Below, in pieces: positions 1 through 64,000 of a stretch of 64,000 bases of DNA. The DNA is taken from assembly GCA_035575675.1 (NCBI GenBank), contig DATLXS010000098.1:2641-66640 (forward strand), given 5' to 3'. The notes below the pieces were generated by a model. It did no database searches. It saw nothing but the letters and a program-made list of their open reading frames with translations, and was not told the DNA's origin. The translations under genes and the position numbers were made by a program. The stretch comes from Gemmatimonadales bacterium (GTDB lineage: Bacteria > Gemmatimonadota > Gemmatimonadetes > Gemmatimonadales > GWC2-71-9). Every line of letters starts with the position of its first letter. The first letter of the stretch is position 1.

Positions 1-1176
1 GACCATGGAATCCTGCCGGCCGGACGGCCGGTCGGCCGGACGGTCCAACAGCTCGCAGAGAAATATGGATTGCCATTCGAATTCACTGAGTTGAATCTTG
101 GACCGGACGCGACCGAGACGGTAGCGCGCCGCGCGCGCTACACGTGGCTGCGCCACGTGCAACAACGCCGCGGCGCGAAGTACCTCGTCACGGCGCATCA
201 CGAAGATGATCAGGTCGAAACGATTCTGTTGCGTGCGCTGCGCGGCAGCGCCCCCGCCGGCCTCGCCGGTATCGCGGCGCGCGCGCGGGGCGGTCTCGTG
301 CGGCCGCTGCTGCCGTTCACGCGAGCTGAGCTGCGCGACTACGCGACCGAGCGCGGGCTGCCGAGTTACGACGATCCCGCAAACCGTGACCCTCGGCACC
401 TGCGCTCCTGGGTGCGCACCACGCTCCTCCCGCTCCTGAACGAGCGCCTCGGCGCGCGGCTGCGGCGTGACGTACTCGCGCAGGGACGACACGCGGCCAG
501 TGATCGCCGAGCGTGGGATCAGATGCTGGATCTTGTCCCGGATTTGAGCCTGACCGTGCAGCGCGAGGGCTTTACCGTTGCCCGCGCCAGTGTGGGCGGC
601 TATGATAACGCATTGTCCGTCGCACTTTTGCGCGCGGCGGCCCGCAGGGTCGGACTGATGCTCGGCCCGACCCGTGCGCGGCGCCTCGTGGACTTGGCGC
701 AACGACCCTCCGGACGCCGTCTGCGGTTAGGGGATGGCTGGTCGGCCGAAGTCGCCTTCGACAAGCTGCGCGTGAGCCGTGAGCTGGGCAGTGGTATCGA
801 CTGCGCGCTCGAGCATGTCTGGCCGTCCGGCGAGCAGGGGTCGGCTCGCTTCGGCGAGTTCGAGATCACCTGGGCTCCGGCGGCCGCACCACCCACGATC
901 GAGCGCGCGACGTGGACGACCTGGGTGGACGCGGCGGAGTGGCAGGTACGGGCACCGGCGCGCGGCGATTCGCTGGTGCCGCTCGGCGGGGTCGGGCACC
1001 GGCCGCTGAAGCGCCTATTAATGGAAGCACGGGTTCCGCGCAGCGAGCGGCCGCGCTATCCCGTCGTCAGTCGAGGGGAAACCATTCTCTGGGTCCCGGG
1101 CATCTGTCGTAGTGCGGAAGGCGTACCGGCGCCCGGAACTCGAGCGGTGAGGCTGGATGTTATCGAGTATCGCTGA
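1..1176 (+). CDS. tilS: tRNA(Ile)-lysidine synthase (5' end outside window)
   Basis: Frame +1 is open from base 1, so the listed ORF 70..1176 is only the part after an internal Met. LVTAHHEDDQVETILLRALRGS and the C-terminal ETILWVPGICRS segment are TilS-family hallmarks. hpt and ftsH follow, giving the classical tilS-hpt-ftsH order. Confidence 0.85.
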   Translation, partial: DHGILPAGRPVGRTVQQLAEKYGLPFEFTELNLGPDATETVARRARYTWLRHVQQRRGAKYLVTAHHEDDQVETILLRALRGSAPAGLAGIAARARGGLVRPLLPFTRAELRDYATERGLPSYDDPANRDPRHLRSWVRTTLLPLLNERLGARLRRDVLAQGRHAASDRRAWDQMLDLVPDLSLTVQREGFTVARASVGGYDNALSVALLRAAARRVGLMLGPTRARRLVDLAQRPSGRRLRLGDGWSAEVAFDKLRVSRELGSGIDCALEHVWPSGEQGSARFGEFEITWAPAAAPPTIERATWTTWVDAAEWQVRAPARGDSLVPLGGVGHRPLKRLLMEARVPRSERPRYPVVSRGETILWVPGICRSAEGVPAPGTRAVRLDVIEYR

Positions 1177-1687
1177 GCTGAAACGCGTCGTGTTTGACGA
1201 AGAGACCATCGCGGAACGGGTGCGCGAGCTGGGGCAGGAGATCAGCGCGGCCTATCCCGACGGCGAGCTGCTGGTGCTGGGCCTGCTCAAGGGCAGCTTC
1301 ATCTTTCTCAGTGATCTCGTGCGGAAGATCGATCGCCCGCTGCAGGTCGACTTCCTCGTTGCATCGAGCTACGGCGAAGGCACGGTGTCGAGCGGGAATG
1401 TGCGGCTGGTGTATGACCCCGAAACGGACCTGGCCGGGAAGCACATCCTGCTGGTCGAGGACATCATCGACACCGGCAAGACGCTGAACAAGCTGGTCGC
1501 GCTGCTGCGGCAGCGGCGGCCGCGGAGTTTGGAGATCTGTGCGCTGTTACACAAACATATCGCTGCCCACCTGGAGCTGGAGGCGAAATTCCTGGGATTC
1601 GACGCCCCGACGCTATTCCTGGTCGGCTATGGCCTCGATCACGCGGAAAACTTCCGGCACCTTCCCTATATAGCGAGTCTGACATAG
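1157..1687 (+). CDS. hpt: hypoxanthine phosphoribosyltransferase
   Basis: 176 aa. Contains LLVLGLLKGSFIFLSDL and the PRPP-binding loop ILLVEDIIDTGKTL. The start overlaps the tilS end by 20 nt. Confidence 0.93.
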   Translation: MLSSIAELKRVVFDEETIAERVRELGQEISAAYPDGELLVLGLLKGSFIFLSDLVRKIDRPLQVDFLVASSYGEGTVSSGNVRLVYDPETDLAGKHILLVEDIIDTGKTLNKLVALLRQRRPRSLEICALLHKHIAAHLELEAKFLGFDAPTLFLVGYGLDHAENFRHLPYIASLT

Positions 1688-3675
<1,988 letters not shown>

Positions 3676-3679
<4 letters not shown>

Positions 3680-4944
3680 CCGCGCCGTCGGCCGCAGACC
3701 TCTCCAAACTCCGAATCAATCGCGACGAGCCACCGCCTGCGGTCAAGCGGGCGCTGGGTCGGGTGCTCTGGTTGGTCGCGGCCGCGGTGGTCATCATCGT
3801 GGTCGTGGTGATCCTCGGCCGCGGCAGCGCGGTGCCGGCACAGGTGGTCACGGTAACGACGGCGGCGGGGGGCGGCGAAGGGGCGGCGAGGGGCGGCAAC
3901 GGCGGCGCCGTTGCTGTGGTCGCCAACGGTTATGTCGTCGCGCGGACCAAGGCTGCGGTTTCGGCGAAGATCCCGGGCCGGCTGGCAATGCTGAATGTCA
4001 GCGAGGGCTCCCGCGTGCAGAAGGGCGACGTCATCGCGCGGCTCGACAACGCGGATTACGCCGCTGCAGTGGGCCAGGCGGAAGCCGAGCTCGCGAGCGC
4101 GAGGGCGACCCTGATCGAAACGCAATCCGATCGTGATCAGCTGCAGCGCGAATTCGTTCGCGCGCGCGACATCCGGGCGCAGAATCCCAATCTCATCTCG
4201 CCCCAGGACGTCGAGAACGCCGACAGTAAGGCGCGCCAGGCAGACGCGCGGGTCAGCGCGCAACAGGCGCGTGTGGATGCCGCGGCCGCGGGACTGCGGG
4301 TCGCCCAGGCGAATCTCGAGAACACCTACATTCGCGCACCGTTCAGCGGGACGGTGCTGCGCAAAGAGGCCGAGGTCGGGGAAGTCGTCGCGCCGTCGGT
4401 GGGCGGCGGCCTGACGCGCGGCGCCGTGGTGACGATGGCCGACCTCGCGACGCTCGAAGTGGAAGTGGACGTCAACGAAGCCTACATCGCGCGGATCCAG
4501 AACGGGCAGGAGGCGCGGATCACGCTCGACGCCTATCCCGACACGGCGTTCCGCGGTACGGTGCGCCAGGTGGTGCCGACCGCGGATCGCCAGCGGGCGA
4601 CGGTGCAGGTGAAGGTCGCGATCGTCGATCGCGACCCGCGCATCCTCACCGAGATGGGCGCGAAGGTCGAGTTCCTCGCGCCACCCCGGCCCGCACAGGT
4701 GGGAGCCGCCCAACCGGTCGAGCGCCCGCGCATCATCGTCCCCGCCGAAGCCGTGCGCAACGCCAACGGCCACGACGTCGTGTGGATCGTCCGCGACGGG
4801 CGGTTACAGAGTCGTGACGTTGACGCAGGTCCGGTCAGCGGTAACTTCCGCGAGATTCGTGCGGGACTTTCGGGCGGCGAGCAGTTACTCGTTGGCGGGA
4901 TTGAAACTCCGCGTGAGGGTCAACGCGTTAAGCTCTCGCAGTAA
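3676..4944 (+). CDS. HlyD/MacA-type periplasmic adaptor (membrane fusion protein)
   Basis: 422 aa. One N-terminal TM (VLWLVAAAVVIIVVVVIL), a long coiled-coil stretch and C-terminal beta-rich domains. GTGA overlap with the ftsH stop. An ABC ATPase and two FtsX-type permeases follow. Confidence 0.85.
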
Positions 4945-4947
4945 TCC

Positions 4948-4975
4948 CCGATAACCGACAACCGATAACCGAGCA
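4948..4975. repeat. heptamer array (4 units) in the adaptor/ATPase intergenic gap
   Basis: CCGATAA CCGACAA CCGATAA CCGAGCA between the stop at 4944 and the ATG at 4982. No inverted partner. Confidence 0.85.
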
Positions 4976-4981
4976 GGGTTC

Positions 4982-5680
4982 ATGGCGCTAGTCGAAATCC
5001 GCGACGTCTACAAGTCATTTCAGCGCGACACCCAAAAGATCGAGGTCTTCACGGGGCTCACCCTCGACATCGAAGCGGGCAGCTTCACCGCGCTGATGGG
5101 ACCGTCGGGGTCGGGCAAGTCGACCCTCCTCAATCTCATCGCGGGGCTCGACAAGCCGACGCGCGGCTCGGTCCGGGTCGCGGGGGCGGCGGTCAGCGAG
5201 ATGTCGGCGGGCCGGCTCGCCGCCTGGCGGTCGAGCAACATCGGGTTCGTGTTCCAGTCGTTCAACCTGCTGCCCGTGCTCACCGCGTATCAGAATGTCG
5301 AGCTCCCGCTGCTGCTCACCCGGTTGTCGGGCAGGGAACGCATCGAGCGTGTGAAGATCGCGCTCGACGTCGTGGGTCTCGCCGACCGCGCCGATCACTA
5401 TCCCCGCCAGCTGTCCGGCGGACAGGAGCAGCGCACCGCCATCGCCCGCGCCATCGTCGCGGATCCGACCGTCATGCTGCTCGATGAGCCGACGGGCCAG
5501 CTCGACGCCAAAAGCTCGCAGGAAGTGCTCGCGCTGCTGCAGCGGCTGAACAACGAGTTCAACAAGACGATCATCATCGTCACGCACGATGCGCATGCCG
5601 CCGAGCGCGCCAAGACGGTTCTGCACCTCGAGAAGGGCGACCTGATCGAGAAGCCGCGCATGGCGGCGGCCGCCCGGTGA
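4982..5680 (+). CDS. ABC transporter ATP-binding protein (MacB/LolD type)
   Basis: 232 aa. Walker A GPSGSGKST, ABC signature LSGGQEQR, Walker B MLLDEPT, H-loop VTHD. Confidence 0.95.
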   Translation: MALVEIRDVYKSFQRDTQKIEVFTGLTLDIEAGSFTALMGPSGSGKSTLLNLIAGLDKPTRGSVRVAGAAVSEMSAGRLAAWRSSNIGFVFQSFNLLPVLTAYQNVELPLLLTRLSGRERIERVKIALDVVGLADRADHYPRQLSGGQEQRTAIARAIVADPTVMLLDEPTGQLDAKSSQEVLALLQRLNNEFNKTIIIVTHDAHAAERAKTVLHLEKGDLIEKPRMAAAAR

Positions 5681-6819
5681 AGTACGTCGGGCTGGTGCTC
5701 GCCAACCTCGGCCGCCACAAGCTCCGGTCGATCCTGACGATCGCGAGCGTGGCGCTCGCGCTGTTCCTCTTCGCCTCGCTCCGCAGCGTCACCACGACGA
5801 TGGCGGCAGCGGCGCAGTTCGGCGGCGCGCGTCGCCTGGTCACGCTGAACGCGACCGGGCTGGTCTTCCCGCTGCCCCTCGCCTACGGCAACCGCATCAA
5901 GGCGCTCCCCGGGGTGACCGGTCTCTCCTGGGCCAACTGGTTCGGCGGCCGCTACGGCGACGGCAAGAGCTTTTTCGCGAATTTTGCGGTCGATGCCGAG
6001 TCCTATCTCCACCTGTATCCCGAGATCGTGATGCCGGCCGATCAGAAGCAGGCGTTCCTGCAGGATCGCACCGGCGCGATCATCGGCGAGCGTTTGATCA
6101 GTCAGTTCGGCTGGAAGCTGGGGCAGAACGTCACGCTGCAGGGAACGATTTTCCAGGGTGACTGGACCTTCAAGATCGACGGCGTCTACCACCCCACCGA
6201 TCCGGCGATCGGGGACAACGTGCTGATCTTCCATCACGACTACTTCGACGAGCGCATCGGCCGCGCGGGGATCGCCGGCTGGTACATCGTGGAGATCGAT
6301 GATCCGGCCCACGCCCCCACCATCGCCAAGGCGATCGACGACGTGTTTCGCAACTCGAGCTCGCCGACCAAGACCGGCACGGAGCGGGAGTTCCAGGCGA
6401 GCTTCGCGACGATGTGGGGCAACGTCAGCTTCCTGATGAGCACGATCGGCCTGGCCGTGGTGTTCGCGATCTTGCTGGTCACGGCGAACGCCATGATGAT
6501 GAGCGCGCGCGAGCGCACCGGCGAGATCGCCGTGCTCAAGACCGTGGGCTTCTCGGACCGGCTGCTGTTCACCCTGGTGATGGTCGAGGCGGGCGCGCTG
6601 GCGCTGACCGGCGCGGCGATCGGCCTCGGCGGCGCGACGCTCCTCTATCCGGCGATCAACTTCAACGGCGCCGGCTTCCTGCCGGGCTTCAAGGTGGCGA
6701 CGAGTACGTTGATCATCGGCGCACTGGTGGCCCTCGGCCTGATGCTGGCGAGCGGTCTCGTGCCCGCGCTGCGCGCGGCCCGCCTGCCGATCGTCCAGGC
6801 CCTGCGGAAGGTCGAATGA
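5677..6819 (+). CDS. ABC transporter permease, FtsX/MacB type
   Basis: 380 aa. N-terminal TM, large extracytoplasmic domain, three C-terminal TMs. GTGA overlap with the ATPase stop. Confidence 0.88.
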   Translation: MKYVGLVLANLGRHKLRSILTIASVALALFLFASLRSVTTTMAAAAQFGGARRLVTLNATGLVFPLPLAYGNRIKALPGVTGLSWANWFGGRYGDGKSFFANFAVDAESYLHLYPEIVMPADQKQAFLQDRTGAIIGERLISQFGWKLGQNVTLQGTIFQGDWTFKIDGVYHPTDPAIGDNVLIFHHDYFDERIGRAGIAGWYIVEIDDPAHAPTIAKAIDDVFRNSSSPTKTGTEREFQASFATMWGNVSFLMSTIGLAVVFAILLVTANAMMMSARERTGEIAVLKTVGFSDRLLFTLVMVEAGALALTGAAIGLGGATLLYPAINFNGAGFLPGFKVATSTLIIGALVALGLMLASGLVPALRAARLPIVQALRKVE

Positions 6820-7976
6820 TCCCCATCGCCTACAACGTCCGCAGCGTGGTGCAGCGGCCCGTCTCCACCGCGCTCACCGCGCTCGGCGTCGGCCTGGTCG
6901 TTGCGGTATTCATCGGCATGCTCGCGCTCGCCAACGGCTTCAGCGCGGCGCTCGCCAAGACCGGGTCGAGCCGCAACGTCCTCGTGCTGCGCAAGGGCGC
7001 GGACTCCGAGCTCTCCAGCGGGCTCGGGCGCGACGTGTCGAGCATCGTGGCGGCCGACCCGCACGTCGCGACCGGCGCCGATGGCCGGCCGCTCGTGTCA
7101 CCGGAAGTGTATGTCCTGATTCCGCTCGCGAAATCGTTCGACACCACGCAGATCGCCAACGTCGTCGCGCGGGGCATCAGCGACCAGGCCTGGCAGGTGC
7201 GCAACAACGTCACGGTCACCGAGGGTCAAAAGCCGGCCTCCGGCCGCCCGGAAGTCTGCGTCGGCAGCCGCTTGACCAGGCGCTTTCCGCACACCGGCAT
7301 CGGTCAGACGCTGCATTTCGGCGGCCGCGACTGGACGGTGACGTGCCACTTCACGGCCGCGGGCTCGGCCTTCGAGTCGGAGATCTGGGGCGAGAACGAG
7401 CAGTTCATGCCGGTGTTCCGTGGCGAGGTATTCCAGTCGATCAGCTTTCGGCTGAAAGACCCGGCGTCGTTCCAGGAAGCGCAGCGCGCGCTGCAAGCGG
7501 ACAAGCGCATGACGATCGACGTGCACCGCGAATCGGAGTTCTACGCCCAGCAGTCGCAGCTCCTGGGGCGCATTCTCAGCTTCCTCGCGGTAATGATCAC
7601 CGGCATCATGGCGGTGGGTGCCGTCTTTGGGGCCATCAACACGATGTACGCCGCCATCGCGTCGCGCGCGCCGGAAATCGGCGTGCTCCTCACGCTCGGC
7701 TTCAGGCCCTGGAGCGTGCTCGTGAGCTTCCTCGCCGAGTCGGCCTTCATCGCGGCGATCGGTGGATTGCTGGGGTGCCTGTTCGCGCTGCCGCTGAACG
7801 GCATCGTGACGAGCACCACGAACTGGTCGAGCTTCAGCGAGATCGCGTTCAGCTTCCGCGTGACGCCGGCGCTGCTGCTGGTCGGCCTGATCTTCGCGGT
7901 CGTGATGGGCGTCGTCGGCGGGTTCTTCCCGGCGCTCCGCGCGGCTCGCCTGCAGGTGGTCCAGGCGCTCAGGTGA
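6816..7976 (+). CDS. ABC transporter permease, FtsX/MacB type (second paralog)
   Basis: Listed ORF 6414..7976 trimmed to the Met at 6816 (MIPIAYNVRSV...), which makes an ATGA overlap with the upstream stop. Same 1+3 TM architecture as the preceding permease. Confidence 0.85.
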   Translation: MIPIAYNVRSVVQRPVSTALTALGVGLVVAVFIGMLALANGFSAALAKTGSSRNVLVLRKGADSELSSGLGRDVSSIVAADPHVATGADGRPLVSPEVYVLIPLAKSFDTTQIANVVARGISDQAWQVRNNVTVTEGQKPASGRPEVCVGSRLTRRFPHTGIGQTLHFGGRDWTVTCHFTAAGSAFESEIWGENEQFMPVFRGEVFQSISFRLKDPASFQEAQRALQADKRMTIDVHRESEFYAQQSQLLGRILSFLAVMITGIMAVGAVFGAINTMYAAIASRAPEIGVLLTLGFRPWSVLVSFLAESAFIAAIGGLLGCLFALPLNGIVTSTTNWSSFSEIAFSFRVTPALLLVGLIFAVVMGVVGGFFPALRAARLQVVQALR

Positions 7977-9139
7977 AAGTCACCGCGCTCGCCGCGCACA
8001 CACCGGAAGCGGTGCGCGCGGCGCTCGCGGCCCGCGGCTGGGAAGCGCAACCGGCCTGGTTCGCCGCCACCGGCATCCAGCCTCTCGTCGTGCTCATCGA
8101 AGACATCAGCGAACCGGAGCGCGAAGCACTCGTGCATTGGGGCACGAAGTCCGGCGCGGATGTGCTGACCGGTGACGCCTGGGCGCTCGTGGCGGGCGCG
8201 GCGAGCCGCATCGCGCCGCTCGCGCGGTACGACCGCGTACCCGCGGAACTGTCGCGCCTCGCCCCCGAGCTCGGGAAGCTGCTGGGCGCGCGCGCCGAAC
8301 CGGCGCGCACCTGGGCGATTCGCGGCGCCGAGGTGTCGCTCGAAAAGCCGGTGATCATTGGCATCGTCAACGTGACACCCGACTCGTTTTCTGACGGTGG
8401 CCAGCTGCCGACAGCCGATGCGGCGATCGCGCACGGCGAACGCCTGATGGCTGATGGCAGCCGGCTGTTGGACGTGGGCGGTGAATCCACGCGTCCCGGT
8501 GCGGCGGCGGTCCCGGTTTCGGAAGAGATCGCGCGCGTCGTACCGGTGATTCGAGGCCTCGTCCGGCGGGGAATCGGCCCCGTGTCGGTCGACACCCGCA
8601 AGGCCGCAGTCGCGCGGGCCGCGCTGGACGCCGGGGCGGTGATCGTCAACGACGTCTCCGGGCTGCGTTCCGACGCGGCGCTGGCGGGCGCCGTGGGGGA
8701 CGCCCAGGCGGGCGTCATCCTCATGCATATGCGGGGGACGCCGGAGACGATGGACGACCTGGCGACCTACGATCATGTCGCTCCGGAGATCGCCGCGGAG
8801 CTGGCGGCGCTGGCGGAGAAGGCCGAGCGGGCCGGGATTGCGGGCGAGCGGATCGCGGTCGATCCGGGATTCGGGTTTGCCAAGACGGCCACCCAGAATC
8901 TCCGGCTGCTCGACGAACTGGCATCGGTCGTCGCGCTGGGCTATCCTGTAGCGGTCGGCCCGTCGCGCAAGCGGTTTTTGGGTGCCGCGACCGGCCGGCC
9001 CGTGGAGGACCGCGATCGCGCCACGGCCGTCGCTTGCGCCCTCGCCTGGGAGCGGGGGGCGCGGCTGTTCCGGGTGCACGACGCCCGGCTGGCACACGAA
9101 GCCCTTGCACTGGCGAGCGCCACGACCAATCCACCGTGA
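7973..9139 (+). CDS. folP: dihydropteroate synthase with about 105-aa N-terminal extension
   Basis: Core motifs GIVNVTPDSFSDGG, DVGGESTRPGA, SVDT and NDVSG. Listed ORF 7343..9139 trimmed to the GTG at 7973 (GTGA overlap with the permease stop). The region 7973-8290 has strong G/C third-position bias in this frame, so the extension appears to be translated. Confidence 0.85.
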   Translation: MKVTALAAHTPEAVRAALAARGWEAQPAWFAATGIQPLVVLIEDISEPEREALVHWGTKSGADVLTGDAWALVAGAASRIAPLARYDRVPAELSRLAPELGKLLGARAEPARTWAIRGAEVSLEKPVIIGIVNVTPDSFSDGGQLPTADAAIAHGERLMADGSRLLDVGGESTRPGAAAVPVSEEIARVVPVIRGLVRRGIGPVSVDTRKAAVARAALDAGAVIVNDVSGLRSDAALAGAVGDAQAGVILMHMRGTPETMDDLATYDHVAPEIAAELAALAEKAERAGIAGERIAVDPGFGFAKTATQNLRLLDELASVVALGYPVAVGPSRKRFLGAATGRPVEDRDRATAVACALAWERGARLFRVHDARLAHEALALASATTNPP

Positions 9140-9936
9140 ACGTCGACGCCTTCAAGTTCCTGTCGCCGCGGCTGTGGCCGGATCTCTTCGAGATCCTGGT
9201 CGTGTCGTTCGTCGTCTACCGGTTCCTGCTGTTCCTCGTCGGGACCCGCGCGCTGCAGATCGTCATCGGTCTCGTCATTCTGTCGCTGACCTACTTCGTG
9301 GCCGTGTTCGCCAAGTTCACGATGATCAGCACGCTGCTGGGCGTCGTGTTCACCTACGGCGCCTTCGCGGCCGTCGTCGTCTTCCAGCCGGAGCTGCGCA
9401 ACGCCCTGGCGCGGCTCGGCCAGTCGCGTCTCATGCGCGCGTTCTCGCGCGGCGACCGGCAGTCGGTGGCCGAAGAGATCGCGGAAGCGCTGGACCGGCT
9501 GTCGCGCGCCAGCACCGGCGCGATCATCGCGGTCGAAGGGGACATCGGCCTGGAAGAGTTCATCACCACCGGCGTGCCGATGGAAGCGAAGGTCTCGGCC
9601 GACCTCGTGACGACGATCTTCACGCCGTATTCGCCGCTGCACGACGGCGCGGTCCTGATCCGCGGCGATCAGATCATCGGCGCGGGGTGCGTGCTGCCGC
9701 TCACGCAGTTCAACGTCGCCGACAAATCGCTCGGCACGCGTCATCGCGCGGCGCTCGGGCTCTCCGAAGAGACCGATGCGACGGTGCTCGTCGTCTCGGA
9801 AGAGACCTCGACGATCTCCGTCGCGAGCCACGGCCTGCTGTATCGCCACCTCACGCCACAACAGGTACGCGATCTGCTCTCCGGCGCCGTGTCGCATCTC
9901 GAGGGCGGCGAGCGCGTGACTCAGCCTGCCACCTAA
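9136..9936 (+). CDS. cdaA: diadenylate cyclase CdaA (c-di-AMP synthase)
   Basis: Trimmed to the GTG at 9136 (GTGA overlap with the folP stop). Three N-terminal TMs, then a DAC domain with the HDGAVLI and GTRHRAA motifs. Confidence 0.9.
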   Translation: MNVDAFKFLSPRLWPDLFEILVVSFVVYRFLLFLVGTRALQIVIGLVILSLTYFVAVFAKFTMISTLLGVVFTYGAFAAVVVFQPELRNALARLGQSRLMRAFSRGDRQSVAEEIAEALDRLSRASTGAIIAVEGDIGLEEFITTGVPMEAKVSADLVTTIFTPYSPLHDGAVLIRGDQIIGAGCVLPLTQFNVADKSLGTRHRAALGLSEETDATVLVVSEETSTISVASHGLLYRHLTPQQVRDLLSGAVSHLEGGERVTQPAT

Positions 9937-9988
9937 ACCCCCCTACCGGGAGGCGGCCGCGGTCGCGCTCCTGGTCCTCATCGGATAT

Positions 9989-12217
9989 GTGATCACCCTC
10001 GCGCCCACGGTCACCCTGTGGGATGCCGGGGAGTTCATCACCGCCGCCAAGGTGCTCGGCATTCCGCATCCGCCCGGGACGCCGTTGTTCGTGTTGTTGG
10101 GAAACGTCTGGGGCGGCGTGGTCAGACTCGGCAGCTACGCGTGGCGGCTGAATCTGATGAGCGCCTGTTTCTCCGCGGCCGGCGCCGGGTGCCTGTTTCT
10201 CGTCGCGCACCGGCTGCTCGCGGGCCAGGTGCCATGGCTCAGGACGGGCGGCGCGGCCGCGGCTGCGATCCTGTCGGCGTTCACGTTCACCGGATGGCAG
10301 AACAGCAACGAGACCGAGGTCTATACCGTCGCGACATTCAGCATCGCCGCGATCTGCTGGTTGTGCGTGAGATGGCGCGACGTGCGGGGCACCGCGCGCG
10401 CGCCGCACATTCTGCTGCTCATCGTCTACGTCGCGGCCCTGTCGATCGGCAATCACCTGCTGGCGTTGCTCGTCGGACCCGCCGTCTCGCTCTTCATCGC
10501 GTTTACGCTCCGCGCGGCGCCCGCGCTCGATCGGGACGAGCGGCGGACGGAATGGGCCGAGTGGGCGACGCTCAGCGCGCTGTGGATCGTGTTGGTTGGT
10601 GGTGGGCTCGGCAACTTGCTCCTGCTCGTTCTCGGTGGGGCGGTGCTCCTCGGCGCGGTCGTGGCCTGCGCGCTGGCGGGTTCGCGCGCCTTCCCGGTTC
10701 TGGCGATCGGCATCGCGGCCGTCGGGATTTCGATCTACGCGTTCCTCTACATCCGCGCCGGCCTCCATCCGCTGCTCAACGAGGCCGACCCCGAACATTG
10801 GCGGCCTCTCCTCGCCGTCGTCCGGCGCGAGCAGTTCGGGAGCCGCGGCCTGCTGGACAATCCGATGATGCCGGGCGAGACCCGGACTCTCAAGATTGTC
10901 GGCCAGCAGTTCGTCAACTTCTTCCAATACTGTACCTGGCAATGGGGGCGCTCGCTGCCGGCCGTGGCCATGGTCGTGGTCGCGCTGGTGTTCGTCACGC
11001 TGGGAGTTTTCGGATTCGAATTCGCGCGGCGGCAGGACCGGGGCGTCGTGGCGCTGCTGGGCGCGCTGTGGCTCGTCACGGGCGCCGGGCTCGTGATCTA
11101 CATGAACTTCAAGGCGGGATTCTCGCTGTTTTGGAATGAGTACACGACGATCGCACAGCATGAAGTGCGCGAGCGCGACTACTTCTTCGTCGTGAGCTTC
11201 CAGGTCTGGGGCATGTTCGCCGCCTTCGGGCTCGTGCGCCTGGTGCGCGCGCTGTCGGTGGCCGCGCCGTCGCGCTGGGGCATCGCGGTCGCGTCGCTCG
11301 TGACGCTGCTCCCCTTCGGCGCCAACTTCACGGCGGCCTCGCGCCGTGGCGCGGACAGGACCGCGGCGCGCGACTTCGCCTACAACCTGTTGCAGTCCGT
11401 CGAGCCGTATGGCGTGCTGTTCGGCTTCGGCGACAACGACACCTTCCCGGTCTGGTATCTGCAGGAGGTCGAGGGCGTCCGGCAGGATGTGACGCTCATC
11501 AATCTCTCGCTCGCCAACCTCGACTGGTATCTGCACCAGCTGGCAGAGCGGCCCGTCCGGCCGTTCGTTGCGGCGGGCGCTCCGGCGCTGTATCGCGGGT
11601 TGGCGCCTCCTGAGCGGCCGGCCGGCCCTGCGTTGCCGCTCACGGCGCAGGAGATCGACAGTATGATGCCGGTCCAGATGCGCGATGACGGCGTGTTCCG
11701 CGCAGGCAACTTCGAGCTGCCGGTGCGGAAGGGACAGGTGCTCAACACGGCCGATCAGGTGATCCTCTACACCATCGCCGCCTATCTGCCCAACCGGCCG
11801 GTGGCCTTCGGCGTGGCGTCCGGCCGGGGCGCGTGGCTCGGCATGGATCCGCATCTGGTGTTCCAGGGACTCGCGTTCAAAGTCGTCCCACGCCCCGACA
11901 CCGTGCGGCGCTTCGTGCGCGGCATTCAGGGGACCATGGTCGACTCCGCGCGCACGCGGGTGCTCGTCGACTCCGTGTTCACGTTTGGGAGGATGTTCGG
12001 CCCCGACTCCCTCGAGCTCGAGCCCGCCGCCGACCAGGTAGCCCTGTCGTTCTCGGTTCCCTTTATCGAGCTGGGCAACATCGCGGCAACCCGTGGCGAC
12101 CAGCGGCAGGCACTGGCCTACCTGCGCCGGGCCTACCATCTCAATCCCAGCAAAGCGCTTGCGGACGTGCTCACCCGAGCCGAGACCCAGGGGGTACAGA
12201 GCCTCTTTAGGCGTTAA
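9989..12217 (+). CDS. DUF2723 (TMEM260-like, glycosyltransferase-type) polytopic membrane protein
   Basis: 742 aa. N-terminal APTVTLWDAGEFITAAKVLGIPHPPGTPLF signature, many TMs, TPR-like C-terminus. The frame is open back to 9920 with family-like sequence (AVALLVLIGY) but no ATG/GTG/TTG, so the start is uncertain. Confidence 0.8.
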   Translation: MITLAPTVTLWDAGEFITAAKVLGIPHPPGTPLFVLLGNVWGGVVRLGSYAWRLNLMSACFSAAGAGCLFLVAHRLLAGQVPWLRTGGAAAAAILSAFTFTGWQNSNETEVYTVATFSIAAICWLCVRWRDVRGTARAPHILLLIVYVAALSIGNHLLALLVGPAVSLFIAFTLRAAPALDRDERRTEWAEWATLSALWIVLVGGGLGNLLLLVLGGAVLLGAVVACALAGSRAFPVLAIGIAAVGISIYAFLYIRAGLHPLLNEADPEHWRPLLAVVRREQFGSRGLLDNPMMPGETRTLKIVGQQFVNFFQYCTWQWGRSLPAVAMVVVALVFVTLGVFGFEFARRQDRGVVALLGALWLVTGAGLVIYMNFKAGFSLFWNEYTTIAQHEVRERDYFFVVSFQVWGMFAAFGLVRLVRALSVAAPSRWGIAVASLVTLLPFGANFTAASRRGADRTAARDFAYNLLQSVEPYGVLFGFGDNDTFPVWYLQEVEGVRQDVTLINLSLANLDWYLHQLAERPVRPFVAAGAPALYRGLAPPERPAGPALPLTAQEIDSMMPVQMRDDGVFRAGNFELPVRKGQVLNTADQVILYTIAAYLPNRPVAFGVASGRGAWLGMDPHLVFQGLAFKVVPRPDTVRRFVRGIQGTMVDSARTRVLVDSVFTFGRMFGPDSLELEPAADQVALSFSVPFIELGNIAATRGDQRQALAYLRRAYHLNPSKALADVLTRAETQGVQSLFRR

Positions 12218-12228
12218 ATTGAGCGGCT

Positions 12229-12906
12229 ATGGGTTTCGAGGCCCTGCCCGAGCGGCTGGCACAAGTACGGGCCGTGTTGGCGCAGCGTGCCGCGCAGCCC
12301 GTGACGATTGTCGCGGTGACGAAGGGATTTGGAACGGACGCGATCCGCGCGGCACTCGCCGCCGGGATCGCCGACATCGGTGAGAACCGAGTCCAGGAAG
12401 CGGTGCAGAAGCAGGACGAGTTGGGGGCTGGGGGTCAGGGACTGGGGATTCGGTGGCACCTCATTGGCCACCTCCAGCGTAACAAGGCTCGCGTCGTCGC
12501 CGGCCGGTTCGACATCGTGCACTCGATCGACTCGCTGGAGTTGGCCACCGAGCTGAATCGACGATTGCAGGCACCGCTGCGGGTGTTGCTGCAGGTGAAT
12601 GTGGCCGGCGAGTCGCAAAAGAGCGGCTGTGCACTCGAAGACGCGCCGGCGCTGGCGCGAGCGGTGGCCGCGCTCACGCCGCTCCGGTTGGAAGGCATGA
12701 TGACGATGGCACCATTGACTGACGACGAAGACATGCAGCGCCGGACCTTCCGGGGACTGCGGGTCTTGCGCGATAGGATCAAGGAGGAGGAAGGGCTATG
12801 GCTGCCGACCCTCTCGATGGGGATGTCAGGCGACTACGCTTCAGCGGTCCAAGAGGGAGCAACGGTGATCCGATTGGGTACCGTCCTGTTCGGACCGAGG
12901 ATATGA
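12229..12906 (+). CDS. yggS: YggS/YlmE family pyridoxal-phosphate homeostasis protein
   Basis: 225 aa. Motifs VAVTKGF (PLP lysine), GENRVQE, WHLIGHLQRNK and C-terminal LSMGMSGDY...IRLGT. Confidence 0.93.
   Translation: MGFEALPERLAQVRAVLAQRAAQPVTIVAVTKGFGTDAIRAALAAGIADIGENRVQEAVQKQDELGAGGQGLGIRWHLIGHLQRNKARVVAGRFDIVHSIDSLELATELNRRLQAPLRVLLQVNVAGESQKSGCALEDAPALARAVAALTPLRLEGMMTMAPLTDDEDMQRRTFRGLRVLRDRIKEEEGLWLPTLSMGMSGDYASAVQEGATVIRLGTVLFGPRI
12423..12450. repeat. G-rich heptamer array inside yggS
   Basis: GGGGGCT GGGGGTC AGGGACT GGGGATT. Also fits a G-quadruplex motif. Confidence 0.8.
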
Positions 12907-13373
12907 ACGACGAAGCGTTCAACCTGACGCCGCACGACATCCGCAAGCAGGACTTTCGCAAAACCCTGCGCGGGTACGACACGCTGGGCGTGGACGATTT
13001 CCGCGTGCGCGTCGCGGACGCGCTCGAGCGCGCCATCCGTGAGCGCCAGATCCTGGAGGAGCGCGTCAACGCCCTGACCGAGCAGCTGCGCGTGTTTCGC
13101 GAGCGCGAGAAAGCGATGAATGAGGCGCTCGTCGCGGCGCAGCAGCTGCGCCAGGATTCGCGGGCGGCGGCTGACCGCGAGGGGCAGGTGATCCTGCGCG
13201 AGGCCGAGGCCGCGGCGAAGCGGCTGCTCGACGAGGCGAAGAGCGCCGAGGGCGCCGTGAAGACGCGCATGGCCGAGACCGAGCGTCAGTTCCAACAGTA
13301 CGTCGGCGGCTTCCGCGCGCTGCTCGAGCGCCAGCTTGCCGAGCTCCGCGCCCTCGACGGTCACCGCGGGTGA
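12903..13373 (+). CDS. divIVA: DivIVA domain protein
   Basis: Listed ORF 12798.. trimmed to the ATG at 12903 (ATGA overlap with the yggS stop). N-terminal LTPHDIRKQDFRKTLRGYD signature followed by a coiled coil. Confidence 0.88.
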   Translation: MNDEAFNLTPHDIRKQDFRKTLRGYDTLGVDDFRVRVADALERAIRERQILEERVNALTEQLRVFREREKAMNEALVAAQQLRQDSRAAADREGQVILREAEAAAKRLLDEAKSAEGAVKTRMAETERQFQQYVGGFRALLERQLAELRALDGHRG

Positions 13374-14182
13374 CACAGGTCGCCGCAGCGGTTCGCGCCG
13401 TGCAGGCGCGGACTGCCGTCGTTCCGGAAGTCGCGATCATTCTTGGAACGGGACTCGGGGCATTGGCCGATCAGCTGAAGGCCGAGACGACGCTCCCCTA
13501 CGCCGATGTGCCCGGCTTCCCGCGACCGACGGTCGAGACCCATGCGGGCCGGCTGCTGCTCGGGACGCTGGGCGGCCGCCGCGTCGCGATGATGCAGGGC
13601 CGCTTCCATCGCTACGAAGGGTACACGCTGCAGCAGGTCGCGTTTCCCGTGCGCGTGCTGCGCGCCCTGGGTGCACGGACCCTGATCGTCTCCAACGTCT
13701 CGGGCGGGATGCATCCGCTCTGGGCAACGGGCGACCTCGTGCTCCTCTCGGATCACATCAATCTGCTCGGCGACAACCCGCTGGCGGGGCCGAATGTCGA
13801 CGCCGAGGGTCCGCGGTTCCCCGACATGTCTGCCGCGTACGATCCGGAGCTCCGCACACTCGCCCGCGCGGTCGCGCTCGAACATAAAATCGTGTTGCGC
13901 GAGGGCGTGTACGTCGCGGTGCCGGGTCCGAACCTCGAGACCCGGGCCGAGTACCGGATGCTGCGCGCCCTGGGCGCCGACGTCGTCGGGATGAGTACCG
14001 TGCCCGAGGTGATCACGGCGGTCCATCAGGGCATGCGGGTCCTGGGGCTCTCGATCATCACCGATAATTGTTTGCCCGACGCGCTCGAGCCGACGTCGGT
14101 CGAGAAAATCATCGCCGTCGCCCGTGGTGCGGAGCCGAAGCTCGCGACGGTCGTGCGCGGCGTGCTGGAGCGTCTCGGCTAG
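13370..14182 (+). CDS. purine nucleoside phosphorylase (PunA/trimeric type)
   Basis: 270 aa. Motifs ILGTGLG, GRFHRYEGY and VGMSTVPEV. GTGA overlap with the divIVA stop. Confidence 0.92.
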   Translation: MTQVAAAVRAVQARTAVVPEVAIILGTGLGALADQLKAETTLPYADVPGFPRPTVETHAGRLLLGTLGGRRVAMMQGRFHRYEGYTLQQVAFPVRVLRALGARTLIVSNVSGGMHPLWATGDLVLLSDHINLLGDNPLAGPNVDAEGPRFPDMSAAYDPELRTLARAVALEHKIVLREGVYVAVPGPNLETRAEYRMLRALGADVVGMSTVPEVITAVHQGMRVLGLSIITDNCLPDALEPTSVEKIIAVARGAEPKLATVVRGVLERLG

Positions 14183-17100
14183 ATGCCGTATCCTCCCTCG
14201 GACCCGACCCAGGCGATCGACGAGCTGGAGAAACAGCTGCTCGCGAAGTGGAAGCACGAGCGGCTGTTCACGCGCGTCAGCGACGCGACCCGCTACGGTC
14301 CGCCGTTCGTCTTCTTCGAAGGTCCGCCGACCGCGAACGGCCGGCCGGGCATCCATCACGTTTTCTCGCGCACGCTCAAAGATCTGATCTGCCGTTATCA
14401 CACGATGCTGGGGCAGGGCGTGACGCGCATCGCGGGCTGGGACACGCACGGCCTGCCGGTCGAGATCGAAGTCGAAAAGGCGCTCAAGATCAACGGCAAG
14501 CGTGAGATCGAGGCCTACGGCATCGAGCGCTTCAACAAGCTCTGCCACGACAGCGTGTTCAAGTACAAGACCGACTGGGAGTCGCTGTCCGACCGCATCG
14601 GCTACTGGCTCGACTACGAGCATCCGTACGTCACCTACACGAATCAGTACATCGAGACGGTGTGGTGGCTGCTCAAACGCCTGCACGAAAAAGCGCTGCT
14701 CTACCGCGGGCACAAGGTGCTGCCGTACTGCCCGCGCTGCGGCACCGCGCTGTCGTCGCACGAGGTGGCGCAGGGGTACGAGACCGTCCAGACGAACTCG
14801 GTCTACGTGACTTTCCCGCTCGTCTCGCGCGACGGCGACGCGCCCCGCGAGCTCGCCATCTGGACGACGACGCCCTGGACGCTCCTGTCGAACGTCGCGG
14901 TCGCCGTGCACCCCGATATCGAGTACGGCGAGTACGCGGTCCCGGACGCCACGAGCGGCAAGATCACGCGCTACATCGCGGCGACGGCGCGCGCCGGCGA
15001 CGTGCACGTGCACGGCCGCCCCCTGATCCAGGGGGACCGCGTCGCGACCTATCTCGGCCGCGACCTGGTGGGCCGGAAGTACGTCCGCCCGCTGGACGTC
15101 GTCGCGCTGCCGCGCGACGGCCAGCACAGCGTGATCGTCGCCGGCGGGTTCGTCACCGTCGACGAGGGCACCGGGCTCGTCCACATGGCGCCCGCGTTCG
15201 GCGCCGACGACTACGCCGCCGGTCAGCAGAACGGGCTCGCGTTCGTGAATCCCGTCGCGGGCGACGGGACGTTCAGGGGCATTGGCTGGCCGGAGCTCGA
15301 GGGCAAACTCGTCACGGACAAGGAAACGAACAGGCTGATCATCGAGCGGCTGAAGCAGGACGGGCGCTGGCTCGAAACCAGGCCCTACACCCACAGCTAT
15401 CCGCACTGCTGGCGTTGCGACTCGGCGCTCATCTACTACGCCCGCAGCTCGTGGTTCGTCCGTACCACCGCGGTCAAGGCGCGGATGCTCGAGATCAACG
15501 CCCAGATCGACTGGCATCCGCCCGAGACGGGCGCCGGCCGCTTCGGCGAATGGCTCGAGAACAACGTCGACTGGGCGCTGTCGCGCGACCGCTACTGGGG
15601 TACGCCGCTCAACGTGTGGGAGTGCGATATCGATCGCGAGCATCGCGAGGTGATCGGCTCCTACGACGAGCTGGCGCGGCGGTGGGGGAAAGCGTTGCCG
15701 GAGAATTTCGATCCGCACAAACCGTACATCGACACCTACACCTGGGCGTGCCACAACTGCTCGGGAACGATGCGGCGCGCGCCGGAAGTGATCGACGCCT
15801 GGTTCGACTCGGGGTCCATGCCGTACGCGCAGTGGCATTACCCGTTCGAGCATGAGGCCGACTTCAAGGCGCATTTCCCGGCGGACTACATCTGCGAAGG
15901 CGTGGACCAGACGCGCGGCTGGTTCTACTCGCTGCTCGCGATCGGCGTCACCGCGTTCGACGCGCCCGTTTACAAGCACGTGATCGTGAACGAGCACGTG
16001 CTCGATGTGCACGGCCAGAAAATGTCGAAGAGCCGCGGCAACGTCGTCGATCCCTGGCATGTGATCGGCGCGCACGGCGCCGACGCGGTGCGCCTCTACC
16101 TGCTGGGCCAGAGCCAGGTGTGGCTGCCGAAGCGGTTCGACGAGCGCCAGATCCCCGAGGTCGCGGGCGGATTCCTGAACACGCTGCGCTCGACCTACGA
16201 CTTTTTCCGGCGCTACGCGCAGGACTGGACGCCACCCGCCGACGCGGCTGCCACACCGGCGGGCCAGCGGCCGGCGGCCGACCGCTGGCTGCTCGCCCGG
16301 CTCGACGAAGTCGTCGCCAGCGTGCGCCAGTCGTGGTCGGCGTATGACGTCACCGCCGGCGTTCGCACGATCATGGATTTCGTCGGCGAGGACCTGTCGC
16401 GCTGGTACATCCGGCGCAACCGGCCGCGGTTCTGGGCCCCGGACCGGGCGACCGACCCCGTGGCGCTCGAGACGCTCCACGAGGCCATGGTGGCCGCCGT
16501 GCGGCTGCTCGCCCCGGCCGCGCCGTTCATCTCCGACTGGGTGCACCGGGCGCTGACGGGGACCTCGGTTCATCTTGCCCCGTTCCCCGTGGACCGGGGA
16601 CACCGGGAACCCGAGCTGCTGTCCGCCATGGGGACCGTCCGGCGGCTGGCCTCGCTGGCCCGGGCGGCCCGGGAATCTCGCAATCTGCGGGTCCGGCAGC
16701 CGCTGGCCCGCATGCAGCTGGCTGTTCCGGCCGCCGCCCAGGGCCCGGCCTTGTCAGACCTGTTAGATATTCTGGCTGCCGAAGTCAACGTAAAAGCCGT
16801 TCAGGTGGTCGCATCGGACCACGATCTGGTCCGGCTGGGCGCCAAAGCGAATTTTCGGACCCTCGGCAAGCGGTACGGGAAGGCCACACCGCGGGCCGCC
16901 GCCGCCGTCGCCGAGTTGAGCGCGGCAGAGCTGCAGACGCTGGAGCAGGGCGGGACGGTGCGGCGCGGTGAGTTTGAGTACCAGCCGGACGACGTGACCG
17001 TCACGCGTGAAGTCGTCAGCGAGTGGCTCGTGCAGGCCGATGGGCCGTACGTCGTCGCGCTGGATCCCGTGTTGAGCGACGACCTGGTCCACGAAGGACT

Positions 17101-17374
17101 GGCGCGCGAGGTCGTGAATCGCGTGCAGCGCCTCCGCAAGGAGGCAGGCTATGACTACACGACGCGCATCGAGTTGAGCATCACCGGCGCTGAGACCATC
17201 GTCGCCGCGACTCGCGCGTTTCAAGGACTCGTCGAAGGGGAAACCTTAGCGCGCCGCTTGGTGTTGGGTGCGGGACTCGACGAGCCCGATTTGCAGCGTG
17301 AAGTAGACATCGAGGGGCGCCGGACCACGATTGCGCTCCGGCGTCACGACGGACGAAAGGGCGGAACCCGATAA
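14183..17374 (+). CDS. ileS: isoleucine--tRNA ligase
   Basis: 1063 aa. HIGH-region PTANGRPGIHH, KMSKS motif, CP1 editing-domain length. Begins the base after the PNP stop. Confidence 0.97.
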   Translation: MPYPPSDPTQAIDELEKQLLAKWKHERLFTRVSDATRYGPPFVFFEGPPTANGRPGIHHVFSRTLKDLICRYHTMLGQGVTRIAGWDTHGLPVEIEVEKALKINGKREIEAYGIERFNKLCHDSVFKYKTDWESLSDRIGYWLDYEHPYVTYTNQYIETVWWLLKRLHEKALLYRGHKVLPYCPRCGTALSSHEVAQGYETVQTNSVYVTFPLVSRDGDAPRELAIWTTTPWTLLSNVAVAVHPDIEYGEYAVPDATSGKITRYIAATARAGDVHVHGRPLIQGDRVATYLGRDLVGRKYVRPLDVVALPRDGQHSVIVAGGFVTVDEGTGLVHMAPAFGADDYAAGQQNGLAFVNPVAGDGTFRGIGWPELEGKLVTDKETNRLIIERLKQDGRWLETRPYTHSYPHCWRCDSALIYYARSSWFVRTTAVKARMLEINAQIDWHPPETGAGRFGEWLENNVDWALSRDRYWGTPLNVWECDIDREHREVIGSYDELARRWGKALPENFDPHKPYIDTYTWACHNCSGTMRRAPEVIDAWFDSGSMPYAQWHYPFEHEADFKAHFPADYICEGVDQTRGWFYSLLAIGVTAFDAPVYKHVIVNEHVLDVHGQKMSKSRGNVVDPWHVIGAHGADAVRLYLLGQSQVWLPKRFDERQIPEVAGGFLNTLRSTYDFFRRYAQDWTPPADAAATPAGQRPAADRWLLARLDEVVASVRQSWSAYDVTAGVRTIMDFVGEDLSRWYIRRNRPRFWAPDRATDPVALETLHEAMVAAVRLLAPAAPFISDWVHRALTGTSVHLAPFPVDRGHREPELLSAMGTVRRLASLARAARESRNLRVRQPLARMQLAVPAAAQGPALSDLLDILAAEVNVKAVQVVASDHDLVRLGAKANFRTLGKRYGKATPRAAAAVAELSAAELQTLEQGGTVRRGEFEYQPDDVTVTREVVSEWLVQADGPYVVALDPVLSDDLVHEGLAREVVNRVQRLRKEAGYDYTTRIELSITGAETIVAATRAFQGLVEGETLARRLVLGAGLDEPDLQREVDIEGRRTTIALRRHDGRKGGTR

Positions 17375-17796
17375 TGCCGACGAAGTCGACGAAGCTGAAG
17401 GCCAAAGCCGGCCTCAACAAGAAACAATTGAGCCATCTCGAGAAGCGGCTGCTCGAAGAGCGCGCCCGCGTCATCAAGGAGCTGGGTCATTACGGCGAGT
17501 CGTTCAATTCGAGCCTGCAGGCATCCGATGGCGACCTCTCGAGCTACTCCTTCCACATGGCCGATCAGGGGACCGACGCGATGGAGCGCGAGAAGCAGTT
17601 TCTGTTCGCGTCGCAGGAAGGGCGCTACCTCTGGCACGTGAACGAGGCGCTGCGCCGGCTGTACAGCGCTCCCGACCGCTTCGGCCGCTGCGAGCAATGC
17701 GGCGACTCGATCGGATTCGACCGACTCGATGCCCTCCCACACGCCCGCCTCTGCATCAAGTGCAAGGCCAGAGAGGAAGATGGTAAACGCCGCTGA
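17374..17796 (+). CDS. DksA/TraR-family C4 zinc-finger protein (YlyA-like position)
   Basis: 140 aa. Coiled-coil N-terminus and a C-terminal CEQCGDSI...ARLCIKC four-Cys finger. TAATG junction with ileS. Confidence 0.88.
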   Translation: MPTKSTKLKAKAGLNKKQLSHLEKRLLEERARVIKELGHYGESFNSSLQASDGDLSSYSFHMADQGTDAMEREKQFLFASQEGRYLWHVNEALRRLYSAPDRFGRCEQCGDSIGFDRLDALPHARLCIKCKAREEDGKRR

Positions 17797-18295
17797 GCGC
17801 AGGCTGTTCTGGGGGACGGCCGTCGCCATCGTCGTCTCCGATTTCGCGACCAAACTGATCGCCGAGTCGCTCCTCGCGCGGCGCCTGCCGCTCGCGGTGA
17901 TCGGCGACGTGGTGCAGTTCCGCCTGGTCTTCAACGAAGGCGCGGCCTTCGGCCTGCACGTGGGCGACAACTCGCGCTGGATCTTCCTCGGCCTCGCGAT
18001 CATCGCGCTGTTCGTGCTCGCCTCCCTGGTCCGCGGGACGCGCCCCGGCGACCGGTTCCGTCTCCTCGCGCTGGCGCTCGTATGCGGGGGCGCCGTCGGG
18101 AACCTCATCGACCGCATTCGCAGCGCGCAGGGCGTCGTCGATTTCGTGGACGTGGGCATCGGTGCCTGGCGCTGGCCGACGTTCAATGTCGCCGACTCGG
18201 CGATCACCGTCGGCGCGATCGCACTCGGACTCTCGCTGTGGCAGGAAGGCCGCGCGCAGCAACGGGCGAAGGAGGCGCGGGCGGCCGAGCCTTGA
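17780..18295 (+). CDS. lspA: lipoprotein signal peptidase II
   Basis: Trimmed to the ATG at 17780 (MVNAAERRLFWGTAVAIVVSDFATK). Motifs FNEGAAFG, GGAVGNLIDR and FNVADSAI. Confidence 0.88.
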   Translation: MVNAAERRLFWGTAVAIVVSDFATKLIAESLLARRLPLAVIGDVVQFRLVFNEGAAFGLHVGDNSRWIFLGLAIIALFVLASLVRGTRPGDRFRLLALALVCGGAVGNLIDRIRSAQGVVDFVDVGIGAWRWPTFNVADSAITVGAIALGLSLWQEGRAQQRAKEARAAEP

Positions 18296-19302
18296 ACCTC
18301 ACGTTTTGTGTGATTGTGCAGTCTGAACGTCTCGACAAATTTCTCGCTGACCAGCTCGCTCTCTCCCGCACACAGGCCGGACGCCTCATCGCCGATAAAC
18401 GCGTGACCGCGCGCGGCAAAGCGCTGCGCGCCTCCGCCCTGCTGGAACGCGGGACGGAAGTGACGGTCGACCTGCCGGACGAAGAACCCCCACGGAGCTA
18501 CACGCCGTTTCACGCCGATTTACGCTTTGTGTTCGAGGACGAGCATCTCGCCGTGCTCGACAAGCCCGCGGGCCTCGTCGTCCATCCCGGCCCCGGCCAC
18601 TGGAACGACACGCTGGTGAATGTGCTGGTTGGGCGGGGCACCGATCTGTCGGGCGGCCCGGCGGCGGAAGCCGGCCGTCCGGGTATCGTGCATCGCCTCG
18701 ACCGCGACACCTCGGGGCTGCTGGTCGTCGCGAAGAGCGATCTGGCGCATCGGCGTCTCGCCGGCGCGATCGAACGCCGCACGGTGAAGCGCGTCTACGC
18801 CGCGCTCGTGTGGGGCCACCTGCGCAAGAGTCCCGTCGATATCGAGGCGCCGATCGCGCGCCATCCCAAAGAGCGCAAGCGCATGACGGTGGCAGACGGC
18901 GGCCGCCACGCGGTCACGCACGCGGCACTCGTGGCGCGCTTCGCGCACAGCGATCTGTTGCGCGTGCGGCTCGGCACCGGCCGGACCCACCAGATTCGCG
19001 TGCACCTCGCGCACGTCGGGTGCCCGATCGTCGGCGACCGCGAGTACACCTTCGGCGGCAGTCGCCGCGTGACGCCGTCATCGCGCCCTGAGGCCGAGCG
19101 GCTCGAGCGGCTCGCGCCACGGCAGCTGCTGCACGCCGCCGCGCTGTCGTTCACGCATCCGGTGACCGGTGCGCCGGTCGCCCTGACGTCGGAATGGCCG
19201 GAGGACTTGCGTCCCGCGCTGGCTGAAGCGGCGGGAGACGCGAATTTGCTTGCCGAGCGCAACCCCTTGCAGTATCTTGGGTTCTTCGCATCCGATGACT
19301 GA
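18292..19302 (+). CDS. rluD: 23S rRNA pseudouridine synthase RluD family
   Basis: S4-like N-terminus (RLDKFLADQL) and catalytic motif HRLDRDTSGLLVVAK. Start taken at the TTG at 18292 (TTGA overlap with the lspA stop). In-frame GTGs at 18310 and 18316 are alternatives. Confidence 0.85.
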   Translation: MNLTFCVIVQSERLDKFLADQLALSRTQAGRLIADKRVTARGKALRASALLERGTEVTVDLPDEEPPRSYTPFHADLRFVFEDEHLAVLDKPAGLVVHPGPGHWNDTLVNVLVGRGTDLSGGPAAEAGRPGIVHRLDRDTSGLLVVAKSDLAHRRLAGAIERRTVKRVYAALVWGHLRKSPVDIEAPIARHPKERKRMTVADGGRHAVTHAALVARFAHSDLLRVRLGTGRTHQIRVHLAHVGCPIVGDREYTFGGSRRVTPSSRPEAERLERLAPRQLLHAAALSFTHPVTGAPVALTSEWPEDLRPALAEAAGDANLLAERNPLQYLGFFASDD

Positions 19303-19822
19303 CGGAAGCCTCGTCTCCGCTCGCTTACTCGTGTTCCGCGTGGGAGCACTGGTGTGCGCCGCCGAGGTGGACCAAGTGCGGGAGATTCTCCCGCGCCTCC
19401 CAACGACGCGTATCCCGGGCGCGCCCCCGGTCGTGGCGGGGCTCGTGAATGTCCGCGGCACTCTGGTGACGGTCGTGGAAGGGTGGCGTGCGCTGGGCCA
19501 GGCACCGCCGGGTCCGCCCGCATCCCCCCCCGCCGAGACGTCCCAGACTCAAGCACCTGAGGCCGCGGGCTCGACGATCATCCTCGAGATGGGCAAGGGT
19601 GAGTCAGGGGCTGGGGCGACCGGAGCGCACGAGGGACAGCTGATCGGGTTTACGGTGGATGAGGTGATGGACATGCTCGCGGGTGGTGCGACGACGCTGG
19701 AGGACCGCACCGGTCTTCCGGGGGTCGATCCCACGCTGGTGCGGGCGGTCGGGCGGCGGAATGGTGAACTGTTCATCGTGTTGGACGTCGCGGCGCTGTT
19801 GGGCCCGATTCTGACTACTTAA
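19295..19822 (+). CDS. cheW: CheW-like coupling protein with Pro/Gly-rich insertion
   Basis: Trimmed to the ATG at 19295. Contains LLVFRVGALVCAAEVDQVREILP...IPGAPPVVAGLVNVRGTLVTVV and a C-terminal FTVDEV...LFIVLDV. Carries an internal low-complexity segment with a C8 run and a G-rich array. Confidence 0.8.
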   Translation: MTDGSLVSARLLVFRVGALVCAAEVDQVREILPRLPTTRIPGAPPVVAGLVNVRGTLVTVVEGWRALGQAPPGPPASPPAETSQTQAPEAAGSTIILEMGKGESGAGATGAHEGQLIGFTVDEVMDMLAGGATTLEDRTGLPGVDPTLVRAVGRRNGELFIVLDVAALLGPILTT

Positions 19823-19832
19823 GGAGCGCGCA

Positions 19833-20195
19833 GTGAGCCACACGGTTCTCGTCTGTGACGACGCGATCTTCATGCGCACGATGATCACCGACATCCTGGC
19901 GCAGGCCGGGTTCGAGATCGTCGGCGAGGCGGAGACCGGCACGCAGGCCGTCGAGAAGTATCGGCAACTCAAGCCGGACCTGGTCACGATGGACATCGTG
20001 ATGCCCGACATGGGCGGCATCGACGCGGTCCGCGAGATCGTGAAACAGGATCCCGACGCCAAGATCCTGATGTGCAGCGCCATGGGGCAGCAGGCGCTGG
20101 TGGTCGAAGCCATCCAGGCGGGTGCCAAGGACTTCGTCGTCAAGCCGTTCCAGCCCTCCCGCGTCCTCGAAGCCGTGCAGCGCGTTCTGGGCTAG
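19833..20195 (+). CDS. cheY: chemotaxis response regulator CheY
   Basis: 120 aa single REC domain. VCDDA acidic pocket, phospho-Asp in VTMDIVMP, SAMG, VVKPF. AAGGAG-like RBS upstream. Confidence 0.93.
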   Translation: MSHTVLVCDDAIFMRTMITDILAQAGFEIVGEAETGTQAVEKYRQLKPDLVTMDIVMPDMGGIDAVREIVKQDPDAKILMCSAMGQQALVVEAIQAGAKDFVVKPFQPSRVLEAVQRVLG

Positions 20196-20197
20196 CG

Positions 20198-22144
20198 ATG
20201 GACCTTTCGCAGTACGCCGAGCTGTTCCTGGCCGAGAGCCGCGAGCACTTGAGCGCCTGCAATCAGCTGCTGCTCGAGTGGGAGCGAACCCCAACCTCCG
20301 CGGAGCCGGTCGGCGGCCTGTTCCGCGCGGTGCACACGATCAAGGGGATGGCGGCGACGATGGGCTACGCCAAAGTCGCCGATCTCGCGCACCGCATGGA
20401 AAACCTGCTCGACCATCTGCGCCGCGGCGGCCGGGCACCTGCCGCCGACGTCATTCAACTGCTGTTTCGCGCCACCGACGCGCTCGAAAAAGCGGTGGAG
20501 CTCGCCGTGCAGGGCCGCGAGGGAGAAGCGGATGTCGGCGCGATTCTCGCCGACGTCGACGGGGCCGCTGCGGCGCATCACGCGAAACCCGCCGCGCAGC
20601 CCAGCGCGCTCGCGCGTTTCACGCTTGCATCTCCTGAGCCCGACGAGCCTGACTCCTCCCCGAGTCTGCCTGCTGCGCCTGCTGCGCCTGCTGCGTCTGG
20701 CAGAACCCCCCTTGTCCAGGTGGTGATACGGTCGGAAGCGCCCCTGAAAGGTGGGCGCGCGATGCTGGTCGTTCGCAGAGTGCAGACCCTGGGCACCGTG
20801 AACCGCGTGCAGCCGCCGCTCGCCGCGTTCGAATCGGACGATTTCGACGGCCGCTTCTCGTTCGAGCTCGACACCGCGAAGTCGGCGGCCGACATCGAAG
20901 CCGCCATCCGGTCTGTGGGCGACGTCGAGCGCGTCAGCTTCGGCGGCGCGGCCGGCGACGAAGGGCAGGTCACGCCCGCGGAAAGCGCGGGCCGCGGCCG
21001 CCACATCCGCGTGGATCTGCGCCGGCTCGACACGCTGATGGATCTGATCGGCGAGCTGGTCACCGAACGCGGGCGCCTGAATGATCTCGCCGCGCGGTGG
21101 GTGGGCAAAGATCCGGAGATCGACGAAGTCGCGATCCATATCTCGCGCCTGTCCGCCGATCTGCAGAACGAAATCATCCAGGCGCGCATGACGCCGGTGT
21201 GGCAGGTGTTCGACCGCTTTCCCCGGCTCGTGCGCGACGTCGCGCGCCAGCTCGGCAAGCAGGTGGCCTTCCGGGTGGAGGGCAAGGAGATCGAGCTCGA
21301 TCGCGAAATCCTCGACGAGCTCGGCGATCCTCTGGTGCATCTGCTGCGCAACGCCGTCGACCACGGGATCGAGTCGCCGGCCGAGCGGAAACGGCTCAAG
21401 AAGGACCCGGAGGGGGAGATCGTGCTGGCGGCGGTGCGCGAGCGCTCCAGTGTGGCGATCAGCATCTCCGACAACGGCCGCGGCATCGATCGCGCCCAGA
21501 TTCTCGACAAGGCGAAGCGCGAGGGCGTCCTCGGGCCCCACGTCGAGACGCTGTCGGACGACCAGCTGCTGCGCGTGCTCGCGCGGCCCGGATTCTCGAC
21601 CGCCGAGGCGGTGACCAGCGTGTCCGGACGCGGCGTGGGTATCGATGTCGCCATGACGCGGATTCGCGCGCTCGGCGGCTCGGTCGAGATCCGCACCGAG
21701 CCGGGGAAGGGCACGGCCTTCGTGTTGCGGCTGCCGGTCACGCTGGCCATCGTGCGCGCGCTGATCGCCGCCGTGGGGCACGAGCGCTACGCGCTGCCGC
21801 TCACCTATGTCGCCGAGACGGTCGAGTTCGGCACGGTGCCGTTGACGACGATGGAAGGCCGCGACGCGATGGTGCTGCGCGATCGGGTCGTCCCCCTGGT
21901 CGATCTCCGCAAGCTCCTGGAGACCAATGGCGGCGCCCCTGCGCCGCCGCCGCGCCGTCCGGTGATTGTGTTGGAGATGGGCGAGCGGCGGGCCGGGATT
22001 GTGGTGGACGGGATGTTGAGCCAGCAGGAAATCGTGGTGAAAGGATTCGACGCGCCGCAGGGCACGCTGCCGGTCTTCAGCGGCGCGACGATCATGGGCG
22101 ATGGAGTGCCGGCGTTGATTCTCGATGCGGCGGGGCTGGTCTAA
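20198..22144 (+). CDS. cheA: chemotaxis histidine kinase CheA
   Basis: Listed ORF 20072.. trimmed to the ATG at 20198. Hpt domain with RAVHTIKG, HATPase motifs HLLRNAVDHGIE and DNGRGID...GRGVG, and a C-terminal CheW-like domain. No receiver domain. Confidence 0.95.
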   Translation: MDLSQYAELFLAESREHLSACNQLLLEWERTPTSAEPVGGLFRAVHTIKGMAATMGYAKVADLAHRMENLLDHLRRGGRAPAADVIQLLFRATDALEKAVELAVQGREGEADVGAILADVDGAAAAHHAKPAAQPSALARFTLASPEPDEPDSSPSLPAAPAAPAASGRTPLVQVVIRSEAPLKGGRAMLVVRRVQTLGTVNRVQPPLAAFESDDFDGRFSFELDTAKSAADIEAAIRSVGDVERVSFGGAAGDEGQVTPAESAGRGRHIRVDLRRLDTLMDLIGELVTERGRLNDLAARWVGKDPEIDEVAIHISRLSADLQNEIIQARMTPVWQVFDRFPRLVRDVARQLGKQVAFRVEGKEIELDREILDELGDPLVHLLRNAVDHGIESPAERKRLKKDPEGEIVLAAVRERSSVAISISDNGRGIDRAQILDKAKREGVLGPHVETLSDDQLLRVLARPGFSTAEAVTSVSGRGVGIDVAMTRIRALGGSVEIRTEPGKGTAFVLRLPVTLAIVRALIAAVGHERYALPLTYVAETVEFGTVPLTTMEGRDAMVLRDRVVPLVDLRKLLETNGGAPAPPPRRPVIVLEMGERRAGIVVDGMLSQQEIVVKGFDAPQGTLPVFSGATIMGDGVPALILDAAGLV

Positions 22145-22157
22145 TTAAAGGAGCGAC

Positions 22158-22775
22158 ATGGAAGACGTCCGTGATCTGAAAGCACTGCAGCTCGACGCGC
22201 TCAGAGAAGTCGCCAACATCGGCGCGGGCCACGCGGCGACGGCGCTGTCGCAGCTGACGCACCGGCGCATCATGATCTCGGTGCCGGAGATCAACATCGC
22301 CCGGCTCGAGGAGGTGCCGGGGCTGATCGGCGATCCGCAGGAAGTCGTCGCCGCGGTCCTCATGCACATGCTCGGCGATTTGACGGGACGCACGCTGCTC
22401 ATGTTCCCCGAGCCCGTCGGCCGGCAGCTGTGCGACATGCTGCTCAAGCGCCCCCTCGGGACGACCCAGGTGTTCGAGACGATCGAGCAGTCGTGCATCA
22501 AGGAGGCGGGCAACATCCTCTCGGGCGCGTACATGAACGCGCTGTCGGAGTTCATGGGGATGCTGCTGCTGCCGTCGGTGCCGAGCCTCGTGGTGGATCT
22601 CTCGGCGGCGGTCCTCACGACGACGTACCTGAACTTCGGGCACGACCGGGACTTCGTGTTTTGCGTCGAGACGGAGTTCAATATCGATGCCCAGGACGGG
22701 CTGCGCGGCCATTTCCTGCTCCTGCCCGACCTGGCGTCGCTCAAGGCGATTTTCGACGCCATTCGGTTGACTTGA
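22158..22775 (+). CDS. cheC: CheC-type CheY-P phosphatase
   Basis: 205 aa. Both copies of the CheC active-site pattern [DS]-x3-E-x2-N-x22-P are intact (DALREVAN +22 aa +P, and SCIKEAGN +22 aa +P). Confidence 0.9.
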   Translation: MEDVRDLKALQLDALREVANIGAGHAATALSQLTHRRIMISVPEINIARLEEVPGLIGDPQEVVAAVLMHMLGDLTGRTLLMFPEPVGRQLCDMLLKRPLGTTQVFETIEQSCIKEAGNILSGAYMNALSEFMGMLLLPSVPSLVVDLSAAVLTTTYLNFGHDRDFVFCVETEFNIDAQDGLRGHFLLLPDLASLKAIFDAIRLT

Positions 22776-25471
22776 CGGTCTCAGAGCGTGACGTAGCGGT
22801 CCTGAGGTCCTTTGCCCGCCGGATCGATCCCTCCGATGCGGGCGCGCATAACAATCTCGGCGTTCTCTACTACCAAAAAGCCCTCGTCCCCGAGGCGATC
22901 GAGCAGTTCACCCGCGCCCTCGAGCTCGACCCGCGCATGCAGGTCGCGCAGCGGAATCTCGAGATCGCCTACCACAATACCGGGTACTACGACCGCCGCG
23001 TGGCCGAGCTTCAGGAGAAGCTGCGCAGCGCGCCCGACGAGCGCGACGCGCGCTGGGAGCTGGGCCGCACGTATGCGATCCTGGGCGCCTCCGAGGAGGC
23101 GGTCGCCGAATTCGAAGAGCTGCTGGCACACAAGCCGAAGGACGTGGCGGCGATCATCCAGCTCGGACTCGCCGAGAAGGCCCGCGGACGTCTGGAAGTG
23201 GCGACCGAGTGGTTCCTGCGGGCCGTCGAAGACGAGCCGGACTCCTCCGTCGTCCACTTCTACCTTGGCGAGGTCTACTACAACCGCGGGCTGAACGAGC
23301 CGGCGCTGACCGCCCTCGAGCGCGCCGTCTCGCTCAATCCCGACAACGCGAACGCGCATTACCTGATGGCGTTCGTGCTGGGCGACATGGGGCGGCATCA
23401 GGACGCGCGCGCCGCGTCGAAGCGCGCCATCCAGCTGAACCCGCCGCTGGCGCGCGCGCAGACCAACCTGTCGCTGGAGCGCTACCGCGCCGAACGCCAG
23501 TCGGCCGAGCACCGCCTGCGCGAGCACCCCGCGCCCGAGGTCGCCGAGGGCAGCGAGCTCGCGCATTACAACCTCGGCCTCGCGTTCCGGCAGAAGGGCT
23601 ACTACGCCGAGGCGCTGCGCGAGTACCGCCTCGCGATCGAGCGCGGCGAGGATCGCAGGCTGGTGCGCCAGGCGATGGCGGAAGTGCATCTCCTCAAGCG
23701 CGACTTCACCGATGCGCTCGAGCTGTACGAGTCGCTGATCCATGAGATCCCCGACTCGCCCAAGCTCTGGAACGAGCGCGGCGTCGTGTTGCATCAGGCG
23801 GGCCGAACGGCGGACGCGCTGACGTCCTACCGCCAGGCGACGGAGGTCGATCCCCGCTACGCGCTCGCGTGGAACAACATCGGCGTCGTGCTGGCGCATC
23901 AGGCCGATACCGAAGATGCGATCGAGGGATTTCGGAAAGCCCTGCAGCTGTCGCCGGCGTTCGTCGGCGCCCGCCTCAACCTCGCGCTGCTCCTGACCCA
24001 CCTGCGCCGCTTCCAGCTCGCGCTCGAAGCGTATCGCCAGGTGCTGGCGGAACAGCCGGGCTCGGCGCCGGCGTGGAACGGGGTGGGACTCGTGCTCGTC
24101 GAGCTGAAGCGCTTCCCCGACGCCCGGAACGCCTTCGTCCGGGCCGTCGAGGCCGACCCGCAGAACGCGGGCGCCCACTACAACCTCAGCTTCACGCTCT
24201 CGAACCTCGGCGACTACGACGGCGCGCTGCGCGCGACCAAGCGCGCGCTCGAGCTGGACCCGTATTACGTGTCGCAGAAGTTCGCGCTGGCGATCGATCT
24301 GCAGTATGAGACGGTCGCGATCGGCATCGTGCCCGAGATCTCGGCCGACGTCGCGGCCGAGAGCCTGGGCGGCGAATTCGCGTTCGACCAGCGGCTGATC
24401 GACAACATCTTCCAGGAGCTGGAGCCGCCCGCCGGCGCGGCCCAGGCCGCGCCGGCCGGGCTGGCCAAGCGGGCCGACGATCCGCTGGCCCTGGCGCGCG
24501 ATTATGTGAGCAAGGGAATGATGGACCTCGCCGTGGCGGAGGCGATGCGCGCCGTGCAGCGCGGCGCGGACCGGGGCCAGGCCGCCACGCTGATCGGCGA
24601 CAGCTATGCCCGGCGCGGCCTGCACGGGGAGGCGCTGGAACGCTACCGCGAGGCGCGCACGCTCGATGCCGCGAACGCCCCGGCCGCGCTCGGCGAGGTG
24701 AAGAGCCTGCTCGCCGTGCACCGCTCCGCCGAAGCGCTGCCGCTCGCCGAAGACCTGGTCGCCAAGGCGCCCGAAGACGTCGAGGTGCTCGTCGCGGCCG
24801 CGAAGGCGCGCGCGGCGACGGGCGATGCGGCCGGCGCGCTGACGGCGCTGCGGCAGGCCCAGACCCGCGCGCCGGACCGGGCCGATCTGCACAAGCTGCA
24901 GGGCGACATCGCCCTGAAAGTCGGCGACCGCCAGGCCGCCCGCGCGGCGTACCGCTCGGCGCTCGACCTCGATGAAGGGTTCGTGCAGGTCTGGCTCGAT
25001 CTCGGGCGGCTGCACGAACAGGACGAAGAGTGGGTGGAAGCGCAGCGCGCGTACGAAGCGGCGCTCGAAGCGCTGCCGACCTTCCACGAGGCGGGGCTCG
25101 CGCACGCGGACCTGCTCAGGCGCACGGGGGATCTGCGGACCGCGGTCGTACGGCTCGCCGAGATGCTGGAGCAGGATCCGTACGACATGGACGCGCTGCT
25201 GCTGCTCGGTCGCACGCTGCTCGACGACAAGCGCGGCGTCGAGGCGCTCGAAGCGTTCCGGCGCGCGCTGAAATTCGATCCCGAGCACACCGGTGCACTG
25301 TTTTACCTGGGCGTGACGCTCGCGAAGCTGCAGCGCTACACCGAAGCGGTGGCCGCGTGGGACCGCGTGACGCGCATCGATCCCGGCGGGCCGTTCGCGC
25401 AACGTGCGCGCATGCACGCGCGGACCGCCGTCGACTTGCAGCACATCTTCTCCACCTCGGACGCGGCCTAA
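22772..25471 (+). CDS. large tetratricopeptide-repeat protein
   Basis: Listed ORF 22430.. trimmed to the TTG at 22772 (TTGA overlap with the cheC stop). 899 aa of near-continuous TPR units (repeated A..Y..AL.L.P pattern). No TM and no MCP signalling motif. Confidence 0.8.
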   Translation: MTVSERDVAVLRSFARRIDPSDAGAHNNLGVLYYQKALVPEAIEQFTRALELDPRMQVAQRNLEIAYHNTGYYDRRVAELQEKLRSAPDERDARWELGRTYAILGASEEAVAEFEELLAHKPKDVAAIIQLGLAEKARGRLEVATEWFLRAVEDEPDSSVVHFYLGEVYYNRGLNEPALTALERAVSLNPDNANAHYLMAFVLGDMGRHQDARAASKRAIQLNPPLARAQTNLSLERYRAERQSAEHRLREHPAPEVAEGSELAHYNLGLAFRQKGYYAEALREYRLAIERGEDRRLVRQAMAEVHLLKRDFTDALELYESLIHEIPDSPKLWNERGVVLHQAGRTADALTSYRQATEVDPRYALAWNNIGVVLAHQADTEDAIEGFRKALQLSPAFVGARLNLALLLTHLRRFQLALEAYRQVLAEQPGSAPAWNGVGLVLVELKRFPDARNAFVRAVEADPQNAGAHYNLSFTLSNLGDYDGALRATKRALELDPYYVSQKFALAIDLQYETVAIGIVPEISADVAAESLGGEFAFDQRLIDNIFQELEPPAGAAQAAPAGLAKRADDPLALARDYVSKGMMDLAVAEAMRAVQRGADRGQAATLIGDSYARRGLHGEALERYREARTLDAANAPAALGEVKSLLAVHRSAEALPLAEDLVAKAPEDVEVLVAAAKARAATGDAAGALTALRQAQTRAPDRADLHKLQGDIALKVGDRQAARAAYRSALDLDEGFVQVWLDLGRLHEQDEEWVEAQRAYEAALEALPTFHEAGLAHADLLRRTGDLRTAVVRLAEMLEQDPYDMDALLLLGRTLLDDKRGVEALEAFRRALKFDPEHTGALFYLGVTLAKLQRYTEAVAAWDRVTRIDPGGPFAQRARMHARTAVDLQHIFSTSDAA

Positions 25472-25474
25472 CGT

Positions 25475-26611
25475 ATGGCGATCGAAGGACCGCTTCGCGA
25501 GCTTGGGATCCACGACGTCTTCCAGCTGCTCGACTTGAGCCGGAAGACGGGTGCGCTGCGCGTCACCTCGGAGCTGCGCCACAACGAGGGCAAGATCTAC
25601 TTCGATAACGGCGTCGTGGTGTCGGCGGAGATTCGCAGCAACCCCCACCCGCTCGGCGCGTTGCTGCTGCGCACCGGCAAAATCGCCGAGGCCGATCTCG
25701 AGCGGGCGCGCGACATGCAGCAGCGGCAGGGCGACAAGCGCAGACTCGGCGAGATCCTCGTGGCGCTCGGCGTCATCACCCAGCGCGAGGTCGAGCGCCA
25801 GATCCACTTCCAGATCGAAGAAGTCGTCTTCGAGGTCATGAGCTGGAACGAAGGCTACTTCTCGTTTGCGGAAGAGGCCGAGAGCAAGGTGCCCACCGAG
25901 GTCACGGTCCGCATCCCGGTGGAAGCGCTCTTGATGGAAGGCGCGCGCCGCATCGATGAATGGTCCCGGATCGAGAACCGCATTCCCCATGTCGGCGTGG
26001 TGCCGTCGCTCGCGCCGCCGCCCGAAGGCGGCGGCGGCGAGCTGGATCTCCTGCCGCCCGAGTGGGAAGTGCTGGCGCTGATCGACGGCGATCGCTCCGT
26101 GCGGGGTCTCGCGACGGAGCTTGGCCGGTCCGATTTCGAAGTCGCCAAGACGCTGTTCGGGCTCGAGAGCGCCGGCGTCATCGTGCTGGTGGATCCGGGG
26201 ACGGCCAAGCGCGGGCGTCCGAGCGCCGCGGGCGAGCTCACGGAGCAGGTGGCGAAGGCGGAGCGTGCGCTCGTCGCGAAGGACCTCGACGCCGCCCGCG
26301 CCGCCGCCGAACAAGCGGGCAGCATGCAGCCGCACGACGCGACGATTCATCTTCTGCTCGGCCGCATCCATCTGGCGCAGGGGCACGCGTCCGCCGCCGC
26401 CGAGGAGCTGCGGCGCGCGCTCCGGCTCGATCCGTTGCTCGCCGCGACGCATCGCCACCTGGGATTCGCCCTCGTCGCGATGGGCCGGTTCGGCGAAGCC
26501 GTGCAAAGCTGGGACCAGTGGGAGCGCTTGGCGCGCACGACGGAAGAGGAGGCGCACAAACCGGACGTGCAGCGCGCCCGCGACGCCGCGCGAGTGTTCA
26601 GCAATGGCTGA
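25475..26611 (+). CDS. PATAN/DUF4388 domain protein with helical MshEN-like insert and C-terminal TPRs
   Basis: 378 aa. N-terminal GPLRELGIHDVFQLLDLSRKTGALRV...GKIYFDNGVVVSAE is the DUF4388 signature. Also carries paired RLG..LV..G motifs, a wHTH-like LALIDGDRSV segment and TPRs at the C-terminus. Confidence 0.8.
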   Translation: MAIEGPLRELGIHDVFQLLDLSRKTGALRVTSELRHNEGKIYFDNGVVVSAEIRSNPHPLGALLLRTGKIAEADLERARDMQQRQGDKRRLGEILVALGVITQREVERQIHFQIEEVVFEVMSWNEGYFSFAEEAESKVPTEVTVRIPVEALLMEGARRIDEWSRIENRIPHVGVVPSLAPPPEGGGGELDLLPPEWEVLALIDGDRSVRGLATELGRSDFEVAKTLFGLESAGVIVLVDPGTAKRGRPSAAGELTEQVAKAERALVAKDLDAARAAAEQAGSMQPHDATIHLLLGRIHLAQGHASAAAEELRRALRLDPLLAATHRHLGFALVAMGRFGEAVQSWDQWERLARTTEEEAHKPDVQRARDAARVFSNG

Positions 26612-27428
26612 CGAGATCCGCGCGCTCTCGGCGCAGCTCGCCCAGGATCCGCAGAGCCTCGTGTTCTTGCGGCTGGGCGAAGCCTTGCGCCGCAAGGGAC
26701 AGCTCGACTCCGCCACCCGAGTCGCGATGAACGGGCTCGAGCGGCATCCGCATCTCGCCGACGCGCACGACCTGTTCGCGCGGATCCTGACCGACAAGCA
26801 CGACTACGCGCGCGCGTTCGACGAGTGGGACATGGCCGTCCGGATCGCGCCCAACCATACCGGCGCCCTGAAGGGGCTCGCCTTCCTCTACTTCAAGGTC
26901 GGCGATATCGCCCAGGCCGAAACCCATCTCGAGCAGGCGCGCAAGGTCGAGCCGGACGATCCGACCATCGATCAGGCGTTTGAGATGATCCGCGGCGGGG
27001 CACATGCGCCGCCCTCCGCCGCCCCCTCGCCGCCCCCCGCCGCCCCAGCGCCGCCAGCGGGTGCGCTCGATGAAGCGCGCGTTTTCGCGGGATTAGAGGG
27101 CGCCAACGAAGGCCTCCTGCTCATCGACGGCGCGGGACGCGTCCTGGGTGGGTCGATCCGCGATGGATCGGGCTCGGATGTCACCGACAGCGTTGCCGCC
27201 TATCTTGCCGGCGTCTCGCAGGAGGCGGCGCGGACCGCGAAGCTGCTGGGGCTGGGAGCCTGGAACGGTTTGTCGGCGGAAGGGCAACACGGCAACGTGC
27301 ACCTGGCGCATCCGACGCCTGAAGCGCTGCTCCTCGTCGTCCGCGAGCGCGGGACGCCGCTCGGCCGCCTCGCGATTCTCGCGCAGCGGGCGACGTCGCT
27401 GGCGCGCCGCTGGCTGGAGCAGCAATGA
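26604..27428 (+). CDS. TPR - Pro/Ala linker - Roadblock/LC7 fusion protein
   Basis: Listed ORF 26121.. trimmed to the ATG at 26604. TPR N-terminus (LVFLRLGEALRRKGQLDSA...), then a Pro/Ala-rich linker. The C-terminal ~110 aa has a Roadblock-like pattern (GLLLIDGAGRVLGGS...ALLLVVRERGTPLGRL). Confidence 0.65.
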   Translation: MADEIRALSAQLAQDPQSLVFLRLGEALRRKGQLDSATRVAMNGLERHPHLADAHDLFARILTDKHDYARAFDEWDMAVRIAPNHTGALKGLAFLYFKVGDIAQAETHLEQARKVEPDDPTIDQAFEMIRGGAHAPPSAAPSPPPAAPAPPAGALDEARVFAGLEGANEGLLLIDGAGRVLGGSIRDGSGSDVTDSVAAYLAGVSQEAARTAKLLGLGAWNGLSAEGQHGNVHLAHPTPEALLLVVRERGTPLGRLAILAQRATSLARRWLEQQ

Positions 27429-27775
27429 CGAAGGGACCGCTCGATTTGATCACCCGCGTGCGTGGCGTGCGCGGCGCGATGCTGGTCTCGGCGGAGGACG
27501 GCCTCGTCGTGGCCGAGCAGCTCATGGAGGGGATCAAGGGCGGCGCCGTGGCCGCGCTCGCCGCGAGCCTCGCCGGCCGGCTGCGCCGGGCGATGGAAGC
27601 GGCGGGGACCGGGACGAGCGTCTTTTGGCACCTGCAGGCGGAGCAGGGAGCGCTGCTGGTCGTTCCCGGCGGGCACAATGCCGGCGGCATCCTGGTCGTC
27701 GCGGTGGCGGAGCCCGATGTGAACATCGGCCTGGTGCGCCTCGAGCTGCTGCGAGCGGCGGAGACGATGGTATGA
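27425..27775 (+). CDS. Roadblock/LC7 domain protein (MglB paralog, MglC-like size)
   Basis: 116 aa. VRGVRGAMLVSAEDGLVVAE...ILVVAVAEPDVNIGLVRLELLRAAE. ATGA overlaps at both ends. Confidence 0.8.
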   Translation: MTKGPLDLITRVRGVRGAMLVSAEDGLVVAEQLMEGIKGGAVAALAASLAGRLRRAMEAAGTGTSVFWHLQAEQGALLVVPGGHNAGGILVVAVAEPDVNIGLVRLELLRAAETMV

Positions 27776-28248
27776 GTCAACAGACCCGCGCCGTCGAAAA
27801 CTGGACGCTGCAACCGCTCACCGACTTCGTGCGGGAAGCATCGGCGCGTCTGGTCCTGGTGCTCACGCCGTCGGGGCAGGTGCTGGCGCAATCGGGATTC
27901 TCGCGCGCCGTCGATGTCATGTCGTCCGCGGCGCTGGCGGCGGCGATCGTCGCCACGACCGGCGAGCTGGCGCGCCAGCTGCGGCAGCCGCCCTTCGCGG
28001 CGCTCAGCCATCAGGGCCCCAAGACCGGGTTCTTCCTGGCGACGTTCTCGACCGAGCGCGGCACGCTGGCGGTGCTCGCCGTCTACGATCTCGATGTTTC
28101 ATCGCTCGGCTTGGTTCAGTTATTCTATGAGCAGCTTGCGGCGGACTTGAAGACGGCTAGCCCAAAGGGGGCGGTCCCCAAGCAGGTGCTCGCGGCCGAC
28201 TTCGAGCGCGAGTTGACGGACAGCCTCAACACGCTGTTTGGGAGATAG
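27772..28248 (+). CDS. mglB: MglB-like Roadblock/LC7 GTPase-activating protein
   Basis: Listed ORF 27148.. trimmed to the ATG at 27772. 158 aa with a Roadblock core ending in SSLGLVQLF, plus a C-terminal extension ending DSLNTLFGR, as in M. xanthus MglB (SLGLVRLR ... DNLFSE). Lies immediately upstream of mglA. Confidence 0.8.
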
Positions 28249-28250
28249 CG

Positions 28251-28853
28251 GTGTCCCTGGTCAACTTCACGACCCGCGAGATCACGTGCAAAATCGTCTA
28301 CTACGGACCTGGGCGGTCCGGAAAGACGACCAATCTCCATTACATCTACGGCCGCGTGCCGGAAACTCGGCGCGGGCGCATGGTGTCGCTCGCCACGCAG
28401 ACCGACCGCACGCTGTTCTTCGACTTCCTGCCGATCGATCTGGGCCAGATCTCCGGATTCTCGACGCGGTTTCAGCTCTACACCGTTCCGGGCCAGGTCT
28501 ATTACAACGCCACCCGGCGGCTGGTGCTGCAGGGCGCGGACGGCGTGGTCTTCGTCGGGGACAGTCAAGCCCGGCAGCTCGATGAGAATGTCGAAAGCCT
28601 GCAGAACCTCCAGAGCAATCTGCTCGAGCACGGCATCGATGTGCGCACCATGCCGCTGGTGATGCAATACAACAAGCAGGACCTGCCCGCCGAGCTGATC
28701 CTGAGGCAGGAGGACCTCGACGACGCGCTCAACTTCCGGAGCGTGCCGAGCTTCGCAGCCGACGCGCTGCACGGCAGAGGGGTGTTCGAGACCCTCAAGT
28801 CGATCTCGGAGCTCGTGCTCAAGAAGCTCGCGGCGGGAACCCCCGCGACATGA
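28251..28853 (+). CDS. mglA: Ras-like polarity GTPase MglA
   Basis: 200 aa, collinear with M. xanthus Mgl[18 protein letters not shown]-loop, intrinsic Arg in [12 protein letters not shown], MglA-specific YTVPGQ (Thr in place of the G3 Asp), NKQDLP. Confidence 0.93.
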
Positions 28854-30802
28854 CCAGCACGCTCAATCCCCGCTTCACGTTCGACACGTTCGTGGTCGGC
28901 GCCGCGAACCGCCTCGCCGTCACCGCCGGGCGCACCGTCGCGGAGAATCCGGGCTCGGCCTACAACCCGCTCTTCATCTATAGTGGCTCGGGGTTGGGCA
29001 AGACGCACGTGCTGATGGCCATCGGGCACGCCGCCAAGGTCATCGCGTCGCAGTTGAACATCGAGTACCTGACGTTGGACGAGTACGTTGAGGCGCTCCA
29101 CGCCGCGATCGCGGCGGGGCAGGGCGACGCCTTCCGGCGCCGGTTCCAGAACGTCGATGTCTTGCTCGTCGACGACGTGCAGTTCCTCACCAATCGCAAG
29201 GAGATGCAGACCGAGTTGCTCCGCCTGACCGAGGCGCTGCAGCAGGGCGGTCATCAGATCGTGCTCGCGAGCGATCGCCCCCCGGCCGAGATCGCGGACC
29301 TGGACGAGCGTCTCATCTCGCGCTTTTCCGGCGGGCTCGTCGTCGATATGGGCATCCCCGACTACGAAACGCGCGTCGCCATTCTGCGCCGCAAGGCCGA
29401 GGAGCGCGGGACGAAGTTCCAGCCGGGGATCCTCGAGACGGTCGCGAAAGTCGAGTATCCGAACGTCCGCGAGTTGATGGGCGCGCTCAATCGTCTGATC
29501 GCCTTCCAGGCGGTGAACGACACGCCGATAAACGCGGATGCGGCGAGCAAGGTGTTGGGCATCCCTACCGCCGCTTCACCGACCGCCGCCTCATCTACCG
29601 CCGCTTCACATACCGCCGCCTCACCCGATGAATTCAGCCAGTTCCTGACCGACGTCACCGTGACCGTGGGCAAGGCCGTCGAGGCGTGGCGCGCGCGCGT
29701 GACCGAGGCGGTGATGCGCTGGGAGGGAGAAGGCTACCGGACGGGCCGGCTCGAAAAGCTCCTCGATCAGGAGACGCCGGCCGCGGTGGACGAAGTGATC
29801 GCGTCGTACGTGCGCGACGTGGAACGGCTCAAGGCGCTCGAGGCGGAAGTGGCGGTGCTCGATCCCCAGGCCGCGGGTGAGAAAGTCTTCCGCGATCCCG
29901 AGCACATGGACGCGGCCGAGGCCGCCGCCGCGAAGGTTCGCGACGGCGCGGCGCCGCCGCCGGCCCCGTCAGGCGCATTTCCGCTCGACGCGTACGTCGC
30001 CGGGCCGTCCAACGAGGTGGCATTGAACGCCGCGCGCGACTGCGTCGCGAAGCCCGGGAAGAAATACAATCCCCTCGTGATCGTCGGCCGCAGCGGGCTC
30101 GGCAAGACGCACCTGCTCAACGCCATCGGGCTCGAGCTCGCGAAAAAGAAGAACGCGGTGGTCGCCTGCCTGTCGACCCAGCAGTTCGTCGACGAGCTGA
30201 TTGCGGCCATCGACGGCAACCGGGTGGACTGGTGGCGCGCGCGCTATCGGCGTGCGACCGCGCTGCTGCTCGACGACATCCATCTGCTCGCCGGCAAGGA
30301 GCGCACGCAGGAAGAGCTGTTCAACCTTTTCAATCAACTGGTCGACGCCGACCGGCAGCTCATCTTCACGGCGCCCGCGCACCCGAACACGCTCGAGGGG
30401 CTCGAGGAGCGCATCGTGTCGCGGCTCGAAGGCGGGCTCGTGACGGAGATCGCGGAGCCGGACAAGGAGCTGCGCCGGAGCATGCTCGAGCGCCTGCTCA
30501 CGCACCAGCACGTGGCGCTCGAGCCGGCGCTGCTCGACTACCTGGCGGACCGGCCCATCGATTCCGTCCGCAACCTGACCGGCGTGGTCCAGCGCGTGGT
30601 CGAGGCCGCCGCGGCGCAGGACGCGCCCGTGACGGCGGGTCTGGCGCGCGATGTGCTGGAGGGAGCGCCTCCGCCGCGCCGCACCGCGGGACTGCGCACC
30701 AGCGGCATCGTCGTGTCGAGCGCCGGCGGCGTGCGCAGCCGGGAGAAGATGGTCTGGGACTGGCCCGCCGCTGCTGATCGCGTCATCGAGGATCTGCGCT
30801 GA
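28850..30802 (+). CDS. tandem DnaA-type AAA+ protein (two DnaA domain-III modules; no domain I or IV)
   Basis: 650 aa. Module 1 (res 6-222): [54 protein letters not shown]. Module 2 (res 377-590): [44 protein letters not shown] saw no DnaA C-terminal HTH signature. ATGA overlap with the mglA stop. Confidence 0.85.
29567..29626. repeat. 15-nt x4 in-frame tandem repeat (TAAS-x pentapeptide)
   Basis: ACCGCCGCTTCACCG ACCGCCGCCTCATCT ACCGCCGCTTCACAT ACCGCCGCCTCACCC encodes [20 protein letters not shown] in the linker of the double-DnaA protein. Confidence 0.9.
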
Positions 30803-32418
30803 TGGCCATCAAGGGCTCGCTCAAGGAAGCGTCGCTCCCCGACGTGCTGCAGCTCCTGGCGCTGGGGCAGAAAACCGGCTGCCTGTCGATCGCCGACCGC
30901 TCCAACTTCGGCTACATCTATTTCGACCGGGGCCGGATCTCCTACGCGTCGATCGTGAACCGCCGCGATCGGCTCGGCGACATCCTCGTGAAGCACGAGA
31001 AGATCACGCAGGACCAGCTGGACGCCGCGATCCACCGCCAGGCGAAAGAGCGCGACAAGAAGCTGGGCGAGATTCTCGTGCTCCAGAGCGTGCTCACGCA
31101 GCAGGAGCTCGAGCGCTACATGCGCATGCAGATCGAGGAATCGGTCTACTATCTCTTCACATGGACGCAGGGCACGTTCAACTTCGAAGCCGACGTCCGC
31201 CCGGAGCAGCAGGACTTCCTCGTCTCGATCAACCCGGAGTCCCTGCTGCTCGAGGGCGCGCGGCGCGTGGACGAGTGGGGCCTGATCGAGAAAAAGATCC
31301 CGTCGTTCGATCTGATCTTCCTCGTGGACCGCGACCGCCTGGCCATCAGCGACGCGAAGCTGACGGAAATGCAGGATCGCCTGCTCCCGCTGCTCGACGG
31401 CTCGCGCGACGTCAATCAGGTCATCGAAGATTCCGGCCTGGGGGAATTCGAGGTCGGCAAGGCGCTCTACGGCCTCGTCACCGCCGGCTTCCTGCATCGC
31501 GCCGGCCGCACCGCCAGCGCCGAAGACGTGAAGATGACCGACGCGCGGGTGGAGGAGCACCGCAACCTCGGCATCGCCTTCTACAAGACGGGCATGCTCG
31601 ACGAAGCGGCGCGCGAATTTCGCCGCGTCGCCGAGCTGCGCGCGTCGGATGCCAACGCGCACTTCTTCATCGGCCTGGTCGCGCTGAAGCAGGCGCGCTG
31701 GCGCGAGGCGATGGAGGCGCTGCGGCTCGCCGCCGAAAAAGGCGGGTCACGGCCCGCCGTGCTCCACAATCTGGGGCTCGCCTACGAGCAGGTCGGCCGG
31801 CTGGAGGATGCCGAGGCGGCCTACTCCGAGGCGGCCACGCGCGCGCGCACCGATCCGCGGGTGTACGTGGGATGGGGCATCGTCGCGCTGAAGCAGGGCG
31901 ACCATGCCAGCGCCGCCGGGCGGCTCGACCGCGCCAAGGAGCTGTTCGCCGACAAGGTGCCCCCGATCTGGTTCTGGGCGCGCGCACTCACCGCGGCGGC
32001 GGCGGGCGATTTCGAGACGGCGGAACAGGTGGCCGTGCAGGCCGTGGAAACGCATCCGCACAACGGGGTGTTGCGCAACAATCTCGCCGTGCTGCACGAG
32101 CTGGCCGGCGCGCTGCCGCAAGCCGAGGCGCTGGCGCGCGCCGCGCTGCAGGACGAGCCGTCCCTGCCGCAGCTGTCCAAGAATCTCGGCGACCTGGCCT
32201 ACCGCGGCTCGCGCTACGATGAAGCCTGGGCGCTGTATCAGCGCGCGATCGAGCTGTCGCCCGAGCTGGGCGATGACGTCTACTTCAAGCTTGGCAACAT
32301 CGCCTACAAGCGAAACGAGCGCGACCAGGCGAGCGAGCTGTGGCGGCGCGCGCTCGAGCTCAATCCCAAACACGAGCTCGTCAAGGCCAATCTGGACACC
32401 CTGAGCAGTTTGTCGTGA
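30802..32418 (+). CDS. PATAN/DUF4388 domain protein with helical MshEN-like insert and long C-terminal TPR array
   Basis: 538 aa. GSLKEASLPDVLQLLALGQKTGCLSI...GYIYFDRGRISYAS signature, paired [RK]LG..LV motifs, wHTH-like LLPLLDGSRDV segment, then TPRs. Paralog of 25475..26611. Confidence 0.8.
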   Translation: MAIKGSLKEASLPDVLQLLALGQKTGCLSIADRSNFGYIYFDRGRISYASIVNRRDRLGDILVKHEKITQDQLDAAIHRQAKERDKKLGEILVLQSVLTQQELERYMRMQIEESVYYLFTWTQGTFNFEADVRPEQQDFLVSINPESLLLEGARRVDEWGLIEKKIPSFDLIFLVDRDRLAISDAKLTEMQDRLLPLLDGSRDVNQVIEDSGLGEFEVGKALYGLVTAGFLHRAGRTASAEDVKMTDARVEEHRNLGIAFYKTGMLDEAAREFRRVAELRASDANAHFFIGLVALKQARWREAMEALRLAAEKGGSRPAVLHNLGLAYEQVGRLEDAEAAYSEAATRARTDPRVYVGWGIVALKQGDHASAAGRLDRAKELFADKVPPIWFWARALTAAAAGDFETAEQVAVQAVETHPHNGVLRNNLAVLHELAGALPQAEALARAALQDEPSLPQLSKNLGDLAYRGSRYDEAWALYQRAIELSPELGDDVYFKLGNIAYKRNERDQASELWRRALELNPKHELVKANLDTLSSLS

Positions 32419-33194
32419 GCAAAGCTCCTCCGGAGCGAGGCTTCGAAGCGCTGACGGAAAAGATCTCACGCGAGCGGGGAGTCAGCTGCGGGTCGTACAA
32501 GGATAAATGCATGAAGCGCCGCATCGCGGTGCGCATGCGCGCCCGCGGCGTCCATACCTACGAAGACTACGGCAAGATTCTCGATCACGACGCGCACGAG
32601 TACCAGGAGCTCCTCGACGCGCTCACGATCAACGTCACCAAGTTCTTCCGCAACGCCGAAACCTGGACCGCGCTCCGGCCCCATCTGGAGGCGATCGCCC
32701 GGAGACGTCCCACACTGCGGGTCTGGTCGGCGGGATGCGCCTCGGGCGAGGAGCCGTACACGATCGCCGTGCTCATGACGGAGCTGGGCGCCCAGGGTGT
32801 CATCGACGCGACGGACGTCGATCGATTGAGCCTCGAGCGCACCCGGCAGGCGCACTATCCGGACGGGGCGTTCACCGAGATGCCGTCGCACCTCAGGCGC
32901 CGCTATTTCGAGGGCGGCCAGCCGGTGCCCGAGGTCCGCGCGCTGGTGCGCGTCCAAAGCCACGATTTGATGCGCGAGCGTCCCCCGCATCCGCCGTACG
33001 ACCTGATCGTATGCCGCAACGTCGTGATCTACTTCGAGCGCCAGGCCCAGGAGCGGCTGTTTCAGACCTTTGTGGATGCGCTGGCGCCCGGGGGCGTGCT
33101 CCTGCTCGGAAAAGTCGAAACCCTGTTCGGTCCCGCGCGCGAGCACCTCACCCTCGTCGATCCGCGCGAGCGGATTTACGTACGGCCCGGGTGA
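32415..33194 (+). CDS. cheR: chemotaxis protein methyltransferase CheR
   Basis: Trimmed to the GTG at 32415 (GTGA overlap). Motifs TKFFRN, VWSAGCASGEEPYTIA, CRNVVIYF. Confidence 0.92.
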   Translation: MSKAPPERGFEALTEKISRERGVSCGSYKDKCMKRRIAVRMRARGVHTYEDYGKILDHDAHEYQELLDALTINVTKFFRNAETWTALRPHLEAIARRRPTLRVWSAGCASGEEPYTIAVLMTELGAQGVIDATDVDRLSLERTRQAHYPDGAFTEMPSHLRRRYFEGGQPVPEVRALVRVQSHDLMRERPPHPPYDLIVCRNVVIYFERQAQERLFQTFVDALAPGGVLLLGKVETLFGPAREHLTLVDPRERIYVRPG

Positions 33195-33673
33195 AAGAAG
33201 TCATCGTCAAAGTCGCCGACTGGGCCGCCGAACGTGGCGATGGCGTCCTGATCACCCTCGGACTCGGTTCCTGCGTCGCGATCATGCTGCACGATCCGCA
33301 AGCCAAAACGGGCGCGATGGCGCACGTCCTGCTGCCGTCGACCAGCCTCGCGCGCGATCTCACGAACCGCGCCAAGTTCCCGGAAACGGCCGTGCCGCTG
33401 CTCATCGAGCGGCTCAAGGCGCTCGGCGCGGACCCGCGGCGGCTCGTGGCGAAACTGGCCGGCGGCGCCCGCATGTTCAGCCAGCTCGTCACGCCCGGCA
33501 CCATCCAGATGGGCGAGCGCAACGTCCTGGCGTCGCGCACCGCGCTCCGCGTCGCGGCCATCCCGGTCATTCGTGAGGCGGTGGGCGGCGACCGCGGCCG
33601 CAGCGTGCGGTTTTACGTGAAAGACGGCCGGGTAGAGATCCGGTCGGTGGGCGTCGATGCCGACGTCATCTGA
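33191..33673 (+). CDS. cheD: chemoreceptor glutamine deamidase CheD
   Basis: Trimmed to the GTG at 33191 (GTGA overlap). Motifs [31 protein letters not shown]. Confidence 0.9.
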
Positions 33674-34748
33674 CGCGTCCGGCCGCCCAAGCGTGGTCGT
33701 CGCCGACGACAGCGCGCTGATGCGCCGGGTGCTGGTCGATGTCCTCGGCGCCGAGTTTCGCGTCGTCGCGACCGCGCGCGACGGTCTCGACGCGATCAGC
33801 AAAGTGCACGAGCACAGGCCCGACGTCGTCACGCTCGATCTCGAGATGCCGCGGCTCGATGGGCTGGGCGCCATCGGCTACATCATGTCCGAGTCGCCGC
33901 GCCCGATCGTCGTCGTCAGCGCGCACGCTGGGCCAGGCACGCAGTCCGCGATTCGCGCCCTCGAGCTGGGCGCGGTGGAAATCGTCGCCAAACCGCCCCC
34001 TGAAGTCTTCGGTCATCCGCGCGCCGCGCTCGAGGCGCTGGCGCCGGAGCTCATCGGCGCCGTGCGCCGGGCGCTCGCGGCAGACCTCTCGCACGTCAAG
34101 GTGTTGGCGCGCCCGCCGGCGCCGGTGGTTCATCCGCCCGAGCACGCGCTGCGCGGGCGCGCCGTGCTCGCCGTGGGCGTCGCCGCCTCGACCGGTGGTC
34201 CGCGCGCGCTCGCCGACGTCGTGCCGCGCCTGCCGACGGGCCGCGGCGCCGCGATCTTCATCGTGCAGCACATGCCGCCGAAGTTCACGCGCAGTCTCGC
34301 CGAGCGGCTCGACTCCATGAGCCCGTTGCGCGTCGTCGAAGCGGCCGACGGCACCCCGATTGTGGCTGACACGGCGTACGTGGCCCCGGGCGATTATCAT
34401 ATGCGGGTGCGTTCTGCTCCCGACGGACCTGTCATCGCGCTCGACCAATCCGCGCCCCTGTGGGGCGTCCGGCCCGCGGCCGATCCCTTGTTCCGCTCCA
34501 TCGCCGAGGTCTATGGCGCGCGCGGCATTGGGGTCGTGCTCACGGGCATGGGGCGCGACGGGGCCAGCGGGCTGCGCGCGATGCATGACGCCGGCGGCAC
34601 CGGGCTCGCCCAGGATCGGGAAACGGCGGTGATTCCCGGGATGCCGGTGGCGGCGGTGCAGGCGGGCGGCGTCGACGCGGTCCTGCCGCTCAGTCAGATT
34701 GCCGACCGCGTCGCAGCCGAGTTGCTGCGGCGGGTGGGAAACCGATGA
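33657..34748 (+). CDS. cheB: protein-glutamate methylesterase CheB (REC + esterase)
   Basis: 363 aa. REC domain with VVADDS and VTLDLEMP. Esterase domain with ASTGGP, VQHMPP and GMGRDGA. Confidence 0.93.
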
Positions 34749-35164
34749 AGGGTTATTTGCTGGTGCGTTCCGAGGGAAAATCGTACGGCCTGCCGGTCGC
34801 CCGCGTGCTCGAGGTGGGTGACGCCACGGAAGTGCTTGCCATTCCGCGCAATCTGCCCGCGGTGCGGGGCCTGACGCCGCTGCGCGGACGGCTCGTGCCG
34901 CTGATTCATCTGGGCGCGCTGCTCACGGGGAGCGAAGCACCCCCCGCCGGCGGCCACGCGGTGCGCACGGTCGTCCTCGTCGAGCTCGGCGCGAGCGGGC
35001 GGCAGGTCGCCTTGGAAGTCGATGACGCCGATGCGGTCGTCCGCGAGCAGCCGCTGCCCGTGCCGCGCGGCCAGGCGCTGCCGTGGGCGGCCGGCGTGGC
35101 GGAGCAGGAGGGGGGATTGGTGCCGATCCTGGACCTCGACGCGCTCGGGGATCGCATTACGTGA
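34745..35164 (+). CDS. cheW: CheW-like coupling protein
   Basis: 139 aa. [20 protein letters not shown]...[24 protein letters not shown] overlap with the cheB stop. Confidence 0.8.
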
Positions 35165-35640
35165 CGACGACCACGACGCTGAGCTCGGGCGGCGACGATG
35201 TGCAGCTGGTCACCTTCAAAGTGGGCGGCCAGGATTTCGCGTTCAACATTTTTCAGGTCGAACGCATTCTGCGGTATGAAGCGCCCGCGCCGTTGCCGAA
35301 GGCGCCCGAGTTTCTCGAGGGCGTGCTGCAATATCAGGGCGGTGCCGTGCCGCTCATCGATCTGCGCAAGCGACTCGGCGCGGAGGCGCCGCTGCGCGAG
35401 GACACGCGGACCGTCATCCTCGAGTTCGATGGCGGCAAGATCGGCATGATTGTCGACACCGTGACCGAGGTGATGCAGGTGTCCGCGCAGGCGGTCACGC
35501 CGCCGCCGGGCATCGTCCGCGGGCTGGCGGCGGAGTACATCGCCGGCCTCCTCGTGCAGAACGGACGCACGATCGTCGTCCTGAATACGAACAAGCTGCT
35601 GAACTCGAAAGAGAAACTGGCTTTGCAGGGAGCGACCTGA
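35161..35640 (+). CDS. cheW: CheW coupling protein
   Basis: Trimmed to the GTG at 35161 (GTGA overlap). LVTFKVGGQDFAFNIFQVERIL...PEFLEGVLQYQGGAVPLIDLRKRLG...IGMIVDTVTEVM. Confidence 0.88.
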   Translation: MTTTTTLSSGGDDVQLVTFKVGGQDFAFNIFQVERILRYEAPAPLPKAPEFLEGVLQYQGGAVPLIDLRKRLGAEAPLREDTRTVILEFDGGKIGMIVDTVTEVMQVSAQAVTPPPGIVRGLAAEYIAGLLVQNGRTIVVLNTNKLLNSKEKLALQGAT

Positions 35641-36509
35641 TGGCTGAAACGCCGGTCGCGGCGCTGCGCCGGGAATACGATGCCATCGCCCGGCAGCTCG
35701 AAGGGGGCGGCCCCTCGGGCAACGCCGAGCGCGAAGCCGCCAAACGGGAGATCATCGCCTTTTTCAAGAAGGTCGACGGGATGCTGGGCGAGATGACGCA
35801 GTTGAAGGACGACATCCGCCAGCTCGTCGATCGCTACAAGCAGCTGGCCGCCGACACCAAGCAGGCCGCCGCGCCCGAGTTCACCGGGCAGCGACCGGTC
35901 CTGCATGCCGATCATATCGGCGCGACCACGTTCATCGAAAAAGGATGGAGTCTGATCTCGTTGGGCGACCACGCCGGCGCGATTCAAGCGCTCACCAAGG
36001 CACTCCAGCTCTCGCCTGGGGAGACGCAGGCGGAATCGCTGCTCGGCTGGGCACAGATGCTGCACGAAGACTACGACGATGCCCTCGGCACCTTCCAAAA
36101 AGTGCTGATGAAGGAGCCCGCGAATTCCCTCGCGCGCATCAACGTCGGCTACATCTGTCTGAAGAAGCGGATCTTTGGCGAAGCGATCGAGCATCTCTCG
36201 AAGGCGATCCGGCTGGACAACGACAAGAAGGCGACGCTGTACGCCCATTTCTATCTCGGGCTCGTCTACCTGCAGCGCGAGATGTTCGAGGACGCGGAGA
36301 CGTTCTTCGAGAAGACCATCAAGCTCGGCCCGAACCTGATCGAAGCCTATTACGAGCTGGGACGCGCGCACTGGTTCGGCGGCGACCAGGACAAAGCCAA
36401 ATCCACCTGGGCGGACGGCTTCAAGGCGAACAAGTTCAATCCCTGGGGCAAGAAGTGTCAGGAGATGCTGGAGCGTGTCGCCAAGGGCGAGGAGCCGCCG
36501 CGAGAATAG
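35640..36509 (+). CDS. coiled-coil + TPR protein
   Basis: 289 aa. N-terminal helical/coiled region, then 4-5 TPR units. TGATG junction with cheW. Confidence 0.75.
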   Translation: MAETPVAALRREYDAIARQLEGGGPSGNAEREAAKREIIAFFKKVDGMLGEMTQLKDDIRQLVDRYKQLAADTKQAAAPEFTGQRPVLHADHIGATTFIEKGWSLISLGDHAGAIQALTKALQLSPGETQAESLLGWAQMLHEDYDDALGTFQKVLMKEPANSLARINVGYICLKKRIFGEAIEHLSKAIRLDNDKKATLYAHFYLGLVYLQREMFEDAETFFEKTIKLGPNLIEAYYELGRAHWFGGDQDKAKSTWADGFKANKFNPWGKKCQEMLERVAKGEEPPRE

Positions 36510-37405
36510 CGCTGCTTGCCCTGCTGCTGCAGGGTTCGGTTGCCCCGTCGCATCCCCCCGTTGCCATCACCGTTGGGCGCGTGACCGCGATTGCCTGGCC
36601 GACGCAGGAGGGGCTCGCCACATCGCTCGCGGAGGTCGCCGATCGTGCGCGCGACTTCCCCGGCATCGGCGCCATGCCCGACCGTCCCATCCGGCTGATC
36701 CTCGCGCCGACGCGCGCGCAGTACGACTCGCTCACGCGCGGCCGGCTGCCGCTCTGGAGCGAAGGCGCCGCGTTCCCTGACGCCGGCACGATCGTGCTGT
36801 TGACCGACCGGCCGTCCGCCCGTCCGGCCGTCCTTCGTCACGAGCTCGGCCACCTCGCGCTGCGCTGGCACGTCGGTCGCTACGTCCCCCTCTGGTTTGA
36901 AGAAGGCTATGCCGCGGTCGCGGCCCAGGAGTGGGACCGGCTCGACGCGTTGCGCCTGAACTGGCAGCTCGCGCGCGGCGTGCGCATGGATCTCGACGAC
37001 GTCGATCGGGCGTTGCGGGGCGCGCGGGGCGATGCGGAGACGGGCTACGCGCTCGCGACGACCGCCGTGCTCCTGCTCGAGCGCTGGGGCGGCGATCGCG
37101 GACTCGCGCCGCTGCTCGCCAGCCTGCGCACGGCCGAGTCGTTCGATGCGGCGCTGCGCGTGACCTATCACGTCACAGAAGGCGATTTCGAGCTGCGCTG
37201 GCAGCGCGACGTCGGCTCACGCTACGGCTGGCTGTCGTGGCTGGCGGCGCTCGGCTTCTTCTGGCTGGCGATCGGCGCGCTGCTCGTCGCGCTGATCGGG
37301 CTGCGGCGCAGCCGCGACCGGCGCAAGCGCGCCGCACTGGAGGCGGAGGGCGCCGCCGAGGCGGACGGAAGCCAACTGCTTGACGATGTTGGGATTAACG
37401 AATAG
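36455..37405 (+). CDS. membrane-anchored HExxH (gluzincin-like) protein
   Basis: HELGH plus downstream FEEGYA (putative third zinc ligand). Signal-like RIALLALLLQGSVA near the N-terminus and a C-terminal TM (LSWLAALGFFWLAIGALLVALIGL). Start uncertain: the GTG at 36455 is the first canonical in-frame start and overlaps the upstream gene by 55 nt. Confidence 0.6.
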   Translation: MSGDAGACRQGRGAAARIALLALLLQGSVAPSHPPVAITVGRVTAIAWPTQEGLATSLAEVADRARDFPGIGAMPDRPIRLILAPTRAQYDSLTRGRLPLWSEGAAFPDAGTIVLLTDRPSARPAVLRHELGHLALRWHVGRYVPLWFEEGYAAVAAQEWDRLDALRLNWQLARGVRMDLDDVDRALRGARGDAETGYALATTAVLLLERWGGDRGLAPLLASLRTAESFDAALRVTYHVTEGDFELRWQRDVGSRYGWLSWLAALGFFWLAIGALLVALIGLRRSRDRRKRAALEAEGAAEADGSQLLDDVGINE

Positions 37406-37418
37406 ACTCCAGCCCCGA

Positions 37419-37604
37419 ATGCCGGACCAAACACTTGCCCGTTCGCGCCTCCGCTTCGGACCCAAGAACTACATCGTGCTTGGTGGCGCGGCCGTGTCCC
37501 TGGTGCTCGGTTACTGGCTGTTGTCGAAGGGATCCACAACGCTCGCGCCGGTGCTGCTGGTCCTGGGCTACTGCGTTTTGTTTCCAGTAGGCCTGGCCCT
37601 TTAG
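37419..37604 (+). CDS. small two-TM membrane protein (DUF3098-like)
   Basis: 61 aa from the Met at 37419. FGPKNYIVLGGAAVSLVLGYWLL ... TLAPVLLVLGYCVLFPVGLA. The family assignment is from memory only. Confidence 0.5.
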   Translation: MPDQTLARSRLRFGPKNYIVLGGAAVSLVLGYWLLSKGSTTLAPVLLVLGYCVLFPVGLAL

Positions 37605-37626
37605 CACCTCCGCCCCCCAATGGCAC

Positions 37627-37700
37627 GGGCGAATAGCTCAGCGGTTCAGAGCGCCTGCCTTACACGCAGGATGTCGGGGGTTCGAATCCCTCTTCGCCCA
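37627..37700 (+). tRNA. tRNA-Val (anticodon TAC)
   Basis: 74 nt cloverleaf folded by hand. Acceptor GGGCGAA/TTCGCCC, anticodon stem CCTGC/GCAGG with loop CTTACAC, T-loop TTCGAAT. No encoded CCA. Confidence 0.9.
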
Positions 37701-37735
37701 CTGGTGTAGCAGCCTCTTACGGAGGAACGAACAGA

Positions 37736-39556
37736 GTGAGAGCGCTTCAATTCGCCGTGGCTCTAACGGTCGGTGTTGCGACCACGGCAGCCGCACAGCT
37801 CGCCGCGCCGCAACAGCCGAGCGAACGACTCCTCATCCTGCCGCTCATGTGGGGCACCTCGGCCGATTCGGCCGGCGCGATCGCGCTCTCGGACGCCGTC
37901 CGGGACCGCGTGACGCAGCTTGTCAAGAACAAAGTCATGGTGGTGACGAAGGCAAAGCTGTGCGAGGCGCTCGCGCAGTCGGGCTTCCCCTGTAACGGTC
38001 TGCTCGACGATCAGCAGGCGAAGCAGCTCGCCCGGTTCCTGCAAGTGCACGCCTACGTCACCGGCGCGTACGCGAAAAGCGGGGCGAATCTGACCGCGGA
38101 TGTGCAGATGATCGACATCGCCAGCTCGGGGATCGCGGGACGCTTTACGGCGACGAACGGGAATCCGGGCACCGCGGCCGCCCTCGCCGAGATCGTCGCG
38201 CAACACATCGCGGTGACGGTGCGGCTCAGCGAAGGGGTCCGCAACTGCAACGAGGAGCGGAAAAAGGGCCGGTTCGCGCAGGCCCGCGCCGAAGCGCAGA
38301 AGGCGTTAACCATCGATCCGAATTCCACCGGTGCGTATCTCTGTATCGCCACGATCTTCGAGGCGCAACGCGCACCGGTGGACAGTGTGATCGCGTACGC
38401 GATTCTCGCGCTCAAGGGCGATTCGTGTAACGGGACGGCGTGGGAGAAGATCGCCAGCGGCTACCAGCAGAAAGGCGACACGCTCAAGGCCTCCGAGGCG
38501 TACATCAGCCAGCTCTGCGGCGAGCCCCGCAACACGCAGAAGCGCCTCGGGATCGCGCAGCTGCTCAGGCAGATGAAGCGGTCAGAGCGCGCCGTCGAGG
38601 TCCTGAACCGAGGACTCGAGCTCACGCCCGGCGATCAGCAGCTGCTCGACATGAAGCTGACGATTTGCACCGAGTCCAGCAATTTCAAGTGCGCGCTCGA
38701 CGTCTGGGCCGCCAAGGCGGATCGCGATAGCGCCCTGTTCGGTGACACGGCGTTTCTGAAGCCCGCGCTGGGAGCGGCGCAACAGGTCGCCGATACCCAG
38801 GTGCTCCTGCGATTCACCAAGGGCGCCTATCAGCACTTCCCCAACAATCCGATCTACGTGCGGGCGCGCGCCGGTGCCTTCGAGCTGGCGGGGCAAACCG
38901 ACTCCGCGATCGGGTACTACCGAAAAGCGCTGGTCATCGAGCCGAACGACGTCGGCACCAGCCTGCAGATCGGCAAGACACTGATCGATCGGGCCGTGTA
39001 TGACACGACGAAGGCCCGCATTCTGCGCGAAGCAAAGGACACGAGCGGGTTGCGCCGGATGCAGGAAGCCTTTGCCGTCCGCGTGGATTCCGCTCGCCCC
39101 TTCCTGCGGCCGGGCCTTGCCTCGGCCGACTCGGGCCAGCGACTCGCGGCCGCGGTGATCATGCTCACGGGCGGATCTAAGCTTGCCCAGGCCGCCGCGT
39201 ATGACGCGGGCTATCGCTGGCTCGACACGTTGCTCACGATCGTCGCGCCGAAAACCCCCACGGACACGCTGGGGCCGAAATACCAGGTGCGGATCAACGC
39301 GAGCTTCTGGTACGGGCTGTCGTCGGTTCTGACATTGACTGGACCGTATACCAAGATGACCAAGGCCAAAGGCCCGGAGAGATGCACAGAAGCGCGCAGC
39401 GTGTTCGATCGGCTGTCGAAGACCAAGGCCGCGTTGCTGCTGGGCCGGCGCGTGCACCCGCCCACGGCGGACCAGATGCTCGGCTTCGTCGCCCAGTACG
39501 AAAAGGCGAAGCCATCGGTACAGGCGGCGTTCAAATGCCGGCCGCCGTTGAATTGA
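37736..39556 (+). CDS. secreted TPR-like protein of unknown function
   Basis: 606 aa. GTG start preceded by GGAGGA. Signal peptide MRALQFAVALTVGVATTAAAQ. Helical-repeat (TPR-like) body with several Cys. Confidence 0.75.
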   Translation: MRALQFAVALTVGVATTAAAQLAAPQQPSERLLILPLMWGTSADSAGAIALSDAVRDRVTQLVKNKVMVVTKAKLCEALAQSGFPCNGLLDDQQAKQLARFLQVHAYVTGAYAKSGANLTADVQMIDIASSGIAGRFTATNGNPGTAAALAEIVAQHIAVTVRLSEGVRNCNEERKKGRFAQARAEAQKALTIDPNSTGAYLCIATIFEAQRAPVDSVIAYAILALKGDSCNGTAWEKIASGYQQKGDTLKASEAYISQLCGEPRNTQKRLGIAQLLRQMKRSERAVEVLNRGLELTPGDQQLLDMKLTICTESSNFKCALDVWAAKADRDSALFGDTAFLKPALGAAQQVADTQVLLRFTKGAYQHFPNNPIYVRARAGAFELAGQTDSAIGYYRKALVIEPNDVGTSLQIGKTLIDRAVYDTTKARILREAKDTSGLRRMQEAFAVRVDSARPFLRPGLASADSGQRLAAAVIMLTGGSKLAQAAAYDAGYRWLDTLLTIVAPKTPTDTLGPKYQVRINASFWYGLSSVLTLTGPYTKMTKAKGPERCTEARSVFDRLSKTKAALLLGRRVHPPTADQMLGFVAQYEKAKPSVQAAFKCRPPLN

Positions 39557-39576
39557 CCTCACCCCGGGTCTATATT
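39548..39576 (+). promoter_or_regulatory. candidate sigma70-type promoter for tRNA-Asp
   Basis: TTGAAT (39548-39553), 17-nt spacer, TATATT (39571-39576). The tRNA starts 23 nt downstream of the -10 element. The -35 element overlaps the upstream stop codon. Confidence 0.45.
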
Positions 39577-39598
39577 CCGGCGCTCCCTAAGGGGCTTT

Positions 39599-39672
39599 GG
39601 GGCTGTAGCTCAGCTGGTTAGAGTGCCGGTCTGTCACACCGGAGGTCGCGGGTTCGAGCCCCGTCAGCCCCG
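39599..39672 (+). tRNA. tRNA-Asp (anticodon GTC)
   Basis: 74 nt cloverleaf folded by hand. Acceptor GGGGCTG/CAGCCCC, anticodon stem CCGGT/ACCGG with loop CTGTCAC, T-loop TTCGAGC. Confidence 0.92.
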
Positions 39673-39692
39673 CCTCAAGGTTCCGATTGCAA

Positions 39693-39728
39693 ACCCCCGC
39701 CCCTTTGTGGCGGGGGTTTTCTTATTTT
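39693..39728 (+). terminator. intrinsic terminator after tRNA-Asp
   Basis: 9-bp GC-rich stem ACCCCCGCC/GGCGGGGGT with a 7-nt loop, followed by TTTTCTTATTTT. Confidence 0.8.
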
Positions 39729-39733
39729 GGAGC

Positions 39734-40693
39734 GTGCCCACGGCCGCCTCAGGCTCCTCAATTCACTACCACACCCCGGTCCTTGCCGCGGCGGTGAGAG
39801 AGTGGGCTCGCGGCGGCGCCCGCGCCGTCGACGCAACACTCGGCGGCGGCGGCCACGCCGCCATTTTGCGCGAGGCGGGCGCTCGTATCTTGGGAATCGA
39901 TCGCGACGCGGATGCAGTTGCCGCCTCTCGCCGCCGCCTTGGCACCGTCGATATCGAATACCTCGAGTCTTCGTTCGCCGCCCCTTCGGCCTTTGCCGCC
40001 ATTCGCGCCTTCCGCCCCGACCGCATTCTCCTCGACCTCGGCGTCAGCTCGCACCAACTCGACACGCCGGAGCGCGGCTTCACCTTCCGGCCCGGCACGC
40101 CGCTCGATATGCGGATGCGGGGCAAGGGGATGGGGGAAGGGGGAAAAGGAATAACCGCGCGAGATGTCCTGAACACGTGGCCGGTGGAGCGGCTGGGCGC
40201 GGTGTTTACGGACTACGCTGACGAACGACGCGGCCGTGCGCTGGCGAGAGAGATCATCCGGCGCCGCCTCACTGCCGCCTTTGTGATCAGCGACGATTTC
40301 GTGAACGCGATTCGGGCGGTCTTGGGGCCGCGCTCGGGGCCGCCCGATTTCGCGCGCCTGTTTCAGGCGCTTCGCATCGCCGTGAATGAGGAGCTCGATG
40401 CGCTGACCACGGCGTTGCCGGCACTGCGCGATGCGCTCGTCCCGGCGGGCCGCCTGGGAGTGATTACGTACCACTCCGGGGAAGACCGCATCGTGAAGCA
40501 CGCGTTTCGGGAGTGGGGCCGGGAGTGCATCTGTCCGCCCCGCCAGCCGGTGTGCACGTGCCGCGGCCGGGCGCTGGGCCTGGTGCTGACCAAGAAGCCG
40601 ATCGCGCCCCCATCCGACGAAATCGCGTCCAATCCCCGCGCGCGATCGGCCCGGTTCCGGGCCTTCGAAACTGCGGCGGCAGATGAAGTTTAG
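39734..40693 (+). CDS. rsmH: 16S rRNA (cytosine1402-N4)-methyltransferase RsmH (MraW)
   Basis: Listed ORF 39623.. trimmed to the GTG at 39734, because the upstream part covers the tRNA and terminator. Motifs HTPVL, DATLGGGGH, GVSSHQLD, PLDMRM, ITYHSGEDRIVK. Confidence 0.88.
   Translation: MPTAASGSSIHYHTPVLAAAVREWARGGARAVDATLGGGGHAAILREAGARILGIDRDADAVAASRRRLGTVDIEYLESSFAAPSAFAAIRAFRPDRILLDLGVSSHQLDTPERGFTFRPGTPLDMRMRGKGMGEGGKGITARDVLNTWPVERLGAVFTDYADERRGRALAREIIRRRLTAAFVISDDFVNAIRAVLGPRSGPPDFARLFQALRIAVNEELDALTTALPALRDALVPAGRLGVITYHSGEDRIVKHAFREWGRECICPPRQPVCTCRGRALGLVLTKKPIAPPSDEIASNPRARSARFRAFETAAADEV
40119..40146. repeat. G-rich heptamer array inside rsmH
   Basis: GGGGCAA GGGGATG GGGGAAG GGGGAAA encodes the GKGMGEGGKG loop after the LDMRM motif. 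Confidence 0.85.
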
Positions 40694-40970
40694 AGGCCGC
40701 CACTGGATCGCGTTCTGGCTCGTCGCGCTGCTCGCGGCGCTCTGGCTCGTCATCGCCCGGCAAACCTCTGCCCTCAATTCGGCGCGCGCTCTGGCGGACC
40801 TGCGTGAGGAGCGCGCGGCGCTGGAAGGCCGCCGTGCCGATCTCGATCGGAGGGTGCGGACCGCGCAGAGCCGGGCCGTGCTGTTGCCGCGGGCACGAAA
40901 GCAGGGGCTCCGGCTCCCCGCCGATACCGAGATCATTCTCATTCCCGCCCCCGGCTCGACTCCGCACTGA
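40683..40970 (+). CDS. ftsL: cell division protein FtsL-like
   Basis: 95 aa. Short cytoplasmic tail, one TM (WIAFWLVALLAALWLVI), then a coiled coil. Canonical position between rsmH and ftsI. Confidence 0.75.
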   Translation: MKFRGRHWIAFWLVALLAALWLVIARQTSALNSARALADLREERAALEGRRADLDRRVRTAQSRAVLLPRARKQGLRLPADTEIILIPAPGSTPH

Positions 40971-42925
40971 TGGCGAAACCCCTCGTGCGCCTTCGCGTGG
41001 TCGAGATCGGTCTCGCGGCCGGGCTGGTGGCGCTCGTGCTGCGGGCGGCGCAGGTGCAGCTCGTCGAGGGGCACAAGTACGCCGCGGCCGCCAGGGCGCA
41101 GCGCACCGAGCGGGTCGTGCTCGACGCGCGGCGCGGTACGCTGTTCGATCGCCACGGTCTCGGTCTCGCACTGACCCAGGAGACCTATCACGTCGGGATC
41201 GCGCCCAACGAGCTGCGCGATCCGGCGCGCGACGGCGCGACCATCGCGCGCCAGCTGCGGCTCGCGCCGCGGGACGTGGAGCGCGGGCTGCGCCGCCGCT
41301 ATGCGTGGTTCGCCGGGCCCTTCACGACCGCCGACGTACAGCCACTGCGCACGACCCGGGGCGTCCATCTCGAGCCCGTGTTGCGCCGTTTCTATCCGTC
41401 GGCCGAGTTCGCGCGGGCGGTGATCGGGAGGGTGGGGGAGGATGGGCGAGGTGGTGGAGGTGGTGGAGGAGGCTTGGAGCGGCTCCTCGACAGTCTGCTG
41501 GCCGGCACGCCTGGAGCCGCGGTCGTCCTGAAGGATCGGTCGGGCCGTGAGTACGAATCGCCCGCCCGCGTGATTGCCGAGCCGGTGGCGGGCAACGACG
41601 TCGTCCTGACGCTCGATGCCGAGCTGCAGGAAATCGCGCAGCGCGCGCTCGATGATGCGATCGACAACATGCAGGCCGATGGCGGCGACGTCGTGATGCT
41701 CGATCCTCAGTCCGGCGAAGTCCTCGCGGTCGCGTCCCGACGCGCGGACGGCAGCATGCGACCCAGCGCGTTCACCGAGACGTTCGAGCCGGGATCGCTC
41801 GCCAAGATCTTCGCGGCGGCCGCCCTCATCACATACGATCGCGTGCGGCCGGGCGAGCACGTGTCGGGCGAGGGAGGGCGCTACCGCCTGCCCGATCGCG
41901 TGGTTACCGACGAGCATCCGTTGCCCTCGCTGACGCTGGCGGACGCGATTCGGGTGTCGAGCAACATCGCGCTCGTGAAGTTCGCGGCGCGCCTGCACCC
42001 CGACGAGCAGTACGGCGTGCTGCGCGCGTTCGGCTTCGGGGCGCCGACCGGCGTCGAGTTCCCCGCCGAGTCGCCGGGGCGGCTGCGCCCGCCCCGGGAG
42101 TGGTCGCGACCCAGTTCCGCGAGCCTCGCGATCGGGTACGAGCTGGCGGTCACGCCGATCCAGCTGGCCGCGGCCTACGGTGCCATCGCCAACAACGGCG
42201 TGCTGCTCGAGCCGACGCTGATTCGCGAGATCCGCGCTCCCAACGGCTCGGTCCGATACCGCCACCGCCCCGAGCCGGTGCGCCGGGTGATATCCCCGGA
42301 GGTCGCGGCCAGGCTGCGCGACCTGCTGCGGGGCGTCGTGGAGCAGGCGGGAGGAACGGGTGAGCGGGCCGCGCTCGCCAATTTTCAGCTTGCCGCAAAG
42401 ACCGGCACGGCGCGGCGCGTCGTCGGCGGCCACTACGCCGCCGGGCAGTACACCGCGTCGTTCGCCGCGCTGTTTCCCGCCGATGAGCCGCAGCTCGTGG
42501 TCGTGATGAAAATCGACAATCCCCAGAAGGGCAGTTACTTCGCGGCGCAGACGGCCGCGCCGGTCACGCGTTCGATGCTGGAGCAGGCGCTTGCCGCCCG
42601 CACTGTGGCGCTCGATCGCGCCCGGCTCTCCAACGTGGCGGCCACCGCCGACCACGCGCACCTCGATGAGCCCGACGGCGTCGTGCCCTACGTCGTGCCG
42701 TGGCCGTACGCCCGGGACACGGCAGCGACCGAGCCGGACCGGATCATCCCCAACGTGACCGGTCGGCCACTGCGCGAGGCGATCCGTACGTTGCATCGGC
42801 GTGGCTTCCAGGTCGTGGTCAAAGGCTGGGGCGTCATTCACCACACCTGGCCGGCGCACGGGGAGCATGCGGCGGCGGGCACGACGATCACCGTATTCGC
42901 CGAACCTCCTCCCGCAAAGCGATGA
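40970..42925 (+). CDS. ftsI: peptidoglycan D,D-transpeptidase FtsI (class B PBP) with C-terminal PASTA domain
   Basis: 651 aa. N-terminal TM, SxxK (SLAK), SSN, KTG(T), and a single PASTA-like module IPNVTGRPLREAIRTL...GTTITVF. Confidence 0.92.
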   Translation: MAKPLVRLRVVEIGLAAGLVALVLRAAQVQLVEGHKYAAAARAQRTERVVLDARRGTLFDRHGLGLALTQETYHVGIAPNELRDPARDGATIARQLRLAPRDVERGLRRRYAWFAGPFTTADVQPLRTTRGVHLEPVLRRFYPSAEFARAVIGRVGEDGRGGGGGGGGLERLLDSLLAGTPGAAVVLKDRSGREYESPARVIAEPVAGNDVVLTLDAELQEIAQRALDDAIDNMQADGGDVVMLDPQSGEVLAVASRRADGSMRPSAFTETFEPGSLAKIFAAAALITYDRVRPGEHVSGEGGRYRLPDRVVTDEHPLPSLTLADAIRVSSNIALVKFAARLHPDEQYGVLRAFGFGAPTGVEFPAESPGRLRPPREWSRPSSASLAIGYELAVTPIQLAAAYGAIANNGVLLEPTLIREIRAPNGSVRYRHRPEPVRRVISPEVAARLRDLLRGVVEQAGGTGERAALANFQLAAKTGTARRVVGGHYAAGQYTASFAALFPADEPQLVVVMKIDNPQKGSYFAAQTAAPVTRSMLEQALAARTVALDRARLSNVAATADHAHLDEPDGVVPYVVPWPYARDTAATEPDRIIPNVTGRPLREAIRTLHRRGFQVVVKGWGVIHHTWPAHGEHAAAGTTITVFAEPPPAKR

Positions 42926-44388
42926 GATCCCTGAAAGAGATTGTGGACGCGCTGGCGCGGGCCGGCGTCCTGGTCGACGCGCCCAATGCGCTGCCGGCGA
43001 TCACGGGCCTGACGGCGGATGCGCGACGCCTCGAGCGCGGCATGCTGTTTTGCGCCGTGCGCGGCGCGGTGCTCGACGGTCACAATTTTGTCGCGGACGC
43101 CGCGGCGCGTGGCGCGGCGGCGGCGGTGGTCGAGTCGCGACAGTCGGTCGGGATTCCTCAGATCGTGGTTCAGGGCGGGGCCGGACGGCGCGCCGCCGCG
43201 CTTGCCGCCGAAACGTGGTATGGCCGGCCGGCGGCACGGCTGCAGCTCGTCGGCGTGACGGGAACGAACGGCAAGACGACGTCGGTCATTCTCGCGCGAC
43301 ACGTGCTGAGCGCCCTGTGGCCGATGGGGGCGATCGGGACGCTCGGCGCGTTCGATCCGGCGGGAGCGCCGGTCGAGAGCGAGGCCGGGAATCTGACGAC
43401 GCCCGGTCCCATCGACCTCCAGGCGACCCTCGCGGCCATGGTCGACCGGGGCGCGGCCGGCGTCGCGATGGAAGTGTCGTCCCACAGTCTCGATCAGGGC
43501 CGCGTCGATGGCCTCGTGTTTCAAGCCGCCATTTTCACCAACCTCACGCGCGACCACCTCGACTATCACGAGACGTTCGAGGCTTACTTCGCGGCCAAAG
43601 CCAGGCTCGTCGGGTATCTCGCCGATGCCGGTCTCGCGGTGATCAACGCGGACGACGCCGCCTGGGCCCGGCTCCCGCGCGCGCCGCGGCGAATCACCTT
43701 TTCCGCCACCGGCCAGACCGCTGACGTGACGGCGCGGGACGTGCGCGTGGATTCCAAAGGAGCGCGCTTCACGCTGGTGACGAAGCAGGGACGTCACGCC
43801 GTGGTGTTGCCGCTGCTCGGGCGGTTCAACGTCGCGAACGCGGTGGGGGTCGCGGCCTGCGCCGTGGGGCTCGCCGTGGAGCCCCGCGTCGTTGCCGAGC
43901 GCCTCTCGACGTCGCCCCAGGTGCCGGGCCGCATGGAGCGGATCGCGGCCGATCCCTGTGTGATTCTGCGCGACTACGCGCACACCCCCGACGCCCTCGA
44001 GCGCGCGCTCGAGACGATCCGCGAAGTGACGTCGTCCCAAGGCCGGGTGATCGTCGTGTTCGGCGCCGGCGGGGACCGCGACCGCGGCAAGCGGGCTCCC
44101 ATGGGGGAAATCGCCGTCCGCCTGGCCGACGTCGCGATCGCGACGTCGGACAATCCGCGGACTGAGGATCCCGAGCGGATTCTGGACGACGTCGAGGCCG
44201 GGATGACGGCGCGGCAGCACTATCGGGTCGTCGATCGGCGCGCGGCCATCGGCCAGGCGCTCGAGCTGGCGCGCCTGGGCGACACGATCCTGCTCGCGGG
44301 CAAGGGCCACGAGACCTATCAGGTCGTCGGCACGACCAAAGAGCCGTTCGACGAGCGGGAAGTGGTCCGCAGCCTGGGGGCGAACTGA
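42922..44388 (+). CDS. murE: UDP-N-acetylmuramoyl-L-alanyl-D-glutamate--2,6-diaminopimelate ligase
   Basis: Listed ORF 42700.. trimmed to the ATG at 42922 (ATGA overlap). Motifs GVTGTNGKTT, MEVSSH, DNPR. Confidence 0.93.
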   Translation: MRSLKEIVDALARAGVLVDAPNALPAITGLTADARRLERGMLFCAVRGAVLDGHNFVADAAARGAAAAVVESRQSVGIPQIVVQGGAGRRAAALAAETWYGRPAARLQLVGVTGTNGKTTSVILARHVLSALWPMGAIGTLGAFDPAGAPVESEAGNLTTPGPIDLQATLAAMVDRGAAGVAMEVSSHSLDQGRVDGLVFQAAIFTNLTRDHLDYHETFEAYFAAKARLVGYLADAGLAVINADDAAWARLPRAPRRITFSATGQTADVTARDVRVDSKGARFTLVTKQGRHAVVLPLLGRFNVANAVGVAACAVGLAVEPRVVAERLSTSPQVPGRMERIAADPCVILRDYAHTPDALERALETIREVTSSQGRVIVVFGAGGDRDRGKRAPMGEIAVRLADVAIATSDNPRTEDPERILDDVEAGMTARQHYRVVDRRAAIGQALELARLGDTILLAGKGHETYQVVGTTKEPFDEREVVRSLGAN

Positions 44389-45765
44389 ATGGGCGGACGG
44401 ACGGACGGTCCGACGGTCGGACGGTCGTGGACCAGCGACGAAGTCGCGGCCGCGCTCGGCGTGCCCTCGCCCGCCAAGCTCCGGTTTTCCGCCATCTCCA
44501 CGGACACCAGACACCTGACACCAGGCACCCTTTTTGTCGCTCTCAAAGGCGACACGTTCGACGCGCACAACTTCCTCGACCAAGCCAGGGCGGGGGGAGC
44601 AACGGCCGCCGTTGTGCGTCGCGGCACGCCCACGGTGGACGGGCTGGCTTTCTTTGAAGTGGACGACACGCTTGTCGCGCTCGGGCTGCTCGCGCGCGCG
44701 CGGCGCCGCATGTTCCCCGACGGGACCCCGGTCGTGGCGATCACCGGATCGAGCGGCAAGACGAGCACCAAGGAGATGATTCGCGCGGCGTTGGGCGCCC
44801 GCTACCGCGTCCATGCGACCGCGGCCAATCTCAACAATCTGATCGGCGTTCCATTGACGATCCTCAGTGCTCCGGAAAACACCGAAGCGCTGGTCGTCGA
44901 GGCGGGGGCGAGCGTGCCGGGCGAGATCGCCCGGCTGCGCGACATCATCGAGCCGACGATCGCCGTGATCACGAACGTCGGCTACGCCCACGTCGAGGGC
45001 TTCGGGTCGCTCGAAGGCGTGATGGCCGAGAAGCTGTCGTTGCTCGATCGCGTGCCCGTGGCCGTGCTTGGCTCCGGGCCCGAAGCGATGTGGCCCGAAG
45101 CGCGCCGCCGGACGCAGGTGATCCCGGCCGCGCTGCATGGCAAGAGCGTCGACGACAGCCTGCTCGACCGCTACCTCGATAAAGACGGGCATCCCCACCT
45201 GTCGCTCGATTCCGGGGAAAAGGTCACCCTGCCGGCGCTTGGCATCCATCAGCTCGAGAATGCCCAGATCGCGCTGGCCGTGGCGCAGCGTGCCGGGGTG
45301 GATCACGACGCCGCGGTGCGGGCGCTCGCCGGGCTCCAGCTGCCGGAGGGGCGGGGTAACGTGCGGGAGATCGGCGACATGGTGGTGATCGACGACACCT
45401 ACAACGCCAACCCCGCCTCGATGCGCCGGGCGGTGCAGACGGCGGACTGGCTGGCACGGCGGCAGCGCCGGCCGCTGGTGGTGGTCGTGGGCACGATGTT
45501 GGAGTTAGGGCCGGAAAGTGCAAGATTGCACGCCGCAGCGGCGCGCGAAATCGCCCAGCGCAAGCCGGCGCTCGTGGCGGCGGTGGGCACGTTTGCGCGG
45601 GTGTTCGAGGGGCAGCGGGAGGCGCTCGGTGGCCGGCTCATTACCGCCGCCGACGCCGACGCGCTCGGCCCGAAGTTGAAATCGGCGTTGCGTGGGAACG
45701 AGCTCGTGTTGCTCAAAGCGTCACGGGGAGTCGCCTTGGAACGTGTCCTCAACTACCTGACCTGA
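44389..45765 (+). CDS. murF: UDP-N-acetylmuramoyl-tripeptide--D-alanyl-D-alanine ligase
   Basis: 458 aa. Motifs ISTDTR, ITGSSGKTSTKEM, DTYNANP. The first 13 codons are encoded by a short-period repeat. Confidence 0.92.
   Translation: MGGRTDGPTVGRSWTSDEVAAALGVPSPAKLRFSAISTDTRHLTPGTLFVALKGDTFDAHNFLDQARAGGATAAVVRRGTPTVDGLAFFEVDDTLVALGLLARARRRMFPDGTPVVAITGSSGKTSTKEMIRAALGARYRVHATAANLNNLIGVPLTILSAPENTEALVVEAGASVPGEIARLRDIIEPTIAVITNVGYAHVEGFGSLEGVMAEKLSLLDRVPVAVLGSGPEAMWPEARRRTQVIPAALHGKSVDDSLLDRYLDKDGHPHLSLDSGEKVTLPALGIHQLENAQIALAVAQRAGVDHDAAVRALAGLQLPEGRGNVREIGDMVVIDDTYNANPASMRRAVQTADWLARRQRRPLVVVVGTMLELGPESARLHAAAAREIAQRKPALVAAVGTFARVFEGQREALGGRLITAADADALGPKLKSALRGNELVLLKASRGVALERVLNYLT
44392..44428. 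repeat. short-period [A/T]CGG array at the murF 5' end
   Basis: GGCGGACGGACGGACGGTCCGACGGTCGGACGGTCGT, with 4-nt period and three 8-nt units GACGGTCC GACGGTCG GACGGTCG. A related array GCCGGACG GCCGGTCG GCCGGACG GTCC lies at 19-46 in tilS. Confidence 0.8.
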
Positions 45766-46883
45766 TGCTCTATCACCTGCTCGCGCCGCTTGCACGCCAG
45801 CACATCATTTTCAATCTCTTCAACTACATCACGTTCCGTGCAGCGGGCGCGACCGTCACGGCGCTGCTGCTGGCCTTCATCGTCGGTCCCTGGGTTATCG
45901 GGAAGCTCCGCGAGCATCGGATCGGGCAAATCGTCCGCGCCGAGGGGCCCACGAGTCATCACGGCAAACGGGGCACGCCGACGATGGGCGGGCTGATCAT
46001 CCTCCTCGCGACGATCGTGCCGACGCTGCTCTGGGCGCGGCTCGACAGCCGCTATGTCATCGTCACCGTGGTCGCCACGCTGTGGATGGGGCTGATCGGG
46101 TTTCTCGACGACTACTTGAAGATCGTCCGCGGGCAGTCGCAAGGATTGGTGGCCCGCTGGAAGCTCGTCGGCCAGGTGTCGTTCGGACTCGGGTTGGGTG
46201 TCTATATCCTGCTGTTTCCCCTGATCGACGCCAATCCGCACGCGACGCAGCTGCCGCTCTTCAAGTACATCGTCTGGGTGCTGCCGTGGCCGATCTATCT
46301 GGCTTTCGTGACGTTCGTGACGACGGCGAGCTCGAATGCCGTGAACCTGACCGATGGGCTGGATGGCCTCGCGGCGGGGCTCACGGTCATCGCCGCCGGT
46401 GCGTTCGCGATCTTCTGCTACCTCTTCGGCCGGGTGGACGCCGCACGCTATCTCGGCGTCCTGCATCTCCCCGGTGCGGGGGAGCTGACGATTTTCTGCG
46501 GTGCCTTGATGGGCGCCTCCCTCGGCTTTCTCTGGTTCAACGCGTATCCGGCGCAGGTCTTCATGGGCGACACCGGCGCGTTGGCGATCGGCGGCGCGCT
46601 CGGCACGGTCGCGATCCTGCTCAAGACCGAGTTCCTGCTGGTCATCGCCGGCGCGGTGTTCGTCGCCGAAACGGTATCGGTCGTCATCCAGACGACGACG
46701 TACAAGTGGCGCAAGCGGCGCTACGGAAAAGAGTACGCGGATGCGCACAGGGTCTTTCGCATGGCGCCGTTGCACCACCATTTCGAGAAACTGGGCTGGG
46801 CGGAGCCGCAGGTCGTCATGCGGTTCTATATCCTGGGCGTGCTGAGCGCGATGATCGCGCTGGCCACGCTCAAGGTGCGATGA
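45765..46883 (+). CDS. mraY: phospho-N-acetylmuramoyl-pentapeptide transferase
   Basis: 372 aa polytopic protein. Motifs KxGTPTMGG, NAVNLTDGLDGLA, FMGDTGALAIGG, APLHHHFE. Confidence 0.96.
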   Translation: MLYHLLAPLARQHIIFNLFNYITFRAAGATVTALLLAFIVGPWVIGKLREHRIGQIVRAEGPTSHHGKRGTPTMGGLIILLATIVPTLLWARLDSRYVIVTVVATLWMGLIGFLDDYLKIVRGQSQGLVARWKLVGQVSFGLGLGVYILLFPLIDANPHATQLPLFKYIVWVLPWPIYLAFVTFVTTASSNAVNLTDGLDGLAAGLTVIAAGAFAIFCYLFGRVDAARYLGVLHLPGAGELTIFCGALMGASLGFLWFNAYPAQVFMGDTGALAIGGALGTVAILLKTEFLLVIAGAVFVAETVSVVIQTTTYKWRKRRYGKEYADAHRVFRMAPLHHHFEKLGWAEPQVVMRFYILGVLSAMIALATLKVR

Positions 46884-48265
46884 TCGAGCAGGCGCGCCTC
46901 GTCCCGGAAGCCTGGCGCCGCGCGGGGAGCGTGGTGGCGATCATCGGGCTCGGCAAGAGCGGCGTAGCGGCGGCGCGCCTCCTCGCCCGCGAAGGGGTGC
47001 GCGTCTACGCCAGTGACGCGTCCGAACATCCGTATGCGGGCGAAGCCGCGGAAGCGCTGAAGAGCGTGCCGTGGGTGGACGTCGAGATCGGCCGCCACGA
47101 TCTCACCAAGATTCGCCACGCCGTCGGGTTGGTCGTGTCGCCGGGCGTGCCGCCGGATGCACCGGTGCTGACTGCGGCGCGGCACGCCGGCGTGGAGATC
47201 GTCTCCGAGCTCGATCTGGGCTTCCGCGCCCTCGCGGCGCTGCAGCCCGGCACCCACAGCATCGCGATCACCGGCACGAACGGGAAAACCACGACGACCG
47301 CGCTGGTCGCCCACCTGCTCAGCGCGGCCGGTTTGCAGTCCACGACCGCGGGCAACATCGGCCGGCCGGTCACCGATCTCGCGATGGCGGATGAGCGCTA
47401 TCAATGGCTCAGCCTCGAGGTGTCGTCGTTTCAGCTGCACGACAGCCCCAACTTCGCTCCCGACATCGGTGTGATGACGAACCTCGCGCCCGATCACCTC
47501 GACCGGTATCCCTCGGCGCAGGCGTACTACGCCGACAAGCGGCTGCTCTTCCGCAACGCGAGCGAGGATAATGTCTGGATCCTGAACGGTGATGACGCGC
47601 TGGTGCTCGAGCTCGCGCACGGGGTGCCGGGACGCCGGGTGCTGTTTTCGCTCGTGAAGCCGGCCGATGCCTGGTACGATGCACCGGCCCTCCTCTTGCG
47701 GCTGGGCGGTGACGCGCTGCTTGAGCGCGAGGAGCTGCATCTGCTCGGCGATCACAACGTCGCCAACGCGCTCGCCGCGGCGCTTGCCGTGCACGAAGCC
47801 GGTGTGCCGACCTCGCTGATCGGCGAAGGCCTGCGCTCCTTCCGCGCGCTGCCGCATCGGCTCGAGCCGGTGCGCGAAGTGGCCGGCGTCGAGTGGATCA
47901 ACGATTCCAAGGCGACGAACATCGCGGCGACGACTGTGGCGGTGCTTGCCATGCGGCGGCCGTTCGTCCTGCTGCTCGGGGGCCGGCACAAAGGCGAGCC
48001 GTATACCAGCCTGGCGCCGCTCCTCGCGAAACGCTGCCGGCTGGTGATTGCCTACGGAGAAGCGGGACCGCTCGTCGAGCAGGACCTTGGGGGCACGGTG
48101 CCGCTCGAGCGTGGCAGCACGTTCGAGGACGTCATGGCACGGGCCGGTCTCGCCGCGCAACCGGGTGACGCGGTGCTGCTGTCTCCCGCCTGCTCGAGCT
48201 ACGACATGTTCAAGAACTACGAACAGCGGGGGGCCACATTCCGGCGAATCGTCGAAGCGCTGTAG
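46880..48265 (+). CDS. murD: UDP-N-acetylmuramoylalanine--D-glutamate ligase
   Basis: Listed ORF 46082.. trimmed to the ATG at 46880 (ATGA overlap). Motifs GLGKSG, ITGTNGKTTT, DSKATN. Confidence 0.93.
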   Translation: MIEQARLVPEAWRRAGSVVAIIGLGKSGVAAARLLAREGVRVYASDASEHPYAGEAAEALKSVPWVDVEIGRHDLTKIRHAVGLVVSPGVPPDAPVLTAARHAGVEIVSELDLGFRALAALQPGTHSIAITGTNGKTTTTALVAHLLSAAGLQSTTAGNIGRPVTDLAMADERYQWLSLEVSSFQLHDSPNFAPDIGVMTNLAPDHLDRYPSAQAYYADKRLLFRNASEDNVWILNGDDALVLELAHGVPGRRVLFSLVKPADAWYDAPALLLRLGGDALLEREELHLLGDHNVANALAAALAVHEAGVPTSLIGEGLRSFRALPHRLEPVREVAGVEWINDSKATNIAATTVAVLAMRRPFVLLLGGRHKGEPYTSLAPLLAKRCRLVIAYGEAGPLVEQDLGGTVPLERGSTFEDVMARAGLAAQPGDAVLLSPACSSYDMFKNYEQRGATFRRIVEAL

Positions 48266-48300
48266 CCTGGGAAGGACGGCTGCTCGCGGTCGTCACGGCG

Positions 48301-49362
48301 GTGCTGGTCGTGTTCGGTCTCGCCGCGGTGTACGGCGCGTCGAGTCTCGTGACCGTGGCCGGCGGCCAGGTTGGCGCGAGCTTCGCGCTCCGCCAGGCGG
48401 TCGGCGCAGCGGTGGGCGGCTTGCTGGCGATCGTCTTCGCGCGCACCGACTACCATCGCTGGCGGGAGTGGGCCTGGCCGCTGTTGGGCGTCACCATGTT
48501 TCTCCTCGTCATTCCACTGTTGCCGTTCACCCACTTCATCACGCCAACCATCAATGGCGCGCGGCGGTGGGTGAACCTCGGCATCCTCACGCTGCAACCC
48601 TCCGAGCTCGCGAAATTCGCCGTCGTGGTGTGGTGCGCGATGCTGGCCGCCAAGAAGGGGGAACAGCTGCGTGACTTCAAGCACGGCGTGCTTCCGTTTG
48701 TCGTCATTCTCGGGCCCGTCATCGGGCTCATTTTCCTCGAGCCCCATCTCTCCATGGCGCTGCTGGTCGCCCTCCTCGCGGGCAGCGTGCTGTTCACGGC
48801 CGGCGCGCGGATCGGGCACTTCCTCGTACTGGGCGCGGCGGCGGGACCGCTGCTGTTCGGCGCGGTGGCGACCGCGCAGTACCGGCTCGCGCGCGTCCTC
48901 ACGTTCCTGAATCCCGGCGCCGCCCCGGCGGAAGCCACGTGGCAAGTGCAACAGTCGCTCACCGGCATCGGGGCCGGGCAGCTGCTCGGCGCGGGATTCG
49001 GACAGGGCCAGCAGAAGCTCGGCTACCTGCCGTACGCGTATTCCGATTTCATCTTCTCCACGATCGGCGAGGAGTGGGGCTTCCTGGGCGTCCTGGCGAT
49101 CGCGCTGCTGTTCGGCACGTTCGTGTGGCTCGGGTTCCGCATCGCGCGCAACGCCCCCGATCTGTTTGGGCAGCTGCTGGCGACCGGCATCAGCGTGATG
49201 GTCGGACTGAGCGTCGTCGTGCACATGGGCGTGAGTCTCGCCGTCATTCCCGCCACGGGAGTCACGCTGCCGTTCATGTCGTATGGGCGGTCCTCGCTCA
49301 TTGTTGCGCTGGCGGCGACGGGTGTGTTGGCGAGTGTTGGGAGAGCGAGGAGGACTACGTGA
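48301..49362 (+). CDS. ftsW: SEDS-family peptidoglycan glycosyltransferase FtsW
   Basis: 353 aa from the first canonical start (GTG 48301). Multi-TM protein with SDFIFS and PFMSYGGSS-like motifs. Family-like N-terminal sequence (AWEGRLLAVVTA) continues upstream in frame without ATG/GTG/TTG, so the true start may be non-canonical. Confidence 0.85.
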   Translation: MLVVFGLAAVYGASSLVTVAGGQVGASFALRQAVGAAVGGLLAIVFARTDYHRWREWAWPLLGVTMFLLVIPLLPFTHFITPTINGARRWVNLGILTLQPSELAKFAVVVWCAMLAAKKGEQLRDFKHGVLPFVVILGPVIGLIFLEPHLSMALLVALLAGSVLFTAGARIGHFLVLGAAAGPLLFGAVATAQYRLARVLTFLNPGAAPAEATWQVQQSLTGIGAGQLLGAGFGQGQQKLGYLPYAYSDFIFSTIGEEWGFLGVLAIALLFGTFVWLGFRIARNAPDLFGQLLATGISVMVGLSVVVHMGVSLAVIPATGVTLPFMSYGRSSLIVALAATGVLASVGRARRTT

Positions 49363-49363
49363 A

Positions 49364-49440
49364 GAACGCGGAACGCGGAACTCGGAAGTCGGAACAGTGT
49401 CTTTGATGTTCGTTCCACGTTCGGCGTTCCGCGTTCCGCG
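49364..49440. repeat. inverted heptamer-array hairpin between ftsW and murG
   Basis: Left arm GAACGCG GAACGCG GAACTCG GAAGTCG GAAC. Right arm GTTC GTTCCAC GTTCGGC GTTCCGC GTTCCGC G. The outer 15 bp pair perfectly. Flanked by CGTGAAGA at 49358-49365 and 49443-49450. Confidence 0.9.
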
Positions 49441-49443
49441 GTC

Positions 49444-50529
49444 GTGAAGATCCTCATCGCCGGCGGCGGTACTGGCGGCCACCTCATGCCGGCGCTCGCA
49501 CTGGCGCGCGTGGCCACTGAACTCGGTCACGAGGTTGTGCTCGTCGGCGCGACCCGCGGCATCGAAGCCCAGATCCTGCCGCGCCATCCATTTCGATTTC
49601 TGCTCCTGCCGCTGGAGCCGATCTACCGGCGCGCGTGGTGGCGCAACCTGCGCTGGCCGGTGATCGCCGTGCGGGCGTGGCGCGCTGCGGGTCGCGTCCT
49701 GAGGGACGAGCGTCCGGCGATCGTCATCGGCACCGGCGGTTACGCGGCGGGGCCCGTGCTGTGGCGCGCGCAAAACGCCGGGATTCCGACGGCGCTCCAA
49801 GAACAGAACGCGTTCCCGGGACTCACACAACGATTGCTCTCACGGCGCGCGCAACAAGTGCACCTCGGATTTCCGGAAGCGCGGCTTCGCCTGTCGCCCG
49901 GACCGCGCACCAAGGTGTTCGTCTTCGGCAATCCGATCACGCCACCGGGCCGAGTGGATGCCGCCGCCGCACGCGGCGAGGTTGGTCTCACCGCGTTGCG
50001 GCGCACGCTGCTCGTATTTGGCGGGAGTCAGGGCGCGCGCGCGTTGAACGAGACGATCGCGCGCACGCTGCAACGCGGCTTGCTCGGCGACGTGAATCTG
50101 TTGTGGGGAACGGGGACGATGCACCTGGATCGGTACGCGTCGCTCGCGGTGCCCGGCCGAGTCGTCGTGCGCGGCTTCTTCGATCCGATCGGCCCGGCGT
50201 ACGCCGCCGCGCACCTCGTCGTCGCGCGCGCGGGCGCGATGACGGTGTCCGAGCTGTGCGCCTGGGCGAAGCCCAGCGTCCTGGTGCCGTTGCCCACGGC
50301 AGCGGCGGATCACCAAACCTTCAACGCCCGAGCGCTTGCAAACGCCGGCGCGAGCGTCTTGCTGCTCGAGCGGGAGCTCACCCCGGAGGGTTTTGCAAAA
50401 ACGGTCGGCGGGCTGATTCAGGACGACAAACGCCTGGATGCCCTGGCCCGGAGTGCCCGGGGCAGGGGTCACCCGAACGCCGCCCGAACCATCATGGAAA
50501 AGGTTTTAGAGCTTTCGCAAGTTGCGTAG
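49444..50529 (+). CDS. murG: undecaprenyldiphospho-muramoylpentapeptide beta-N-acetylglucosaminyltransferase
   Basis: 361 aa. N-terminal IAGGGTGGHLMPALA, plus GGSQGA and C-terminal ADHQTFNA. Confidence 0.94.
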   Translation: MKILIAGGGTGGHLMPALALARVATELGHEVVLVGATRGIEAQILPRHPFRFLLLPLEPIYRRAWWRNLRWPVIAVRAWRAAGRVLRDERPAIVIGTGGYAAGPVLWRAQNAGIPTALQEQNAFPGLTQRLLSRRAQQVHLGFPEARLRLSPGPRTKVFVFGNPITPPGRVDAAAARGEVGLTALRRTLLVFGGSQGARALNETIARTLQRGLLGDVNLLWGTGTMHLDRYASLAVPGRVVVRGFFDPIGPAYAAAHLVVARAGAMTVSELCAWAKPSVLVPLPTAAADHQTFNARALANAGASVLLLERELTPEGFAKTVGGLIQDDKRLDALARSARGRGHPNAARTIMEKVLELSQVA

Positions 50530-50553
50530 ATTTCCTATATTAGCTGCCCACAG

Positions 50554-51963
50554 ATGACCTTGTTTCGAACCGGGGATCCCCGACCTATCCATCTCATGGG
50601 CATAGCCGGGGCGGGGATGAGCGCCTTGGCTCTTATTGCCAGGCACCGGGGCGTCGCCATAACTGGTTGTGATTCAGACACTTCCGGGACAGGCGTTGAT
50701 GACCTGACCGCGCTGGGAGTTCCCGTTTGGAAGGGCCACGATCCGAGCCATGTGGAAGGGGCTCGGGCAGTTGTAGTTACGGCCGCGGTCCCACGGGATC
50801 ATCCGGAGCTGCTCAAGGCCCGTGCCTTGGGTCTGTCGGTCGTGCGTCGCGCGGATGCACTGGGCGAGCTGGTCGCTGGCGGAAAAGAGGGCGTCGTGGC
50901 GGTCGCCGGGACACACGGCAAGACGACCACCACGGTCATGGTCACTGAGGCTCTCACGGCCGCCAGGCGGAATCCCACGGGACTCGCCGGCGGCCGTGTC
51001 GCAGCGTGGGGCGGCAACGCCCGGATCGGCGGCGACGACTTGTTCGTCGTCGAGGCCGATGAGTACGACAAGGCCTTTTTGTCGCTGACGCCCAAGATCG
51101 CGGTGGTGAACAACGTCGAGGCCGATCATCTCGAGTGCTACGGCAGCATGGAGGCGCTCGAGGCTGCGTTCGTCGAGTTCGCGAGTCGCGCGGAGCGGGT
51201 GATCATCGGCGCGGACGACGCGGGAGCGGACCGGGTGGCGTTGCACGTGACGGCGCCGGTGTGGCGGGTGGGTCACGGTGCCACGGCGGATGTGCGGATT
51301 CGCGCGGTGCGGCTCGAGCCTGGTGGCTCGCGCGCGATGATCGCGCTGCCGGGCGGGCACACGATCGATCTGGCGTTGGCCGTGCCGGGATTGCACAACG
51401 TGCGCAACGCCGCCGCCGCGCTCGCGGTGTTGCAGGCGCTCGGGGCGGATGTGCAGGCGGGCGCGCAGGCGCTGGCGGAGTTTCGCGGCGTTGGCCGGCG
51501 GTTCGAGCGGTTGGGGGAAGCGGGAGGAGTGACTGTGGTGGATGACTACGCGCACCACCCGACGGAAGTCAGCGCGACGCTCGCAGCGGCGCGGCAAGCG
51601 TTCCCCGGGCGCCGGGTGATCGCCGTGTTTCAGCCGCACCTGTTTTCGCGGACGGCGTTGCACGGCGAAGCGCTCGGCAAGGCGCTCGCGGCGGCGGACG
51701 TGGTCGTCGTCGCGCCGATCTATGCGGCGCGCGAGCAGCCGCAGGACGGCGTGACGCACCATCTGGTGGTGCGCGGCGCGACACGCGCCGGCGCGGCGAC
51801 CGTGGCGGTGCGCGATCGCGCCACGCTGACGAATCACGTCGCGCGCGCGGTGCGCGAAGGCGACGTCGTGTTCACGCTCGGCGCCGGCGACATCACGCGC
51901 GTGGGACCCGAGCTGCTGAGTCGGCTCGGAGCGGGGAACGGGAAGAACGGAGCAGTCGCATGA
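50554..51963 (+). CDS. murC: UDP-N-acetylmuramate--L-alanine ligase
   Basis: 469 aa. Motifs GIAGAGMSALA, VAGTHGKTTTT, DDYAHHPTE. Confidence 0.94.
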   Translation: MTLFRTGDPRPIHLMGIAGAGMSALALIARHRGVAITGCDSDTSGTGVDDLTALGVPVWKGHDPSHVEGARAVVVTAAVPRDHPELLKARALGLSVVRRADALGELVAGGKEGVVAVAGTHGKTTTTVMVTEALTAARRNPTGLAGGRVAAWGGNARIGGDDLFVVEADEYDKAFLSLTPKIAVVNNVEADHLECYGSMEALEAAFVEFASRAERVIIGADDAGADRVALHVTAPVWRVGHGATADVRIRAVRLEPGGSRAMIALPGGHTIDLALAVPGLHNVRNAAAALAVLQALGADVQAGAQALAEFRGVGRRFERLGEAGGVTVVDDYAHHPTEVSATLAAARQAFPGRRVIAVFQPHLFSRTALHGEALGKALAAADVVVVAPIYAAREQPQDGVTHHLVVRGATRAGAATVAVRDRATLTNHVARAVREGDVVFTLGAGDITRVGPELLSRLGAGNGKNGAVA

Positions 51964-52694
51964 GGCTGAAGCTGCGGTTGCCGCGCGTGTCGTGGCGCGT
52001 GTTGGCGTGGGCGGGCGCAGCGATTCTCGCCATGGTGAGCTGGATGACGGCGCCGCTCGCCTTGCGCCGCGTGCGGTTCTTCCGCGTGCGGCAGGTGGAG
52101 ATCATCGGCATCCGCTACCTCAATGCCGATCAGGTGCTGGGAGCGCTGCGGCTGCCCGAGCAGGCGAGTGTGTTCGACGACACCCAGGTGCTCGCCGAGC
52201 GCTTGCGCGGGCTGGACGGTGTTGCCGATGCTTCGGTCAGCCGCCGGCCGCCCGCGTCGTTGAAAGTGATCGTGCGGGAGATCGAGCCGGTGGCACTCTT
52301 GATGAGTGGACGGGGCGCGCTGGCGCCGGTCGATGCCGATGCCCGAGCGCTGCCGTTCGATATCACGAGTCTCGACCTGCCCATCGTCCGGTCGGGAGGC
52401 GGGGGGGCAGACTCCGCTGTGGTCGGGTTGCTGGCGCGGGTGCAGGCCGTCGATCCCGCGCTGTTTCAGACGATCGATGCCGCGCGGCGGACCGAGACGC
52501 CACGCGGCGGCGTGCTTCTCGAGCTTGGAGGCGCTCATCGCGTGCTGCTCAACGGCGATGCGGGGCCGGAGGTGATCGAGGCGGTGGTGATGGTGGCGAG
52601 AGACCTGGCCGCGAAAGCGCGCCCCTATGCCGAGCTCGACGCCCGCTTTGCGGGACAGGTCGTGGTGCGGCGTCGTGGTGTGGGCACCGTCTGA
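51960..52694 (+). CDS. ftsQ: cell division protein FtsQ (POTRA)
   Basis: 244 aa. N-terminal TM, then a POTRA-like FRVRQVEIIGIRYLNADQV. Canonical position before ftsA. Confidence 0.8.
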   Translation: MRLKLRLPRVSWRVLAWAGAAILAMVSWMTAPLALRRVRFFRVRQVEIIGIRYLNADQVLGALRLPEQASVFDDTQVLAERLRGLDGVADASVSRRPPASLKVIVREIEPVALLMSGRGALAPVDADARALPFDITSLDLPIVRSGGGGADSAVVGLLARVQAVDPALFQTIDAARRTETPRGGVLLELGGAHRVLLNGDAGPEVIEAVVMVARDLAAKARPYAELDARFAGQVVVRRRGVGTV

Positions 52695-53944
52695 TGCCAG
52701 AGCGTCGCCTCGTCGCCGGACTCGACCTCGGAAGCACCAAAACGTGCGCCGTGATCGCGGAGCTGGCGGGCGACCTGCCGCGCGCGCCACTCGCCAAGAT
52801 CCTCGGCGTGGGCCTCGCGAAAAACACCGGCGTGCGCCGCGGGATGGTGCGCGATATCGACGAGACGACGCGCTCCGTCGCCGCCGCGCTCAAGGATGCG
52901 GAGCGGATGGCGGGCGCCCGCGTGCCGGACGTCACCTGCGGGATCGCGGGCGAGCACGTGTCGGCGCGGGGATCGACCGGCGTGGTCGCCGTGAGTGCCG
53001 AGGAAATCAGCCCGCAAGATGTGGCGCGGGTGAACGAAGTCGCGCGCGCGGTGTCGCTGGGACGCGATCACGAGCTGCTGCACGACATTCCCCAGGAATA
53101 CGTCGTCGACCAGCAAAAGGGCATCTCCGACCCGGTCGGCATGACGGGGACGCGGCTCGAGGTGGAGATGTATCTCGTGACGGTGCAATCCACCGCCGCG
53201 CAGAATCTCCGCAAGAGCGTGCAGCGCGCCGGCTACCGCGTCGCCGACCTCGTGCTCGAGCCGCTGGCGGCGTCGTACGCGGTGCTGAGCGATGACGAGA
53301 AAGAGCTGGGCGTCGCGCTCGTGGAAGTGGGCGGCAGCTCGACGGGCGTCGCGATCTTTCACGAAGGCAAGATCCGCCACCTCGCGTCGCTCAAATACGC
53401 GGGCTCGCACGTGACGAGCGACCTGGTGCAGGGCCTCGGGGTGACGCAGTCCGACGCCGAGCGACTGAAAGAGCGGCATGGCGCGGCCTACACGCCGCTC
53501 GTCGATGCGGGCGAGATGGTGACCCTGCCGTCGACTCCCGGGCAGGGGGCGCGCACCGCCTCGCGCGAGCTCGTCGCGCACATCATCCACCAGCGCGTGG
53601 ACGAGATCTTCCAGCTCGTGGGCCGCGAGTTCGAGCGCGCCGGGTACGGCGCGGGCCGGCTGCCGGCCGGCGTCGTGCTCTCCGGCGGCACGGCGCACCT
53701 GCCGGGCATGGTCGAGCTGGCCCGCGAGGTATTCGCCGCGCCGGTGCGTGCCGGCCATCCGGAGCTCGGTATCTCCGGACTCGTCGACAGCGTCCAGGCG
53801 CCGCGGTACGCCGTGCCGGTCGGGTTGGTGCTGTACGCGGCGCGCAAGTCTGCTCAGGGCGGGGGAGCTCCGGGCGTGTTGTTCGGCGGTCGACCCGACA
53901 AACTGTTTGCGCCTCTCAAGAGATGGTTGCAGGACTTCTTCTGA
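52694..53944 (+). CDS. ftsA: cell division protein FtsA
   Basis: Listed ORF 51992.. trimmed to the ATG at 52694 (TGATG junction). Actin-fold motifs GLDLGSTKTC, VEVGGSSTGVAIF, LSGGTAHLPG. Confidence 0.93.
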   Translation: MPERRLVAGLDLGSTKTCAVIAELAGDLPRAPLAKILGVGLAKNTGVRRGMVRDIDETTRSVAAALKDAERMAGARVPDVTCGIAGEHVSARGSTGVVAVSAEEISPQDVARVNEVARAVSLGRDHELLHDIPQEYVVDQQKGISDPVGMTGTRLEVEMYLVTVQSTAAQNLRKSVQRAGYRVADLVLEPLAASYAVLSDDEKELGVALVEVGGSSTGVAIFHEGKIRHLASLKYAGSHVTSDLVQGLGVTQSDAERLKERHGAAYTPLVDAGEMVTLPSTPGQGARTASRELVAHIIHQRVDEIFQLVGREFERAGYGAGRLPAGVVLSGGTAHLPGMVELAREVFAAPVRAGHPELGISGLVDSVQAPRYAVPVGLVLYAARKSAQGGGAPGVLFGGRPDKLFAPLKRWLQDFF

Positions 53945-53960
53945 GCCCTAGGGGAGAACC

Positions 53961-55139
53961 ATGATCTTCGAACTCGAAGAAACCGTTACGCAGAACGCGC
54001 GAATGAAAGTCGTCGGCGTCGGCGGGGGTGGCGGCAACGCCCTCAACCGCATGATCGACGAGCACGTGAGCGGCGTCGAGTTCATTTCGGTCAACACCGA
54101 TGCTCAGGCGCTCCTCAACAACAAGGCCGACGTCAAAGTCCAGATCGGCAAGAAGCTGACGCGCGGGCTCGGCGCCGGCGCGCGGCCCGAGATCGGCCGC
54201 CAGGCGATCGAGGAAAACCGCGACGAAGTGCTGCATTCGCTCCAGGGGGCCGATCTCGTGTTCGTGACGTGCGGCATGGGCGGCGGCACGGGCACGGGCG
54301 CGGCGCCGATCATCTCGCAGGTCGCCCGCGATCTGGGGGCGCTCACGATCGGGATCTGCACGAAGCCGTTTCTGTTCGAGGGCCGCAAGCGCATGCGTCA
54401 GGCGGAGATGGGCATCGCCGAGATGCGCAAGCACGTGGACACGATGATCGTCGTGCCCAACGAGCGGTTGCTGGCGGTCGTCGGGAAGGGAATCCCGTTC
54501 CAGGATGCGCTGAAAAAAGCGGACGAAGTGCTGCTGCACGCCACGCAGGGCATCTCGGCCCTCATCTGTGTCACCGGTCTCGTCAATGTAGATTTCGCCG
54601 ACGTCCGCACCGTGATGCAGAATGGCGGCGCGGCACTGATGGGGACGGGCCAGGGACGCGGCGAAAACCGCGCGATGGAGGCGGCGCAGCAGGCGATTTC
54701 GAGCCCGCTGCTCGACAACATCTCGATCGGCGGCGCGACGGGCGTGCTGATCAACATCACCGGCGGCGAGGACCTGACGCTGGGCGAAGTGACGCAGATC
54801 AGCGAAGCGATTCACGACGCCGCGGGCGACGAGGCCGAGATCATCTTCGGCGCGGTGAACGATCCGGCGATGCACGGGGAAGTGCGCATCACCGTCATCG
54901 CGACCGGGTTCGACAAGACGGGCGCGATGGCCGATGCCCTGGCGGGGGTGCAGCGTCCCGCGGCCGGGGTGTTGCCGTTCCGCGATCGCGGGGCCCGGCC
55001 GACGCCGGTGCCGCCGCCGGGATTCGCCAAGCCGGCCGAAACCCAGCCGAAGCGTCCGGGCGGACCCGCGCAGGCGCCGCTGAATCCCGAGTTGAATGAA
55101 ATGGAAATCCCGACGTTCATTCGGAGACAGATGGACTAA
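53961..55139 (+). CDS. ftsZ: cell division GTPase FtsZ
   Basis: 392 aa. Tubulin signature GGGTGTGAAP, VGVGGGGGNA, NTDAQAL, and the C-terminal conserved peptide EIPTFIRRQ. AGGGGAG RBS upstream. Confidence 0.97.
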   Translation: MIFELEETVTQNARMKVVGVGGGGGNALNRMIDEHVSGVEFISVNTDAQALLNNKADVKVQIGKKLTRGLGAGARPEIGRQAIEENRDEVLHSLQGADLVFVTCGMGGGTGTGAAPIISQVARDLGALTIGICTKPFLFEGRKRMRQAEMGIAEMRKHVDTMIVVPNERLLAVVGKGIPFQDALKKADEVLLHATQGISALICVTGLVNVDFADVRTVMQNGGAALMGTGQGRGENRAMEAAQQAISSPLLDNISIGGATGVLINITGGEDLTLGEVTQISEAIHDAAGDEAEIIFGAVNDPAMHGEVRITVIATGFDKTGAMADALAGVQRPAAGVLPFRDRGARPTPVPPPGFAKPAETQPKRPGGPAQAPLNPELNEMEIPTFIRRQMD

Positions 55140-56410
55140 TGGTCTGGCGAGCGAGTCATTACGTTGCGGCCGGCGTGCTCGCCGCCGGCATGCTCGGGTG
55201 GGCTGCACACGAAGCGTGGTCGTCGCGGCAGATTCCCGTCGCGCTGCCGCTTGTCGTGACCAGTGCCTATGACGAGTGGGCCGATACGCTCGGCCGCCGC
55301 GAGATGTTGTCCGACGTGCTGGAGCGGGCGGGGATCAGCGGCCGCGAGTACGTCGCGTTCATGAAAGCCACGCACGTCCTGAATCCCCGGCGCATGCAGC
55401 CGGGACTCATCTTCGAAATGCGGCGTTTGAAGGGGACGACCGTCGCCAATCGGTTGGGCGTCCGGCTCGATCCCGAGCGGCACCTGCTGATGAATCGCCG
55501 CGGCGGCGACTCGGGGTGGGTCGAGGCCGTCGAAGACATCCCGTGGACGACCGAGCGGCTGCGCACCACCGCGGTCATTCAATCAAACCTGTACGACGCC
55601 CTCGACGCCGCGATTCCGGATTCTTTCCTTCCCATGCGCCAGCGTGTTGCCCTGGCCTGGGCCATCGCCGACGTCTACGACTGGGAAGTGGACTTCACGC
55701 GCGACCTGCGTCCGGGCGACCGCGTCGAGGTATTGCTCGAGCGGCTGCAGTCGCCCGAAGGCGAGCGGCGCTTCGGCCGGATCCTCGCGGCGCGCGTCGA
55801 TGTCGCAGGATCGCCGAGCTTCGCGTTTGCCTACCAGAACGGTTTCTTCGACGATCGCGGCCGATCGTTGCGCCGAGCGTTTCTGCGGGCGCCGCTGCGC
55901 TTCAGCCACATCTCGAGCCGCTTCGGCAACCGCTTCCATCCCATTCTCAAGCGCTGGCGGTCGCACCAGGGGACCGACTACGCGGCAGCGTATGGGACCC
56001 CGGTCCGCGCCACCGCTGATGGGATCGTCACGGAAGCGGGTCGAAACGGCGGCTACGGCAACCTGGTGGAAATCCGGCACGCCAACGGCATCCGCACCCG
56101 GTACGGTCATCTTTCGAAATTCGCGAAGGGGTTGCATGCGGGGGACCGCATCAAGCAGGAGCAGGTCATCGGTTACGTGGGAGCGACCGGTCTCGCGACC
56201 GGTCCGCACCTCCATTACGAGTTTCTCGTGAATGGCCGGCCCACGAACCCGCAGCGCAAGGACGCCGGGGCCGGTGAGCCCGTGCCGTCGAAGTTGAAGT
56301 CGCAGTTCGACGATGTGCGTGTGCAGCTCCTGGCGGAGCTCGAGCCGACCGGTATTCCGTCCGCGGCGGCGGCGCTCGGCAATGCGGCCGCTCCGGCGCG
56401 CGACGACTAG
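55139..56410 (+). CDS. M23 family metallopeptidase (murein endopeptidase-like)
   Basis: 423 aa. N-terminal TM, HQGTDYAA, GNLVEIRHANGIRTRYGHL, GATGLATGPHLHYEF. Confidence 0.9.
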   Translation: MVWRASHYVAAGVLAAGMLGWAAHEAWSSRQIPVALPLVVTSAYDEWADTLGRREMLSDVLERAGISGREYVAFMKATHVLNPRRMQPGLIFEMRRLKGTTVANRLGVRLDPERHLLMNRRGGDSGWVEAVEDIPWTTERLRTTAVIQSNLYDALDAAIPDSFLPMRQRVALAWAIADVYDWEVDFTRDLRPGDRVEVLLERLQSPEGERRFGRILAARVDVAGSPSFAFAYQNGFFDDRGRSLRRAFLRAPLRFSHISSRFGNRFHPILKRWRSHQGTDYAAAYGTPVRATADGIVTEAGRNGGYGNLVEIRHANGIRTRYGHLSKFAKGLHAGDRIKQEQVIGYVGATGLATGPHLHYEFLVNGRPTNPQRKDAGAGEPVPSKLKSQFDDVRVQLLAELEPTGIPSAAAALGNAAAPARDD

Positions 56411-56437
56411 CCACCACCCTCCTTACCGACACATCGC

Positions 56438-57142
56438 GTGGAGCTCTACCCCGCCGTCGACATAGAAGGCGGGCGCGTCGCACGCGCCCACGGCGAGCTG
56501 GCGCACCCGCTCGCGGCGCTCGACACGTTCATCCGCGCCGGCGCCAAATGGATTCACCTGGTCGACATGGACCGCGCGTTCGGGCGGGGGCGCAAGGACA
56601 ACCATGAGCTCATCGGCGCGGTGCTGAGCGCGGCCGCGACGCGCGTCCAGGTGCAGGTCGGCGGCGGGCTGTTTCGGGAAACCGACATCGATCAGATGTT
56701 CAACCTGGGCGCGACCCGCGTCGTCATCGGCCCGCGCGGCGCGGTGGACTCGGGGTTGGTCGAGCGGCTCGTCACACGCTACGGCGCGCGCCGCCTCGCC
56801 GCGGGCATCGACGCGAGGGACGGCCGGGTCGCCCCGCGCGGCACGGCGGACATTCTCGATCTGACGGCGGAAGCGCTCGCGACGCGCGTCGCGACACTCG
56901 GGATCCGGACGATCATCTACAACGAGGTGACGCGCGACGGTAAGCTGACAGGCCCAGACACGGACGGAGCGAAGACGCTCGCCGCCCTCGGCGGGGGTCT
57001 CGACGTCATCGTCTCGGGTGGCGTTGGGTCGCTCGACGACCTGCGCGCCGCGCGGGCGGCGGGACTCGCCGGCATCTGTGTCGGTCGCGCGCTGTACGAC
57101 GGCAAGTTCACGATTGCGGAGGCGCTCGCGTGCCTCTCGTAA
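56438..57142 (+). CDS. hisA: HisA/PriA-like (beta/alpha)8 ProFAR-isomerase family protein
   Basis: 234 aa. LYPAVDIEGGRVAR N-terminus, VQVGGG, C-terminal IVSGGVGSLDDL...GICVGRALYDG. No other his genes in the window. Confidence 0.7.
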   Translation: MELYPAVDIEGGRVARAHGELAHPLAALDTFIRAGAKWIHLVDMDRAFGRGRKDNHELIGAVLSAAATRVQVQVGGGLFRETDIDQMFNLGATRVVIGPRGAVDSGLVERLVTRYGARRLAAGIDARDGRVAPRGTADILDLTAEALATRVATLGIRTIIYNEVTRDGKLTGPDTDGAKTLAALGGGLDVIVSGGVGSLDDLRAARAAGLAGICVGRALYDGKFTIAEALACLS

Positions 57143-58875
57143 CGCTGCGAATCATCGCCGTGCTGGCGCTGATCCTCCTGCTGTGGAATCCTGCCAGCTC
57201 GCGGCTGCTTCCCGCGGGCGATCAACCGATCGTGCTGCTCGACGGCTCGCTCAGCATGTCGGGATCGCCGTGGCACGCGGCGCTCGACAGCGCGCGGCGC
57301 TACGCGCGCGGGCGGGCGGTCGTCTGGCGCTTCGGTACCGGCGTCGCGTCGTTCGACACCACGGCGCCGACCGCGGGTGCGAGCCACCTCGGTCCGGCGC
57401 TCGAGGCCGCCGCGGGGCGGGCCGGTGAAGTCGTGGTCGTCACGGATGGAAATGTCGATGACCTGGCCGGCATTCCGCCCGATCTGCTGCGCCGGCCGCG
57501 CGTGATTCTCGCGCCGCGACCTGCATTCTTCGATGCGTACGTTGCGGCCGTCGCAGGGCCGAGGCATGTGACGCGAAGCGATACCATCCGGCTCAGGGTG
57601 AGCTACGGGACGGCGGGGACGAGGGACGGGGGAAGGGGGACGGGTAAGGCGACGCTAACGGTGTCGGTTGAAGGCCACCGGCTTGCGTCCGTCCCGGTAA
57701 TTCTGCCCGACAGTGGAGTCCTAAATACGGAGGTCACCCTTCCCGCGTCCCACGTCCCCCGTCCCGGTTGGATCGCACTCGACGTCCACCTTGATGGTGT
57801 GAACGACACGGAGTCTCGAGACGACACTCGCGCGTTCGTGATCGACGTGAGCCTCGAGCCCGCCGCGGTCCTGTTCGCGTCGCCGCCCGACTGGGACGCG
57901 CGGTTCCTCGCCCGCACCATGGCCGACGTCGCGCGTGTACCGGTCAAGGTGTTCGTCGAGACGGAAGCGGGCCGCTGGCGTGACGGCGCCACGCTGGCGC
58001 CGGTTGCGACGGCCGATCTAACGCGTGCGGCGGCGAACGCCCGCCTCGTGATCGCGACGGGTGAGCCGGGGCGGGCGCGGGCGTTTACCACCGATTCCCG
58101 CAGCGCGTTGCTGCTGTGGCCAACCACCGGGCAAACGGGCGATTGGTACGTGGAGCGGCCGGTGTCCTCACCCTTCACGGCCGCGCTTGCGGGCGTGGCG
58201 TGGGATTCACTTCCGCCTGCGACCGCCGTCACGATGCAAGTGCGCGACTCTGGGTCCGCCGCGACCGTCGCGCTGGCGGCGCGACTGGCGCGTCGCGGGG
58301 CGGCGCGCCCGATCGTGATCCTCGAGCAGCACGGCAGTCAGCGCGTCGCGACGGTCACCGCCGCCGGATTGTGGCGCTGGGCCTTCCGCGGCGGGGCCGC
58401 CGAGGAAGCCTATCGGAATGTGGTGGCGGCGATGGTGGACTGGCTATTGGGAGACGAGGGACGGGGGACGAGGGAGCGGGTCGTTCCGCAGATGTATGAA
58501 GTCCCGAATGGCATGCCCACGGTGTGGCGCTGGGCGGCCGCTGATTCTGCGCGGTCAATGGCGATCACATTGCGCACTCGCGACACGACGCGCCTCGACA
58601 CGCTGCGGTTCGATGCGGCGGGCCGCGCCGAGCTGCTCCTGCCACCCGGCGTCTATCGCTACGCCTTGAGTGGCGGCACGGAGCAGGGCGTCATCGCGGT
58701 CGAGACGTACTCCGATGAATGGTTGCCGCGTGCGCCGGCGCTCAGCGCTCAGCCGGGCGAGGCGACGGAGCGCTCGAGCACGGTGGGCCTGCGCGACCGC
58801 TGGTGGCTGTTCGCGATCGCGCTCGCGGCCCTCGCCACGGAATGGGCGCTGCGACGCCGCCAGGGCCTGCCGTAA
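57130..58875 (+). CDS. membrane protein with vWA-like N-terminal region, unknown function
   Basis: 581 aa. N-terminal TM (LRIIAVLALILLLW), IVLLDGSLSM (MIDAS-like) and a C-terminal TM (WWLFAIALAALATEWAL). Contains three heptamer arrays. Confidence 0.65.
   Translation: MPLVTLRIIAVLALILLLWNPASSRLLPAGDQPIVLLDGSLSMSGSPWHAALDSARRYARGRAVVWRFGTGVASFDTTAPTAGASHLGPALEAAAGRAGEVVVVTDGNVDDLAGIPPDLLRRPRVILAPRPAFFDAYVAAVAGPRHVTRSDTIRLRVSYGTAGTRDGGRGTGKATLTVSVEGHRLASVPVILPDSGVLNTEVTLPASHVPRPGWIALDVHLDGVNDTESRDDTRAFVIDVSLEPAAVLFASPPDWDARFLARTMADVARVPVKVFVETEAGRWRDGATLAPVATADLTRAAANARLVIATGEPGRARAFTTDSRSALLLWPTTGQTGDWYVERPVSSPFTAALAGVAWDSLPPATAVTMQVRDSGSAATVALAARLARRGAARPIVILEQHGSQRVATVTAAGLWRWAFRGGAAEEAYRNVVAAMVDWLLGDEGRGTRERVVPQMYEVPNGMPTVWRWAAADSARSMAITLRTRDTTRLDTLRFDAAGRAELLLPPGVYRYALSGGTEQGVIAVETYSDEWLPRAPALSAQPGEATERSSTVGLRDRWWLFAIALAALATEWALRRRQGLP
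57607..57648. repeat. heptamer array (6 units), GGGGGAC type
   Basis: GGGACGG CGGGGAC GAGGGAC GGGGGAA GGGGGAC GGGTAAG inside CDS 57130..58875. Confidence 0.85.
57733..57767. repeat. heptamer array (5 units), GTCCCCC type (reverse complement of 57607..57648)
   Basis: GTCACCC TTCCCGC GTCCCAC GTCCCCC GTCCCGG, 84 nt downstream of the G-rich array in the same ORF. Confidence 0.85.
58449..58476. repeat. heptamer array (4 units), GGGGGAC type
   Basis: GGGAGAC GAGGGAC GGGGGAC GAGGGAG in the same ORF as the 57.6 kb arrays. Confidence 0.85.
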
Positions 58876-59720
58876 TGGGGCGAGGCCTCTGGAGCAAGAT
58901 CGGTCGCTTTTTTTCCGGCGGCGCGGCCGCCGCGCAGCTCGACGCGGTCCAGCGGTTGCTCGTCGAAGCCGATTTTGGCGTCGCCGCAACGAATGAGACG
59001 GTCGAGCGACTCAGTCGCGCCGCCACGGTCGATGCGGCGAGCCTCGAGCGCATCGTGGCCGAGCAACTGGGTCCGCCCGGCGCCCCGCTCGCACGCGCGC
59101 CGGCGCCGCCCACCGTCATCCTCATCTTCGGCGTCAACGGAACGGGAAAGACGACGTCGGTCGCGAAGCTCGCGAAGCGACTGCAGACGGAAGGCCGGAC
59201 CGTGCTGCTCGCGGCCGCCGACACGTTCCGCGCGGGCGCGACCGAGCAGCTGAAGATCTGGGCCGATCGTCTGCACGTGCCGTTCGTCGGCGCCGCGCAG
59301 CGGGCCGATCCGGCGGCGGTCGCCTTCGATGCCGTTGCTGCCGCAGTGACGCGCGGCGTCGATACAGTATTGGTGGACACCGCCGGCCGCTTGCACACCG
59401 ATGAGCGGCTGCGCGAAGAGTTGAAGAAAATCGTGCGCGTGGTCGGCAAGCGCCTGCCTGGCGCGCCGCACGAGTCGCTGCTGGTGCTCGATGCCACCGT
59501 CGGACAGAATGCGGTGCGCCAGGCGGAGGCGTTCGCCGCCGCGGTGCCGCTCACGGGACTCGTCATCACGAAGCTCGACGGGACGGCGAAAGGCGGCAGC
59601 GTGGTCGCGTTGCGGCGCGCCGTGCCGGTGCCGATTCGCTATCTGGGGAGCGGCGAGACCGTCGACGATCTGGAGCCGTTCGACCCTGTGACGTTTGCCC
59701 ATCGCCTGGTTTCCGATTGA
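58875..59720 (+). CDS. ftsY: signal recognition particle receptor FtsY (short form)
   Basis: Listed ORF 58719.. trimmed to the ATG at 58875 (TAATG junction). Motifs GVNGTGKTTS, DTFRAGA, DTAGRLH, TKLDGTAKGG. Confidence 0.93.
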   Translation: MGRGLWSKIGRFFSGGAAAAQLDAVQRLLVEADFGVAATNETVERLSRAATVDAASLERIVAEQLGPPGAPLARAPAPPTVILIFGVNGTGKTTSVAKLAKRLQTEGRTVLLAAADTFRAGATEQLKIWADRLHVPFVGAAQRADPAAVAFDAVAAAVTRGVDTVLVDTAGRLHTDERLREELKKIVRVVGKRLPGAPHESLLVLDATVGQNAVRQAEAFAAAVPLTGLVITKLDGTAKGGSVVALRRAVPVPIRYLGSGETVDDLEPFDPVTFAHRLVSD

Positions 59721-61786
59721 ACCTCCAGCTCAATTCACCCGTCAAATTCCTCAAAGGCGTGGGCCCCAAGCGCGCCGAAGCCCTCCAACGGTTGGGCATT
59801 CGCACCGCGGGCGATCTGCTCTATCACACGCCGCATCGCTATCTCGACGCCACTACCGTCACGCGCCTAGCCCAGGCCGCGATCAATCAAGAGGTGACGT
59901 GCGTGGGTCGAGTCGTCAGCACCGGTGTGTTGCCGACCCGCCGGGGCCTGCGCGTATTCAGGGCCGTCCTGAAGGACAGCAGCGGCTTACTCGAGTGCGC
60001 CTGGCCGGGCCGGCCGTTTCTCGAGCGACAGATCAAGAAGGGCCAGCTGTTGCTGGTGACCGGGCCGGTGCGCTACTACCACGGCAAGCAGATCGTGCCG
60101 CACGAGTTTCTCGTGCTCGCCGAGCCGGATGAGGGCGAAGGGACGGGGGACCCGGGACTCGTACTGCCCGTGTATCCGGCCACGGAAGGGCTGACACACC
60201 GGCAGATCCGGGCGCTGGTCCAGCAACATCTGGATGCGCTACTACCGCTCGTGAGCGATCCGCATCCGCCCGCGTTCCGGGCGACGCACAACCTGATCGA
60301 GCTGCGGCGCGCGCTCGAGCTGATGCATCGCCCCAAGCAGGTCGAGGAAGCCGAGCTGGGGCGGCGCCGTCTCGCGTTCGACGAGCTGTTCGAGCAACAA
60401 CTGGTCCAGGCGCGGGCGCGCCATTTGGCCAAGCGGGCACGGGCCGGCATTCGGTTCACGCTGAAGCGGGAGCTGACCACCCGGCTGAAGGAGCACCTGC
60501 CGTTCGAGCTGACGGCCGATCAACGCCACGCGGTTCGGGAAATCACGGACGACATGACGGCGCCCCTGCGGATGCACCGGTTGCTCATGGGCGACGTCGG
60601 GACCGGAAAGACGGTCGTCGCGCTGTTTGCGATGCTGCTGGCGGCCGAGAACGACTATCAGGCGGCGATCATGGCGCCGACCGAGCTGCTTGCCGAGCAA
60701 CATGGTGCCACGCTGACTTCGCTGCTCGAGCCGCTGGGGATCCGGCCGGAGCTGCTGTTGGGCCGGATGACCGCGGCGGAGAAGGCGGCGGTTCGCGAGC
60801 GGCTCGCGGGCGGCGGAGCACGGATTGTCGTCGGCACGCACGCGCTGATTCAGGAGTCGGTCACGTTCCGCCGCCTGGGGCTCGCCGTCATCGACGAGCA
60901 GCACCGCTTTGGCGTCGAGCAGCGCGCCGCCCTCGTCGAGAAGGGTGATGCTCCAGACGTCTTACTGCTGACCGCCACCCCGATTCCCCGATCCCTCGCC
61001 CTCACCCTGTATGGCGACCTCGACGTCACCCAGATCCGCGAGCGTCCGCCTGGGCGCGGCGCGGTCAAGACGGCGCTCCGCACCGACGATGCCCGGTCCA
61101 AGATCTACGATTTTATTCGCAGCGAGTGCGCCGCGGGACGCCAGGTGTATGTGATCTATCCCGTGATCGACGAATCGGAGCGCGCCGATCTCAAGGCCGC
61201 GACGACGATGGCCGCGAAGCTGGCGAAGACGTTCGCCGAGTTTCGCGTGGGCCTGGTGCACGGCAAAATGAAGGCGGATGAGCGCGACGTCACGATGCGC
61301 GCGTTTCGTGACAACGCAGTCAACATCCTCGTCGCTACGAGCGTCATCGAAGTGGGGATCGACGTCGCGAACGCGACGGTGATGCTGATCGAGCATGCCG
61401 AGCGATTCGGGCTGGCGCAGCTGCACCAGCTGCGGGGCCGGGTGGGGCGGGGGGTGGCGGCGAGCCACTGCATCCTGCTGTCGGATTCACCGCAGGCGGC
61501 GCCGCGGCTCCAGGCGTTCTGCGAAACGACGGACGGCTTCAAGATCGCGGAGCTGGATTTGCACGAACGCGGGATGGGCGAGCTGGCCGGCGCCCGGCAA
61601 TCGGGCGGCGTGCCGCTGCGCTACGCCAATCTCGAGACCGACCTGCCGCTGCTCGACGCCGCGCGCACCGCCGCGGCCGCGATGATCGGCACCGATCCCG
61701 CCCTCGAGCAACGCGAGCACGCGGTTTATCGCGAGCGGATCGTTACGCGGTACGAGCGGGGGTTTGAATTATTTCGGGTGGGCTGA
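59717..61786 (+). CDS. recG: ATP-dependent DNA helicase RecG
   Basis: 689 aa. Wedge-domain N-terminus (KGVGPKRAEAL), GDVGTGKT, DEQHRFG, TATPIPRS, QLHQLRGRVGRG. TTGA overlap with the ftsY stop. Confidence 0.95.
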   Translation: MNLQLNSPVKFLKGVGPKRAEALQRLGIRTAGDLLYHTPHRYLDATTVTRLAQAAINQEVTCVGRVVSTGVLPTRRGLRVFRAVLKDSSGLLECAWPGRPFLERQIKKGQLLLVTGPVRYYHGKQIVPHEFLVLAEPDEGEGTGDPGLVLPVYPATEGLTHRQIRALVQQHLDALLPLVSDPHPPAFRATHNLIELRRALELMHRPKQVEEAELGRRRLAFDELFEQQLVQARARHLAKRARAGIRFTLKRELTTRLKEHLPFELTADQRHAVREITDDMTAPLRMHRLLMGDVGTGKTVVALFAMLLAAENDYQAAIMAPTELLAEQHGATLTSLLEPLGIRPELLLGRMTAAEKAAVRERLAGGGARIVVGTHALIQESVTFRRLGLAVIDEQHRFGVEQRAALVEKGDAPDVLLLTATPIPRSLALTLYGDLDVTQIRERPPGRGAVKTALRTDDARSKIYDFIRSECAAGRQVYVIYPVIDESERADLKAATTMAAKLAKTFAEFRVGLVHGKMKADERDVTMRAFRDNAVNILVATSVIEVGIDVANATVMLIEHAERFGLAQLHQLRGRVGRGVAASHCILLSDSPQAAPRLQAFCETTDGFKIAELDLHERGMGELAGARQSGGVPLRYANLETDLPLLDAARTAAAAMIGTDPALEQREHAVYRERIVTRYERGFELFRVG

Positions 61787-61790
61787 GAAT

Positions 61791-61854
61791 GGTGTCAGGT
61801 GTCTGGTGTCTGGTGTCAGATGTTTCTGACACCAGGAACCTGACACCCGACACC
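61791..61854. repeat. inverted heptamer-array hairpin in the convergent gap
   Basis: GGTGTCA GGTGTCT GGTGTCT GGTGTCAG, loop ATGTTT, CTGACAC CAGGAAC CTGACAC CCGACACC. Fills the 67-nt gap between the recG stop and the stop of the minus-strand gene. No U-tract. Confidence 0.9.
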
Positions 61855-62354
61855 TAGAACGGGACCCGCACCCCAACCTGCATCGGAGCAAAGGGAATAT
61901 TCCCCGGCCCTTCCCCCGGATGCAGATCAATAATGAAGAGAGCAGTCGTCGCCAGGAGGCTCGCCTGCGCGCCGAGCAGCCAGCGATTGGCTCGCCGGTC
62001 GTACGCGCGCGAGCGCTGATAGAGCTGCTCCGCGTCGCTGCGGATGTAGCGGCCGTCAGTACCCAGCGCGCAGGCGTCCTGCGCCGACCGGCAGACGTCG
62101 AGCAGGGCATTCCACTCGCGCCGTGAGTTGGTGTGCTGCTTCTCCGCGAAGACTATCAAGGCCCCCACACTCGCCGCAGTGAGCCATTTTCCGGTGTGCA
62201 CGACGGCGCGTTGGAACGATGCACGTTGGTCATCGGTCGTCAGTCGTCGGTTCTCAGTACCGATGACCGATGACCGATGACCGATCGCCTGGCTACGTAG
62301 CGAGGGCGCGAGGCCGCAACACAGCATCGCAACGAGAATCGTCGAGCGTCTCAT
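61854..62354 (-). CDS. secreted/membrane protein of unknown function
   Basis: Listed ORF trimmed to the Met at 62354 (MRRSTILVAMLCCGLAPSLRSQA signal peptide), which makes an ATGA overlap with the upstream BamB-like stop. A heptamer hairpin is translated in frame after the signal peptide. Confidence 0.6.
   Translation of the reverse strand: MRRSTILVAMLCCGLAPSLRSQAIGHRSSVIGTENRRLTTDDQRASFQRAVVHTGKWLTAASVGALIVFAEKQHTNSRREWNALLDVCRSAQDACALGTDGRYIRSDAEQLYQRSRAYDRRANRWLLGAQASLLATTALFIIDLHPGEGPGNIPFAPMQVGVRVPF
62227..62284. repeat. inverted heptamer-array hairpin inside a CDS
   Basis: GGTCATC GGTCGTC AGTCGTC GGT, loop TCTCAGT, ACC GATGACC GATGACC GATGACC GAT. About 24 bp pair, with the mismatches being G-U compatible. 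Confidence 0.9.
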
Positions 62355-63493
62355 CGATACGTATGAATATTGCCGCGGCCCGCGACGACAACCACCTGCC
62401 GGTCGCGGACCAGCGGCGGCTCCTCGATGGGACCGGCGACCTGCGCGCGCCACCGGATCCCGCCGCTCGCCGGATCGACGAGCAGCACTTCGCCACCGAC
62501 GCTGCCGACCAGCACCCCCGCGCCCGGCGCGAGGGGCGTAGGGCCCGCGGTCGCGACGATGTCGAGCGTGTGACTGGTCGCGCCGTCCGGGGCGTCCACC
62601 GGAATCACCCAGAGCCGGCCGTCGCGCGCGAGGACGAACAGCGTATCGCCCATCAGTGCCGGCGCGCCGTAGACGGCGTCACCCGCGGCGCGATCCCAGC
62701 TCACGGTCCACGTCGCCAGATCGACGGCGACGATGCGGCCGCTCGTGGTGCCGAGATACACGCGGCGGCCATCGGTGGCCGGCGTCGCCAGCACGGTGCC
62801 GGGGAGCTTCAGGTGCGAGCGCACGATCCCGGTCTGGCGGTCGAGTAGATAGAGCGTGTCGCTCGTGGTTGCGACCACGAGCCCTTGCGGAGTGGTGAGC
62901 GGCCCGGCGCGAATCGCCCCGCTCAGTGTCGAGCGCCACCGCACCTGGCCCTGCTCCGGCTCGAGGCGCAGCACGATGCCGCCCTCGGTGCCCGCGTAGA
63001 TCGCCTCGCCATCGAACGCGAGAGGCGCGACCACGCTGCCGGCGCGCGCGCGCCACAGCCGTCGCCCGTCGCGCAGGCGGATCGCATACACACGCCCGTC
63101 GGGCTGTGATTCGGTGGCGACGTACAGCCGGTCCACGTCGAGCAGGGGTCCCGAGCGCACCGTTCCGTCCAAGTGCGAGTGCCACAGCACCTCGCCGCTG
63201 GTGCGATCGATCAGCACAACGTTGCGGTCTGCGGTGCCGACCGCGGCGACCGCTTCGCCCAGGGCGGGACTGCCGCGGACGCCGCGCCCCATCGTCACAT
63301 GCCAGAGCGGGCGGGGATCGGGGTTCAACGTCTCATGCGCGCCCGCGTCGTGCCGCTGGCTGCCGAGGTAGGCGGGCCAGCCCGCTTCCTGCCGCGCCGG
63401 GCCGTACTTCATCGGGGCGGCGCACCCTGCCGTCATTGCGTTGACACTGAAAAGGCTCGCCACTAGTATGCCGCGCCTATGCCGGAACGTCAT
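62351..63493 (-). CDS. PQQ-like beta-propeller lipoprotein (BamB family)
   Basis: Listed 541-aa ORF trimmed to Met162 (MTFRHRRGILVASLFSVNAMTAGC, lipobox-like). Repeated ...G.V.A.D..TG...W motifs typical of eight-bladed PQQ/BamB propellers. Confidence 0.8.
   Translation of the reverse strand: MTFRHRRGILVASLFSVNAMTAGCAAPMKYGPARQEAGWPAYLGSQRHDAGAHETLNPDPRPLWHVTMGRGVRGSPALGEAVAAVGTADRNVVLIDRTSGEVLWHSHLDGTVRSGPLLDVDRLYVATESQPDGRVYAIRLRDGRRLWRARAGSVVAPLAFDGEAIYAGTEGGIVLRLEPEQGQVRWRSTLSGAIRAGPLTTPQGLVVATTSDTLYLLDRQTGIVRSHLKLPGTVLATPATDGRRVYLGTTSGRIVAVDLATWTVSWDRAAGDAVYGAPALMGDTLFVLARDGRLWVIPVDAPDGATSHTLDIVATAGPTPLAPGAGVLVGSVGGEVLLVDPASGGIRWRAQVAGPIEEPPLVRDRQVVVVAGRGNIHTYR
63441..63469 (+). promoter_or_regulatory. 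candidate sigma70-type promoter for asnS (leaderless or near-leaderless)
   Basis: TTGACA (63441-63446), 17-nt spacer, TAGTAT (63464-63469). The asnS ATG is 9 nt after the -10 element. Confidence 0.5.
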
Positions 63494-64000
63494 TGGATCG
63501 AAGCGCTGCCGCCGCTGGCGGGGCAGACCGCCATCGTACGCGGCTGGGTCGCGACCACCCGCTCGAGCGGGAAGATCGCGTTCGTCGTGGTGCGTGACGG
63601 CACCGGAATGCTGCAAGCGGTTCTCTCCAAGAAGGACGTGCCCACGGACGTGTGGGACGCGTTCGGGAAACTTACTCAGGAGACTTCGCTCGAAGTGACG
63701 GGCGTCGTGCGGGCCGAGCCGCGTGCCCCTGGCGGCGTCGAGCTGCAGGCCGCGGATCTCAAGATCCTCGGCCCGAGCCCCGATTTTCCGATCACCCCCA
63801 AGGAGCACGGCACCGCGTTTCTGTTCGAGCACCGCCACCTGTGGCTGCGCTCCAGGCAGCAGGTCGCGATCGCGCGCGTGCGCCACGAGGCCGTTCAGGC
63901 GATTCGCGACTTCTTTCATGAGCGGCATTTCACGCTGGTCGACACGCCGATTCTGACCGGCTCGATCGGCGAGCACGCCGGTACGTTGTTCTCCGTTGAT
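63479..64000 (+). CDS. asnS: asparagine--tRNA ligase (3' end outside window)
   Basis: Hand translation from the ATG at 63479: MPERHWIEALPPLAGQTAIVRGWVATTRSSGKIAFVVVRDGTGMLQAVL...FPITPKEHGTAFLFEHRHLWLRSRQQVAIARVRHE...FTLVDTPILT. OB-fold anticodon-binding domain plus class IIb motif 1 region. Absent from the ORF track because it runs off the window. AsnRS versus a non-discriminating AspRS cannot be fully separated from this fragment. Confidence 0.8.
   Translation, partial: MPERHWIEALPPLAGQTAIVRGWVATTRSSGKIAFVVVRDGTGMLQAVLSKKDVPTDVWDAFGKLTQETSLEVTGVVRAEPRAPGGVELQAADLKILGPSPDFPITPKEHGTAFLFEHRHLWLRSRQQVAIARVRHEAVQAIRDFFHERHFTLVDTPILTGSIGEHAGTLFSVD

What the first reader, a model, noticed from the sequence alone, without database searches (positions are those of the whole stretch)
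49358..49450. 85-nt inverted heptamer element sitting exactly in the ftsW/murG GTGA overlap, flanked by an 8-bp direct repeat
Seen: CGTGAAGA occurs at 49358-49365, where it contains the ftsW stop TGA, and again at 49443-49450, where it contains the murG start GTG. Between the two copies lies a hairpin of GAACGCG-type heptamers with its inverted copy; the outer 15 bp pair perfectly. Deleting one repeat copy plus the element (85 nt) restores ...ACGTGAAGATCC..., in which the ftsW stop and the murG start overlap as GTGA. That is the junction type used by most neighbouring genes.

Inference: this looks like an insertion or duplication event with a target-site duplication, placed in the middle of an essential operon without damaging either ORF. 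It may now act as an internal attenuator, processing site or stabiliser within the dcw transcript.
Basis: partly seen in the sequence, partly recalled or inferred. Interest (0 to 1): 0.65.

Follow-up and report, generated by a model that had tools for sequence, protein, structure and literature searches.

The report
Heptamer-repeat hairpin splitting ftsW/murG overlap
An 80-base hairpin built from 7-base repeats sits exactly where two essential cell-wall genes of a soil Gemmatimonadota bacterium once overlapped by four bases. It is one copy of a genome-wide palindromic repeat family, and related species have an empty site or quite different hairpins at this spot, so it looks like a fast-changing tolerated passenger rather than a dedicated regulator.

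Summary
CGTGAAGA flanks an 80-nt hairpin (-53 kcal/mol, z -4.75) between the ftsW stop and the murG start.

The predicted empty site exists. Basal species of the same genus read GCGTGAAGAT with a GTGA overlap, and almost all outgroup genomes of the order have NTGA overlaps.

The element is not a one-off.
- The genome holds about 17 copies of the same GGAACGC-arm family.
- It holds 79 inverted short-unit array pairs in all.
- One sibling copy with the same arms carries a PF05635 "23S rRNA IVS protein" gene, and 12 of the 13 such genes here are bracketed the same way.

Among 27 congeneric species the junction is pristine or scarred-empty in 7. In the other 20 it is filled by hairpins of five or more unit types. 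Unit type ignores phylogeny, and sister genomes 95-97% identical carry different ones, with flank divergence typical of recombinational import.

Flanking duplications are not a class feature. Here, the duplicated junction is what keeps both ORFs intact.

There is no terminator, promoter or Rfam match. Across the genome's hairpins, the mRNA-sense strand does not fold better than the antisense strand. No RNase III gene is detectable in this bacterial class.

Best reading: a tolerated palindromic repeat whose stem base holds stop and start together. Any regulatory role is untested.

The parts
48301..49362 (+). ftsW (FtsW/RodA/SpoVE family). The stop TGA is at 49360-49362. The true start may lie upstream of 48301.
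   Evidence: ORF list. Pfam PF01098, E 5.5e-86.
49347..49353 (+). Shine-Dalgarno-like GAGGAGG, 5 nt upstream of the left (vestigial) GTG. It is made from the rare Arg codons AGG AGG in the FtsW tail.
   Evidence: Read from the sequence. Function is inferred.
49358..49365 (+). Left copy of the duplicated junction, CGTGAAGA. It contains the vestigial murG-type start GTG (49359-49361) and the ftsW stop TGA. Its last three bases are also the start of the first heptamer.
   Evidence: The ancestral form GCGTGAAGAT is seen in L025 and L027.
49363..49397 (+). Left (G-rich) arm: five heptamers, AGAACGC GGAACGC GGAACTC GGAAGTC GGAACAG.
   Evidence: The same arm design occurs at about 17 loci of the genome.
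49398..49411 (.). Core/loop TGTCTTTGATGTTC. It is nearly identical in the orthologous allele of L005 and holds the TGA that ends the 15-codon ORF.
49412..49442 (+). Right (C-rich) arm: GTTCCAC GTTCGGC GTTCCGC GTTCCGC, then GGT. It is the inverted copy of the left arm.
49443..49450 (+). Right copy of the duplicated junction, CGTGAAGA. It contains the working murG start GTG at 49444-49446.
49444..50529 (+). murG (glycosyltransferase family 28).
   Evidence: Pfam PF03033 and PF04101. Relatives are 70-96% identical.
49359..49406 (+). 15-codon ORF (MKNAERGTRKSEQCL*). It starts at the vestigial GTG, runs through the left arm and stops in the loop. The same ORF is present in L005.
   Evidence: Read. 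Whether it is translated is unknown.

Best explanation
The spacer is one copy of a dispersed family of palindromic repeats whose two arms are inverted tandem arrays of a 7-nt unit, here GGAACGC. The G-rich array is on the 5' side on either strand, and the core between the arms is variable.

Origin (shown by comparison):
- Within this genus, such a hairpin entered the ancestral ftsW/murG GTGA stop/start overlap.
- The junction (G)CGTGA(AGA) ended up on both sides. The left copy still supplies the ftsW stop and the right copy the murG start.
- Since then the insert has changed quickly. Units turn over in both arms together, arrays expand, and deletions leave scars.
- Whole alleles, with about 25 nt of ftsW and 10-18 nt of murG, move between species by homologous recombination.

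Function (inferred):
- In the dcw mRNA the element folds into a stem of about 30 bp. The base of that stem holds the ftsW stop and the SD-less murG start side by side.
- A ribosome finishing ftsW, or one starting at the vestigial SD+GTG, melts the left arm and frees the murG start. Translational coupling therefore survives.
- On this reading the element is a tolerated, probably near-neutral passenger. It is hard to lose cleanly, because only deletions that keep a stop and a start are viable.
- It is not a terminator or a dedicated regulator.

The process that makes new copies is unknown.
For: Family membership:
- GGAACGCGGAAC arms recur at about 17 loci, always as AACGC(GGAACNN)x4 ... (NNGTTCC)x4GCGTT, with cores of 12-370 nt.
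- The genome has 79 inverted array pairs against 7 direct pairs. Periods 7 and 8 dominate, and the G-richer arm is 5' in 66 of 79.
- A sibling copy with the same arms (C205:42910-43332) encloses a PF05635 gene (E 5e-16). Of the 13 PF05635 genes in the genome, 12 are bracketed by inverted arrays.

Insertion into an overlap:
- GTGA overlaps are intact in L025, L027 and G005, and NTGA overlaps are usual in the outgroup families.
- All occupied alleles keep GC[GA]T[GA][AG] on the left and C[GAT]TGAAG on the right.
- L005 carries the orthologous element with CATGA(R)GA on both sides.
- L003 has a different, REP-type insert at the same spot with AGCGTGA duplicated.

Turnover and exchange:
- Unit type needs 16 changes on the flank tree, against a shuffled mean of 17.3.
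- The sister pairs L001/L002 (95% identical) and L015/L016 (97%) carry different units, and mismatch density jumps next to the element.
- Alleles with GGAATGC and GGATTGC arms share a homologous core, and L006 mixes both units.
- Along 61 kb colinear with G030, most hypervariable spots are array loci with swapped units.

Against a dedicated function:
- There is no terminator, promoter or Rfam match.
- Sense and antisense folding do not differ over 44 hairpins, p 0.46.

Stem geometry: the stop and the start lie in or at the stem base in most alleles.
Against: - No expression data could be obtained, so neutrality and retained coupling are inferences.
- Occupancy of 20 of 27 species at one junction is far above the genome-wide density. 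That could reflect selection for a hairpin here rather than a ratchet or a target preference.
- The copying mechanism is unknown. The family shows no regular flanking duplication and there is no associated transposase. No reverse transcriptase was found, though the MAG is only 81% complete.
- In some alleles the unit resembles the local ftsW tail (CGTGCGG). That would also fit growth in place.
- In this particular copy, 5 G-U pairs occur in the sense fold against 1 in the antisense fold. This hints weakly at RNA-level constraint.
Confidence: 0.65

Rival explanations
1. A hairpin between ftsW and murG is selected for its effect on the dcw transcript. It could set the FtsW:MurG ratio by hiding the murG start, protect the upstream mRNA 3' end, or act as a processing or attenuation site. 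Any stable hairpin will do, which is why different families fill the slot.
For: - 20 of 27 congeneric species carry a hairpin at this one junction, of five or more unit types plus a REP type. Other junctions in the same 4-kb loci rarely do.
- The murG start is paired or at the stem base in most alleles and has no SD of its own.
- Arm complementarity is kept while units change.
- This copy has 5 sense against 1 antisense G-U pairs.
Against: - Pristine overlaps, deletion scars and hairpins of 61-172 nt all exist in otherwise similar species.
- Outgroups lack it.
- There is no U-tract terminator.
- There is no sense-strand bias across 44 hairpins.
- The same elements sit at unrelated loci, including inside ORFs.
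- No RNase III domain is detectable to cut such a stem.
Confidence: 0.2
2. The arrays grew in place. Local sequence at the junction was amplified by slippage and fold-back copying into two inverted arrays, and no foreign element was inserted.
For: - In the GTGCGGC and GTGCGTG alleles, the unit matches the adjoining ftsW tail codons (..TCTCGTGCG..), and the short-gap sites L007 and L020 contain one such unit.
- Units change in concert in both arms, and L006 is a mixture.
- L033 shows a plain 46-nt tandem duplication of the junction.
Against: - The own arms match a family with fixed termini (AACGC...GCGTT) and fixed arm length at about 17 unrelated loci, including a gene-bearing cassette.
- The same unit families recur genome-wide and across species.
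- The short-gap sites can equally be deletion scars.
Confidence: 0.1
3. It is a classical miniature inverted-repeat transposable element (MITE), moved by a transposase that makes an 8-bp target-site duplication.
For: - Inverted terminal arms and an exact 8-bp direct repeat flank this copy.
- The orthologous copy in L005 has a 7-of-8 repeat.
Against: - Flanking repeats of the genome's inverted array pairs are no longer than in mismatched controls.
- Cores are unrelated between copies.
- The gene-bearing relatives carry a four-helix-bundle gene, not a transposase.
- The only Y1 transposase is flanked by a different REP.
Confidence: 0.04

Closest known systems
G-rich heptameric repeats of Xanthomonas (GGGAATC) and Nostoc (GGGGAYT), Rehm et al. 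2015 (PMC4692102)
   Same: - Tandem 7-nt units.
- Many sites form convergent pairs on opposite strands (70-75 per Xanthomonas genome).
- About 90% are intergenic and lie close to the end of the upstream ORF (mean 28 nt).
- They vary between related species.
   Different: - Here one genome uses ten or more different units, most without a GGG tract, so G-quadruplex formation is not general.
- Arms are a fixed 4-5 units long.
- The same arms bracket PF05635 genes.
- This copy sits inside a split stop/start overlap of an essential operon.
23S rRNA intervening sequences carrying an S23p/PF05635 ORF (Coxiella burnetii IVS, PMC4990558)
   Same: - It is an insert bordered by terminal inverted repeats that form a stem of about 28 bp in the host transcript.
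- The loop may carry a PF05635 gene. Here, a sibling copy with the same arms does.
   Different: - It is not in rRNA, and this copy has no ORF.
- IVS stems are cut by RNase III, but no RNase III domain is detectable in this lineage.
- The arms here are heptamer arrays. I did not check whether IVS stems are.
REP / REPIN elements mobilised by RAYT (Y1) transposases (from general knowledge)
   Same: - Short palindromic repeats occur in many copies, mostly just after genes.
- Inverted doublets form long hairpins.
- They are tolerated inside operons.
   Different: - The only Y1_Tnp gene here is flanked by a different REP (GAGCCCTTCAGGGCTC type), not by heptamer arrays.
- That REP type does occur at this same junction in L003.
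MITEs such as Neisseria Correia elements (from general knowledge)
   Same: It is a small non-coding element with inverted ends, found between co-transcribed genes, and it can affect mRNA processing.
   Different: - There is no regular target-site duplication.
- There is no conserved interior.
- There is no related transposase-bearing element.

Membership tests
Heptamer-array hairpins (convergent heptameric SSR pairs, Rehm 2015 type) | Arms are tandem arrays of a 7-nt unit. | tested here: met
   Five units on the left and four on the right.
Heptamer-array hairpins (convergent heptameric SSR pairs, Rehm 2015 type) | Two arrays lie in convergent (inverted) orientation, with the G-rich array 5' on each strand. 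| tested here: met
   GGAACNN arm, then NNGTTCC arm. The G-richer arm is 5' in 66 of 79 pairs genome-wide.
Heptamer-array hairpins (convergent heptameric SSR pairs, Rehm 2015 type) | Many dispersed copies, mostly at gene ends. | tested here: met
   About 17 loci of this unit and 79 pairs in all. Many start 0-10 nt after a stop codon.
Heptamer-array hairpins (convergent heptameric SSR pairs, Rehm 2015 type) | The unit carries a G-tract able to form a G-quadruplex. | tested here: not met
   GGAACGC has only GG.
PF05635-bearing hairpin cassette / rRNA IVS | A PF05635 (S23p) gene lies between the arms. | tested here: not met
   This copy has a 14-nt core. A sibling with the same arms at C205:42910-43332 carries the gene.
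PF05635-bearing hairpin cassette / rRNA IVS | Located in helix 25 or helix 45 of 23S rRNA. | tested here: not met
   It lies between ftsW and murG.
PF05635-bearing hairpin cassette / rRNA IVS | The stem is excised by RNase III. | not testable with these tools
   No RNA data were available. PF14622 and PF00636 are absent from 59 of 61 genomes of the order.
MITE | Target-site duplication of fixed length at every copy. | tested here: not met
   Present here (8 bp), but the flanking-repeat length distribution of the genome's inverted array pairs equals the control.
MITE | A related autonomous element encodes a transposase. | tested here: not met
   The gene-bearing relatives carry PF05635, not a transposase.
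REP/REPIN | The cognate RAYT gene is flanked by the same repeat. | tested here: not met
   The single Y1_Tnp gene (C253:8881-9222) is flanked by a different palindrome.
Intrinsic terminator | A GC-rich stem is followed by a U-tract. | tested here: not met
   The stem is followed by GGTCGTGAAGATCC, and the scan found 0 terminator-like sites.
Any Rfam family | Match to a covariance model at the gathering score. | tested here: not met
   Only chance-level miRNA hits, E 0.2-0.9 and far below gathering scores.

The most novel reading that the evidence does not exclude
Hairpins with tandem-unit arms may be a distinct, self-copying class of bacterial palindromic DNA, with these features:
- New copies are templated from arrays already in the genome.
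- The G-rich array ends up 5' on both strands, as if the two 3' ends of a break were extended with G-rich units and then joined.
- PF05635 four-helix-bundle genes are the gene-bearing form and possibly the trans-acting factor.
- Stop/start overlaps such as ftsW/murG act as traps. A copy can be swapped there but rarely removed.
- The spread into essential operons in this bacterial class is made harmless by the apparent class-wide loss of RNase III.
Probability: 0.2. Interest if true: 0.8.

Novelty: new variant of a known kind. Interest (0 to 1): 0.5.

Why it matters
This junction gives an unusually clean natural series for a poorly understood repeat class. One genus shows the untouched GTGA overlap, five or more hairpin types, deletion scars, and allele replacement between genomes that are 95-97% identical.

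It shows three things:
- An essential, translationally coupled gene pair can absorb a 30-bp-stem palindrome, because the stop/start junction is duplicated.
- Arm units evolve in concert in both arms.
- These hairpins share their arms with PF05635 ("IVS protein") cassettes.

It also provides ready-made constructs (empty, occupied and scarred alleles) to test whether such hairpins keep, tune or break translational coupling.

The side observation that this class of Gemmatimonadota lacks a recognisable RNase III may explain why such stems are tolerated. It deserves its own check.

Tried and rejected
- Second example in the own genome: a GGAACGC hairpin sits between a thioesterase gene and a patatin-like gene at C36:1397-1496, with TGA on the left and ATG on the right. 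I looked for its empty site in relatives. The gene is a divergent paralogue, and the one likely orthologue (G003) carries a different small hairpin, so it gave no answer.
- Target-site duplication as a family hallmark: rejected.
- RAYT/REPIN mobilisation: rejected, because the only Y1 transposase has its own, different REP.
- Retro-element route: no RVT_1 domain was found, but the MAG is only 81% complete.
- Known RNA family, terminator or promoter: none found.
- IVS-like RNase III excision as the mode of action here: undermined by the absence of RNase III domains in the lineage.
- Link between RNase III loss and PF05635 copy number: not seen, because PF05635 is multi-copy in both rnc-positive and rnc-negative lineages.
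- RNA-level selection on the mRNA strand across the class: not detected.
- A concatenated-flank query against G030 was prepared but dropped. Fetching the colinear contig directly was used instead.
Full report
**1. What is in the sequence**

The window reads ...GAGGAGGACTACGTGA AGAACGC GGAACGC GGAACTC GGAAGTC GGAACAG TGTCTTTGATGTTC GTTCCAC GTTCGGC GTTCCGC GTTCCGC GGTC GTGAAGATCC....
- The ftsW ORF ends at TGA 49360-49362, and murG starts at GTG 49444. Both identities are confirmed by Pfam.
- CGTGAAGA occurs at 49358-49365 and at 49443-49450.
- The outer 15 bp of the arms pair perfectly.
- The RNA fold is -53.4 kcal/mol, z -4.75, and no shuffle of 200 is as stable.
- There is no terminator-like tail, no promoter-like site and no Rfam family.

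**2. It is a member of a genome-wide class**

The window itself holds other heptamer hairpins with other units: GGTGTCW at 61791-61855, CCGATGA at 62229-62285, and GGGGACG at 57607-57767.

The whole assembly is a Gemmatimonadota MAG of 3.5 Mb, 81% complete.
- The motif GGAACGCGGAAC marks about 17 loci. All are built the same way: AACGC(GGAACNN)x4, a variable core of 12-370 nt, then (NNGTTCC)x4GCGTT.
- Tandem arrays of period 7 and 8 are over-represented: 108 and 100 arrays at TRF score 40 or more, against 27 for period 6 and 53 for period 9.
- There are 79 inverted array pairs against 7 direct pairs.
- The G-richer array is on the 5' side in 66 of 79.
- Spacer lengths fall into two groups: 130 nt or less (60 pairs) and 200-700 nt (19 pairs).
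- Many short hairpins begin 0-10 nt after a stop codon. About a third lie inside ORFs, by a crude gene call.

**3. Link to PF05635 cassettes, tested here**

Earlier notes of this scan suggested the link, so I tested it on this genome.
- The long-spacer copy with the same GGAACGC arms (C205:42910-43332) encodes a 145-aa protein that matches PF05635, 23S_rRNA_IVP (E 5.4e-16).
- A GGTGTCT-armed copy (C211) does too (E 5.5e-35).
- The genome has 13 PF05635 matches. Twelve are bracketed by inverted short-unit arrays, each with its own unit.

The ftsW/murG element is thus the gene-less counterpart of such a cassette.

The Coxiella IVS, which carries a gene of this family, is bordered by inverted repeats forming a 28-bp stem that RNase III cuts (PMC4990558). 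Convergent heptamer repeat pairs close to upstream gene ends are described in Xanthomonas (PMC4692102).

**4. The empty site exists**

MurG was found in 56 of 61 related genomes. I read the ftsW/murG junction in 27 congeneric species and in 20 further genomes; 18 of those could be read, 17 from outgroup families and one more congener (G005).
- Outgroup families almost always have NTGA overlaps or gaps of 0-22 nt.
- Basal members of the genus read GCGTGAAGATT (L025), GCGTGAAGATC (L027) and GGTGAGG (G005).

In the crown of the genus, 20 of 27 species carry a hairpin of 61-172 nt at this spot:
- GGAACGC units: own, L005, L015.
- GGAATGC or GAAATGC units: L002, L012, L017, L010.
- GGATTGC units: L004, L006, L011, L016.
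- GTGCGGC units: L008, L009, L018, L023, L024, L030.
- GTGCGTG units: L022, L026.
- A REP-type compound hairpin: L003.

L020, L021 and probably L007 look like deletion scars. They keep the outer tail of a right arm, for example L021 GCATAA-ttctatctc-GTG against L010 ...ccgcaattctttgtc-GTG.

**5. The duplicated junction**
- All occupied alleles keep a descendant of GCGTGA at the ftsW stop (GC[GA]T[GA][AG]) and C[GAT]TGAAG at the murG start.
- The repeat is 8 of 8 in the own genome and 7 of 8 in the orthologous L005 allele (CATGAGGA / CATGAAGA). L005 has the same core, differing at one base.
- It is ACGTGAA in L023 and AGCGTGA around the unrelated REP-type insert of L003.
- G030 has the same REP type in another ATGA overlap that is intact in the own genome (window about 34730), again with CATGA on both sides.
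- Genome-wide, however, flanking repeats of the array pairs are no longer than in mismatched-locus controls, and the ftsW/murG 8-mer is the longest.

I conclude that the duplication is real here but is not a signature of the family. Either the break at this site happened to be staggered, or only events that regenerate both a stop and a start survive in an essential overlap.

**6. Turnover and exchange**
- On a maximum-likelihood tree of the flanking ftsW and murG DNA, the unit type needs 16 changes. The minimum is 6 and the shuffled mean is 17.3.
- The sister pairs L001/L002 (about 95% identical) and L015/L016 (about 97%) carry different units.
- In both pairs, mismatches jump from 3-4% to about 40% in the last 25 nt of ftsW, mostly as synonymous changes in the GRARR codons. 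They are also raised in the first 10-18 nt of murG. This is what import of a foreign allele by homologous recombination would give.
- Alleles of one type in distant species (L002 and L012) are about 90% identical, core included.
- The GGAATGC and GGATTGC alleles share a homologous core (..GGTTCGA..N12-16..CTTCGACC..), and L006 mixes both units in both arms. So units also change in place, in both arms together.
- Along 61 kb colinear between the own contig and G030 (94-97% identical), most of the 15 hypervariable spots are array loci with swapped units. One of them forms the first 12 codons of murF.

**7. How it probably works in the transcript (inference)**
- In the own allele and in most others, the minimum-energy structure puts the ftsW stop and the murG start in or at the base of the stem.
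- murG has no SD of its own. The SD-like GAGGAGG lies before the left, vestigial GTG. That GTG opens a 15-codon ORF running through the left arm to a TGA in the loop.
- A ribosome ending ftsW or translating this short ORF would open the stem and expose the murG start. The insert would then preserve coupling rather than break it.
- Over 44 hairpins with known transcription direction, the sense strand is not folded better than the antisense strand (25 against 18, Wilcoxon p 0.46; G-U pairs 105 against 82). This fits a DNA-level palindrome better than an RNA element shaped by selection.
- RNase III domains (PF14622, PF00636) are absent from the own MAG and from 59 of 61 genomes of the order. Within the phylum they are essentially confined to other classes. 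An IVS-like excision of the stem is therefore unlikely here, which may be why such stems are harmless.

**8. Alternatives**
- A selected regulatory hairpin remains possible, because occupancy at this one junction is very high. I give it about 0.2.
- Growth in place from local sequence is suggested by units that resemble the ftsW tail. But the fixed family termini at 17 loci argue for copying from elsewhere.
- A classical MITE or a REPIN is rejected on tested features.
- No reverse transcriptase was found.

**9. Limits**
- The gene calls used for context are crude.
- All genomes are MAGs or unnamed representatives.
- Earlier notes of this scan served as leads. They report the same class in many Gemmatimonadota, and insertions at ftsW/murG in several phyla. 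Only the points re-tested above are used as evidence.

Noticed in passing
whole genome G000 and relatives (no window coordinates): No RNase III catalytic domain (PF14622, PF00636) is found in the own MAG or in 59 of 61 genomes of the order, many of them 98-100% complete. In a draw of 151 genomes from the phylum, hits (E about 1e-33) are confined to 14 genomes of other classes plus one genome of the own class. This suggests a class-wide loss of rnc. I found nothing on it in the papers searched.
   Followed up: partly
window 49347-49406: The left copy of the duplicated junction keeps a strong SD-like GAGGAGG and a GTG. Together they open a 15-codon ORF (MKNAERGTRKSEQCL*) that runs through the left arm and ends in the loop. 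The same ORF is in the L005 allele. In L023, the left GTG is in frame with murG through the whole hairpin, with no stop.
   Followed up: partly
window 44503-44529: The conserved MurF motif TDTRHLTPGT is written as GACACCAGACACCTGACACCAGGCACC. That is four units of the genome's commonest heptamer family (GGTGTCW), and it uses the rare codons AGA, ACA and CCA.
   Followed up: no
window 44379-44435: The first 12 or so codons of murF are built from a short-unit array. In the 95%-identical genome G030 they are replaced by a different array: CGGACGG-type here, GGGGCTC-type there.
   Followed up: partly
window 51900-51963; L003, L008, L009, L013, L016, L022 at about +2483 to +2529 from the murG start: The C-terminal tail of MurC, just before the murC/ftsQ NTGA overlap, carries a one-armed, translated GGGAGCR heptamer array of 3-4 units in most congeners. 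It is degenerate in the own genome.
   Followed up: partly
window 4904-5000, 57594-57751, 58437-58588, 56386-56432, 8151-8205, 19587-19652: These are further array loci that differ between the own genome and G030, by a swap of unit family or by gain or loss of units. Elsewhere the flanks are 94-97% identical.
   Followed up: partly
window about 34730 (own: intact CCGATGAAGG overlap); G030:C28:39216-39307: G030 has a 90-nt REP-type insert (GTGTCCTTAAGGACA and CCCACCCTTGAGGGTGGG hairpins) in an ATGA overlap, with CATGA on both sides. The same REP type flanks the only Y1 transposase gene of the own genome (C253:8881-9222), and it fills the ftsW/murG junction of L003.
   Followed up: partly
G000 C100:86712-86785: This is a copy of the same GGAACGC family. 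On its minus strand, an intact ATGA stop/start overlap lies in the loop. Both arms are translated, as the tail of the upstream gene (..RNAERGTRNV*) and the head of the downstream gene (MIRLRSAFRVPSSAL..).
   Followed up: partly
G000 C205:40542-40839: GGAACGC arms 250 nt apart bracket the start and the first 85 or so codons of a radical-SAM (HemW-like) gene. The inner arm is read in frame (..FRVPRSDF..).
   Followed up: no
L033 (G042:C205:13800-14450): In an outgroup genome, the ftsW/murG junction carries a plain 46-nt tandem duplication of the ftsW tail plus the overlap, not a hairpin.
   Followed up: no
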